Positions 1 through 64,000 of a DNA stretch of 64,000 nucleotides are shown here, in pieces. Where the stretch lies: the NCBI GenBank assembly GCA_964252035.1, contig OZ176204.1. One strand, 5' to 3'. The notes under the pieces were generated by a model, which saw only the letters and a list, made by a program, of their open reading frames with translations, had not been told where the DNA came from and did not search any database. Position 1 is the stretch's first letter, and the number at the start of each line of letters is the position of its first letter. A program made the translations under genes and the position numbers. The stretch is from Podarcis erhardii. Taxonomy: Eukaryota.

Positions 1-643
1 CATTTGCTGGGTCACTGCTTTGAATGTCTTATTGGATGAAAGGCATTCAGCCCAAGGGAGGGGGGGGAGCCCTGCATTTAAGTACATTTTGTTTCTCTCC
101 TGGTCCCCTCCCCACCCAGAAGTTAACTAAAACAGATATGTTGTAGGTTTAATAGGCCATTCATGTCCAAGCAAGGGAGTGTGAATAGTGGCTTTTAATA
201 CACCCTGGCTTAAAGCTGTACAGTTTTCTTTAAAAACCAAAAATCTGACTGGCCTTTAGGTACAAGAGCTGTTCTGTACAAATATTCCTGCCTTCCACGT
301 TGCTGTAGTTTGATGGAACCAAAGGGAAACTAACATCCCTGTCTCAGTCAGTGAGGAAATGTTTATTCCTTTGGAAACCATTATTTTGATGGATAGATTG
401 CTTTCTAAAGTTAGATTTTGTTAATTGAAACCCTTGTTTTTAAGGATTCGATCATAGTGATGTAGAGGGGTACACCATAGTAAAATAGCAGCGGATAAAC
501 GGCACAATAGAGGAACAATGCCTCATAAGTTGGCAACATGATTTGATTTGCATGGAATTTTGCTCCATGCTGGGTGAAGTATGTTTGATTTCCCCCGCAA
601 CTTTTGCTTTGGAATCATCCATATGCTGTATCCTGAAAACAGA

Positions 644-775
644 TTACAGATAGGTAGCCGTGTTGGTCTGCCATAGTCAAAACAAAAAAAATTCCTTCCA
701 GTAGCACCTTAAAGACCAACTAAGTCAGTTCTTGGTATGAGCTTTCGTGTGCATGCACACTTCTTCAGATACACA
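644..775 (-). mobile_element. Penelope-like retroelement terminal (pseudo-LTR) fragment
   Basis: TTACAGATAGGTAGCCGTGTTGGTCTGCC...GAGCTTTCGTGTGCATGCACACTTCTTCAGATAC, near-identical to the copies at 19727 and 44631; resembles recalled reptile Penelope/Poseidon ends; 11-bp direct repeat CTGAAAACAGA at 633-643 and 776-786. Confidence 0.75.
735..772 (-). ncRNA. Minimal type I hammerhead ribozyme motif (antisense to BTRC)
   Basis: Minus strand reads GUAU-CUGAAGA-A-GUGUG(CAUG)CACAC-GAAA-GC-UC-AUAC: catalytic core, 5-bp stem II, palindromic AGCU stem III, 4-bp stem I. Confidence 0.65.
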
Positions 776-2507
776 CTGAAAACAGAGTACAGTATGTTAG
801 AACAGGAAAGAAAAGCTACCATATGTGTTTTGTGGTTGCTTTTTTATTTTATTTTATTTTATTTTTTTTACTGAGTTTTTGTGCAAATGCAAACAAGACT
901 CTACCTAACAAACAAATCTACAGAAAACAAAGAAACAAAGCAAAGTTTCTGTGGTTGCTTTGTATATGTGTCTGTAAGCAAAAACCTGTGCCTTTTGCCG
1001 TGGTGATCTGCCACATCCCTCTAGCACAATGCATTAGTAGTCTGCTGTCTTTGTAGCTGGGTGTGGGGGTCAGCTGCTCCCTTAACCTGGCCAAGCAGCC
1101 TCTCTCAATCACTGGGCAATGAGCAAGGTGAAGCAGTAGTTCTGTTCTCTAATGATATGTAGTAGCTTCCCCCTCAGTCTGTCCCCCATTCTTAATAGCA
1201 GGTCTCTCGGTGAATCTTAAATTACTGTGGGATCTTTCACCCTGTTATACAACTTCTTAGGTGGCTCTCCTGTGTTAGGTTGTATACACACATCAGTAGG
1301 GTATGGACTACTTATTTCAAAGAGCAAGACTGATTTCTAGACTGCAAGCTCTGAAGGAGTGATAATTACACACTTAAGTGATGGCCAGTAACTTTGGGGC
1401 AGAAAGCAGGTAGTATGCTTCATTAGGAAGAGGGATGAATGAGAAGGGTAGGAGGAGAGGAATTGGACCACCCCACATTGCTTGACCATCACAAGTTGAG
1501 AAACTGGGAACAACAGCTGAAAGCTATGGAGTGTATTTTTTAATAGAGGGTAGCTTCTGGTGTGAGTCAAGTGTTCAGATAATAAGGAAAGATTATTATC
1601 TTTGTTGTGGGTCAGCAAAAAGCTAGAATGGATGGATCGGTATGTTTTCAAGTCCATATATTCATGCGCAATTCTTTAAATGTGCTTTAAAATTTGAATT
1701 TGATTTTTTAAAATCACAAATAAGTATTTAAATACATATTTTATCACAGTGTACACATTTTTAAATGTATGCTATATTAAAATACTTTTTAATGCATTTT
1801 GGTACTTTTTTGAATTGAGAACTTCATTACAAAATTCACAGACATGCAAAATCTGAAACATGATCCTGTTCCATTCCACACATTAATCCAGGAAGTGCAG
1901 ATCAGAGCGGGTCATACTGGAATTCACAAAAATTGAATTCCTCAAGCTTCTGTCCCAGGAACTTCTCAAGAGGAACTTATCCCTTTGCTTATTTCCAGCA
2001 AGGAGCCACAAGACAATGTCGATCAGCTCTGTAAAAATTTCTCTTGGCTACTTCAGCTCTTCAGATCACTATGCCGCAAGTGCTTAGGTGTGGCTTACAA
2101 AGAGCTAGTCAAGGAAAGAGGTTAAAAAAGCAATAGGCTTCAAAAGGATGCCATATGTGCTTGAATCATACAGTTCATGCATTTCCATCACTTACCGGTA
2201 GTTTTACCAAGATCTAAGTTTGAATCCTCACTCTCACTTTTCTCCCAACTGGTTGCTGTTTTCAAAGGGTCGCCTTGGGTCAGGCCCATTAATGCCCATG
2301 GATCTGAAGGTGATCTTGACATTAGGTCATCATGCAGGGGAGTGGGTTTGCATAGCAAGATCATGAGGACCTAAAGATGGTATAAGATGTATGGAGTTGT
2401 CAAAAGGAATGCTGGATATGTTTTATGGGGTAGGTTTGGTAAGAGAGTTCTGGGTTCAGCTACTTTTAAGAGACATTGGATCTGGCTTTGTATAGCAGAT
2501 ACAAATA

Positions 2508-2733
2508 CAGTAGTACCTCTGGTTAAGAACGTAATTCGTCCCAGAGATCCATTCTTAAGCTGAAACCGTTCTTATCGTGAGGCGTGCTTTCACGAATGGG
2601 GCTTCCCACTGCGCGCGCGCCTCCAGCACACAATTTCCGTTTGCATCCTGGGGCAAAGTTTGCAACCAGGAGCAGCTACTTCTGGGTTAGCAGAGCTCGT
2701 AACCTGAAGCGTTCGTAACCAGAGGTACCACTG
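2508..2733. mobile_element. Tc1/mariner-type non-autonomous MITE
   Basis: 18-bp TIRs CAGT(A/G)GTACCTCTGGTTA with 17/18 match; TA at 2506-2507 and 2734-2735; related to copies at 40810 and 51533. Confidence 0.85.
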
Positions 2734-3179
2734 TATTGGGAGTACAAGTTAGAAAGCTGTATCTGGAAAAATTGATACAGAATGTACAGTGAAGCTAGCC
2801 TACCTTATAATGCATTTTTCAAGTGCCTGCAGCTCCCATGCAGATTAAGCTATAATGTTGAGAAGAATCTGTGTCTTGAGAATTTTAATAAATAAAGTGT
2901 TTAAAAAAGAATGCCTCCCCAGACCTTTTGACTCCTGCTGCCTCTTGTTAGTGATAGAAATATGTTTTTGATACCCCTGTGACATATCACTATTGGTTCA
3001 AAGTCTGTTTTTGTGCTGTTCTTTCTCTACTCGGAAAGTGTTCTTAGACAACTTGTTTTCTTCATGAAAGTTTTAAATTACCGTACATTGCGGAGGGGAG
3101 AATGAAAGTGACCAATTCTTGAATTTGATGCTTCTTCTATGCTGGAATCCAGCATTTTAAAAGTATTGTGTGTTTAAAC

Positions 3180-3432
3180 CATGGGTAGGCAAACTAAGGC
3201 CCGGGGGCTGGATCCGGCCCAATCGCCTTCTAAATCCAGCCCACGGATGGTCCTGGAATCAGCGTGTTTTTACATGAGTAGAATGTGTCCTTTTATTTAA
3301 CATGCATCTCTTTATTTTATTTGTGGGGCATAGGAATTCGTTCATTATTTTGTTCCAAAATATAGTCCAGCCCCCCACAAGGTCTGAGGGACAGTGGACC
3401 GGCCCCCTGCTGAAAAGGTTTGCTGACCCTTG
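3180..3432. mobile_element. hAT (Charlie/SPIN-like) non-autonomous element
   Basis: Degenerate TIRs CATGGGTAGGCAAAC and GTTTGCTGACCCTTG, GC-rich subterminal GGCCC motifs; 8-bp TSD only partly preserved (GTTTAAAC vs GTAAACAA). Confidence 0.7.
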
Positions 3433-5943
3433 GTAAACAAAGATATGAAAATGGAACAAACAAGCAAAGATTCATTCCAGTTGCATATGACCTGGTTTCC
3501 CTCTTTGATGTAGCATTGTTGCAAGTTAAAGCGGAGCCCACAAATTGTACCTTCCAACATTTTGCAATTATAGAAGGCCAAAGCTGGATTTACATAAAAC
3601 TTCAAAGAGTAACTTTGGGTGGAAGCGACAACACAGTAGGGGAGAACATATGAGCAATGTAGAGAATAGAAATAGAGATTTCAATAGATAGTAACTTATA
3701 AACATTTCTTGGTTGGTATTGCAGTTTACCTATTGTCCTATTATTCTAAAAATGTGTTGGTAAATATGGTCCAATGTCCTTTAGCCATAAAACTGTATAG
3801 TCAAAAAAGGTAATAAAAATACATACTGTATTTAAAAAGAAAACCCACAAACAATTCCTTAACATTTCTGTAGTTCTAATCTTAACTTCTTGTTAGGAAA
3901 ATTAAGAAACAGCTCCGCTTAATGCAGATGTCTGAGTTATAAAAATAACCAGATGTCCTGATTAGCAGAAGCAAATGTTCTTCACTTAATATGTGGAAAA
4001 TTATACTCAGAAACTCTCTGGATATATACTTGTATAAATAAGATGCTATCGAAGTGAACTAGTTAACTAGCTTTTAAGGTTCAAAACTGTGAATATTTTA
4101 AAATGTACCACTTTTGTTCCTTTTTAAATTCCTAGGAAATAAATATGAGCCAGGAAGACTTCCTTCTTTCATAGACTCTGTTTAATAGATAAAACTTAGT
4201 GCTCTTAAAATAATCTAGGTTGCTTCTTTTTATTTTACAAGAATCTGGCTATATTAATCTTAGATGATTTTGAAAATCTTTTATCATTTTCATACACATG
4301 GGCTTTTATACATGCCGTTGTATGATACTGAAGTATTTTAACTGTAATCTTTTCAATAAATGAATAATTTGAAATTAAGAAAAAGAAGTGGCCATTGACT
4401 TTGCTTTGTGTTTTGGTGAAGTTTTGATGCCCATCTCTGCAGTGACACATGCTGTTGTAGCATTTTTAGATATGGCTCAAAATAATAAATAGATAGGTTA
4501 TATTATGAAGTCAATACTGTGCTTCAGCATGGTAAGAAAAGTACCGTTTCATATTGTCCCCTTCCCACCACCCTTATAGGAATTGCTTATTTGTTTCTTT
4601 AATACTTGCCTTAAAAGACACATGAGTGCCTGTATTTTTAATTTGTAGGAAACAAACTCATTTCCTATAGCACTGGATCAGATGACTAGGGAGACTACCT
4701 GTAAAGATTTTTACATTCCCACACTCTCCCTTTAATTGATGATAATGTAAATTACTGCCATATTTGTGTAAACATAAGCCTCTTACAAATAAAATCTTCA
4801 GTTACATGAAACTTCTTAAAAGCTAGGAAAACGCAGTTTGCATTGCTGGTTTATTGCAGTGTGTTTGAATGTTCAGAGAGCAGATCATTGACACAGTTCT
4901 TCAGGGCTCAAGCCATTCTCTATAGTTTGGTGAACTAGTCTGAGGTTTGTTTCTGTTTGGCATTGCTTCCTGATTCTTATCTTCAAAACCTTAACATTGC
5001 AAAAGGTGTATTTTGGCCATAAGTGTGTTATTTTTCTTGAGATGAGAGAATGGAGTCTGTTAAATGATTTAATTGGGTGTTGAGCCCATAATTTTTGTAA
5101 AGAAGTTTACATTTTCTTTTGCACGAGCTATGTCAGTTTTCATACTAGTGCTTTTTGAAGGAGCTGAGATTTATAATCTGACAAACTGCATTTATGAAAT
5201 CGGGATGCTGACGGTCCCTTTACAGTTGCAAGGCTCTTGAACTCATCTATCACTTACAAAGGTTATTGGAAAGGGACTATAGGAATTTTACTCTCCTGCA
5301 ACCATTAGATTGGCATTTATTTCCCTCCTTCTCTTTAATCCATACTGTGGCAGAGTCGCAAAAGTAATTCAAATGAATTTTTTCAACCCTTACTTGCTTA
5401 CCCCCTGCAGTGTCCCACAAGATTATGAAATCCAATTTGGGCACAAAAACCTCTCCCCTGGACTACCAGGAAACCTAACATCAGCCTGCCAAAGTACCTA
5501 GAATGTTGTGTTTGACCTTATAGATTGTCCTTGAGGTACTTACGGAATTAGTTGCAAACTGACTCTGCTGCTTCTGTGTCTCAGTTTTATAGACCAGAAA
5601 TGCTCATGTCAGGCTATACATGTTTAATCCCTACCAGCTCATTTCATTTCATTTCTCTTCTCATCTCCCTCTGCCCCTGTTCCAGATATCCTTGTCTATT
5701 CATATACATTGGCTTGCATAAGTCCTACTTGTTTGGAAGAGATTTGTTTGTCACCAGAAGCTCTGCTAAAATAGGGAATGCACATGACAAGATATTTGTA
5801 ACTGCTTTTCTCCCCCCAAAGCAAGCATGCAATTTTCCTTATTGGTTGCAGGTTTTAAAGGCAATAGGATGTTTTAAAGACCAATTCTGGCCTCTGGGAT
5901 AATGACAAGTGTTTTGCCTGCATAAACAATATATATTTTTTCC

Positions 5944-6729
5944 NNNNNNNNNNNNNNNNNNNNNNNNNNNNNNNNNNNNNNNNNNNNNNNNNNNNNNNNN
6001 NNNNNNNNNNNNNNNNNNNNNNNNNNNNNNNNNNNNNNNNNNNNNNNNNNNNNNNNNNNNNNNNNNNNNNNNNNNNNNNNNNNNNNNNNNNNNNNNNNNN
6101 NNNNNNNNNNNNNNNNNNNNNNNAGCCTTGCGCTTGGGGGCTTTGTGCAAAGGAGATGCTCAGCTGTNNNNNNNNNNNNNNNNNNNNNNNNNNNNNNNNN
6201 NNNNNNNNNNNNNNNNNNNNNNNNNNNNNNNNNNNNNNNNNNNNNNNNNNNNNNNNNNNNNNNNNNNNNNNNNNNNNNNNNNNNNNNNNNNNNNNNNNNN
6301 NNNNNNNNNNNNNNNNNNNNNNNNNNNNNNNNNNNNNNNNNNNNNNNNNNNNNNNNNNNNNNNNNNNNNNNNNNNNNNNNNNNNNNNNNNNNNNNNNNNN
6401 NNNNNNNNNNNNNNNNNNNNNNNNNNNNNNNNNNNNNNNNNNNNNNNNNNNACTCCAGAAGTAGGAATTGGAGGTACAGCCGACCAGCACACGACGACAA
6501 TTAATCAGTTTCTGCATACTAGCATGAACGCACAAGGCCCAGAAATGAACTCCTTTTNNNNNNNNNNNNNNNNNNNNNNNNNNNNNNNNNNNNNNNNNNN
6601 NNNNNNNNNNNNNNNNNNNNNNNNNNNNNNNNNNNNNNNNNNNNNNNNNNNNNNNNNNNNNNNNNNNNNNNNNNNNNNNNNNNNNNNNNNNNNNNNNNNN
6701 NNNNNNNNNNNNNNNNNNNNNNNNNNNNN
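5944..6729. other. Three N-runs (5944-6123, 6168-6451, 6558-6729) separated by 44-bp and 106-bp islands
   Basis: Directly visible undetermined or masked bases. Confidence 0.99.
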
Positions 6730-9562
6730 CCCACTGACAGCTTCAAACAGGATTAAGGATTTGAAAGCATAAAAAGTGCTCTCTGCATAGACATGGTTCC
6801 TCTCTCACACACAGATAGACATTTGAAAAAGTGCTGCATCTGTATGGCTTTATAATTAGTGCTGGCAAGTACAGTCTTTTCCTCCTCCCACCCTCAGAAG
6901 AAGAAGAAGAAAAGCATCTCCGTAGTTGGCATGGTTATTGTGATATCTGTTGTGAGATGAGGGGCTGTCTTAAAAGGTGGTTCTGTTCAGCTGATAGTCC
7001 TTTGGAATGCTTTCATCCATCCATTGCATCTGATTCCAGCATTTGTTTGGATGGTTTATAGGCATGAAAGTTGCAATATCACAGTTAAATTGCTTCAGTG
7101 CGACTATGAGGACATTTTAGGTAGGGGTGGCCGCTGAGTTTCCTATGTCATTGATATTAATAAATTGTGTATTGGGTTTAGGGGTAGTACCGAGCGTTGG
7201 GGTAGCTATGTTGCCATGCAAGTGAATTCTGTTAATTACAAGTCTTCTCACACAAATGGAATTTGTCAAGGGTCTCTTTTAGACACTTAACTGTCTAAGA
7301 TTAGAACATAGGATTGTCTCAAAAACATGCTCCTGTTAGCATTGTAAAAGAGAAGTGATCTTTACCTTGCTGCTGATAGTTCAAGTGTGCCTAACTGTTA
7401 AGATAAGAATTTCAAACCCCATTCACATGCTCAGCTTTCCCAGAATTTTCTGTACTAGAATCATGATTAAGTTCCATGGAAATGTTGTTTCACAAGAGAG
7501 GCCAAAGAAGCGCATACTTCTTTTCAGACTTTCCTTACAGTTATGTTACATATCCAATGCTTATAGGAGGCATTTTTATTGTGGGATTTTTTGTGTGTCC
7601 TCCATTCTTCACTGCCCCACATAATCCCACTGTCTTTCTGATAAGCATTTGGTGATCATGGGATAATTCCAGACATTACCTTCTACCAATACCATGTGGG
7701 TTGAGCTCAAGGGTTGAGCTGTCATTCTGGAAATGTTGGCTTGCTGAGTGCTAGATGTGGGGGAAGATTACCAGAGCACATACTATGAGGTAAACTGGTC
7801 TCAAAAAAGACCTGATTAATTGTGCCTTGTGCTTCATGCCTGAAATTGTACTGCTTGTGTGAGAGATTCCACATATCTTGCTTTTGTAAAAATATTTGTC
7901 AAATGAGAGCAGCCTGGTGAAAAGAAAGCATTCAATCTAGTACGATCAAGAGCTGTCAGGGTTTTCACCCACATCTTTTGGGGTGGGCTGGCTTCTGCTT
8001 TCTCCCTCCCATGTGATTTTACTGCTGTTTTGATTTCTTTGATGCTGTATTCTGTATTCACAGTTTTAGAATTTCACTCAAAACATTCCTTTATTGGTAA
8101 ATAGAGGGCACCAGCAATTCCCAATTTTTGCTTCCAAGGGCCCAGACCCTAGGCCCCAAAGAGTGCTATGAAAACCTGATGAGCAGTTCAGTGAGGAGTG
8201 ATGCCTGCAGATGTACTTATTTATTTCACCTTTGAAATGCATAGCAGAATCTAAAGATTGCAAAGAATTTCCTGTGTTCTAAAGTTTGTTGTCCACATGG
8301 AAACAAGATTTCCAGTTTCCAAGCAATCGGTTCCATCTTTGCTGCTGCTTAAGGAGCATAATCTTTTCCAGTTTTCATCCTTTGCCAAGCGTAACTTAAC
8401 TTGCTGACAAAAGTGCATGAGCAGCGCTCCTTTTTAATAGTCTGCTGTGTTGGTGCAGTAGAATGGGGCGACGGCAAGCTGTGAGCCACCATATGCACTT
8501 GGCAGTCATTGTCTGGTCTTTGTTCAGCCAACCTCTTAGTCTTGCCACCTATAAAGATAATGAATAAAACAAAGATTTCAAATTAGCTGTTTAGTTTCAA
8601 GGAAGAAATTGGTAAACTTGAAGCATGTTGGGACAGGCAACATAAAGGCTGTTGAATTCCATGGCATTTGGTAATGTATTTATCCTAGAAGGAAAGCGAA
8701 GGAGAGAGAAAAAAGGGAGCATGCGCTTCAAATATATGTTATTATTCTTGGTGCTGCCACTTGTTAGTACTGTATTCAGGTACCACCCTAAAAGTATAAT
8801 GTATGTACTAGTTTTACTTTTTCTTCTTCTCTACTTGTGTTATAATTCCATATTTCCCACCCATATTTTAACCTTTTCATGGATTTATGTCCTTCATCAT
8901 TAGTCAGTCTGTTTCAGTTTCAGATCATTCCTTAAAACATACTCTATAAGTAGATTGACCAAGACAGTGGATGGTGCTTTGTCTACCCTTTCCTATCCAG
9001 ACTCTATTCATGGTAACTTAGTCTTTACCATTTGGGTTAGCCAAAATACTGTTGGGTAGAAATCCTGTCTGTTTTTATATCCTATATAACATTATTTATA
9101 CCAAAGTCTTCAACTGTAAAAGAGCTTCTGGAACAGCTAGTATCAGTACGTAGCAAATATATCAGCTTGCTAAACTATATTGTAACAGTGGCATGGTATT
9201 TTGGAGTTCCTCTGTGTTCCTCTTAGTATTTAGGTTGCAACTCACAGGACTAATTTGGGTCTTTCCACAAAGTCACTGCTTCCAGGAGCTGTTTGCATGC
9301 TACATTTCTAAGTCCCATAAAAATATTTTTTTCACATTGTGATCCTTAATTTTGTAACATACAGTTGCTAGCATATAAAGTCCGGAACAACTCTGGATTC
9401 AAGTACCTAAAGGAATGTCTCCCAAATAACTACCCAAACCATGTATTACGATCAATGGGTGATGCCTTGCTTTCTGACCTATCTGTGGGCGTGGCAGTTA
9501 GGACAACGACATGTGACAAGTCATTCTTAGTGACTGTGCCCATTTATACAATCTCAGAAAAA

Positions 9563-9720
9563 TAGAATTGTAGAGGTGGAAGTGATTCAAGGATCACTCT
9601 AGTCCAACCCCCTGCAGTGCAGGAATCACAACTAAAGAATGCCTGATAGATGGCTAGCTAACACCTTTTTAAAAACTTACAGTGAAGGAGACCCCACCAC
9701 CTTCCAAGGTAGTCTGTTTT
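9563..9720 (-). mobile_element. CR1 LINE 3' end fragment
   Basis: Reverse complement of the CR1 3' UTR motif GGGGGTTGGACTAGA...TTCCA.CTCTACAATTCTA. Confidence 0.7.
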
Positions 9721-9834
9721 TCCTAAACAACATTTGGTTGGCACCCATAGTTGATACATTTAAATAAAGGCTGAAGACATTTTTATTTGTCCAGGCTTTT
9801 GGATCTTAATGGAAACATTAAGGATAAGTATTAG

Positions 9835-10490
9835 GACCTGTTTATAACTTGATCATAAATGATCTAGAGTTAGGAGTGAACAGAGAGGTGGCCAAATTTG
9901 CTGATGATACTAAATTGCTCAGGGTTGTTAAAACAAAAAGAAAATGTGAAGAGCTCCAAAAGGACATCTCCAAACTGAGTGAATGGTCAATAAAATGGAA
10001 AACGCAGTTCAATGCAAAGTGTAAAGTCAGGGCAAAAAAGATTCATAATTTCACATATATGCTCAGGGGATCTGTCTGTGGCTGACCAGGAATGAGGGAT
10101 CCTAGTGGATATCTCAATGAAGATGTTCACCTCAGTGTGCAGCAGCTGTGAAAAAGGCAAATTCAATGCTAGGGAGCAATAGGAAGGGAATTGAAATCAA
10201 ATAAGGTGGTTATACAAATCTATGGTACAGCCACATTTGGAATACTGTGTGCAGTGCTAGTTTCCTCACACGAAATAAGACCTTGTAGAGTTGGAAAAGG
10301 TTCAGAAAAAGGCAACCAAAATGATTGTGGTAGTTGGGATTTCCCAATTTAGAGAGAAGGCAAATAAGAGGTGACATGAAGTTTATAAATAGATAGAAAA
10401 GTGACATGAAGTTTATAAATAGATAGAAAAAAGTTGTTCTCCCTCTCCCATAACATTGGAAGTCATGGATATCCAATGAAGTTGAATGTT
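9835..10490 (+). mobile_element. Degenerate CR1 LINE ORF2 (reverse transcriptase) fragment
   Basis: Translates INDLELGVNREVAKFADDTKLLRVVK...LQKDISKLSEW..KW..QFNAKCKV with the RT FADD motif at 9897-9908; frameshifted downstream; internal 30-bp tandem duplication at 10371-10430. Confidence 0.9.
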
Positions 10491-10998
10491 CAGCAGGCTC
10501 TTCTTAGGTTCTTAACGTTCATTATCAAAGTCATTGAAGTGGAAGTAATTCCATTGTATTAAACCCTAGTATAGTGGGAAGCCAGGGCATCCCACTTTAG
10601 TTATGTAGAAGTGTTCAGATCCAGCATTATGGAAGTGCTTGGACACATGCTGGGAATACAAAAAATCTGACTTTGTAATATTTTGAAAGTCTTGTTTAAT
10701 TAGACGGGTATCTGTCATGAAGGAATATGTCTAGGGTCTGTTTATGGTGGCTTGCTCTTTTCCATGATACTGGATATGTCACAGGCTATGTCTATGGCAG
10801 ACACTCATTCCAATTTATCCAATTGCGTGCCAGACAAAATAAAAAATATTGACGCGTCTTAACAAAAAGAATTCAAAGGAAGTGAAAACTCATAGGTAAT
10901 GTTGCTGAAAACATCAGATTTTTTGCTTTCTTAGATCAGTGTTGAAAGGAAAATATCTGAATTAATGATTTCCACCTTTTCCCCTCTCGTCTGCATAG

Positions 10999-11076
10999 AA
11001 TTCATCTGAGAGAGAAGACTGTAGCAATGACGAGCCCCCCAGGAAGATCATTCCCGAGAAGAATGCACTCAGGCAG
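10999..11076 (+). CDS. BTRC: BTRC coding exon (equivalent to human exon 3): NSSEREDCSNDEPPRKIIPEKNALRQ
   Basis: Acceptor ctgcatag at 10991-10998, donor GTATGC at 11077; 78 nt, phase 0/0; closely matches human NSSEREDCNNGEPPRKIIPEKNSLRQ. Confidence 0.95.
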
Positions 11077-12624
11077 GTATGCACTGAATTTAGGTGTGCA
11101 AAACCCACCCAGCCCCTTTACTTGAATGACCTAGAGACCTTTGACATCCCTTGCAACTTGGAAAGATCCAAAACACATAAAGGAATTATTATTATTTTTC
11201 CCTCCCTCCCTCCCTCCCTCCCTCCCTCTCTCTTTCCTGAAAGAGTATATAAGTTTTCAAGTTATAACAGCTATTCTTTGGAAGGCACCTTGGAGCTAAT
11301 TCACATCTTTCCAGAGCAGTATGCAAGCTTACTTTCTTATGTATCGTACATTGTTCCAGTAATGTGCCTTAGAGAGCAATCTTGTGGGTCAAGCAGGTGG
11401 TGTGATTCTTTGCTGTGCTAGTAATGCATGGATACTGAATTCCTTGTCATGTGCTGTACAAGTGATCCACGTATTCTGCAACCACCCTTGACATCTTGGG
11501 GAATAGCAAGTTTGTATTGCTATCAGGCAAGTTTTCAGACCAATAGGCCTTGATTCTTATGTGTGTGGCCATAACTAAAGGAACAAACCTTCAGTTATAT
11601 TCCTAATCTAAACTTGAACCAGAACAGAAGAAAGGTGAGCTAATAGGCTTTTCAGTTAATACAGAATTGGCTGCTAATTTAAAAAGCGATTCTTGGAATT
11701 TAGATGCACTCCCTTACACACAAGGGTTATTGATGGTTTATGCCATAGTCTTAACCTTCAGCTGCTGTTACCAGTTTGCAGACAGTAGCATTCTGGTTAG
11801 TGAGGCCTGGTAGCTGGCATCAACAGGGTGCAGCTGAGATTTTCTTGGACAGTAAATAAAGAAGAGGTATTACTTGGCTGAATTCATTGGAAAAGCAAAG
11901 TCAGTCCAAATTGGCCTGCAGGCTATATCTTTGAGATCAGATATGCTTCCAGCCATGTATTTGTGAAATCAATGCTCCTCGGATATGCATTTTCTTATTT
12001 ATTTATTTTTGCAGGATCCACACAACACTGTTGGCATCAACATTTCAACCAATATCACTATCCCACCCTCCCTTTAATCTAGATTTTCCGTTTCTGGGAA
12101 AGATCCAATATTAAGGGGTTTTGTGTGTGTGATATTGCATAAAGGATAAAGCTGTTGCCATTGATCCATTTGTGATATCTCAATATCCCGTTGGTAAATA
12201 AATTCCCTGTCTGGATAGTCCCATAGGGACCTAGAAGGAATCGAGAAAGCAATGTGTTTCTTTTCTAAAAAACAGTTCTATTTTCTTCTTTGAATGCAAA
12301 TGTATATTATCTTCTCCTTTGCTCAGGAGGGGGCAAATTTGTTGTTGTGGGGGGAGGGGGAAATAAGGCTGGACATCCAGCCACTCCTTAAACTTCCTAT
12401 TTTCCTTTTATTTAGTAAAATGACCCTAAAATTCACAACAGTCATTCTCACTCATGAAAGGACAGCATCAGTATGTGATCTGCAAGTACATGGGTTAGAG
12501 AACTTTTGCAAGCATCATCTGCTTGATCTATGTACACATGGCAAGTATACAGCACTGCTTATTATGCATTGCAGAATGAAAACACATTTCCACATGGAGG
12601 TGTAACCTATGGTGGCCTTTATTT

Positions 12625-12778
12625 TGGCTCCATGCATTTAAAGTGTAAGACTTCTCCCAAATAATCTTGGGAACTGTAGCTGACCTCATACAGAGCTACA
12701 GCTAAAGTTTCCAGGAATCTTTACGGGAAGTCATGTACTTTAGGGGAAGTCATGTACTTCAAATGTTTAGTGGGTACC
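12625..12778. mobile_element. Old palindromic MITE remnant (squamate family; superfamily uncertain)
   Basis: Left CATTTAAAG..GACTTCTCCC and right GGGGAAGTCATGTACTTCAAATG are degenerate inverted arms; internal GGGAACTGTAGC/GAGCTACAG; 19-bp tandem duplication near 12725-12760. Confidence 0.45.
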
Positions 12779-12810
12779 TTTGACCACTTCCCATTACTCT
12801 TGCATAGAAG

Positions 12811-13011
12811 CAGTGGCGGAGCTTCATGTTCCGGCACCGGGGGGGCGGAGAGCAGGCAGGGGCGGGGCTGGCGTGCATCCTGAGGGTGTGGCATGTCGCC
12901 TGCGGGGGCATGGTGCCCAGCACAGGCAGGGGGGCAGCTGCAATGGCACCCACCAGGATCACACTGCCGGGGACAGTGTGCTTCTCCCACACTTCTCTTC
13001 CTCCGCCAGTG
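12811..13011. mobile_element. GC-rich hAT-type MITE (201 bp)
   Basis: TIRs CAGTGGCGGAG and CTCCGCCAGTG (10/11); 8-bp flanks CATAGAAG and CATGGACG (6/8) consistent with a TSD. Confidence 0.75.
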
Positions 13012-13248
13012 CATGGACGAAGCCAGCAGAGAGAAACATAACCTAGTTTAAAGCCATGTACTGTTTAGAGAAGTAAATATAATTAAGTCTTATTAGCATG
13101 TATTCTGTGAAGAAAGACTTGGGGGGAAATTGAATGCTGGGGGGCCGTGGGTGGGGGAGGTTGTGTGGATGTGTGTTTGCAGCCTTGGAAAACCATGACA
13201 AGGGGACAAAGTTTTTGGCAACTATGTTTAAGCTAACAAACGAATTTT

Positions 13249-13380
13249 NNNNNNNNNNNNNNNNNNNNNNNNNNNNNNNNNNNNNNNNNNNNNNNNNNNN
13301 NNNNNNNNNNNNNNNNNNNNNNNNNNNNNNNNNNNNNNNNNNNNNNNNNNNNNNNNNNNNNNNNNNNNNNNNNNNNNNNN
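13249..13380. other. N-run (132 bp)
   Basis: Directly visible. Confidence 0.99.
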
Positions 13381-13717
13381 GAGTGCCCATTAAGTCCAGT
13401 GAATACAGATGGACCGGCAGGTCACACATGGGACTAATCTGATTCATTTTAAAAATAAATGTGTGAATTATTGAATCAGTCTCCTGGTTTGACTCCTGTT
13501 TTGTGCATGTGTGCAGTCTTTTTAAAACAGACCCTCAAATGCTTCAGTGCCTTTTTAACCTGTATGTTTCCATTTTAAATTCAACGTTCTTGCCAAAAAC
13601 TGTAATTAGTTTTCAGTAGCCATCATTTAGTGTTGGATCCGAATAGTAGATTGATTAGGTCAGGCATTTGTTATTTTAAGGGCTTCGTCTCCATTTCTGA
13701 AGAGTTGGGGCTTAGTA

Positions 13718-13720
<3 letters not shown>

Positions 13721-13770
<50 letters not shown>
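13721..13770. repeat. (GA)25 microsatellite
   Basis: Directly visible. Confidence 0.98.
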
Positions 13771-13772
<2 letters not shown>

Positions 13773-16700
13773 GCTTTTAGAAACCAATGAGAGGGAAGCT
13801 CCCCAGGGACCTTTGAGCCTTTTGGCTTTTGGTTGTGTTAAACAGAGCCATGAATGAAGATCTGTAAATTTATTGCAGTGCCATCTGGGTTTTCCCGTTC
13901 GTTTTTGTAGGAACCATATTATTGTTGGCTTGTATCTGTCTATTGTAGTGGTCACTCCCCAGGAGCTTGCCCTCATCCTCCAAAGGAAAGTGATGAATAG
14001 CAAGGGTCAGCAGGCATAGGTCACAGGGCAGCTGTCCGGAGCTGCCCTGAACTTGATTACCCTACTGTCTTTAAAAATATTGGCACAATGCAGGTTGTTT
14101 AAAGAAAGCTTCTCTCTCCTGTGCTCAAATGGGGTAATAATGAAGTGCCTTTTTGCTGTCAAGACTTGCTCTATGGGGTGAGTTGGGGGTGGATCTCTGT
14201 GGAGAGGAAATCGTGTCAAAAGGTGCCATGGGGATGTGCTGACGGCAGCGGGATTGCAATGATGTGCATTGCACTTTTCATTGGGATCATCTCTCCTAAG
14301 AGCTTCCCGATGGAAGGAAAGTGAGGCACCCAAGACCCTTTTCCACCCCACCCCGTCCCAGCCACCCAGCATTTTCATGAACTCTTCCTTCAGCAATTTG
14401 ATACAGAGCTGCAACATTTAGAGGTTGGGGAGGACATACAAAGCCTCTGGCATTTTGTGCTGCAGGATGCTTAAAAGTATGGGCAAGCCAGAGCAAAAGA
14501 GAGGCAAAAGTAAAGGAACATCACTTCCTAGTTACTGTAGAGTAGGCTGTAGATGTTTGTGTGAGGAAAAGAGTTGGTGTCTAAGCTGTAATTTGTATCA
14601 ATCTTGAATGCTTGTTAGGAAAAAGCGACCCAGTATAAAGGAGGAATAGTTATTTCAAATGTGCTTATAATTTGCTTTTGTGTTTTCCTATCCACTATTA
14701 TTATCCCAAATGTCACTTGTGCAGAAATCCTTGCCTGTTCAGCAGAAATGTTGTCTTGCAGCCTAAAAACTCTGTGGTTGCCCCCTGTCCCTGTTTCAAT
14801 GCTAATCGGGTCTGTCAGATGTGCGGCATTTCTGCATTCCCCCGTAAAGGAGTAAATTGCTTGCGTTGTCTATTGTCCTGACCTTTTGTTTCCGTGTCCA
14901 CTTACAGGCCAATGAACGTGGGTAGTGATAAATAAAGCTCTGAGCAGGACTCTCAAGTCTTTGAAAACAGCATGTTGCCATCTCCCTAGTTATATTTCTT
15001 TAAGTGTTTACGTGTATGCTGAATTCTTTTCTCTTGTGTGGCTGGAACCCTGGGGCCTCGGAGCCATGAGAGAGGCCAAGAAGCTGACAAAGTAGCTGTC
15101 CCCTTGTTAGCTTGTTCCTTTCTTTTAAAAAACAACCACAAAAAAACCACAAGATGAAACCCATCTGGCTCAGGGCATTACATTTTCCTCCCCCATGCAC
15201 CTCTATAGATGAAGAGTTTCACCTGCAGTGAGGGTTTACATTGATTAGGAAGGGTGCAGTAATTCAACTCTGGCCATCCACTTCACTGATACTTTGCAGT
15301 CTTGAAAGGTGCTGACCCATTGAGTTAAGCTGTCAAGAGGAGGATAAAAAAGGAGCTCCGTCCCAGGAGGTAACAGCTGCCAGGTTTTCAACACCTTGTG
15401 CACTGCTGGAGAAATGTCACCAATTGTCAATGGGGAAGAAAAATGACTGACTTGCCTGCCATCTTCCCTTTTAATGACTAGCCTTATAAAATGAAGGATT
15501 TAAGCCTTGCAAGATCAGCCACCACAAGGCAAACTTTTCATTGGCAGGCAGAAAATCTAAAGCATTTTAAAGAGGTGCTACATATACAGTAGCCCTTTGG
15601 GGGGAAAGATGCAGTTAGCCCAGTTGGCTAGGGCGACCTTTGAATAATGGGGTATAAGCGTAAAAAGTTTGCGGAAGCCACTTGCATCCAGCATTAGCTT
15701 ATCTACTTTAGGGGGAAAGGCAGGAGGGGGAGCTATATTCATAAGCCAGTGAACTGAGAGAAAGCATACTGTATTTCTGCTCTTTGGAGGACAATTTGTT
15801 TTCAAGCTGCTACCAGATGGCTAAATACCATGACATTTCTCTTTTGTTTGGATTTTTTTTCCCTGTTTCAGTTTTTGTTTTACAAGCAATTCAGTACTCC
15901 TTGCTTTTGTCAATATTGTTTTACTGAATAAGTTTCAGTGGCTCGGGAATGGGACACAAAGTAGCATTGTCCTTCTCCTTGTTTTGATTGATAAAAGAGG
16001 ACACAAATGTTGGAAATGGGCTGAGCATTTCCTCCCCCCAATTGTTTTTAGGTTAGTCATTTTAATTGTACTGAGTAATTAGAAGGTACATACAGCCAAG
16101 GGAGCATTGTTATGGAAATTGCTCAGGAAAACCCATTCCCCATTTGCCATCACCATGTGTCAAGACAATTCTTCCCTCTAGTGGCAAAATTAGGGACTCT
16201 GGCTCCACAGTAGGCAAGGTGTAATTGCAATATGACAAACTGAGCTTTGGGGACGTTTCTGTAAATGTTCTTGGTTTTGGCTTGGCTAGTCTATATTTTT
16301 TCTTGCTGACTTCCTGCAGAGATCTTTTCCTCTTCCCACAAGCATTCCGAGCAACAGAGACTAGACATTTTACTTTAAATATAGAAACGATAATCACAGT
16401 GGATTCTGGGTAATGCTCTGCAGCTTGACTTAATTCTCATCTTCCTTTTATTTAATTACCTATTTATAAAAACGCTTTTAAATTTGCAGGCATTATTTAA
16501 TACTTTCGGAAGAAGCACCTCATTGGAAATAAATAAATAAATTGCCTTTTTAAAAAATAGTCTGTGTGAAAGACCTTAAGGGTAATTAATGGAGGTCTCA
16601 TAAGGCCCTGTAAGTGAGATGAAAGCGATCTTTCTGAATCTGCAAGAGTGATTTGTTCGTATAACTTCCCACTTCCACTGAATTCTTCAGAGTCTAATAA

Positions 16701-18744
16701 CTATTTTCTTACCATTTGGCAATTGGCGCTTTGCTGCAAAAGCCCTTGTTTGAACAATGAAAAAAAGAGTTTAATAATCTTGTCTCTGGAAATGACTTGG
16801 GGGAAGATTGTGCTCTTGGATTTCGTTGTTGTGTTTTTACTACAATAATATCTTTCTCTGATAAATCATGTAATTATTGACTACAGGGGTGGGAAAGAAA
16901 TCTTATTGAACATTTAGATTCTCCAATTAAAGTGCTGGTGTGCTGAAAGATGAGATCTTTTGGATGAATTGTGAAATAACTTTTTATTTAGACCATGCAA
17001 TGGCAAAAGCCATCCATTGGTATAGATGGAAAACTTGGAAGCCCTCAGGGATTCAAAGGATTAAGAGTAGGCCCACTTGATCCTGACATTGGAAGGACCT
17101 GTGGACCATTTTATTCATTGCATAGGAACCAACCCTGGGCTTGGTAAATGCATTCAGCAGAGAGCTGCACCAATTCCCGTCCTCTGAATGTTGTGATACA
17201 ATGTGTGTGTTGGTCATGTTCGTCCTTTGTACCTTTGGGCATAACCTAAAAATGTGAGACCTTAAGATGTTCGTCAGTCAAAGAGATACAGAGTTGTTAA
17301 TATACCCTGCGCTACTATGGAACATAGATATGAAGCAGTTTCTGCTAGTTTAAAACAGGTAAATTTTTAGTCTTTATGGCTGCAGAGAGAAGGTTGGCCA
17401 AGCATTACAGTGTTTATTGAAAAGAAGACAGACCCATTTCATACTTTGCTTATTGTTTCTGTATTTTAGATACTCCCTCCTTACCACCTCAGACCACCTC
17501 AAAATATTCTGATTTCCCCCACAGATTATGAAAAGACAATGTTTTACACTTCATGTAATTTTTAAGTGGTACTCCAGACAGTCACTCCACATCCATAGCA
17601 GCATCGGCAGGTGGTAATTTGGACCTTTGTCTGGCGATAGATGCTGCTTTGCATCCTCTCAAATGCTCCTCTCATTGCATTTCTGCTCCTGACATGATTT
17701 GAAGCGGTCATACGTCGGTAGATATTTTTTTCCCATTAGTGTGTTGCTATAGGCTGCTTAACACTCATCTCAAACAGCTTTTGCAAGGTTAAAGGAATGT
17801 GGCTTGGTAACAAGTTTGTGTCATTTTAAATATATACCTTCCAGTAAATAAGGAGGAGCCTAGCAATCAATCCCTTTTAGTGTGTTATATGTTTCACCTG
17901 ACAACTAAACCCTCTATTGATTAGCCATTACTTTGTTGGATAATCCTGTGTCATTGAAGCCACTGTAAAAATTAAACTCTTTAAAATGTTTTACCCTAGC
18001 AGCAGTGTGAAAATTGAAAACTTGTTCAGAATTATAGCCAGCTTTCACCAAAAGGGTAGTTTTCAACAAACTGGTTTATGCTTGCATTCTTTATATGCAG
18101 TATAAAACCGTATTAAAGCACTCCAACGCAAAGCTATCTGCCTCTGGCTCAGTATCTGGCTGCCATTTCAAACAGTGCTTCCTGTGGCCTAGAAATGGCC
18201 TCTCTTGGTGATTGGGGAGGAGATGCTTGGACAGTTCGGGTTTCTGAGCTAGAATTGAAACAGAAATCCTTTTATAGCCAAAACACGGAGTTTGGACTTC
18301 TGTAGAATGATCAATAATGTAACAATGCTTTGTGAATCTCACAAAGGAATTCAACATGAGGTAATGACAGGGGTGGCAGTGTTTCGGTGATGAAAAATTG
18401 AAACCTTCTAATCAATTTAAAAGGTGCCCCTGATTAATTGGGCAGCAGATTTAATGAAAATGTTTTTATGCCTTTTTAAACACTGTGGCTTGCATCTTAG
18501 TAGAGGCATTCTTCCTAAGCTTTCACACAGAAGGGGATGCACAAGATATTGCCTGCTTCAACATATGTGGGCATATTCGAAGAACAAATTACGTGTCTAT
18601 TCCTCTGTGACTGTGGCTGAAAACGCAATATTATCTGTATGACATACTCTCTCATAGAGATGCTACCCTTAAATTTTACAAAACCACAAAGAGCTTGGGG
18701 TCAGGTTATTCGGAAGATCTCCTTGTTCTGTATATATACCTACC

Positions 18745-19100
18745 TACCCGATGAGGCAGACAGTTATTAGGAAGAGGGTCTTCTCAGTGGTGGCACCCAA
18801 TTATGGAACATGCTTTATAAAGAGCCTTGCTTGGTGTCAGCCTTGCAGCCTTTTTGGCAATAGGTTAAAGCCTTTTTATGCATCCAGGCCATTAAAAAAA
18901 AACACAAGTTGTTCAGTCTGGCCATCTCAGTCTTAGGATCCATGCTTTATTGTTTCTCTTTGAGAAGCAGGTTTTTTATGCTACTTTTATTATTTTACAT
19001 TTTATTCTTAATATTTTATTTTATTTTTTAAATTTATGTGAGCTGCTTGGACAACGTATGTTATTGGGCAGCCATACAAATGCAGTAAGTAAATAAATAA
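18745..19100 (+). mobile_element. L2 LINE 3' fragment (degenerate)
   Basis: Encodes RKRVFSVVAP.. resembling the L2 ORF2 C-terminal RAFSVVAP.LWN motif; ends in TAAATAAATAA tail. Confidence 0.6.
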
Positions 19101-19721
19101 GCAGTTGTTCAAGCTTCCTCAAGAATCATTGAGCCCAGAAGCAGAAAAGTTTACGTGGCAGCGCTTTGTTTTGTCCAAAGTGAAATAGGAATGAGCCAAA
19201 TCCACTATGGAGCACCCTTCCTCATGCTTTGAATTTTTGCTCCTTCACAGGAATATTAAAAACACTTTTGCTTCTTGTTGCTGCTGGGTTTTTTGGGATG
19301 GAATGCATAGAGGATCTTTTGCTTTTTTGGTTTTTATTTAGATTTGTGCTCCATTGTGTGTTTTAGTTTTCTGTAAACCACATTGAAATACTCTTGGAAT
19401 GTACACCTTTGTAGAAATTAAGTAAATAATAGCTTCGGTTCCCCAGGAAAATAATAACCTTGTGGAGAACAGAGTGTTACCACCTACCCCACATTTTAAC
19501 AATTGACAAAATGAGCTTTTGCAGGTGGTGGGGGAGGTTGGGTCTCTGCTTTAAACCACTGCTGTAGAAGAGTTTGGAGTTGGAATATTCCCCCCCCCCC
19601 CGCCCCGCCCCTAGATTTCTTAATTTAAGAACTTGGAGGTGCATTTTTTTTCATGGTCCTTGAAATGTAAGGCTCTTGATTTAAGCAGTCCAAATCCCTG
19701 TAGGGCAGACTTGACCATTGT

Positions 19722-19961
19722 TCCAGTTACAGATAGGTAGCCGTGTTGGTCTGCCATGGTCAAAACAAAATAAAAAAATTCCTTCCAGTAGCACCTTAAA
19801 GACCAACTGAGTTAGTTCTAGGTATGAGCTTTCGTGTGCATGCACACTTCTTCAGATAGATGTGTATCTGAAGAAGTGTGCATGCACACGAAAGCTCATA
19901 CCTAGAACTAACTCAGTTGGTCTTTAAGGTGCTACTGGAAGGAATTTTTTTATTTTGTTTA
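19722..19961. mobile_element. Penelope-like insertion with inverted duplication
   Basis: Perfect 97-bp inverted arms 19762-19858 and 19865-19961, 6-nt loop GATGTG; 15-bp TSD AGACTTGACCATTGT at 19707-19721 and 19962-19976. Confidence 0.85.
19864..19901 (+). ncRNA. Minimal type I hammerhead ribozyme motif (sense to BTRC pre-mRNA)
   Basis: GUAU-CUGAAGA-A-GUGUGCAUGCACAC-GAAA-GC-UC-AUAC; predicted cleavage after C19897. Confidence 0.65.
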
Positions 19962-20130
19962 GACTTGACCATTGTGTATGATATCTCTGTATGACTATAT
20001 AATGCAGGCTGTCTGCTTTAAAAGTAGAAGCCCATGAATGCAATTAGCTGCTCTAAATACATGAAACACCTTACCTTTAGAACAAATACAGTTCCATTAT
20101 CCAAACCATTATTTCGTTTTTTCTTCACAG

Positions 20131-20220
20131 ACCTATAATAGCTGTGCCAGGCTCTGCATCAACCAGGAAGCAGTTTGCTTAGGGAGCACTGCTATGAAGA
20201 CTGAAAACTGTGTGGCCAAG
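20131..20220 (+). CDS. BTRC: BTRC coding exon (human exon 4 equivalent): TYNSCARLCINQEAVCLGSTAMKTENCVAK
   Basis: Polypyrimidine tract and cacag acceptor ending 20130, donor GTAAGT at 20221; 90 nt, phase 0/0; matches human TYNSCARLCLNQETVCLASTAMKTENCVAK. Confidence 0.97.
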
Positions 20221-22834
20221 GTAAGTAAAGCTGCAACTGTCATTCTTGTACCAGGTCAATAAGCTGCAAGTTCTCTCTTCATTGGAGAGGCAATTTAATA
20301 CTGTGCTTTCTGAATTTATCCGTGTAAACCTAATTGAGTCCATAGGGTCTTATGGGAACTTATGTAGTCCTTTATCGGTAATGCACATTTTTTTGTTTTA
20401 ATCCTAAGAATCCCTGCCTCATTAGTTCCCTGCCTGTAAAGGAAAAAGGTGAGATATAAATAAATATAATAATTATAATAATAATAATTAGTTTTTGAAA
20501 TTAGGGTGATAATATGGTGAAAATTTAGAAATGAGAGTTGAAAATCCTAGTGGTTTTTTTTTTTAATCTTATGATTTGTTGGGCCCTTTTAAACAAAAAA
20601 TGTGCCAAATGTATCTTAGCAATAGCCATGTAAATATGAGAAATGCACGACTCAACTGTTGCACCTCCAACTGGTGGTTTATTTATTTTTATGCTGTCTT
20701 TGTCCAAACAAGTTGTCCATGTTTGCTTCCAGCAGAGAGAGGCAGCTGAATGGGCATTCAGATTGTAGGGCTGCAATCCTGCCTCCTTTCTGAATTTAAG
20801 CCCCTGCAATTTTAGACAGGGAGCATATGATATTCTCATACCCCCCCTGCTGGCCACTGTCTCAAGTGACACAACTGGAGCCGAGGTGGGGGATTTGATT
20901 CACATACAGAGACATTGTCAGTGGGTTAGAAGGGCAGTGTTGAAGAAGCATCTGATTTTAAAACAAAGCACTTTCCAAGGGATGGTGGTTTGGGTATGTT
21001 CCCTTTTGCATTGCCACATCAAAAGAGACATTCTCAGGGAAATGTGCATCCTGTCTTTGGCTTCCCCTGCAACTAAATATAACTCCCATAAAATAAGAAC
21101 CGTGTCTGAGGGATTGTGAATGACTGGAAAACATTCCAGCCACGATACAGTATATATAAAAAGGGCATGTTTAGCCTTGCTTAAGCTTCATGTTTCCATT
21201 GGAAGGAAGTTCAGGATAGCCCTGCAGGACAGATCAGTGCATGCAGCCATCTGTTAGCAAAACCAGCTGGCGCTTTTGCAGCATCTCTCCCCCTCCTCTT
21301 CCCACCCCCAACAAAATGGCTGGTAGAGAAATGATTGCCCTCTTCTCCCTCCTCATTCCTTGGGATTTCTTCCTGTAATGCCTTCCCCCCAGAATATGTA
21401 TTCTTGCTCTAGATTGATGCCATATCCAAGAAACCTTTCTTTAACTTTACTCAAATATAAAAAATAATCCCTTTGGCAGACAGTAATGCCATGCAAATTT
21501 TCTCCACCTTTCTGTAAAACTGCCTGTCGCATACAACGTTTCTCCTCAAGTGTGTCAATCTACAGAATCCAACATCCATTTATGTATGGTGCCAATGTGT
21601 GAGCAGTCTGAGCAAATCGCTCAGTGTGCATAACTCTGTGGGAAGCTTGCTTAACCCCAGACAGAATGAAATTCTCCCTAAGGCCAGATAGATACCTCTG
21701 TTGGAATTTTGGCATTCAGTAGTATACATAATGTTACTCTAGAGGACCAAGCTGTATGGCGTCACACCCTCTGTACAATTGTGCATGTCTCTGTATGCTT
21801 TTGCATAGTTTGCAGCTCAGTGTGGTAGGAGCTTCAGCGAGCTGGTCAGACAAAAGACTAAGCCATAGTTTAGTATTGTGGTAGCAAACCTCAGCAGGCC
21901 TTATGCTTGCTTTCTCCCTCTCCTCCTCAGGGGCAGCTACAAGGAAGAGTTTGGAAGGTTTTTGCTTCTGTTTTAGATTAACCACAGCTCGCCTTGTTGC
22001 CTAACCTCTGTGAAGCTGTGGTTAATTTTAACTTTGGCTTATTTATTATTATTTTTCTAGTTCTAATAATTTATACATAGTTTAATACTGTAGTTGTATT
22101 GTGTACAATAGATGTTATGGAGGGATACAGCATAAAAATAGTTAAAATAAACCATAAGATTCGGGGGGGGGGAGCCTGCTGAAAGTCTTTACCAACCATA
22201 AAATGTTTACCAAGCATCAGAGAGCAGGCTGCCTTATTTCAGCTTGGAGGGAGCTCCTCAGAATTGGACTCACAATACTGAAAGCACAACCAGTAGTTTG
22301 TGAAGCTGGCTTATTTCTGCTGATCAGCAGTTTAAGATTAACCACAGTTTAGGGTTCAGATGATTCATAAACTGTGGTTAACATAAAACAGTAACAAAAA
22401 TTTCCAGTGTCCTCCTCGTGTCCACAGTAGAATGAGGGAAGAGTGTGCAAGCCATGACATACTTATCAAGCAAGTAAGTGCAAAGAGCGTAGCTTAGGGT
22501 GCAGCTAGGTGATGTAGTGGTATGGTGGGACTTTTGCAGTAAGACTCGGGAAATGTTGGTGGAGCCCAAGTCTCTACAGTCCCTGTTCCATGTGCTGTAT
22601 GAGTCCAGTTGAGCAATTAAAATGTGATGATACAGGGTCAGAGTTCAGGCTCATAATTTTGGGGGGGGTGGAGGCCTTGTGGTTGTCTTTTTCCTAATAC
22701 TCTGAAAAATACGACAATGTCCAGTCCTTCTATGGCAGATGGGGGACATCAGCTCTGTAATGCAAATGCATCTTCTTAGTTGAGAAGCATTTTGTGTAGT
22801 GTTGTATCCAAACTGATGCCTTGATTCTTACTTG

Positions 22835-23170
22835 AAAGGTAAAGGGTAAAGGGACCCCTGACAATTTAGTCCAGTCGCGAATGACTCTGGGGTTGCGGCG
22901 CTCATCTCGCTTTACAGGCTGAGGGAGCCAGCGTTCGTCCGCTTCCACAGGCAGTTTTTCCGGGTCATGTGGCCAGCATGACTAAACTGCTTCTGGCAAA
23001 ACCAGAGCAGCGCACGGAAATGCCGTTTACCTTCCCGCCGGAGCGGTACCTATTTATCTACTTGCACTGCATGCTTTCCAGTTGCTAGGTTGGCAGGAGC
23101 AGGGACCGAGCAATGGGAGCTCACCCCATTGCAGGGATCCGAACCTCCGATCAGCAAGCCCAAGCGGCAC
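22835..23170 (-). mobile_element. Sauria SINE (lacertid POM-like), near full length, 5' head eroded
   Basis: Minus strand has tail ...GGGGTCCCTTTACCCTTTACCTTT and body GTAAAGCGAGATGAGCGCCGCAACCCCAGAGTC, GTGCAAGTAGATAAATAGGTACCGCTCCGGCGGGAAGGTAAACGGC, matching the recalled Sauria SINE consensus. Confidence 0.88.
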
Positions 23171-25964
23171 ACTTATTTTTCTACAAATGGGTGTTTCTCC
23201 CTCCCCCCTTTTTCTGCAAGCATATAGCTGTCTTCTTGGAAACCCCCTTCAGGTTCTTGGTTTCAAATTCTCAGCCTGAAATTATAAAATAGCTTGGCAG
23301 AGTTTTCCCTGCATGCGCTTCCTCTCGCAGTAAACTTTTCTTCTACGCAGATCTCATTCGTTTGACCAGAAGTTGTGTGTGGCTGGCAGGAAATCACAAG
23401 GGAGCTGCACTTACTAAAAGTAGTTTGTAGCACCTTTAATTAAAGGTGTGCCCTCAAAATGGTCGCCCACAAAAATTAGAACTCTGTTAATTTCCCCTGG
23501 GATCTTGACAAACATCTATGAGAAGAAAGCCGGAGACAAAAATTAGGTAATGAATCCTCGTATCTGATAAAAGATATGGTCCTTCCAAGCACTGCTGCAC
23601 CAGAGTGTTTATTCTTGGGCACATATTTTGCATATTTGTGTATTGCTGGGAGTGGTGTTCTTAAAATGTGTGGGGAAGCATTGAACTCTCATAGGAAATA
23701 GATATTTCTCATGATGGTGTGTATAGACAAGAACTGCATTACTAGTTCAAAACCTTTTGAAAGTGGAGTTGACATGAGATATGCATTGCCAAATATCCTG
23801 AAGACTAAACAAACCACTTTGCAGAGATTCAATATTGTAGTATCTGTGAATATATCACTAGTTTGCTTTATAGGTGAAATTCAGTGGGCATAAATTGAAA
23901 CTTAAAGTTCTTGTGGGCCTCCCTTTGTACAGAGGAATCTGTTCCCTTTTGTAGCCCTCAACATCACTCTGCCTTTCCAAAATGAATATTCAAAACTGGC
24001 CCAAAAGAGTGCATTTTTAAAAAACTGTGTAGGGTACATTTAGATGTGGAGATTGTTGCATTACTTTTTTCTGGTTGCAATGTTAGCACTTCTGTCCTCG
24101 TTTCTAATGTTACTGCATTAACTGTTGTGTTCTGAAACTGTGGCTTTCCATATACTGCCGTGTTACACTAAATTCCATTCACACCAGTGAACATGGTGTG
24201 ACACAACAGTGGACATCATCAAACATGCCGCCACTTTTTATGTGCATGCACTCTTCTGTTCCCCTGTGATTCACCCAGGAAGCTGGCAGGAAAGAACTGA
24301 GTGCCAGAATACTGCCCTAAATTTCATCACATAAGCAGCAGTGAAAACCACAGGGAAATTTCAGTACAAAACTCCTGTGATTATCCAGGTTAATGGGGTT
24401 GCAAACAGATTTTTTTCTGGAAGCATTTTGCGTGCAAATGAGTGCTAAACTTCCACTAGATTTCCTGAATTGACATGTGAAAGATCACCTAAAACACTAA
24501 AATTATCAGGTAAGGAAAATGGAATAAAGTGCTGTCTGAAGGCAGCCATAGTAAATGCCTGACACTTGTTGACATAGGAAGATTCTAAGAAGATTTAAAG
24601 AAGAATGAAGTAGCTATATAGCTGGTAATGATCTGCAAGCCCAGTCTGCCAAATCTTTTAAAAGGGATATAAAATCTCAGATGGAGTTTAAGCTGGTATC
24701 TAACCATCAGCATGCATCTGTCAACTGCAGAAGCCGTTCAGCATGTTGGCAGTATTAAAATTATAACTACCATCAGACACAAGGTAGACCAGGCATTAGA
24801 GCCAGTCTTTGGTTTCCTAGGATTATAGGAGATATGAATTTCAGGTTGTAGACTCCTCTGTCTCCTTTAAAGGATCCTTTCATTTAGTTTCAACAGACTT
24901 CTCTGTCTTACTAATTCAGCACCTGAGAACAGTATGGACTGGCTGTTGTGCCGAACTTTCTTTGATAAGGCATCCTCACAACTTTTTACTGGAGCTCAAG
25001 GACAGGCAAGGTGTTGCTTTCACTGGCTCAGTGAAAGCCAGCCAGGCAAGCAGCTGTTCTGTTATTTAGTAAGCTTGGCTCTTCAAGCTACGTATTGGTG
25101 ACTGTGATCACTTTAGCTATCCGGTAGAATGGTACACAGCTAAAAATGCCTGCTAGTGAAGTGTCCCACTTTGGGGATGCAGAACACCTGGACAGATATG
25201 AAAAGTTCCAGAAAGGGGATGGGGTTCTCAGACAGGTAGACCTTTTCCTTCCCCTCATCATCCAAGACACGGATGATTTGAATGCTCTCTAGCATTGAAT
25301 CTTAGGAAGTCACTGCTTTCCCACTTGCTCCACCATCCCTATATGAACTGGAAGGAGTTGCTTTGCCGCAGCAGTTTTTTCCTGGTGGGCTGCTTTCCTT
25401 CAGAGGAGTTGGATCTGTCATTCATTCTGATGCATGTGTTGAATTAGTTTCCTACTTCGCAGATCTTTTGAACACGTGCAGCAGGCTTTGTGCACATGAC
25501 TCCACACCCCCTGCTATGAGTAGATAGTTGGCTGGTGGTGGTGGGTGGCCAGAAGGTAGACTATATTAGAAGGTGAACCTGACATCAAAAACACTAGCTT
25601 GTGAAACTCTGAGTTTAGTGCTCCTGAGATTTTCGGACCCTGAGAATGTTCAGGCCCTTCAATGTGCACATAAGGTCTTGACCAGTCTTGTTGGGATCTC
25701 CCTGGAGGTGTCTTGCCAACCTTTTTTCTTAAGTGAAGTACCATTTATCTATTGTGACTTTTCTGTGTTCAGTACTGGGGGGGGGGGGTCCGCTTTTCTG
25801 CTATGGTCAATATTGACTCTGCTATGGTCAATATTGTGCCCAGGTTCATGTTTCCTTTATAATTATAGTTGAACAAACCTAATACTGCCTTCCAGGAACT
25901 GATGCATTTCCATCGTGATGCTGTACTTGGCTCAAAATTGTTCTTTAACTTGTGGAATAAGAAT

Positions 25965-25968
<4 letters not shown>

Positions 25969-26010
<42 letters not shown>

Positions 26011-26024
26011 ACACACACACACAC
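25969..26024. repeat. Compound (TC)n-(AC)n microsatellite
   Basis: Directly visible. Confidence 0.95.
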
Positions 26025-27357
26025 TTATCTTTGGGAGATAATTTCTCAAATGGAAATAGAAAGTGTTATAACTAATGTAAAACTAAGATGAAGTTTACTT
26101 AATACCCACAAGTATTCTGCCTCCATGAAGCATAATTAAAATCATCCGAAGGGTTAGGCTTTTCAGTTTCTTTACAGTGGCACGTTGGTCATAATCTAAG
26201 TATGAGGCTATTTTGCCTTAATTTGGAATATTTTACATTTTCACAGTCTCCCCCTTCCCCCACCCCTAGTCAGAGTTATTTGCAAAGGGACTGAAGAAAG
26301 AATGTGCACGTCTCCCCTCCCTTTCCCCTTCCCACATTCTCCAGATTTTGATAGAAGATTTGTTTTATTTATTTCCAAAATTATATCCGCAGGAAACAAG
26401 CCGTTTAAATTCAGATTATGCTGAATCAAAATGGTGCTGGTATGAGAAGCAACGTGCTGTTTTATGAGCACGGAGTCCCTTTTCTCATAACTGATTGATA
26501 GTAAATATTTTCCTGAAGAGTTATTGCCAGCCATGAACAGTGCAACTGTTTCACTGGGTTTTTTTTCTCCTGTAGTACTTGCTGTACCAGCCATTGTCTG
26601 TAATTAAGATCTACAATTCACAATGCAGACGTTTGCACTTCCTCTGGGTCTGAGCTATTTATAAGGTATTTCAGCTGTTCAGAGTTTCTTTTGAGTGCTA
26701 AACTACATGTAAACAGGCATTTTTCTCTCTCCAGTATGCACACATTGTATATCAGTTGCCTTTATTTCAGCCTCCTCCTTTCTTGGAAGCTACTTTACAT
26801 GTTGGGTTCATCATGAAATAAATCAGGGTAGAAATCGTTCTCTCCACCCCCAACCTCCACTCCAGTGATTTTTACAAACCATTGCACCCTCCCCCAGCCT
26901 GTTTTCAACCAAGGACCTCTTAAATGCTAGGGATACCCAGCCACTTTTGCCATTAATGGTTCTACTGAATTAACAGATGAGTAGCAAAAGAGTGGCATGC
27001 TAAAGCTTTCAACCTTATAGAACTGGAGGTAGAAATAAAAAAATCTCATGATTCAGTCTTCCTTCAACCCACTTCTGTCTCCCTTAGGAAAATATGCAGT
27101 TATCTGTGAGTCACTTGACACAGACAAGATTTTCCTTGGTGATCATAGGGAGAAACTGTACACATCCTCATGTGCAACGATCATGTGTCTATTTAATGAC
27201 TTATGTCTGAAAGCAAGCATAATTTAAAAGGGCGATATTTATGCATGTTTCATTGGTAATGTACCATTTGTGGTCTTCTGAACCGAACACCGCCTGTTGA
27301 CCTTGCAGATGTAGATTTAAACCACAGCTCTGCAGTGGAATTCATGGACAAGTTATA

Positions 27358-27690
27358 TAATTATTATTATTATTTATTATTTATACCCCGCCCATCTGGC
27401 TGGGTTTACCCAGCCACTCTGCGCAGCTTCCAACCGAATATTAAAAACACAATACAGCATTAAACATTAAAAACTTCCCTAAACAGGGCTGCCTTCAGAT
27501 GTCTTTTAAAAGTAAGATAGTTGTTTATTTCCTTGACATCTGATGGGAGGGCGTTCCACAGGGCGAGGACCACTACCGAGAAGGCCCTCTGCTCGGTTCC
27601 CTGTAACTTCGCTTCTCGCAGTGAGGGAACCGCCAGAAGGCCCTTGGCGCTGGACCTCAGTGTCTGGGCTGAACGATGGGGGTGGAGACG
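27358..27690 (-). mobile_element. L2 LINE 3' end (relatively young)
   Basis: Minus strand encodes ...QRAFSVVVLALWNALPSDVKEINNYLTFKRHLKAALFREVFNV* followed by 3' UTR and (AAT)n tail; same family as 49030 and 56540. Confidence 0.85.
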
Positions 27691-28137
27691 TTAGTTGCCT
27701 TAGTTTTCCTATCTGTAAAGTGGGGAGAACAATGGCGTATTTCATGAAATGGTGGCAAAAATCCACTTCCTGGGCATAAGTCATCAAGCTGGAACATCTG
27801 AATGACCTTTTTGGATAACGGCCTAGTGTGCTGCAGGAACATCACCAGACCTAGAAATCTGAGGGAAGAATTTTGGAAGGGAAACTCTGTTCTAGCCTTA
27901 TCCGCTCTTTGGCTAAGTTGAGAGCAAGTTTACATGGGTCTGGATCAGCTCAGAAAGGCTCTTGTGTCTTTGTCCCTAGGAGGAGTAATAATGAGAAGCA
28001 AGTTCCTCATCAGGCATGTACTGCAGCATTGCCCGCTGATGCATGCCGGATCACCCGCATACAGGGATCACGTGACCACTCCAAAAGTCAAACGATCAAT
28101 TCGCCTCGTTTTGGCTCTGTAGTTAATGCACAAACAG

Positions 28138-28493
28138 NNNNNNNNNNNNNNNNNNNNNNNNNNNNNNNNNNNNNNNNNNNNNNNNNNNNNNNNNNNNNNN
28201 NNNNNNNNNNNNNNNNNNNNNNNNNNNNNNNNNNNNNNNNNNNNNNNNNNNNNNNNNNNNNNNNNNNNNNNNNNNNNNNNNNNNNNNNNNNNNNNNNNNN
28301 NNNNNNNNNNNNNNNNNNNNNNNNNNNNNNNNNNNNNNNNNNNNNNNNNNNNNNNNNNNNNNNNNNNNNNNNNNNNNNNNNNNNNNNNNNNNNNNNNNNN
28401 NNNNNNNNNNNNNNNNNNNNNNNNNNNNNNNNNNNNNNNNNNNNNNNNNNNNNNNNNNNNNNNNNNNNNNNNNNNNNNNNNNNNNNNNNNNNN
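28138..28493. other. N-run (356 bp)
   Basis: Directly visible. Confidence 0.99.
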
Positions 28494-29836
28494 GCACGTT
28501 TCTCCGACTGTGGCATGGCGCACCATTTTCCATGCAGGAATTCTGAGGAGTAAAGCTTGGCAAAGCCTCTCTAAAGAGGAGTCCATTAGGAGAGGAGGGG
28601 CCAAGCAGTACTGAGAACCATACTGCTCTGATTTACCCCGTATGGTAGAAAAACTCAAAACGGCTTGTAAAAAAGAAATTCGCCAAAAGCAACAAAGAAA
28701 AGCCCAGGACAGATTTTTTTCCTTCTTATTTCTTAAAATTAAAAATAATGGTTAACACAAGAGATTGCTATGTTCTACTAAAAATGAGGCGGTGCCCTAA
28801 AGGAGTCAAAACTGCCCAAGAGAGATTTTCTCTCTCTCTCTGGAATCCACCAATTTGTGTTTTTGTTGCTTGTTGCTGTGCTTAGATTTGGAACCGTTAA
28901 CTTTGAATTTCCCTGGTTGGATTTAACTTTTTTAGTGAAATATTGTGCATCCTAACTGTTCTGTTGGAGCCTTTACAAAGAGCTAATTTAGATATTTGTA
29001 TAGAATTCATTTTCATGTCCTGTCTGCCACAGAACAAGACTGTTAGTGCAACTGATGTGCCTGGCATATAAGGATTCTTGTTTTGTTTCTTTACAAATGC
29101 TTCATTTAGTCATATGGTTGTGGAAGCTTTGAACACTAGTTTCTGTCAGTTATATCAGCACTCAGCACTGCTGTGGAACTATAGTCTCCTCTAACCTCTG
29201 AGAAGGTCTCTTTCCATGTATTGTTGAGGCACCAGGTAGCAGCACAAAGCCATCTCTGCAGAAGGTCCTGGTTGAACTTGCTGCCTTATCGATCAAGTAA
29301 AGCTGTAGAGTCTTTTGACCTTCAGAGAATCTGCTGGGTACTCACAACAAGATGTCTGACCTTGGGAGCAGCTCTTGAGAATGTAGAACGTTATTGATGT
29401 GTCTTGTGTACCTTGTTGTGCTAGGATACTGCTTAATATTTTGAGTTGCAGAAGTGCAGGGGTTTTTGTGTTGGCTGTTTTATTGATTGCCATATTTCAA
29501 TTTTAAAGCACATTTGTGTTAAATCTGGTCAGAAGGTTACACAGTTGTCTGCCCTTGGTATTGTGTGCAAATTCACATTCAGATTTGCAGGATGGCCTTT
29601 CCTAATGCCCGAACTGCAACATTTTCATTGTTCCTAATCTGCTGTACACATCAAGATGCCAATTAACTGTGTCAGGGCAGCAAGCTTTCTGCTGCTCCTG
29701 GAATTAGTCTAATAAATACTGCCTCTCAGCTGAAGCCTCTTTCTTTCCGTTTGAAAAGAAAATGCTATCTTACTTTGCTGGAGCTTCACATCAATAAGCT
29801 GCAGTGTCCTAATAAAGCCACTCAGTGTCTAGGTTT

Positions 29837-30000
29837 NNNNNNNNNNNNNNNNNNNNNNNNNNNNNNNNNNNNNNNNNNNNNNNNNNNNNNNNNNNNNNNN
29901 NNNNNNNNNNNNNNNNNNNNNNNNNNNNNNNNNNNNNNNNNNNNNNNNNNNNNNNNNNNNNNNNNNNNNNNNNNNNNNNNNNNNNNNNNNNNNNNNNNNN
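29837..30000. other. N-run (164 bp)
   Basis: Directly visible. Confidence 0.99.
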
Positions 30001-33000
30001 GTCACATTAACTTCAACCGCATGGAAAAGATCAGGCGGAGCAAACGGGGATCCTGCCCAATCGGAACACTGAAATTAATGAGAAGAGCATTGTTCTGTGA
30101 TCAACCTTTTAATTAGCAAGACGGGAGACAGAGGGAGTGATGACGCCGGCAGCACAGCTGCGCAGTGACAGGCATGCCTCCTGCAAAGGGGAAGGGAAAA
30201 GCACACGCTTTAAATTATCCTGCTCTCTGCTGCTTGCCCACCAGCAGCATAGCTTTGTTTTGAACCCTTTTCTCAGAGCTGTGCAAACAATGCCTGCGTT
30301 TATTAGAATACTCTAAGCCACTTACTCCCTAGCATTCGTGTCTGCGACCACTCCTGTCGTGGGGAAAATGTGATTTTGAAAGTTTTGGTATATTTCACAT
30401 TTGAACCAGAGAGGGGTCATTATTCGGTAGCAGCCTGGCCCATGTGCCCCTCTTGCTTTTCGGCAGCTGCCTCATAATAAGTCTTTCCCGTTCAAAGGAC
30501 TGACACACCGTTTGTTTGTGTCAAATGGGGTTGGCGATGAATTGTGGCACTATCCTGCTGTCTGAGTTGCTGTGCCTTTCCTCACTATGGCTGTGCTAAA
30601 GGGTGTCATAGAAATGTAGGCTGTGGGTGAAAAGTTCAGCCTTGCAAAGTGTGCAGAAGATGCGTTGAGGATTGAAGTTTAATAACTTCCTGTCCAGGTC
30701 CTCTTTATGAGTGAGGTTTGAAGGAAGCAGAGAAGGCAAAGGACAATACTGAGAGGATGGCGTTGCGGAAGAGGAGAAAAGCACAGAAACGTTTAATACT
30801 CTTTTAAGAAATCAAACAACCAGCATTTTAACCCACATCCATAATTAAGCATTAAAGTGGTCCTCTTGTTGTCTCTTGTGTGCGCATGCACACACAGAGA
30901 GAGCATTTATCCTCCCCCCACACACATAGTGTTGCTTTTCTGTATCTGCTAAATTTGCACATTCTCTTTCTGTATTGGCACAACAGCAGTACGTGGTGAT
31001 TTTTCAAGCAACTGTGCTAATTGTGGACAATGAACTGAAACTTTATGCAACACAGTAAATGTGTGGTTGCCTCCTCTGGTTTGCACGCAACTTCTGTTTG
31101 ATTTGTTGAGCATTGTGCGCTACCTGGAAGTACTGAGATAAAAGCAAAACAGGACCCCTCCTTCACAAAGTCCTTAAATGCCAACCAGTTGTGTACTCAA
31201 TTGGCCTAGTCTTAACTGCTCAAATGAAGCATTTGTCCTTGATGCAGGAGACCATTACTAAATACTGTCTAAGAAACTGACTGTCTTCAAAAGGTTAAAG
31301 GTATTAAGAATGCAAAGGTATTCCTAAGGTTGGAGACTTACAACAAACAAAGACTAGATTATTTTTCAAATGTTCCTTTATGAAGAGTTCTCCATAAAGG
31401 AAGTTTTCTAATACAGTATTTTTAAAGTTATTTTTGGTAAAACTAAAATAACAACCTATTTATCACTGTATTCTTTAGAAAGCAGTTTACCTGTGGGCTG
31501 TGACTAAATGAGAATTTTCGGTTCTCAGATAACTTTATTTTGAGGAAGCTATAGGCAAGGAGAATAAATGTTTGTTTGAACGCATTCACTCTTGACACAT
31601 TGGTGTTGCGCTGAAATTCTGTAGTGAATGTTATGAAACATTATTGGTGATACTGTTTATCCTGGGACTACTTATAGAAAAATTCATGGGGAAACCACTC
31701 TTTAACATAAATAGAACTTAAAGCATACATTCTTTCCCCGCTCATATTTGGACTTTTTACTTCTCTTTTATCATTTGGCCCAGTTTGGTGCTTGAAAGCA
31801 TTGCTCTTTGAGACTCAACATGGCATCCCATGTTTGGGACTGTGAAGAGTCTCTGAAAGAATTACTGTTCTTTTCAAATGCAAGTAATTTATTTTTGTTA
31901 GTGGGTATGTTGAGGCTGACGGATGCATTATGCAGCTTTCTGATCACCCATGGTTATTTCCATGCCAATTCTGTTTGGCTGATCCCTTCCCTACTCTTAG
32001 CTTGAAATGGAGAAGGAAATAATTGCTGTAGCTTTGTATTAAACAGCAGAAGACTATCAGTGTAAAATATTTAATGCAAGGTATTAACATTTCCCCCTGT
32101 TTTGTATCAATCTAGAAAATGTTATTTTGTTAGTTTTGTGAGAAAGTAATTCTAGTTTACATAGTCAGGTCAGAAAATACAAGGCTTCAGTTTAGGTGAA
32201 TCCCCCCCCCCCCAACTGCCCTGTATAATAACCTATAATTTAAAAAATTGGTTGCTATGGCTGTGTTTGCATATAATGATATGCCAGTGACTCTGCTTAT
32301 TGTGGTTTATTATGCAGTGTGGTAGTGCATCCTGTCCAATCACTCCCAATTTGTTCCTCTCCTGGTGCAAGTGAGATAAACAAACCAGTACACCTTGTGT
32401 TTTCATTAAGTCTGAACCAGAGATTGTAGCTTGTTGCTCCCTAGCAAGCCAGGATCCATAAGGCAACAACAAACCATAGCTGAAGGTTGGCTAACAACCA
32501 TTACTTGTTAGGGAGCAGCAAACCACCATCCCTGTTTCCAACATAATGGGAAACGGGGAAACAAACCAGGAAGCCATTTGCTTTACAGCACTCCACAATC
32601 AGCCCAAAACTCCAGCTTAATGCTACGTGTGAAGGCAGCCACAAAAAGTGGCCACTAATCTGAACTAAACTGCATAGTAGATGCCAACATGTAATGAGCT
32701 GTTTATCTGAAGCAATTTCGCTAGCATAACATTCAACAAAAAATTAGCTAAACGGTGCATTTGTGCTGATATGATATAACTAGGCGTCTCTCATACGTTC
32801 GGTCAATTATCTCACCTCACAGGTGCAGCCAGAGAGCGGCTATGAATCTGCTTCACAGCTTTGACAAATGAGCTCATTGTTTTTTGTTCTTTTCTTAATT
32901 TTGGTTCATCTGTGATTCAAGTTTATCCTGGATTTTTAATTTTTCACGAGGTTGCCAAGATTTAAAGTCAGCCATATGAGTGCTGCGGTGGCAGATCTGC

Positions 33001-33356
33001 TTTTCCGTACAATTTGGGACCTCAAGACAGTTAACGACCATCAAATGTATGTTAGTCTATACTAAAATGTTAAGAACACATGGTTCATGAATAAAGCAGC
33101 AAGAGAAAGTAACTTCCTTTATTTAAAAGTCCAACTTTGAAGATCATCTCCCCCCTCCCCATGTCACATCATCATGAACTAGTATTGTAGGGGCTGTGCG
33201 TCAGGGCTGCTTCACAACAGGCAATCTTGATAGCTTCCACATATAAGCACAACAGGGTGAGTTTAGCAGTTTCATTTCTTAATTTCTTGCTTTTGTAGGT
33301 TTGAATCAGCCCCATAGTATGTTAATAAAGAGGAAGGAAGGAGTTCAATTTATACT

Positions 33357-33640
33357 GGTCATTAAGGATCCCTTGGTGCTTATCGCAAGAGTGAGGTTAT
33401 TAACCCTGATGTTCTTCTGGCCAAATTCAACTCGTGATGATTACATTCTGCGACCTAAATTACTTTTGTAGTTTTCACTAGAGAGATTGACTTTCGTGGT
33501 TTCTCCTGGAGAGAGTGACTTCTGCTTTTAAAAATGCTCTCTAACAAAGTGATTACACGTTCTGCCCCAGAAGTGGCGGCACCTCAGTTGAAGTGGCATT
33601 GTTCTTGGCACAGCTTAGGTGCCTTTTTGAGGAATTCTGA
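33357..33640 (+). mobile_element. AmnSINE1 (Deu-domain)-like ancient SINE relic
   Basis: GGTCATTAAGGATCCCTTGG..CGCAAGAGT..TTAACCC..CTGGCCAAATTC..GATTACATTCTG..ACCTAAATT and later CCCCAGAAGTGGC align colinearly with the recalled AmnSINE1 core GGTCATTAAAGATCCCATGG..CGTAAGAGT..TTAACCC..CTGGCCAAATTC..AATTACATTCTG..ACCTAAATT..CCCCAGAGGTGGC. Confidence 0.7.
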
Positions 33641-34157
33641 GCCCTCTGTTTAATAAACAAATGACACTATGTATTGCTGAAGGTCATCTAAAATTTTCAG
33701 TATAATACTAGAAAACAAATGTGCACTTAATTCAGTGCCACTCATTTAATATTTTACTTCACTGATCAAAATTTAACTCTACATATTTTATCAATCTCTC
33801 TTTCTGAAAGAGAGAGCACCAGTAGAATTTAAAATATAATAAATTAATAATGCAGAGGAAAGTATCAAAAAGTAAAAGTCTTGCTTTAAAAGCATAGCAT
33901 TCAAAATATGACAGAAACTGGTTATGCTGAACCTTAAACAAAAAGTGGTCAAGTGCAGGAAAGATTACCCAGCTGCCTTTTGCTACCTTGAAAAAAATAT
34001 TATTTCTAAACAGACAGTTCCATTTTTAGCCTACTTGAATAATTATTTTAAAGTATTTTATTATTGTAATTGGTACTTAAGGGAACTGATATGTTTTCCT
34101 GTTGTTGCCTCAAAAAGTCAGTCTGGGTGGTTATATCATCATCATTACTATTGCCAT

Positions 34158-34191
<34 letters not shown>
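34158..34191. repeat. (TAG)n microsatellite
   Basis: Directly visible. Confidence 0.95.
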
Positions 34192-34574
34192 CACATTTAT
34201 ATACTCTCCTTCTGTAGTTCTCAGGGTGGGTCACATGATACATTGTAGTTTCAGTTGTAGGTAATTGCTGCGATCATTAGTATAGGCTTTTTGTTATACA
34301 TAATTTCTTGCACTGTGTGGTGACCACTGCCCTTGATCTAGTTGATTTTTATATGGAAGTCATTATACCAAGAGCCAAACTCGATTAGACACCATTCATA
34401 CCATTAGCAATTGCATGAGTGGTTTTTAAAAGGTTAATAGCAGGCATAGAGAAAGGGTGATCCAGACTGAAACTCTAGAAAGGGTTTGCTCATTACTGCA
34501 GTCCCAATCCAGATTAGGTTTCTCCTGCAATGGGTCGGTATCTTGAGCCCACCCAAGGATGGCTGTGGGCAAGA

Positions 34575-34640
34575 TTTCTGCATTGCTGGGGGTTGGACTA
34601 GTTGACCCTCAAGTTCCCTTCCACCTTTATGATTCTATGA
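34575..34640 (+). mobile_element. CR1 LINE extreme 3' end
   Basis: GGGGGTTGGACTAG..TTCCCTTCCA....ATGATTCTATGA terminal octamer-type repeat. Confidence 0.75.
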
Positions 34641-36534
34641 CTTTTGCACTTCAGGGGAGGGGGGACTTTTATTGTTGTGAATAAAATGGAGGGGAAAACA
34701 ATATATATTGGGACTACAGAAGATGGTAGATTATTAAACTACACATCCCTACAAGGACCCCTTTCCAGATCCACCAACTATTTTTTTTTTAAAAAAAGAC
34801 ATGTTCACAATTGCTAATTGTGCAAACAGTGTCTTACTGGTTTGCCTAAAATGCAAGAATCTGCAATTTGTACCTAGAGAAGCCTCCATCTAAGACACTT
34901 TCCCTTCAAAAAACTGTGAGCTTGACTTTCTTTGTTCTTGACTTCACTTACTCAACGTGAGTATTGCTGTGAAATGTCAAAACTGCAAGTTGCAGATAGT
35001 TTCAAAACATTTTCTGATTAGATAAAGTAACATTATACTATTACACCACTTATTTCATGACTGTGAACATTGCATGTGCCATGCAAACTCTAAACGATAT
35101 TACAAATATTAACAAGACTATCATACAATGCAACACATCCTATTATATCAAGATATCGGAAGTTTGAAAGGTAAATATAAATATTTTGAAACTTTCAAAA
35201 TAAATAACATGAGCTGTGTGAGCATTTATACCTGGGGTGAGAAACCTGTAGCCCCCAGTCAGCATGGTGACTACTTCCAGTGAAAAATTGTGTAACTCCT
35301 TTAGTTGTCAATAAAACTGAAATAATTCATTGCTATATAACTTCTCATTGTTTTATCAATTTCATATAGTACCATACAGCCTAACTTTAATGAAAGAACA
35401 TCTAGGGCGTTGTCTTCAATTACTCTTGTCTCCACTTACTCAAATATTTTCCTGTATACCCAAGGCAACGTAGCCTCTCATGTCTGCCTTCATTATTTCT
35501 GGAAATGGCAGTCCAGTGTCTCGGCTAATTCTATGAGAATAGATTTGCATTTGGAAATTTAAATATTCTTGTGTATAGTTACTTCTTGTTGACCTAGGAT
35601 CTTCCCATCACAGGGTAAAATAAAGCCCCCTTTGTCATTGCCAGCATCTTTGAAACTTAGTTAATGACTAAAATATTTCACTGTTAATTCTCCTGACCTC
35701 AGGATTCCTGTTGATTCCTCTGATTGCCTGTGTGCTTGGACTGAGCTCTCCTGTACAACATTAATTTAGAAGATATAAAAATGAAAAATATCTCAATTAG
35801 CAGTGACACCACAAAAAAGTTAGACTGTTAATTGAGTGAAGCTTGTAATTCCTTAGCAGAGCTGACTAGTAAACCCTCCTTGTAATGCTTTGATAGTAGG
35901 TAATAAAAATGTTGTTTAATTAATGCCAGTGTGAGTTCTTTTTGAAGCTTTGGGTTTTACAAAACTGAGTAAATCAAAGAACTGAACCAGAATGCTTCTC
36001 TGTGCTGTTAATTTAAGACTGTCACTTCCATTTGAAGTCATGATTTATATTCTTCAATATTGATTACTTGGGATGCATCTGAATGCTGTGTTCAGAAAAA
36101 AAATGCAATTAAACCTCACAGTAAGTTAATGCATCCTAGCCTGTGATCTGGTTTTCTAAATTGTCTTGTATCTCAGGCAGAGTGTAGGGACTGGTTCACA
36201 AGGAACATTTGTAGAAAACCATACGGTAAAAAGGACCATATATGTTTAAAAGAAATGAATTGTGCTTTGTACCCTCCTCTAATACAAGAAACTGTGTATG
36301 TTTCTAAATAGGAGAAGGGAAAGAGGTCAATCTGTTAGCCCATCCAGCTCGGTATACCATTAAAGTATACTAATAATGGTACTCCCAATTCCTGTTGAAC
36401 CCTTAGGGCTCCTACAATGTAAAGTTTTTGGATACCCTTGGCGAGGGGTCAGGTAACCTGTGGTTGGAAGAAGAATGGGCTGTAAAAAATCTTCAATGAA
36501 TTTGTCTTGACCTTTCCATTTAAAAAATGTTTTT

Positions 36535-36870
36535 GTATTTATTATTTTATTTCATGAAATCTATACACCGCTTGATTGCGAAAAGCCTCAAAGCAGTTTG
36601 CAGAGAGCAAAATAATCAGTAAACACTTAAACAACTCTTTAAAAAAATTTAAATCAGCAATGAACTAAGAACAGATTAAAACATTATGCATATCAACATT
36701 CTACATCTCTGAGTGGGCTCACCTAAACAAACATGTTTTTACCAGGCATCAAGAATAGTACAATGAAGGTGTCTGCCTGATGTCAACAGCCAGGGAATTG
36801 TTCCAAAGTGTAGGCACTGCCACACTCAGAGATTGATTTCTTGGAAATGCAGAACCAGTTGGTTGGTTGC
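36535..36870 (-). mobile_element. L2 LINE 3' fragment (old)
   Basis: TTTATT tail, ATACACCGCTTGATTG..AAAGCAGTTT 3' UTR motif and CAGGGAATTGTTCCAAAGTGTAGG (reverse complement of the WNSLP-type coding end). Confidence 0.55.
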
Positions 36871-39800
36871 TGGCAGTAAATTCCAAACATCCATGGCGGG
36901 TATATTAAAAAATATCCCTTTTTTGTTTCATATCTTTTACAAAACCAAAAAAACCCCACACAATTGGGTACACCAGCCTCCATGTATGCATTTTGTTCAT
37001 GCAAAGCATGATTTCTACAACGAGGGATTGAAAGAAGCTGGGTGGGTGGCAAGAGCATAGTGGCTTCTATTGGCTTCTGCATTGGCTTCATCTACCTGCT
37101 CTATGGACAAATGTGTACAGAGGCCTGCAATTTCATCTTCACATTCCATGTACTTTCCACTAAAACTCTCCTTTAAAGCAAACCAATAGAGGGTGAGATC
37201 TGCAGGGCAAGATGGTGTGGAATCATCTGAAGGGACAGGATGTTGCTTTTAGTTTAGTACCAAGTGCTGTGGAAGAAAGTTTTCATTGTCTCCACCCAGC
37301 ACAATGTCTCCTGGAAGGCTTGGTTTTAGCTGCTGTTTTCAGTCACTTGTCTTCCTTCCTAGCAAGTCCTGAGAGGGGTGGAAAAAAGAAAAATGTAATT
37401 GTGGTTATCCTAACACAACCTATTGTACTTATCGCTTTCTCTCTGTCTCCAGATGGCAGAAATATTAATCATTAACTTCAAAAACTCAGCAAAGTTTGGA
37501 AATCCCCTGGTGGTTAAATATCGAACTTGCTGTGATAAGTAAGGTAACTTTACTAAAGTGCTGCCTCTCTAGGGCACTTCTCTGAACTCCAGGAATTTGT
37601 TAGCTGGTTTCATATTGGTATTGATTTTAAGGCAGCTGTCAGAATGTAGTGTGTCTATCAGGAAGAATCATGGAACTTCAGCAATGAAAAACACACGGTA
37701 TGCCATTTGCTTTTAGAGTTCAGGTCTTAGTTGCTCAACAGTCTAGAAGATTGGCTGGCTTAGTTTAAATAATGCGTTCCAGTATAACCTTATACAGGTT
37801 GCCATTTTGAGTTAAGGAGCTTGGAGCTATTAGTATTGGTTCTGTACAAGACAAATGCCCGTGCTTCAACTTGACTAAGGAGTGGGAAAATACTTTATTA
37901 TATGGTGCCATCAGTGAACATAACACTCTACAGAGATAAAGCACTGGAGAGGTCCCTGCTCTGATGATTTTACAGTCAAGGATTACACATGAGGGAAATG
38001 TGGAGAAAGCAATGATAGGGAAAGAAGAGAATGGTCACATATCAAGATGGTGAGGAAAGCTGTACGTAAGTAATAACAGGAAGGAGTTGGGGCAGGAAGA
38101 GTAACAGTTGAAGAAAGGCTTTGCAAAAAAAGCAACACAAACATTTAAAAGGCCCCATTGTTTGGGAATGTTAGAAGAATGCTAACATTGTTTGATATAT
38201 CTTTTTAGGATACCAGCTTTTGTTGGTTTAAAAAATGTGTAAGCATTCAAATATACAGAAATCTTCATTGCCAAATAATTAATTTTTGACAATTATTTCT
38301 AAACATATTTACACACACACACACACACACAATTTCTAGACAGGATATTTTTGAACTTTTATACCTGTAGATACTTTAGGTAGACAACTGCCTATTTAAC
38401 TGTACTGAAGGTATAATGGAAGTATTTGTTTGCTTTGTCTCAGGCTAGAGAGACAAATTATATTATAATTACAATTATAATAATTTTATTAATAATACTC
38501 TGAGGCATAGAATTTCTGTTGTTCAAAAGCTTGAATAACTTTTTGATATCACCTATTCTTTTTTTACCTTTCCCCCTATGAATCTGCATAGCAGTAGCTC
38601 TTTTGCAATACTATCTTGGAAATCCTCGGATAATTCTTTTTATTCTGAACTATCAATAGCCTGTTTTAGTTGCCTTTTGTGTGGCATTGATGCTTTTCCA
38701 AGCCTGGCCTTTCTGAAGTACCCTATCTTTGGAACGACAAGGCAACAAGATTTGTTCATTAGGCTTCTGGCTTTTGTTATATCACCACCAGCAGTACCCT
38801 GCATTTACTTACCTGAACTTCAACAAAACTAGTGGGAATAGCCTCTTCATGTGGCAACAAAAAATAAAATAAAAGCAAATTAAAAATAAAAATAGAAGTG
38901 TAACATTTCACGAGCAGCTGTAAATTGTAATTTTTGGGGTATATATAGTTCTCTGTTAAAGAAATTGGTAGAGGGAACACTAAAACTTTTCTAGAATAAC
39001 AATTTTGTGGGTATTAAAAATTTTAATCAATGAACTTCCTTTTTAACATTTAATTTCAGTTCACATTAAAATTGTAACTGCTCTTTAACTTCGAAAAGGC
39101 TGAACCGTTTGGAAGTTAATCAAATGCACAAAACTTCTGTTTTCTACCTTTATAACTGACAGAGTAAAGCCAGAAATGATGATTAGAGAGTAGTTTGATC
39201 AAGGAGGGAAATTATGATATATCAAAGTAATGATTTTAATGTATTTTTCAGAAGGCTAGATGATCTAGTGGGTAACCAGCTAGCTGGTTGTGTCCTTGCA
39301 AAACATTGTCAAGATGTCCTTGATCGAGAATGGACAACAAACTTCGCATGCATAATTGTTATAACTGGTGTTTTAATTTTAGCATCTTTTGTATCTGGCA
39401 ACTTATGTACATGTAAAAGCTGCTTCAGACTCAAATGTTTTTGTTACCATCTTTTGGACAGGTAATATATTTGTACTAGGAGGCATGAGTGAAGATTGTA
39501 GTTTCCCCCCTAATACCAGTTCTTTTCTTTGTCCTACAAACCCGGCTGACACTCTTAAGGGTTCATAGCACTGTTCCAGGGTGTCTTAGTTGTGTTTGGG
39601 CTTGCTCTTTTGGTTTGTAGTAGATTAAAAGGGGATATGTCCTTCACTGCTGAGAAAGGTGCAAAATCTGAAGGCTGACTGACATGATCAGTTTTGTCTC
39701 CTGGCCCTTCTCCTCAAAGACCCGCCTGTGATGCATCCCCATGAAGGATGTCCTATGGCTGCTACTTTGCAGAAGCGAGGTTCTGCTTCTACAGTAATAG

Positions 39801-40809
39801 GAATTGTCCTGAGAGAGGAAGAGATAGTGTCCATGGGGGCAGGGAATCTGGAGGCAGGATTGCATAGAGGTAGTTTGACCATGTGAACCAACTTTGTAAA
39901 CATCTAGGGCCTTACACCTCTAAGTCAAGTGTTCAGTTCTTTGTTGCCTCATTTCAGGCAAGTCACCTGAGTGTGTTCAAAAAGCCTTTCACTAAAAGCT
40001 TTATCTGTTTTTAAAGCATCATGGTTTCCAGATTTTAATCACGTCATTTAAACTACCTAGGCTTCTCATGCCACGACCTCATGGTTCTCTTTTATCACCA
40101 GAAGTTGAACCCATTTTAGATCAACCTCTGTAGATAAACTTGAAGTTTAAAAGTTGGGAAAACCTCTCTCTCTTTCTTTCCCAACCTCACGGAAATTTTA
40201 TTTCAGTGATTTCACCAGCATTTAAAATCCAAATGGAAGACCTATATCAAAGGGAAGTTATACAGTAAGAGTCACCAGATTCCAGACAATTAAACTTTAT
40301 TAGTCTGTCTGAAGCATAAAGTAGTACCTCTTAAAAGAATAGTTTTTCATCTCCTCTCCCTGTTGCTGTTTACTGTTTAGCAGTGTGGGAGAGGCACGAC
40401 TCTTTTCTTTCAGGAATGCATTTTCCTTAGTCACTGGAGAAATTCTCTAGTATTCTTGGACTACATGTAGCCCACTGCAGGGTGCAACAAAAATTAGTCC
40501 CTAAATGTGGTGACTCAAAAGTCACCTGTTCCTCTTAAGCCAGTGATTAAGTACATGTGGCTCCAGAAACATTTTAAGTAGCTCATAGGTGTTTGCTAAA
40601 ACTGCAAGAATTCTGACTTATTTCATAAAAAATGAGTGTTTCTTATCCTCCTGTATTTCCAGATAGAACTTTGATTCTGTTGTTGTAAAGGTTTAGAAGA
40701 AACAGGGCAAATAAACTTAAAATGCACTATTTAACTCTCAGCTTTCTTTACATACATAATGGAAGCAGGTGTTCTGATTTCACATATTCCTATCTACAGA
40801 TTTAAGGTC

Positions 40810-41035
40810 CAGTGGTACCTCGGGTTACATACACTTCAGGCTACAGACTCCGCTAACCCAGAAATAGTACCTCAGGTTAAGAACTTTGCTTCAGGATGAG
40901 AACAGAAATCGTGCTTGGGCGACGCAGGAGCAGCAGGGGGCCCCATTAGCTAAAGTGGTGTTTCAGGTTAAGAACAGTTTCAGGTTAAAAATGGACCTCC
41001 AGAACGAATTAAGTACTTAACCTGAGGTACCACTG
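40810..41035. mobile_element. Tc1/mariner-type MITE
   Basis: TIRs CAGTGGTACCTC and GAGGTACCACTG; right TA present at 41036-41037, left TA lost; highly similar to 51533-51758. Confidence 0.9.
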
Positions 41036-42196
41036 TATTGGAGAATAAATGGTGCTGAACCAAGGTGCTCATCTTTTCCTTGTGTGCTGAACTCATTGTA
41101 GTCACTTACTTTCTACTGGAGTAAGATTCAAAGTTTGCCATCACAAAAAAATTACATATATGTAAAGTGAGTTTATTTTGAGAAATAATCTCCTGGCAAT
41201 GTATTGGAGTTTTGCAAAAGCTGAAACTGTTGACAAAGAGGCTGAAGTAGTGGTGGGCACAAAGGATGCTGCCCCCTCCAAAAATAGATTGAGGACTAGA
41301 AACTTGCTTTTTTGAATGAAAGCTAAAAGCTGCAAGAGGTCTAGCTCGTTATACCCATGCTGTCCCTAAATGAGTGGTTGCTCATTTCAGCATAATTCCA
41401 CAAGCCTTTTGTTGAGATGCATCTTTTATCAAACTTCTTGCTGCATAATTAGAAACCACATGTGGGCATGTAATAAATAAGTCTTTCGGTAGGGAGAGTG
41501 AGATTAACTTCAGTGCAACTTTTTGTATTTACTTTTTGAAATAAAATAGCAATGAGATCTTTAGCATCTTTTCACAGTGGTTGTTTTGACACTACCAGGT
41601 GATTTACTTCTAAGTTGCACTGGATATTTAGATGTTTCAGTGAGCTCACAATGTGGAAAGGGTGATTCAGCACTGGTTGAGCAAGTCCTTCATCAATTAA
41701 CCTCCTGGAATGAATTTGCACAAGCTGGGCTGGTAGAGGGAGGTAGACTGAAAATGGTAGCTTGCAAACTGAGTTTCTGAAATAAAAGTAAATGGACTGA
41801 GTGGTTTGAAAAACTAGCTCTCTCACTTTGAGTCTGCCAGCTGACATGTTAGCAAGACAAATTCATTCAATAAACTCAAGAAATGTGAATCCTTTTTTTG
41901 GCCTAAACATTCTAAAGTATGGGAGTGCCATCTTTAGGGAGCTGATATTGTTCAGTCAGTAGTTTGCCCAGAGCAGAGTGCTAGTGGCTCTCAGACTCAG
42001 TCCCAGCAATCCTCCACAAGCCAGAAGTTAAATTTTCAGTCCTTCTTGGATATAACAGAAGAATCTGTACCTTCTTCAAATTGCATTTAAAGAAAATCAC
42101 TCTTAACAACAACCTTGGAGTTTAACAGATAAAAGAGTAGGGTAACAAAGACACTCGGTCGCTTAGAATGTGTTACACTTCCTGGAAAAAGTTTGT

Positions 42197-42238
42197 AAAC
42201 AAGCAAACAAACAAGCAAACAAACAAACAAACAAACAA
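42197..42238. repeat. (AAAC/AAGC)n tetranucleotide repeat
   Basis: Directly visible. Confidence 0.9.
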
Positions 42239-42403
42239 GATGCTATTGAGACCTATCCCAAAACATTATATTGGGATACACTTCTTGTAACGAGACAGAG
42301 GCCAGCGGAGGGGGAGTTTGTATGACATATAAAAAATTGGTTCCCAACATGTCTCTATCTCTCTCCCTTGTTCTGAAAATCTGGTTTGTAGGATCCTATG
42401 CAC

Positions 42404-42452
42404 CAGTAAGAAACAGCTCACAATGACAGTAAGAAACAGCTCACAATGACAG
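42404..42452. repeat. 23-bp tandem duplication CAGTAAGAAACAGCTCACAATGA x2
   Basis: Exact copies at 42404-42426 and 42427-42449. Confidence 0.95.
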
Positions 42453-42783
42453 GACAGGGGAACATTGGGAGAGAGAGAGAGAGAGAGAGAGAGTGTTAAT
42501 ATTTTAAGTGCTCCTTAAAGTATGCCGTTTTCTAATCTCTTAAAACTGAATTCATGGCTTAGTCATTGGGAAAGAGCCAACAAAGATAAATCATGTTGTT
42601 TTCAAGAGAAATATTTTAAGCACATTCTTTTCCCTCCTATTGAAACCAGTGGTGTTTAATTTTGGTGGGATGGTGTCCATTAAAGTAAAGCTTCTCTTCT
42701 ATATTTAAAAGAATAATATAGTTCCAAAATAAAGCATTGTAAAGATAATATGCTATTTTAGTATTGTTCAAATAATGAATATT

Positions 42784-43371
42784 CCCTGGACCCTGGGAAC
42801 CCTGCCCTAAGATTAAGGCTTACTGGGAAATGATCTATAATGAAATTAAGAAAATCCTTAAATGGACTTTTGTAAAGAAACCGGAGGCCTTTCTCTTGGG
42901 CATGGTTGGCCAAACAATTCCAAAGAAAGATAGAACCTTTTTTATGTATGCAACTACAGCAGCAAGAATCCTCCTGGCAAAGTATTGGAAGACGCAAGAA
43001 CTACCTACTCTGGAAGAATGGCAGACCAAGGTGACTGAATTTATGGGGTTGGCGGAGATGACCGGCAGAATTCGAGACCAGAGGAGAAAGTCGGTGGAAG
43101 AGGACTGGGAAAAATTTAAAATTTATCTTAAGGACGTTTGTAATATTATGGAATGCTAAGATGTCAAGGGATTAGACACAAGGAATTACAGTTGTAAAAT
43201 TTGAGTTTGATAAACTTTAATAAGAATTATATTTAAGAATTGGATGAAAGAATGCTAAAAAAAATTGATAAAATAAGGATGCAGCGAAGGGGAGGTTTGG
43301 GGAAGTCAGGTTATATTTTTTGTTTGTATTTTTGTTTGTTGAAAATTAATAAAAATTATTTTTTAAAAAAA
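42784..43371 (+). mobile_element. 5'-truncated L1-clade LINE with intact ORF2 C-terminus
   Basis: Open frame CPKIKAYWEMIYNEIKKIL..PEAFLLG..AARILLAKYWK..PTLEEW..WEKF..MEC* (stop ending 43159); AATAAA at 43348-43353, short A tail, 15-bp TSD CAAATAATGAATATT at 42769-42783 and 43372-43386. Confidence 0.92.
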
Positions 43372-44629
43372 CAAATAATGAATATTTTGACTCCATCAAC
43401 CAAGCAGCTCAAACACTTTACTATCACCATGATGGAGAAATGCTACTGTGTCCAGAAACAGCCAGGCTAAGTGAAAGTTCTGGAAACGTAGTCTTCAAGT
43501 AAGTGATCAAGTGCTTATCAATATAGAGAGAACCAAACAGAAATCAATCCTGAATTTTACATCTGTCCCTTAAAGTCAGTATAAATTCTGTAGTGCAGAA
43601 AGCATATAGACTGCATGACCAAGGACTTTGGATTATGATCCTGGGTTTGCTTTAAAGCACTGATGAGCTGAGTTGCCATCTCATGATACCCTTAGAACTT
43701 AGTTTTCCAAACTTAGTTTTTAAAATGTGTATTTTAAGGGAAATAGCTTGGTTAATTTCAGATCCACACCAAATCTGCACCCCACTCTGCTGCCACGAAG
43801 TAAGTAGTGGGTAGAGGGAGAAGTTGGCCTTTTCTGGCTCTGATTACAATTCAAGCCTTCAAAAAATGGGGGAGGAGGCCATGGCCCTGTTGGGAATGCT
43901 GCTTGCTTTGGGAGTGCCAATTTCATAGTCCAAACCGGATCATTACAAAGTTCAGCAGTATAATTAATATAAAGCTTCTACTTAGTTGTAAACAAACATG
44001 TTTTTATTTGTTGTAGTAACCATTTTGTATGTGTCCCTTGTTGAGGAAATGTATGAATTGAAATCTGGAGACATAATTTAAATGTGTTCCACTCTGCAGA
44101 TCCATTCTGCAGATGAAAATAATGCAGGTTACGTAGTGTAGTAAGTATGCTGATACAGACTGGTACAATTTCCAGTAGTGTGTCCCCCCTTTATTGAATT
44201 GTATCAGATAAAATAAACATACTGCAATATAGGACACAAAGAAGAAGGGACAAAACCTGATTCCCTGCTATAGAAAAGCTTTCCCTTTTAGTTTCCAATA
44301 CAGTTATGTTCCAAAGGCCTTGCTAAAGAAATATGTTTTTAATTAACAAAGTCAATCAGATTTCATTTGGGAGCTTCACAGATTGGGGAGCCACAGACAG
44401 GAACGCCCTGCTCTGTGTCATTGCCCTATGGGCCATGCCCATGGACAGCAACACAAGCTGGGACTCTCTAGTGTTCTTTACAGGCTGGGAGGTGTTGAGG
44501 AAGGCATTCATTTCAGTACTGGGTCATCTAGAACTTGGTACATCATCAGTTGGTGAATTTGCTCTTTCCCTTCTCACTGCCCCACATAATAGCTGGACAG
44601 CAGTATCTTGCATACCTGAAGGTACCTGA

Positions 44630-44671
44630 AGGTATCTGAAGAAGTGTGCATGCACACGAAAGCTCATACCT
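44630..44671 (+). ncRNA. Minimal type I hammerhead ribozyme motif with 6-bp stem I (sense to BTRC pre-mRNA)
   Basis: AGGUAU-CUGAAGA-A-GUGUG(CAUG)CACAC-GAAA-GC-UC-AUACCU; predicted cleavage after C44665. Confidence 0.68.
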
Positions 44672-44726
44672 AGAACTAACTTAGTTGGTCTTTAAGGTGC
44701 TACTGGAAGGATTTTTTTTATTTTGT
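44631..44726 (+). mobile_element. Penelope-like terminal fragment
   Basis: Near-identical to the right arm of the 19722-19961 element. Confidence 0.8.
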
Positions 44727-45471
44727 CATAACTGGTGAAACATTGTAAACCAGAGTTTCCTTGTTGTAGTCAGTCACATTGTATTCTGTTGCTCTTTCCG
44801 GTCATTTCATTGCTAGATTATCTAATGCCGCACTCCCTGCAACCCTTTCAGTTGGGTTCCAAAGTCTTGCAGTGGGAGGGGGGTGGCCTGATTCTCCCCA
44901 CCATTGCTATCCCAAATAGCATGAACCATCCAATCTGCTGCCATTCAGTACTGATCTTACTGTGAATACACATGAAAGGCCCTGGACTCTGGTATTTTCA
45001 GTTACCATGACTTCCCTGCACTGAAACCTGTTGCTATGGTTGTGCCACTGCCTCCTGTTCCCTTGCTGCAGTGTTCAAATGCCCCCTCTAGGATGATCAC
45101 CCCCCTTTGTTTGTATGCCAGCTAACCTACTCAGTGCAGCTGATACTTTGGTTGCCAAACCACAAAGCAGTGTTTAGGTCTGACTGCATTTCAGTACCGT
45201 ATTGTCTTTCTTCCCCCATCCCCAAGTCTCTCTGCCCTTGCCTGTTCTCCTCCTTCTGCCTTTGCTTAGGTAATGTCCCCAATGAAGAAAAAATGTCCCC
45301 AATGCTTTTAACTTCACAGCAAAGTTAGAACGCTACGCAGGAAGTTAACTGCCTCGAGTCTTTTAAATTTAAGTAACACACACCAAATAATAAGCTGTTG
45401 GTTGCGTTTTTTTGTTTTGTTTTGTTTCTGTTTTGTTGGTGTGGGTATTTTTTTTCCCTGCCTGCAAAGAA

Positions 45472-46037
45472 NNNNNNNNNNNNNNNNNNNNNNNNNNNNN
45501 NNNNNNNNNNNNNNNNNNNNNNNNNNNNNNNNNNNNNNNNNNNNNNNNNNNNNNNNNNNNNNNNNNNNNNNNNNNNNNNNNNNNNNNNNNNNNNNNNNNN
45601 NNNNNNNNNNNNNNNNNNNNNNNNNNNNNNNNNNNNNNNNNNNNNNNNNNNNNNNNNNNNNNNNNNNNNNNNNNNNNNNNNNNNNNNNNNNNNNNNNNNN
45701 NNNNNNNNNNNNNNNTGTTTGTCAGTTTCTCAGTGGAAATTAGAAGCAGTTTTTTTGCAATTCCCTAAGCTGCTGCTCTGTCATATTTTACATAAGCACT
45801 GGGAAAACGTCTTGTAATTAGTGCNNNNNNNNNNNNNNNNNNNNNNNNNNNNNNNNNNNNNNNNNNNNNNNNNNNNNNNNNNNNNNNNNNNNNNNNNNNN
45901 NNNNNNNNNNNNNNNNNNNNNNNNNNNNNNNNNNNNNNNNNNNNNNNNNNNNNNNNNNNNNNNNNNNNNNNNNNNNNNNNNNNNNNNNNNNNNNNNNNNN
46001 NNNNNNNNNNNNNNNNNNNNNNNNNNNNNNNNNNNNN
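45472..46037. other. Two N-runs (45472-45715, 45825-46037) with a 109-bp island
   Basis: Directly visible. Confidence 0.99.
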
Positions 46038-46511
46038 CCCCAATTCTCTTCACTTGGGCCCAACCAAAAATTCTGTTAAGGTGGCTCTGTAAAGATCAGC
46101 ATGTTTACCAGCAAAGAACAGAGGCAGCTACAGATGAGGAGTGCAGGGGAGGGTTGGATGAATCTGTTCGACCCTGATGCTGACATTGAGGGACGAATAC
46201 TGCCAAATCTTAATTGGGTCTCAAAGCTAGCACTGGGTGCTGCAGTCGGCTTCCCTGTGGTGGTGGTGATGGTAATAACACTTAGCATTTGCATAGATAG
46301 CCGTCCTGCCCTGACATTGTGTAAGAGCCTTACAACACCTGAGTCCCAGGCCTTCTGCTGATCTTCCATATGTGCTGGCAGCAAAAGTCAACTGCATCCA
46401 TGCAAACAAGCTTGACCTTGCCTAGTTGAACGCTATGGCTACAGAGCAGGGTGGAAAACGGAAGACAAAAGATGAGCGCAAGCAAATAGTATGGAATGGG
46501 AAGGTGGGTGA

Positions 46512-46720
46512 AGGGACCATTGTTCAGTGCTACAGCATATGCTGTGCATATGGCAGGTCCTAAGCTCAATTCTTGGCATCTCCATTTGGAAGAATCGGGG
46601 GAAAGATGATGGGAAAGACCTCCATCTGAGACATGGGAGATCCATTGCCAGTCAGAATAGACTGTACTGGACTACTTGGACATATGGTTCAACCTGCTAT
46701 AAGGCAGCATCATATATTCT
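46512..46720 (+). mobile_element. tRNA-derived squamate SINE (Squam2-like), degenerate
   Basis: Head GGGACCATTGTTCAGTG (A box), AAGCTCAATTC (B box remnant), body GGGAAAGACC..TGCCAGTCAG..TAGAC, tail ATAAGGCAGC. Confidence 0.6.
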
Positions 46721-47444
46721 GTAGCAAATCCGTACTTTCCCAGGCATGCAAAGCTGAACTGTGTGATGAACGTTTGTTTTTAGGACACACACTAATACAT
46801 GTTACTATTTGGTTGCCTTGCTGAGAGAGACCTAGAAAAGGTGTTCTTCGTCTGCACGATAAGCTGTGCTAGTCAACAATGTCAGCAACTGAATCTTACC
46901 AAATCATAGTGCTCCGTGAGAGAGACCAGATACAAGGGAAGTGTAGACTAGAGTCCCTCAGTGTACTCAGATGTGACTAGTTAAATGGACTACATATAAA
47001 GAAGTACATATAAAAAAGTTCCTTCTCCATTGCCTCCCCCGGTGGCCAGAAGTAAATCATTCTCCAGTACAAAAAAACCTCTCAGGGGAAACCTATAGAC
47101 AGTTGTGCAATATGGGAACAGGTTATTTCCCAGGCTCCGAAGCTCTATGCTGTTGGCAAATGTATACATGTCCTTGTGTTTAACAACCTTTTTATATTGC
47201 ATAGAGCCCTAGCAAGCTTCTTTGAAATATGTTAATATTTCATTATCTGTGCCCACTTGAAAGCTCCAACAGAATAGTGATTACACAGAATTTCCTTGCT
47301 GTGAAAAAGCTTTCTCTCTCTTTCCCTCGCCCTATCATGTTGTATCACAGGTTGCATTCTTATAGATGGCACTATTGACTCTGGGGTTAGAGTTCAAGAG
47401 TTCATGACCCAATGTGCCTTGCTTCCCTTGTTGCTATATTGGTC

Positions 47445-47525
47445 ATCCCTGACCATTAGCCATGCTGGCTGGGACTGATGGGAGTTGTACGCCAACAACA
47501 TCTAGAGGGCACCAAGTTGACTGAC
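47445..47525. mobile_element. Right half of common squamate hAT-type MITE
   Basis: CATCCCTGACCATTAGCCATGCTGGCTGGGACTGATGGGAGTTGTA..CAACAACATCTAGAGGGCACC; the left half of the same family appears at about 51400-51495. Confidence 0.55.
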
Positions 47526-47828
47526 CACAGTTTCTTCCTATTAATTTTGTGCTTGCCCAGTGAGGATACTGTGGGTTTGTTGTTATTATTATTTATGGTG
47601 TGGATGTAGTCAGGGGTGAACGAAGGTGTCGTGACACCCGGGGTGGGGCATTGCTACATAGGGCGCATGTGCGGCATTGCTACATGCACTGTACATAGCA
47701 ATTTGCCACCGGCGCCATACGGACAGTGCCGGGATCCCTCCGTTACCGCTACAGCCATGAATGGAGGATCCTCTACATGCGGCTGTAGCGGTGACAGAGG
47801 GTTCCCACAGCTATGTACAGCGCATGTG

Positions 47829-47925
47829 CGGCTCCCTTGGCCTGTAAAGCGAGATGAGCACCACAACCCCAGAGTCATCTGTGACTGGACTTAACTGTCA
47901 AGGGTCCTTTACCTTTACCTTTTTA
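47829..47925 (+). mobile_element. Sauria SINE 3' fragment
   Basis: GGCTCCCTTGGCCTGTAAAGCGAGATGAGCACCACAACCCCAGAGTC...TTTACCTTTACCTTTT matches the 3' end of the 22835 copy. Confidence 0.85.
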
Positions 47926-49029
47926 CAGCTGTTGGCAACAATTGGGTAAACCTGTTTAGCTCGTGGAAATGCTTCTGCACATCCAACAAAGTTTCAATTC
48001 ATACTTTTCACTACCCAGGCTGCATTGCAAATGGTGTTTGAAGGTTTCCTGAGTTCAAAAAGCAGCTTTTAATATGGGTCACAGCTTTTCTGAGGAAAGA
48101 ACCATTGTATCAGAGTGGGAGAAACACACCCTTCTCTGGACCTTGACCAAGGATTGCATCTTTAATGCTTATGATACTGGGACAGAAAATCATTGTGATT
48201 TTTATCAATAGGCAAGTCCATTTTAGTTTGGTGATACAACAGGACATTAGATCATATTCCTTCCTCAAACGTTTCAGCATATTGGGTTTATCTTTCTTTA
48301 TCTTAGCCTTTGCTTCATTGTACATACTGTACGACCACCACAGTAACTGTTTTACCTAAAGGATCTTGTAATAGACAGCTCAGCAGAAACATTGTGTGCC
48401 CTCGTTGAGATCAATAGAATGCCCTTGTGTTCAGGACTGTTCAGTTGATCTCCAGAAGACACCACTGAGACACTGAAATAAAGCAAAGCTGCATTTTGTT
48501 GAGTTAAATTCTAAGAAGAATATATGACCATGGGAAGATGCTGCTCATAGTCCTAGTAGTTTTTCTCACATCAGAAATTGAAGCGGAAAGAGGTAAGCAC
48601 TTGGGCTAGGTTAGAGAAACCAGTTTTTTTGGAGGTTCTGGAGATGTGTCTATTGAAAAGTGAAGGGAAGTCCATATGGATTACACAGACAGAATGTCCT
48701 GAAGCCCCCTTCCCATCCCCACTTCTCTTCCTTCTGCAGTTCTTCTTTCCATACGTTTTCTAATAGCCGTGTTTACATCCTGGGATGGCCCATGTGAGAG
48801 AATGGCAGGGCCAGCCACTAGCAGGAGGCAGAGAGTAGTAAAACCTCCATGGCTGTCATCTGACATCCATTGGTAAGGACATAGGGACTCCTCCCCTCAA
48901 GCATAACTTAGAGCAACTGTGTATCATTTACACCCTATCACTAGTTGTCACAGCTTTGGAAAATTGTGGAATGAAATATAGGTGGGGAAGGGGCCAGCAT
49001 TCCTACCTCTGCTCTTTCAAACAGTTAGA

Positions 49030-49153
49030 TGATGATAATGATGATTTATTTATTTATACCCCACTCATCTGGCTGGGTTTCCCCAGTCACTCTGGGTGGC
49101 TCCCAATGGAATATTAAAAACACGATCAAACGTTTAAAATTTCCCTAAACAGG
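49030..49153 (-). mobile_element. L2 LINE 3' end fragment
   Basis: TTTATTTATACCCCAC.CATCTGGCTGGGTTTCCCCAG.CACTCTGGG; same family as 27358. Confidence 0.75.
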
Positions 49154-50091
49154 AACATCATCTCATTTTCCAGGTGAATGGGCAGACCTGCTTTTACAAT
49201 CATTAATTTGCCAGTAGCACATATAGTTTGGACTTGACAATCAAGCTTCCCTCTTCTTTCTTTAGTGAGGATGCAGGTGTTCGGTATACCCAATATTGCT
49301 GGAGTTATTTTCTCCTTGTGGAATACGGAATAGTTTTTTTAGGATTTTGAGATTGCTAGTCATCAGTGGGTTTCTAAGAAATCACTACTTGATTCTAGGT
49401 TTTTGTTGTTTTACTAGACTTCGACAGATGCTTCAAAATATTTTAATTGAATGCTTTAGAACGGGGGGGGGGGGAGCTGTGCTTTTACAGCTTTGTGGAG
49501 ATTAAAGGACATGCAATGAAGTTTATATGTATAGGAGTAGGGATGTTTTTTGTAGTCATAAAGGGTTATACTGCCTAGAAATTACATAGCATCCTTCCAT
49601 AAACTAAGTCAGAGAGGGTTGAAATGACTTGCCCAAAGCCACAAACTGAACAGCCTGGAACCAAATGGGATATTTTCAGTTCCAGACTGCCCCCCTCCGG
49701 CATGCATACTCACACATACATTCCCTCCCATATAATTATTATTTCCTTCCAACACCTCATTCTCAGTACTGTGCAGCAGAGTATGCTACAATTCAATTGG
49801 TGAGTTTGATTTGAAGTCATAGAAGGAAACTGCACATTGGAGTGAGGAAGGAGGAGCAAGAGAAGCACCGGGACAGAAAATGGGGGGGTCTATGGGTGAA
49901 GGAAATATATACTCAAAAGAATTTGTTAACAAGGCTCAAATATTGCCACTCTGTGTTAATCCTTACACATGCAAGGCATATCGTGGTTTTTCACTAGTGA
50001 ACCTGTACTGACTGTTTTGGCTTCTTCACAAGTTCTGTGGAACTGCATGTTGGAAGTAACAGCGCTGCTGTTTCCTGTGGGACTGTGGAGA

Positions 50092-50215
50092 AGGGCCATA
50101 ACTCAGTGGTAAAACAACTTGGACAGCTGCTGGAGTCAGTGTGGGCAGTATTGATCTAGATGCATGAATGGCCTGACTCAGTATTAAAGCAGCTGCTTGT
50201 GTTCCTATGCTTCTG
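50092..50215 (+). mobile_element. Internally deleted Squam2-like SINE
   Basis: Head AGGGCCATAACTCAGTGGTAAAAC joined directly to 3' body (GTCAGTGTGG..CTAGATG..CTGACTCAGTAT..GCAGC..GTTCCTA). Confidence 0.55.
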
Positions 50216-51399
50216 TTGGCTTACTTGCTTATCCTGGAGGAAAGAAAGTGTTGCCTTCTGGAAGGAGCCCACCACTGCAAAAGAGGTAGGGATGAGTAAA
50301 AGTGGCTTGTGAATTTCTCACCTATCCCAACCAACCAAAATTGTAAGGTGCTTAAACATTGTTTAAATCCTAAAAACAGTTCAGACAACTCAACAGAAAT
50401 GCAAAACCATTCCAGCAGCCTATGAGTCAAAGTCAAACAATTCTCCTTCTGCCTCACACGAAAACTTGAGGGGAGGAGACGTCACTCAAAGAGCTGGTGT
50501 CCTTTGCTTCAGGACCTTCAATACATCAGAGAGCACACCTCCATTGCAGCTCTCACTGCCCAGTAGGAGCCCACAGTCACAGAACTGGGCAGTGGTTCCT
50601 CTAGAAAAAGAAATTGCCTTGGGGAGAGCAGGGTTAAAGACAGGCTCAGTCCCACCAGGAGACCTCAGGTTGTTGCTGAGACAAACAGCACTCCTTGGGT
50701 GAGTTCCAGCCACATCCTGCCACTGTGATTTGTCCAAGGTCCTGACAGGTGGTGTTCTGTCTTGTCTGTTGTGCTCATGCATAGCCGTCTTGATAGTGCT
50801 CTCTCAAACTAGGCTTGCCCCACCAGTTGTGACTCCACTCTTCTAGACATGAAGAGCTGACCTTTCCAGTAAGTGCCACTGCTTTGACTTGGCCTTCCTG
50901 GGATCACTGAGACATGCTAGGACAGGACAAACTATTCAAAGTAACTACTTAAATAAATAGTATTTGAAAGCCACTGAGAGGTCCAGGAGAATCAAAAGGG
51001 TTACACTCCCCTGTCTTCTGACTGTGGTGGTCAAACCAGGTGAAGAAGGCAGTTTCAGTTCCCAAACTGGGTCAAGATCCAAATCCAAAATGGGTCTAGA
51101 TAATCCAGGAATTTGCTACTATCTGTTAAGATATATCATCTAAAGAGGGAGGAATAGCAACTAGTTGATATTCTGACAAATTATATAGGGTGTCTCCAAC
51201 CACCACCTTCAAGGCAGTCAAAGCCACTCCCTTTCTCTATTTGGTTAAAAATAGATCAGTGCATTCAGCTGGAATGCACAAGAAATCCACAGATTGTTTT
51301 GATGAAACAAAATTGTCTTCATATTTAGTCCACCTTTTACACATGGGAAGGAAATATATCATCTGAAACATGCTGGATTCCTATAATTTCCAGTCATTT

Positions 51400-51495
51400 A
51401 AGGCTGGGGTAGCCAACGTGGTATCCATCAGATGTTGTTGAATTATAAATCCCATCATCCCCAGCCACCATGGCCAATAATGAAAGATGTTGGGA
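51400..51495. mobile_element. Left half of squamate hAT-type MITE
   Basis: GGGGTAGCCAACGTGGT...CAGATGTTGTTG..CCCATCATCCCCAGCCA. Confidence 0.55.
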
Positions 51496-51532
51496 TAACT
51501 TCATTTGAGCTATCTCTATTTTTATAACTATA

Positions 51533-51758
51533 CAGTGGTACCTCGGGTTACATACGCTTCATGTTACAGACTCCACTAACCCAGAAATAGTGCTTCAGGT
51601 TAAGAACTTTGCTTCAGGATAAGAACAGAAATCTTGCTCCGGCGGCGCAGCAGCAGCGGGAGGCCCCATTAGCTAAAGTGGTGCTTCAGGTTAAGAACAG
51701 TTTCAGGTTAAGAACGGACCTCCAGAACGAATTAAGTACTTAAACTGAGGTACCACTG
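51533..51758. mobile_element. Tc1/mariner-type MITE (226 bp)
   Basis: Perfect TIR ends CAGTGGTACCTC and GAGGTACCACTG; TA TSD on both sides (51531-51532, 51759-51760). Confidence 0.92.
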
Positions 51759-53760
51759 TATGTTTTAAATCTATGTAAAATAGTTGCCAGCGTTGTAGAT
51801 ACCCAACACATTAGTATTTCGTTGAGCACTTCAGCCTGGAAACAGTTTAGAGATTCGGGGAATTTGGGGGTTATCATCTCAGGATGTTTGATGGTATAGA
51901 CTGGTCCTCAGAGGTCACCCTTGCATCCTGATTTGTAACATTGCTGCTTATGCAGATTGGTGATTTGGCTCATTTGTGTTCAGAATTCAAAGACAATGTT
52001 TTTTCTGAGAAGGGAGTAGGTAAAAAGGCAGAAGGTAATGATTTTAAAAACATGCTGGATGAAGACAGCCTGCTGTAAGATTGGCTGTGCAGCAAATGAA
52101 ATGGGAAATGAAATGAGGTCAGGCTTATAAAATACACCATTTATCAACTATCTAAATCTTAATCCAGCGTTTCATTGGTTTTCTCGTCCTGCAAACAACT
52201 GAACTGCTGTGAAAACAGCCACAGAATCCCTCCAGGCCAGTGTTCAATAGAGTCCAACCTTCATGCTTTAATGCTAGGCTATCGCCAACAACATTTGTGC
52301 ATGGAGAAACCCAGCACTTCTACATCAAGGAGCTATGTTTTATCATTTCCATAAAGACTGTTGAGGCCTCAATAGAGAGCGAGAATCCAATTTTGTTTAT
52401 GATGTTTCTTGGTTTGCCAACCAAATATTTTGCTTGTCGGTCAATTGCTGAAGGAGCATTAGCAATCAATCATAGGTATGATTGTTCTGCATGGCGTAGA
52501 ATCTGTCTGTGTAGCATACGAATCCTAGTGGTATATGAAAAAATATGTAAGATCTGTTTTCATTCTAACCCTCAATCTGCAAAAAACCCACAAAAAAACA
52601 ACAACAACCCACATCCTTTATTTTCATATAGTACCGTATATTAGAAAAACAAGAAGTATTTCCAGAAGACTGACATTTTGGCATAAGGGTGAGGCTTCTA
52701 GTTATCAGGGTGCAAGTCTTTATGTATAAAGGACACTGAGCTTTGTGTCCATCTATATTCTTTCCACACTCAGCCATGTAAGAGCAATAACTTGGTTCGC
52801 CTGATCAAATGCTGCAATTCAGATTAGATCCCAGCAGTTGCACAGGGAATTGTTTGGTCCTATAAGTTTACTCTTCAGTGCAGTGCTTTTACAAGATCAA
52901 GATTGGACTATTGGGTTATTTCTTTTTATCACCATGCATAACAGTCTGTAGCAAGTCGCTGCACTATTCTTTAATGGACTATTACAATTATGTCTAATAA
53001 CAAATGTGCACTATCTAAACTTCTGATGGCCTTAACTTCTTGGAAGTCTTCAAGACATGCACACTTGTCCTCCCTAGATGTGTTTCAGTCTATTGGAAGG
53101 AAATGTCTGAGACAACATATGCTAAAGGACCTTTAGTTTGGTAGTGATGGAACAACATGGGACATCATAGGATGTCCTCCATAGCAGCAAGATACTGTTA
53201 CTTAAATCTAGTTAAATTTGTCAACAAAACATTTGAATTGGCCCTCCTCCTTAAAACTATCATAGAAGAGGTTCATACTTTTTATCCATCCCTGAAATTT
53301 GTTTTTGAGGAGCTGGTTTCATGGTGAGTATCTTAACACTATAAAACCAGAAAGTCAAAGCACATAGTTTTATAAAATGTTATTTTTAAAGTTTCACTTC
53401 TGTATGTTCATAGTCTTTGAATAAGACATATTTGTTTCATACTCTGCATGATGCTAAACAGCAGCATTGGGGACCTCCCCTTTTGTATCTTATATATTTT
53501 TTTCACAATTTTAGTAGCAGTCCAGAATGGACTTTTAAAAAAGGTTTTAGGTGTGAAGCATCAGACAGGCATGTATCAGTACACTAAAGTGGCTGGAAAC
53601 TGGCAGAAGTTTAGACTATATAACATGTAATTAGGAGCTGGGTGGATTTGTTTGTTCCATCACATGGGTAGGTTTATGTGTAATGTATTGTCTTCTAAGG
53701 ATGTCAAATTCTCTGCCCTGAAAAATTCAGTGTTGTACATTTTCTTCTCTTCTTCCATAG

Positions 53761-53992
53761 ACAAAACTTGCCAATGGCACTTCAAGCATGATTGTGCCAA
53801 AGCAAAGGAAGCTATCTGCAAGCTATGAAAAGGAGAAGGAGCTCTGTATCAAGTATTTTGAGCAGTGGTCAGAGTCCGACCAGGTGGAATTTGTGGAACA
53901 TCTCATCTCCCAGATGTGTCATTATCAGCACGGGCACATCAACTCATACCTCAAACCTATGTTACAGAGAGACTTCATCACGGCACTACCAG
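53761..53992 (+). CDS. BTRC: BTRC coding exon (exon 5 equivalent), D (dimerization) domain: [77 protein letters not shown]
   Basis: Acceptor ttccatag ending 53760, donor GTAGTC at 53993; 232 nt, phase 0/1; near-identical to beta-TrCP1. Confidence 0.98.
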
Positions 53993-54360
53993 GTAGTCTG
54001 AAAAGCTATTGGCATACACACAGACTTTGCAGGCTTCAAAAACGTGTAAAAAGACCTTGACTTCTCATATCTCTCGAACAGCCTTCTTCAGTAGCAGGGT
54101 GTTCTGTCCCGGAGTCCTAGAAAGGAGTTGCCATTTGAAGATATGTCACCTATCGTAAAATGTATGCTCTCATGGTTCCCCCCCCCCCCAGGTGCACTTG
54201 TTATGTTTGGTTAGTTGCCTTTCATTTACTGGGGGCACACAACAGTTAACAGGATTTGGATCATAGAAATTAGCATGGTCTTGGGGCAGGGGTCATCAAG
54301 TTCATGTCATTTCTAAACAGCATATTATTTCCTATGAAACATGTTCAGTTCAGTCTAGAA

Positions 54361-54547
54361 CAGGGGTAGTCAACCTTTTTTATACCTACCACCCACTAAT
54401 TCATCTTTCTTGATGGTAAAATTTCCTTACTGCCCACCAGTGCTCAATGAAAGAAGGATTCAGGTTGTGCCGTAGAACCCCCTACCGCCCTCCTAGAATC
54501 CTGAAATGCCCACTAGTGGGCAGTAGGGACCAGGTTGACAACCCCTA
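54361..54547. mobile_element. hAT (Charlie/Buster-type) MITE
   Basis: TIRs CAGGGGTAGTCAACCT and AGGTTGACAACCCCTA; 8-bp TSD GTCTAGAA and GTCCAGAA (7/8), fitting the NTCTAGAN target preference. Confidence 0.85.
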
Positions 54548-56289
54548 GTCCAGAAGCTCCTGGGTGAGGGAAGTAAAACAGAAGTCCTCCTTGCCATCTA
54601 GAAGGGATTCTTCCCACCCTAAATTGTGGTGTAAAAGAAAGATGCTCTATAGAAGGTGGTGGTTGTCATGTTCTGCAGTCACACTGTACCTGCCACATAT
54701 GCTCATAGGTAAAGTTTTGACATTTCTTCTTTTTTGCCTGGAATTTTGCCCAATTTATTTAGCTTTAACATAGTGAATGATGAAAATCTAAAGCCTTAAC
54801 ATCACAGCTTATACTTAAGTATATTCTTCAATAGCTTTTGGTGTTGGAGAAATAATCTGTATCTATCACTGCCTCACTGTGGCAAATGGAACATTGGGCT
54901 GTGGTGAGCCCAAACTTGGGACTAACATGGAGAAGCAAACTGATGTGCCTTCACCTCCCATTTTCAGGTTGGAGGTGGATATTGGAGGCAGAAGCTTATG
55001 GGCTTATCTCTGCGCCCAAGGGGTGTTCCAAACTTGGAGCCACTGTTGGACACAGAGGCAGATCAAGTCAGGATGCCTCTGCCTTCAGCTGTGAGATGAA
55101 GCGGGAAAGTGGAGGCCCATCAGCTTGTCTCTGTGCCTGAATGTGCTCTGAGCTTTTAGCGCCCAAGGAACACACTGGAAAGCAACCTTCTGTCCTAACA
55201 GTGAGCTGTGGGCAAGCAGGAGCTTACTTTCTGCCCCTCCCCAGCTCCAAACTCAGAGCTGAAAAAAGGAGCAGATTCTCTCCTAACATTGTGCTGCATT
55301 CGAGATGTAGCAGAAATAAGGGACAGCACCCCACTCCTTTGGAAAAGGTGGTAACAGCAAAGTTTTGTTTGGTCTGTTGAGTATTTCTTTTACTTGCTTA
55401 AGTTTGTCTTGTCTGTCAAGTGGAATTATGCTGCTTGGTTTATTTTTCATTTTAGGAAAACTCTGCCCCCACATCTAGGAGTGTCGGGGTTGAAAGAGTT
55501 GTCTCTTAGAAATCACATTTCTTTATAAAATTACTTTTCCTGAATTTGTCCTGAGAATATGGAGGGAGGAAAAACCACTTTGATACATGAGAAGCTCATT
55601 ATCAGGTCTTCTGCTTGTCAGCAGCAAAGTCTTGGTACAGCGTGTCCTCTGTAAATCCTGATCAGAATCATCTGATAGGCATCTCACTCTGCATCGTCTA
55701 CTTAAATGTAAGACATGTGACCCCAGCCATCCCAAAATGCATTCATGGCTTCCTACGCTTAGCCTCTGTTGTTGACAAATGAAGCTCAGTCTTTGGAGCA
55801 GCTGTAACAAGAGCAGGAAATGAAGCATTTGATCTCTCTCTGGATGTTTTTATTTGGAGAGAAAAGTTGCCTGCTATGCTAATCTGGCATGCTTGACTCT
55901 TTCCCAAGTGAAACTGGGGGTGGGGGTGGATTTGATCAAGCAACTAAAGTAGCCTTGCAAATTGAACATTAATCTACCCACTCAAAAAACCCAGTAGCTC
56001 GTATTCACTAGATGCCACAAGAAATCATGGTTTACCCACAATTCCCATTGATGATCGCTCATGACTTTAGACAGAAGCATCTCTCCAGTTTGAGAGCGAG
56101 AGTCTCTCCCTCAAGATCCCACAAGAGCACTTTGGTCTATGTGCATGTATTTTTTAGGTCTTCTCTGTGCTAGCTCTATGATAGGAACTAGCATATATGA
56201 AAAGCATTTGTAATGTGGGAGCACTTCTAAGTTCTTGGTTCAATTATAATATAAGCCTTAAGTATCCAGTACTTTCCAATGCATGGCAG

Positions 56290-56460
56290 AAGGATTGTAG
56301 CTCAGTGATAGAGCACATGGGTTGCATACAAAAAGATGCCAAGTTCAGTTCCTGGCATCTCCCAGGTAAGATTCTTCTCTGAACCCCTCCACTGTGAGTT
56401 GTAGACAATACTGAATTAGACTGACCCAGTGATGTATATGGCAACTCCCACTGTTCCTAA
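56290..56460 (+). mobile_element. Squam2-like tRNA-derived SINE
   Basis: GTAGCTCAGTGATAGAGCAC..AAGTTCAGTTCCTGGCATCTCC..TGTAGACAATACTGA..GTTCCTA. Confidence 0.65.
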
Positions 56461-56474
56461 AACTTTCTAGTCCT

Positions 56475-56486
56475 GTAGTAGTAGTA

Positions 56487-56537
<51 letters not shown>

Positions 56538-56615
56538 TTATTTATTTCCCCAGCTACTCTGGGCGGCTTCCAACAAAATATTAAAATACATTAGTCTTCC
56601 AAACATTAAAAGCTT
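56475..56615 (-). mobile_element. L2 3' end with expanded (TAA)n tail microsatellite
   Basis: About 50 bp of (ATT)n followed by CCCCAGCTACTCTGGGCGGCTTCCAAC, as in the 27358 copy. Confidence 0.7.
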
Positions 56616-57478
56616 CACCACCACCACCCCTTTTTGTAAGTGATAATTGGACCTCTTAGGTTCTGTAAGTGGCATATCCAGTCTCCCTTCAATAATAATA
56701 ATTAATTGCCCCAGACAGACCATTTCTGTCATCCTGTCATTAGTTTCAAGAACTCTAGCAAGTTACTTTCTACTTTTGTCTAGTAAAACTTTGGGTCTAC
56801 ATTTCAGACAACCTCCATCTACTCCAGGTGTGTTTGGAGTAGGGTGCAGGTATGGCTACTCAGGTGCCTTCTTGATCACTATTTTTAGCATAACAGTTGC
56901 GTTTTTGCTTCCAGGACTGTGTCTGATCTCCTCATAGAAATTGATTTAAAAATAAATGCTGAGATTTTGACATATGAATTTTGTAAACAGAAAGGCAATT
57001 TTTTTTTTGTTGCCCACCCTAATGCATTGCCTGTTTACATGACTGCCCAAAAAAAGAAGTCTTCCTGACAGTCTCCCTTGTGCCTTAAAATAGAAACCAA
57101 GTGAAGCTTTATAAGTGAAATCATCTTATTTTAAAGTCCTCTTATTCTTCTGAGGCCACTGCACACACTGAGGTTTAGTGTAAGGTGTTCAGTTAATGGA
57201 GGAACCCATCCAGTTCAAGCAGTCAAGGTTGAACCCCGTATTTGCTTATGTGGTATTGACCAGCTTATTACTGTCATGCCCCTTTCCTATTTTAGTCAAT
57301 GCCATTTTTTATTTATTTTTATTTTAAATGGCAGCTGTGATGAGACTCGCTGGCTGTTCTAACAGCAATGCTGGAAAATGTTAGCAATTTTCACTGTTTT
57401 TGCTGCATGTCTTTTACCGGGTAAAATTAATGGCATCAGTAAAACTCTTTATTACTTCCTCTTTTTTGTGCACACTTC

Positions 57479-57492
57479 TGTGTGTGTGTGTG

Positions 57493-57536
<44 letters not shown>
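57479..57536. repeat. (TG)7(CG)3(CA)19 alternating purine-pyrimidine tract
   Basis: Directly visible. Confidence 0.97.
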
Positions 57537-57538
<2 letters not shown>

Positions 57539-58034
57539 ATGAGTGAGAGAAAGAACACAGGTAACCCTTCAGGCTTCATACTGTATTAGGAACAGATATG
57601 CACTTTATTCCTTTCTTCTTTGCATCAAAAAGTAGCTTTCTGAGCTGGTGGAATACAAGAACAGCTGTAGTAGCAAAATGAGAAATGGTCCTAATATAGC
57701 AAGATTTGGGGGGGGGTGCGTCATCAAGTGAGAAAAGCCTTCCATTGAACATCCCCCTAGTGCTAAAACTCATAGAAATAGATTGGAAATGGCTTCCAGG
57801 ATTCTTGATCATCTCTAACGCTTTCCACTTTTATCTTTAATGCTTTGCTGTTTCTTATCCATAAGAAGCTACTGGTTTCAGAACTTCACAGGAGACTATT
57901 TTCTGTCCAATCATCCCAGCTCTGCTTTACAGGGAAGGGAATGAGCAACAGTGGGGGTGAAAATGTCTGAGCAGAGATGGGCTTCTCATGAACTCTCCAG
58001 TGCTGATTAATTGACTATACTTTTTTCCTTCCAG

Positions 58035-58221
58035 CTCGCGGCCTGGATCACATCGCTGAGAATATCCTGTCGTACCTGGATGCCAAGTCTTTGTGTGCTG
58101 TTGAGCTGGTGTGCAAGGAATGGTACCGAGTGACATCTGATGGCATGCTGTGGAAGAAGCTGATTGAGAGAATGGTCCGGACAGACTCGCTGTGGAGGGG
58201 TTTGGCAGAGCGGAGAGGATG
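58035..58221 (+). CDS. BTRC: BTRC coding exon (exon 6 equivalent), F-box: (A)[61 protein letters not shown](W)
   Basis: Acceptor ccttccag ending 58034, donor GTGAGA at 58222; 187 nt, phase 1/2; canonical beta-TrCP F-box. Confidence 0.98.
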
Positions 58222-58931
58222 GTGAGAGCATCTTTCATGCATCTTTTCCCTTGCTCAGTGAGGGAGTAGGAGTAGGTGCTGGTAATTTACGACTTACAGT
58301 GGTATGGTTTTTAAATGGTATGGGGCTGTATTCAATGGAATGCTAAGGAGATCATTCCATCAGTGCAAGAATTTCTACTTCTCTGATGGAACGATCTTCC
58401 ATCGCCTCCCATCACCTGCTGTTCTGTGGGTTCTCCAGACCCTCCAGAACAGATTTGGGGATGGCATGGGAAAGGTCCCATTGTGCTAACAGGAATCCTT
58501 GCACTGACTTAGCCTAGCAAAACAAGTAAATTGAAAACAGCTTTAGGTCATCAGTATGACAGTTCATTTTATTTGAAAATTGAAGACTGCCTTTTAAATT
58601 CTACCATTCAGTCTTCATTTTTTTTTTCTGAGGCTGTTTTTTGGGAGTATGTATTATTTCCTAACTTGGGGCAGGTAGGCACTTTCCCTTGATCCGGAAG
58701 CAGAATCCAGTAATTTAGTTCTACCTCCAGAGATGACTGGCCAAGCTTAGTAACAGGAACAGGGGATAAGTCCTCTCATATCCGGAATATATATATATTC
58801 TGCTGCTCCTCCTTCTTTTCAAGGCAATGGCGGTGGTTGTGGTGGCAGCCCCTCCTCTCCCCCATCAAAATTGTTTTTTCTTTACCAAAAAAGGGAAGGA
58901 GAAAAATCCCTAGATGCTGTATGGAGTATTT

Positions 58932-59168
58932 AGAGCCACTGTGGTGTAGTGATTAGTGTCAGGATAGGACCAGGGAGACAAGCATTCAAAGCCCCACTTA
59001 GCCATCGGGCTCACTGGGTGACCTTGGACCAGTCACTGCCTCTAACCTTAACCTACCTTACAAGGTTGTTGTGGGGATTAAGTGAGGAGCAGCAGAACTA
59101 TGTATGCCACCTTTAGATCCTTGGAGAAAAAGATGGGCTATGAATATAATCACTCAATCAGTCAATAA
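58932..59168 (+). mobile_element. Squam3 (Ther1/MIR-derived) SINE, near full length
   Basis: AGAGCCACTGTGGTGTAGTG (A box), CTCACTGGGTGACCTTGGACCAGTCAC and AACCTACCTTACAAGGTTGTTGTG core, A/T-rich tail. Confidence 0.75.
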
Positions 59169-61664
59169 ACCCAATGCCTTTCGGCATATATCAATGTTAG
59201 GCCTTCATTGGAGGTTGAAATGTAAAGTCGAAACAAACTGCAGAGCCATCTGATAATAGAAGTCAATTTTTTTTCTTTACTGTCAGGTGATTTGCAATGA
59301 CTTTAGTCTCTCTCTACACACACACACACACACGGGCTTACATTTTTTTTCTTTGGATGGTGGTTTAGCAGGAGATGTGCTGGAAAAGCCCTCCAACCCC
59401 ATTTCCTCTCTCTCTGCCTTGCTGTATGAAGGGAAGAGGTGCAAAGCCTTGCTGGGTGGGAGGTAGCAGGGCTGCCAGTTGTAGCTGCCAGTGCCAGATG
59501 TGGACCATCAGCCAAGTCCAGAGTCTGGGGTGGTCACTCTGTTTCACCTCAACCCTCCACCAGTGATGGCCCTTCTTTTCGGTGGGTGAACAAGCAACGT
59601 AAGTCTGTGTAACATACAGTATCCTTCCCTCCCGTTACTTAGAGCAGTCTTTGATATATTAATTCATTAGACTTTCAGAAGTTTATGTACTCGCTGTACA
59701 ACTAAAGTAGGTGCATTTTACATGTTATGAATGTGTTAGGTCACTTTTGTTTTCATCAGCAGATTTTCACAATTAGAGACCTGTTTTATCTTTAGCCATA
59801 AAGCCAAGAGTACAAACCACTGAGGGCAAGCATGCAGAAATTCAGATAGATTAGTTAATCAGACGGAATAGTTTTTTCTATTATGCAAGACTTTCCCCAA
59901 GTCTAGAGCTGCTCTGTTAACATTTCATTAGATGCTTCGCTCTCTTGGGTAATCCCCTTAATACATAATTTTCTATCCAAGGAGCCTCCCTCGTATGTTG
60001 TCTGTGAGGAAATGGGTATGAATATTTCATAAACAAGACAAAGGTGACAGCTAAGGCATTTTAGCTGCTATTAAAACAAAAATTAAAAATAAGGCCAGAA
60101 ACTTGCCAAGTGCAAATTCTATTAAGGGCTTTGGCACTAGAAATATGTTATAGTTTAATAGATTATGAGGGCAGAAAAAATGTTTGTGTAATGCTTTCAG
60201 TGCTTCAAAAAATACCTAAAATACAGTTCTGTATTTAGTATTGATTTCTAGAGGTACCCAGATTACTTTCCCATGGCAGAATTAACAACAAGCAAGGCAC
60301 AGACATTACTTTTGCCGCTTCAGAATCTGTAGTGAGCAAAACTGACTTCTGATTGTGGAGATCTTGGTGGGTCATAGTTAACATGTCAAACAGCACACTG
60401 ACAAAATGTCTAGGCAGTAATGCGAATGTGCTGCTTCCAACATCTTCAAGATGCCTGCATAGAGTTCTCTTCCAGGGAGATGAATGATGCATACTCATAA
60501 GACAGAAAGTGGGGAATGAGTAGCTTCTGATACCTTCTCGGCTAACAGTTCAGCACTGGGGTTCTTTTTCTCATTAGGGGCACAAATCTGCTAGTTTGCA
60601 GAGGGTACCATTGCTTACTTATAAGGTGTTGCTGAGCTACACACACAACTAGGGAAAGTTTGCAAAGCTTGATATTCTTGTAGGCAAAGCATTATACCTG
60701 CCATATTTTAAAACGTGGGAGATTTGTTAGAGCTTAGTTTTTCCAGAAATGTGTGTTTGAAATTATATGTATTTTCCCCCCTTGTATCACACTGCTCAGT
60801 ATTTTTATTAGTCATTTTGTTGATTCAAATCACTCTTCCAAAGCATGGTTTACCTTGCACGTGCCCAGGGCACCTCACGCAAAAGGAAACTTCTCAGTGT
60901 ATATTTTCAGATTTGTGGCAAGGAAGGAATGCATAGGAAAAAAACCTGTCGGAAATAATGCAACAGTGAAAGGGGGAGCAGAGAGCTGGCCTAGGCTAAA
61001 TGCCATGCCTCACATGCCAGGATTATACTCTGAGGATTTGTGCCCATTTCTGCTTCACAAGGAATGTTGCCAGGCAGAAGAGTTGTTAGTATGCCCATGG
61101 TGGGGTTTACTAGCTTCCGCACAGTGTTAGGTGGCTCCTTAACTTTAGGATGAGGAATTTTAAAAAATTTACACAGCATGAAGTGATTGCCGTTCACTGG
61201 GTTTCCCTCCCTTTCTCTGGCAAAAATGTGCATTCCATGACCAGGCTAAATTGAGGAAGAAGCCAATGCAGTTTACTCAGAAGATTAGAGGAGCAGTAAA
61301 ATGCTATTGCTGATACTATGAATTGCTTAATTTCTTTTTGTTTTGGAGCAATTAGAATGTGGGGAACATACTGAGGTCCTCTCCTATTCTCACTCTCCTT
61401 TGAAGGACCCTTTTATCTATCCACCTTTACTTGCAAAAGGGCCATATATTTATTTAGATGCCTACTATTTTATGAATTGCCACATGTCTAAAGGCAGTAG
61501 TATTATGATGCGGACCCTACAGCATCCCTTTTAAATATGGTCTAGTCATCCATTTTCATCTACCAAACACAAGAGCTCTACAAGTCTCTCTCGCAAATCC
61601 TTGAATGAAATAGCTATGGCTAAATGAGCAATGCTGCATTTCTTTCTTTCTTCCTTTCTTTTAG

Positions 61665-61761
61665 GGGACAGTATCTTTTTAAGAACAAGCCGCCCGATGG
61701 GATAGCCCCTCCTAATTCCTTCTACAGAGCACTTTATCCCAAAATTATACAGGATATAGAG
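61665..61761 (+). CDS. BTRC: BTRC coding exon (exon 7 equivalent): (W)[32 protein letters not shown]
   Basis: Long pyrimidine tract and ttttag ending 61664, donor GTAAGA at 61762; 97 nt, phase 2/0. Confidence 0.98.
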
Positions 61762-62552
61762 GTAAGAGCCAGAAAAAAAAGGCTATGCAATTGTATGTGA
61801 AACCCTCATCTGAGCTCCTTTGTTGTGTGTGAAACAATTCAAATTTCCTGCACAGATGCCAGCCAGTTATAGCTTCCTACTGCATCTACCGTAGAATGAA
61901 AGAAAAGCTGGATGTGATAGTGTGTACATATTTGTACACATTTTCCCTCTGAGTCCTGTTTAAAAAAACAACAACTGTTTGAGCTTCTCCAAGTGTCACT
62001 GAGACCAAATCAAGGCAACCTGCATTTTTTACAGTACTCACTGTTGACCTTAATTCTGGAGAAGCTGTTCAAAAGAAAAGAGAATTGTGGCCAGTTCAGC
62101 ATTCTTGAAGATCACTGAAGGGACAGATACCTGTGGAGCCATCAGTGTGGGGGAAGGGGGAAAACCTACCTAATGGACAGTCAACACAAGGGGAAATGAA
62201 CATCCCGGGTTTTATCCAATGTTAGCCCTACTCAGAGTAGACACACTGAAATGAATGGAACTAATTAGCCCACTAATTTCAGCTATATTCTAGATATCTG
62301 GTGCCTTTGCTTTCTTTGTAGTAACTAGAATCATCTTAGAGGGATTTGAAACTTTATGGAAGCTAGGGATTGGGAAAGTGGCAGGGAGAAGGACTTGTCC
62401 CCTTTCCTTCCAGCCTGCTCTGGGACTATCTAATGATAAATGATTTCAGCATCAGAGCTGCTTCTGTTGTCCCAGGAGTCCAGCAGGCTTTATTGGTGCA
62501 AAATTTCCATGTTGTTTGTTCAACACTTTATAATTGTTTCTCTCTCCCCCAG

Positions 62553-62690
62553 ACAATAGAATCAAACTGGCGGTGTGGAAGGCACAGCTTACAGCGAATC
62601 CACTGCCGAAGTGAAACAAGCAAAGGGGTTTATTGTTTACAATATGATGATCAGAAGATAGTAAGTGGCCTCCGAGACAATACCATCAAG
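62553..62690 (+). CDS. BTRC: BTRC coding exon (exon 8 equivalent), linker and WD40 repeat 1: [46 protein letters not shown]
   Basis: Acceptor cccccag ending 62552, donor GTGAGA at 62691; 138 nt, phase 0/0. Confidence 0.98.
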
Positions 62691-63219
62691 GTGAGAGCTC
62701 CCCAGTGGGCAATGATTGAACACAAAATCCATTCCCCAGAAGAATGCAGGTGTAACTTCATTTAGGAGGACTAATGCAAGAGAGAAACAGAGAAGGATGA
62801 GGTTAATCCTTGTCTTCCTTTCCCTCCCCTCGTGCCCCCCATCAAGTCTGACTATGAATTGCATTGGTTTTCCTCCCTTTCTTCCAAACAAGGAGGATAA
62901 ATCTATATTATCTGTTTCATTTTCTTGCATTCTGTTCAGTGCTAGCCACGTTATTGGTCCTTCAGTAATTAAAGTCTTCCTGTTCCCTAATGAGAAGGGT
63001 AAAGACTATGTTCATATTAAAACAGAGATATTAAGGATAGTTTATATTGCTCCAAAGTGCCTGTGGAATACAAAGTGCACTGTGTGCCACTTAGAAGAAG
63101 TTCTGCTCGCCTTAGTAAATAAAATGCTGTGTTACAGAAAAACAAAAGAGCCAGTCTAGCAATACAATCTGTTTACCTTGTGGTGAAATCCCAAATGTGT
63201 GCCCTTTTTGCCTTCCTAG

Positions 63220-63338
63220 ATTTGGGACAAGAATACGCTAGAATGCAAGAGGGTTCTGACTGGACACACGGGGTCAGTCCTTTGCCTCCAGTACGATGAG
63301 CGGGTGATCATCACTGGATCATCGGATTCCACTGTCAG
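63220..63338 (+). CDS. BTRC: BTRC coding exon (exon 9 equivalent), WD40 repeats 1-2: [39 protein letters not shown](R)
   Basis: Acceptor ttcctag ending 63219, donor GTAGCT at 63339; 119 nt, phase 0/2; contains WD and GH motifs. Confidence 0.98.
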
Positions 63339-63824
63339 GTAGCTATTTATTTATTGAGAATGCTTATATCCCTCTTTTCTAACAAATACAGGCCTCCAAG
63401 GCAGTTTACCCCATAATTAAAACAATCCATTTTAGTGAAAAAATATATAAAAGGCAGAGAATAGAGCCAACAGTCAATAAGCAAAAAAAATTAAACAGAA
63501 AGCAATTAACCAACCAGATAAAAGCTTTTGAAAATGAAGCCTAAAAGTTAACAGTTTGCATGCAGTGTCAAACCGTAGTTTGGAATAAATTATATTGAGA
63601 TTGGGGGATTATATGATGAGTGTCTTGGCTACCATGCTACTCCTAATGCTCAAGAAGAGGTTGCAAGTAAGAAAGATGGATTTGCTCCACAAGCCCTATT
63701 CAAATTCTGCCCTCAAAACAGAGACGGTGGAAGGCATGCACAAGGAATGGAAGGCTGTTTCTATACGTTTTGGTAAAAATAGCCTTCAGAGTCAGCAATT
63801 TAAACCCTTGATTCCAGGGTTATC

Positions 63825-63825
<1 letters not shown>

Positions 63826-63869
<44 letters not shown>
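63826..63869. repeat. (AC)22 microsatellite
   Basis: Directly visible. Confidence 0.97.
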
Positions 63870-63871
<2 letters not shown>

Positions 63872-64000
63872 GTCCTTGGGAACAGATAGCTGTCAGCACG
63901 TTTTCTTGAGCATACAGATTCTCCTTGCATGAAATATCCAATTAAATTCCTTAATGCCAGCCATTAATATATTATACAATGCTTTTAGCAGGACAAAAGG

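What the first reader, a model, noticed from the sequence alone, without database searches (positions are those of the whole stretch)
44630..44671. Best-formed hammerhead: unlocked, sense to BTRC, 6-bp stem I
Seen: AGGUAU/AUACCU stem I, intact CUGAAGA and GAAA core, 5-bp stem II, CUC cleavage triplet, and no adjacent antisense arm. It has one extra A between the core and stem II, shared by all copies here. Known: intronic hammerheads exist in amniote genes, and Penelope-like elements encode minimal ones. Inference: the copy most likely to cleave BTRC pre-mRNA (after C44665), provided it can dimerise through AGCU.
Basis: partly seen in the sequence, partly recalled or inferred. Interest (0 to 1): 0.7.

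Follow-up and report, generated by a model that had tools for sequence, protein, structure and literature searches.

The report
Inert Penelope hammerhead copy, BTRC intron
The 42-base hammerhead-ribozyme motif in a BTRC intron is real, but it is the standard incomplete ribozyme carried by a short, young copy of a lizard Penelope-type jumping gene, and it most likely never cuts the gene's RNA.

Summary
The motif is at 44630-44671 (+), as described. It has a 6-bp stem I, a CUGAAGA box, one extra A, a 5-bp stem II, GAAA, then GC-UC with the cut after C44665. It lies sense to BTRC, in the 33.5-kb intron between exons 20131-20220 and 53761-53992.

It is not a host ribozyme. The 30-nt core occurs four times, identically, in this window. 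Each copy sits in a roughly 95-132-nt terminal module of a Penelope-like element (PLE).

The extra A, the G10.1-C11.1 pair, the missing helix III and the palindromic AGCU are the published hallmarks of PLE minimal hammerheads (PMC4209133). Single motifs of that kind showed no detectable cleavage in vitro. An Anolis PLE hammerhead cut only when the element's protein was added, and no RNA-seq reads ended at its cut site (PMC11167929).

"Unlocked" is wrong. A threefold repeat of the element's 10-nt 5' tip builds a -17.5 kcal/mol hairpin (44609-44650) that holds the ribozyme's 5' half. The AGCU self-duplex is worth only -2.5 kcal/mol, and no free sense partner lies in the same intron.

This scan has flagged the same family many times elsewhere in this genome. 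The read-based test could not be run.

The parts
44630..44671 (+). Minimal type-I hammerhead motif: stem I 44630-35/44666-71; core CUGAAGA 44636-42; extra A 44643; stem-loop II 44644-57; GAAA 44658-61; palindrome AGCU 44661-64; predicted cut between 44665 and 44666
   Evidence: Read directly. My descriptor scan finds it with stem I of 6 bp and none in 200 shuffles. Folded alone, stems I and II form with p>0.7-0.99.
44632..44726 (+). Tail-less PLE terminal module (hammerhead to the first reverse-transcription start). It is 97.8% identical to the copies at 19.8 kb and 95.7% to the copy at 739. The 3' end is accurate to about 2 nt. The 5' edge is blurred by the tip repeat.
   Evidence: Alignment of the four copies and pairwise identities. 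It ends about +86 from A9, matching the tail boundary at nt 85 of Anolis Poseidon PAc (PMC11167929).
44613..44641 (+). 10-nt tandem repeat (2.9 copies) of the element's extreme 5' tip (GTAYCTGAAG). It creates the AG that lengthens stem I to 6 bp.
   Evidence: TRF: period 10, 94% matches, score 51. The canonical tip TGTGTAT-CTGAAG is seen in copies 739 and 19868.
44609..44650 (+). Predicted competing hairpin (7+2+7 bp, -17.5 kcal/mol) that holds the 5' strand of stem I, C3, U4 and the 5' strand of stem II
   Evidence: The inner helix has p>=0.96 and the outer about 0.8 from the moment nt 44650 is made. Stem I has p<=0.002 in the stepwise folds and <=0.014 in wider contexts.
644..775 (-). Sibling copy: a 132-nt tailed module antisense to BTRC, flanked by an 11-bp target-site duplication TCTGTTTTCAG (633-643 and 776-786)
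19722..19960 (.). Sibling head-to-head pair: a tailed arm on the - strand and a tail-less arm on the + strand, joined tip to tip. It is flanked by a 15-bp target-site duplication AGACTTGACCATTGT (19707-21 and 19961-75). It contains the only other sense hammerhead (core 19868-97).
   Evidence: The penalty for the ribozyme fold is 41-62 kcal/mol.
20131..20220 (+). BTRC exon upstream of the host intron (AG acceptor, GTAAGT donor)
53761..53992 (+). BTRC exon downstream of the host intron. It encodes the beta-TrCP D domain.
   Evidence: Pfam PF12125, E 5e-26. PDB 6ttu_T FBXW1A residues 109-185, E 6e-48. Splice sites read.

Best explanation
The motif is the built-in minimal hammerhead of a Penelope-like retrotransposon (PLE). 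It arrived as part of a roughly 95-nt dead-on-arrival mini-copy.

Inferred origin: a PLE RNA that begins just 5' of the ribozyme was reverse-transcribed from the first of the element's two internal start sites (about +86) to the RNA's 5' end. There the enzyme re-copied the last 10 nt about three times. The product integrated, sense-oriented, into a 33.5-kb BTRC intron.

In the element's own life cycle the half-ribozyme can only act when two copies pair through the AGCU palindrome to build a shared helix III, probably with help from the element's protein.

In BTRC pre-mRNA this solo copy has no partner and no helix III. It lacks the downstream RNA where the protein engages. Its 5' half is predicted to be trapped in a local hairpin. 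It is therefore expected to be spliced out with the intron as an inert passenger.

Shown here: the motif, its repeat-family membership, its orientation and position in the gene, and the predicted folding energies. Inferred: the insertion mechanism and the lack of cleavage.
For: - Four identical 30-nt cores sit in near-identical modules. Two of them have clear target-site duplications.
- The module geometry matches the tail of Anolis Poseidon PAc. Ends fall at about +86 and about +121 from A9, against PAc nt 85-119.
- All non-descriptor hallmarks of PLE min-HHRs listed in PMC4209133 are present: a base between positions 9 and 10.1, G10.1-C11.1, and palindromic 15.2-16.2.
- The literature reports no detectable cleavage by a single motif, and low activity of dimers, mostly at non-physiological Mg2+.
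- The PAc hammerhead is inactive without its protein, and no RNA-seq reads begin or end at its cut site.
- Folding: a competing hairpin of -17.5 kcal/mol, a penalty of 3.6-5.9 kcal/mol for the ribozyme fold, and the lock formed before the 3' half exists.
- AGCU/AGCU is worth -2.5 kcal/mol.
- The only other sense copy lies in the preceding intron, inside a long hairpin.
Against: - No experiment or read data for this locus could be obtained.
- Nearest-neighbour folding ignores the tertiary stabilisation of the hammerhead core. A penalty of 4-6 kcal/mol is not an absolute barrier.
- This copy has the longest stem I and the smallest penalty of the four.
- The element's protein, or abundant sibling RNAs, might supply a partner in cells where the PLE is expressed.
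- No target-site duplication was found for this copy, so its 5' boundary is not fixed.
- The PAc evidence comes from a different PLE family whose sequence is unrelated outside the core.
Confidence: 0.88

Rival explanations
1. One reading: the copy self-cleaves BTRC pre-mRNA after C44665 by pairing its AGCU with a second hammerhead RNA. The result would be lower BTRC output or premature termination.
For: The core is intact and stem I is 6 bp. It is the least hindered of the four copies. Dimeric and trimeric PLE min-HHR constructs do cleave weakly in vitro.
Against: - A single motif gave no detectable cleavage.
- The 4-bp AGCU duplex is only -2.5 kcal/mol.
- There is no free sense partner in the same intron.
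- The 5' half is sequestered with p>=0.96.
- Even when a slow hammerhead cuts an intron, splicing proceeded with similar efficiency in vivo (Dye et al. 2006, as summarised in PMC2995048).
Confidence: 0.04
2. Conditional, protein-assisted cleavage: where the parent PLE is expressed, its dimeric RT-endonuclease protein brings two hammerhead RNAs together and cuts this intronic copy too.
For: The PAc hammerhead cleaves only with PAc protein, independently of the endonuclease active site, and the protein is predicted to be a dimer.
Against: - In PAc, insertion activity needs the first 172 nt of the ORF, and the protein is proposed to engage the RNA at the reverse-transcription start region. This copy stops at about +86 and lacks the tail.
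- No read ends were seen at the cut site in Anolis RNA-seq, even for the element itself.
- The lock hairpin would still have to open.
Confidence: 0.05
3. The insertion has been co-opted for something other than cleavage, for example as a structured intronic element or a cryptic splice signal from its U-rich end.
For: Only that it is sense-oriented and carries a U-rich tract (44712-44726) and stable hairpins.
Against: It is 97.8% identical to sibling copies, so it is young. It lies 24.4 kb and 9.1 kb from the splice sites. Nothing distinguishes it from the other mini-copies.
Confidence: 0.02

Closest known systems
Minimal hammerheads of metazoan Penelope-like elements (min-HHR; Cervera & de la Pena 2014, PMC4209133)
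   Same: CUGANGA and GAAA boxes; an unpaired base between A9 and G10.1; a G10.1-C11.1 pair; a helix II longer than the canonical 4 bp; a short open helix I; no helix III, with palindromic 15.2-16.2; carried by PLE terminal repeats and scattered mostly as single truncated copies. Reported in reptiles (turtle and snakes).
   Different: This lizard family has A as the extra base, AGCU as the palindrome and a fully palindromic 14-nt stem-loop II. In this copy, stem I is stretched to 6 bp by an insertion-junction repeat.
Poseidon_Ac (PAc) hammerhead of Anolis carolinensis (Frangieh et al. 2024, PMC11167929)
   Same: The same layout: core, one extra base, G10.1, GAAA plus a 2-nt palindrome plus UC. 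Genomic copies end at two reverse-transcription start sites about 35 nt apart (PAc nt 85-119; here about +86 and +121). Head-to-head pairs fit extension of both target strands.
   Different: The sequence is unrelated outside the core boxes. In PAc the extra base is U, forming the ORF's AUG, and the palindrome is ACGU. Here no ORF starts in the ribozyme: the ATG in loop II meets a stop after 7-9 codons (read).
Ultraconserved intronic hammerheads of amniotes (Rfam HH9 and HH10), from my own knowledge of de la Pena & Garcia-Robles 2010
   Same: A type-I hammerhead lying sense in an intron of a protein-coding gene.
   Different: Those have a stable hairpin helix III and loop-loop tertiary contacts, are single-copy, are conserved across amniotes and are recognised by Rfam models. 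This one has none of those properties.
Non-LTR retrozymes (tandem hammerhead repeats giving circular RNAs; PMC7229834; bioRxiv 10.64898/2026.07.22.740005)
   Same: PLE-derived type-I hammerheads that need two neighbouring copies to cut.
   Different: Retrozymes are tandem arrays of whole units. Here only the 10-nt tip is repeated, and there is a single ribozyme.

Membership tests
PLE minimal hammerhead (min-HHR) | Conserved boxes C3-U4-G5-A6-N7-G8-A9 and G12-A13-A14-A15.1, then U16.1 and H17 | tested here: met
   CUGAAGA at 44636-42, GAAA at 44658-61, U44664, C44665
PLE minimal hammerhead (min-HHR) | [quoted passage not shown] | tested here: met
   A44643, in all four copies. Named as a conserved feature in PMC4209133.
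PLE minimal hammerhead (min-HHR) | G10.1-C11.1 pair closing a helix II longer than the canonical 4 bp | tested here: met
   G44644-C44657, 5 bp plus loop CAUG
PLE minimal hammerhead (min-HHR) | No hairpin helix III; palindromic 15.2-16.2, so that two copies can share a helix III | tested here: met
   A-GC-U at 44661-64. The self-duplex of 4 bp is -2.5 kcal/mol.
PLE minimal hammerhead (min-HHR) | Carried by a Penelope-like element (pLTR or terminal module) | tested here: met
   Repeat module with target-site duplications, an optional tail of about 37 nt and head-to-head pairing. The end geometry matches PAc. No RT-endonuclease ORF of the parent lies in this window, so the link to a PLE rests on this architecture.
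PLE minimal hammerhead (min-HHR) | Self-cleavage as a dimer | not testable with these tools
   Needs a transcription and cleavage assay
Canonical type-I hammerhead (Rfam Hammerhead_1, HH9, HH10) | Scores at or above the family's covariance-model threshold | tested here: not met
   No Rfam match at gathering score over the window, nor at E<=10 over 44400-44900
Canonical type-I hammerhead (Rfam Hammerhead_1, HH9, HH10) | Hairpin helix III of at least 1-2 bp capped by a loop | tested here: not met
   Only GC lies between A15.1 and U16.1, so no loop is possible
Amniote ultraconserved intronic hammerheads | Single-copy and conserved at the orthologous intron across species | tested here: not met
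   Four identical cores in 64 kb. The module is 97.8% identical to a sibling, so the insertion is recent. Orthologous loci in other species could not be examined.
Non-LTR retrozyme | Two or more complete hammerhead units in direct tandem | tested here: not met
   One complete motif. The tandem repeat is only the 10-nt tip.
PLE insertion (this copy) | Target-site duplication flanking the insert | tested here: inconclusive
   Only a 7-mer is shared between the flanks. I estimate about 0.45 such matches by chance.

The most novel reading that the evidence does not exclude
Solo PLE half-hammerheads lying sense in host introns might be cut when the parent element's dimeric protein is present, for example in germ cells. 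The many such copies in this genome would then be conditional pre-mRNA cleavage sites. This one, the least hindered in BTRC, would be among the most responsive.
Probability: 0.03. Interest if true: 0.75.

Novelty: already known. Interest (0 to 1): 0.12.

Why it matters
If the copy cut BTRC pre-mRNA, a young transposon would be tuning a central ubiquitin-ligase adaptor, and the many sibling copies would be a genome-wide layer of RNA cleavage. The evidence points the other way.

The practical value is a rule for this genome. A PLE hammerhead hit is a transposon tag. The extra base after A9 and the missing helix III are family hallmarks, not lesions. Local context should be folded before a copy is called free.

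The junction features seen here fit the two-start, both-strand mechanism shown in vitro for an Anolis PLE. They are the tip repeat, the tailed versus tail-less ends, and the tip-to-tip pairs.

Tried and rejected
- Rfam at gathering score and at E<=10: no hammerhead. This is expected, because Rfam models require helix III. It is not evidence against the motif.
- Target-site duplication search for this copy: only an insignificant 7-mer.
- Upstream partner as a degraded antisense arm: rejected. It contains the sense CTGAAG box repeated with a 10-nt period.
- Identity with Anolis Poseidon_Ac: rejected. Its published consensus shares only the core boxes and the layout.
- Extended-duplex dimer through the 14-nt palindrome: -40.4 kcal/mol against 2 x -11.7. 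It is thermodynamically favoured, but it forms no three-way junction, so it is a dead end and not an active dimer.
- A nested dot-bracket for the double hammerhead: it cannot be evaluated, because it is a kissing or pseudoknot topology. I used the isolated AGCU duplex energy instead.
- BTRC exons were searched one at a time by reference.

Full report
**Observation**

The + strand at 44630-44671 reads AGGUAU-CUGAAGA-A-GUGUG-CAUG-CACAC-GAAA-GC-UC-AUACCU. That gives:
- a 6-bp stem I;
- the 5' core box, whose position 7 may be any base;
- one extra A;
- a 5-bp stem II beginning with G10.1-C11.1, inside a perfect 14-nt palindrome;
- the GAAA box;
- the 2-nt insert GC;
- U16.1 and C17, with the predicted cut after C44665.

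A descriptor I wrote for this architecture finds exactly four sites in the window, with stem I of 6, 4, 4 and 3 bp. It finds none in 200 shuffles. The 30-nt core is identical at 739-768 (-), 19826-55 (-), 19868-97 (+) and 44636-65 (+). Rfam reports no hammerhead at gathering score or at E <= 10. That is expected, because its models need a helix III.

**What carries the motif**

All four cores sit in near-identical modules. This copy is 97.8% identical to the two at 19.8 kb and 95.7% to the one at 739.

- The copy at 644-775 (-) is 132 nt long. It starts TGTGTAT-CTGAAGA, ends in an AC-rich segment (GGCAGACCAACACGGCTACC...), and is flanked by an 11-bp target-site duplication.
- The two copies at 19722-19960 are joined tip to tip and share one 15-bp target-site duplication. 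One arm has the AC-rich tail of about 37 nt. The other stops at the T-rich tract.
- The copy under study also stops at the T-rich tract, near 44726.

Counted from A9, the two kinds of 3' end lie at about +86 and about +121.

**Comparison with the literature**

Cervera and de la Pena (PMC4209133) defined the minimal hammerheads of metazoan Penelope-like elements. [quoted passage not shown] They occur mostly as single truncated copies, and reptiles are among the hosts. The same paper found no detectable self-cleavage for a single motif. Dimeric and trimeric constructs had low activity, mostly at non-physiological Mg2+.

Frangieh et al. (PMC11167929) studied Poseidon PAc of Anolis carolinensis.
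- Reverse transcription starts at two internal sites, and these bound an optional tail spanning nt 85-119.
- Both target strands are cut and extended.
- The hammerhead shows no cleavage without the element's protein.
- No RNA-seq reads begin or end at the cleavage site.

The published PAc consensus shares only the layout with the present family: CUGAGGA-U-G..., GAAA-CG-UC. This is therefore a different PLE family with the same design. The tailed and tail-less ends and the tip-to-tip pair seen here fit that mechanism.

**Gene context**

Stop-free stretches on the + strand spell beta-TrCP1 peptides. Searched exon by exon, by reference:
- 53761-53991 matches Pfam Beta-TrCP_D (E 5e-26) and PDB 6ttu_T, F-box/WD repeat protein 1A, residues 109-185 (E 6e-48);
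- 58022-58222 matches the F-box.

The flanking exons are 20131-20220 (AG acceptor, GTAAGT donor) and 53761-53992. The motif is therefore sense to BTRC, in a 33,540-nt intron. It lies 24.4 kb from the donor and 9.1 kb from the acceptor.

**Is it "unlocked"?**

Folded alone, the 42-mer forms stems I and II. In context it does not.

TRF finds a 10-nt repeat of 2.9 copies at 44613-44641. This is the element's extreme 5' tip (GTAYCTGAAG) copied about three times. The repeat supplies the AG that lengthens stem I from the family's 4 bp to 6 bp.

The repeat also creates a GGTACC palindrome and, with TGCATAC upstream, an interrupted 16-bp hairpin at 44609-44650 worth -17.5 kcal/mol. The hammerhead's secondary structure is worth -10.9 kcal/mol. 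The hairpin pairs the 5' strand of stem I, C3, U4 and the 5' strand of stem II.

- With 30-230 nt of flank, stem I has probability 0.014 or less.
- Forcing the ribozyme-competent fold costs 3.6-5.9 kcal/mol.
- Folding successive transcript lengths shows the hairpin in place (p about 0.96-0.99 inner, 0.6-0.8 outer) once nt 44650 is made. That is before the 3' halves of stems II and I exist.

The same calculation gives 6.9-8.1 kcal/mol for the copy at 739 and 41-62 kcal/mol for the head-to-head pair.

**Dimerisation**

The AGCU self-duplex is worth -2.5 kcal/mol (-3.9 with neighbouring bases). From those values I estimate a millimolar dissociation constant. I take that to be far above any plausible nuclear RNA concentration.

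The only other sense copy (19868) lies in the preceding intron and inside a long perfect hairpin.

The thermodynamically best homodimer is an extended duplex through the palindromes (-40.4 kcal/mol). It has no three-way junction and would not be active.

Protein-assisted pairing remains conceivable. But in PAc the RNA needed for activity extends well beyond +86, where this copy ends.

Even if slow cleavage happened, an intron cut by a hammerhead was spliced with similar efficiency in vivo (Dye et al. 2006, as reported in PMC2995048).

**Verdict**

This is a real, family-typical PLE minimal hammerhead in a young, dead-on-arrival mini-copy, most likely inert in BTRC pre-mRNA (confidence 0.88).

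The insertion history is inferred: the transcript starts just before the ribozyme, reverse transcription begins at the first internal site, and slippage occurs at the RNA's 5' end. Here I could only see that two of the four copies start at the same TGTGTAT.

The scan has noted the same family many times elsewhere in this genome, and the follow-ups reached the same kind of conclusion. I do not count those notes as independent evidence.

**Limits**

- The species was not identified here. "Lizard" comes from earlier notes.
- No target-site duplication was found for this copy.
- Folding energies are nearest-neighbour estimates that ignore tertiary contacts.

Noticed in passing
window 19707-19975: A head-to-head PLE pair within one 15-bp target-site duplication. 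One arm has the AC-rich tail of about 37 nt. The other stops at the T-rich tract about 35 nt earlier. This is the pattern expected if both target strands primed reverse transcription at the two internal start sites described for Anolis PAc. It lies about 170 nt upstream of BTRC exon 20131-20220.
   Followed up: partly
window 44613-44641: The element's last 10 nt at the 5' tip (GTAYCTGAAG) are repeated 2.9 times, with T/C differences between units. This looks like a slippage or template-jump signature at the end of the RNA template.
   Followed up: partly
window 644-775 (-): A complete 132-nt tailed mini-copy with an 11-bp target-site duplication, antisense to BTRC. In the pre-mRNA it presents a roughly 90-nt complement of the sense copies, in an upstream intron.
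   Followed up: partly
window 9828-10082 (+): A stop-free stretch with a reverse-transcriptase-like FADDTKL motif, probably a LINE fragment. It is not the PLE parent.
   Followed up: no
window 12720-13065: A GC-rich block with long stop-free stretches in several frames on both strands, next to the N run at 13249-13380. Its nature was not examined.
   Followed up: no
window 44650-44673 and 745-754 (-): Unlike Anolis PAc, where A9-U-G10.1 is the ORF start codon, this family has A9-A-G. Its only nearby ATG, in loop II, meets a stop after 7-9 codons. The ribozyme therefore lies in non-coding sequence of this family.
   Followed up: partly
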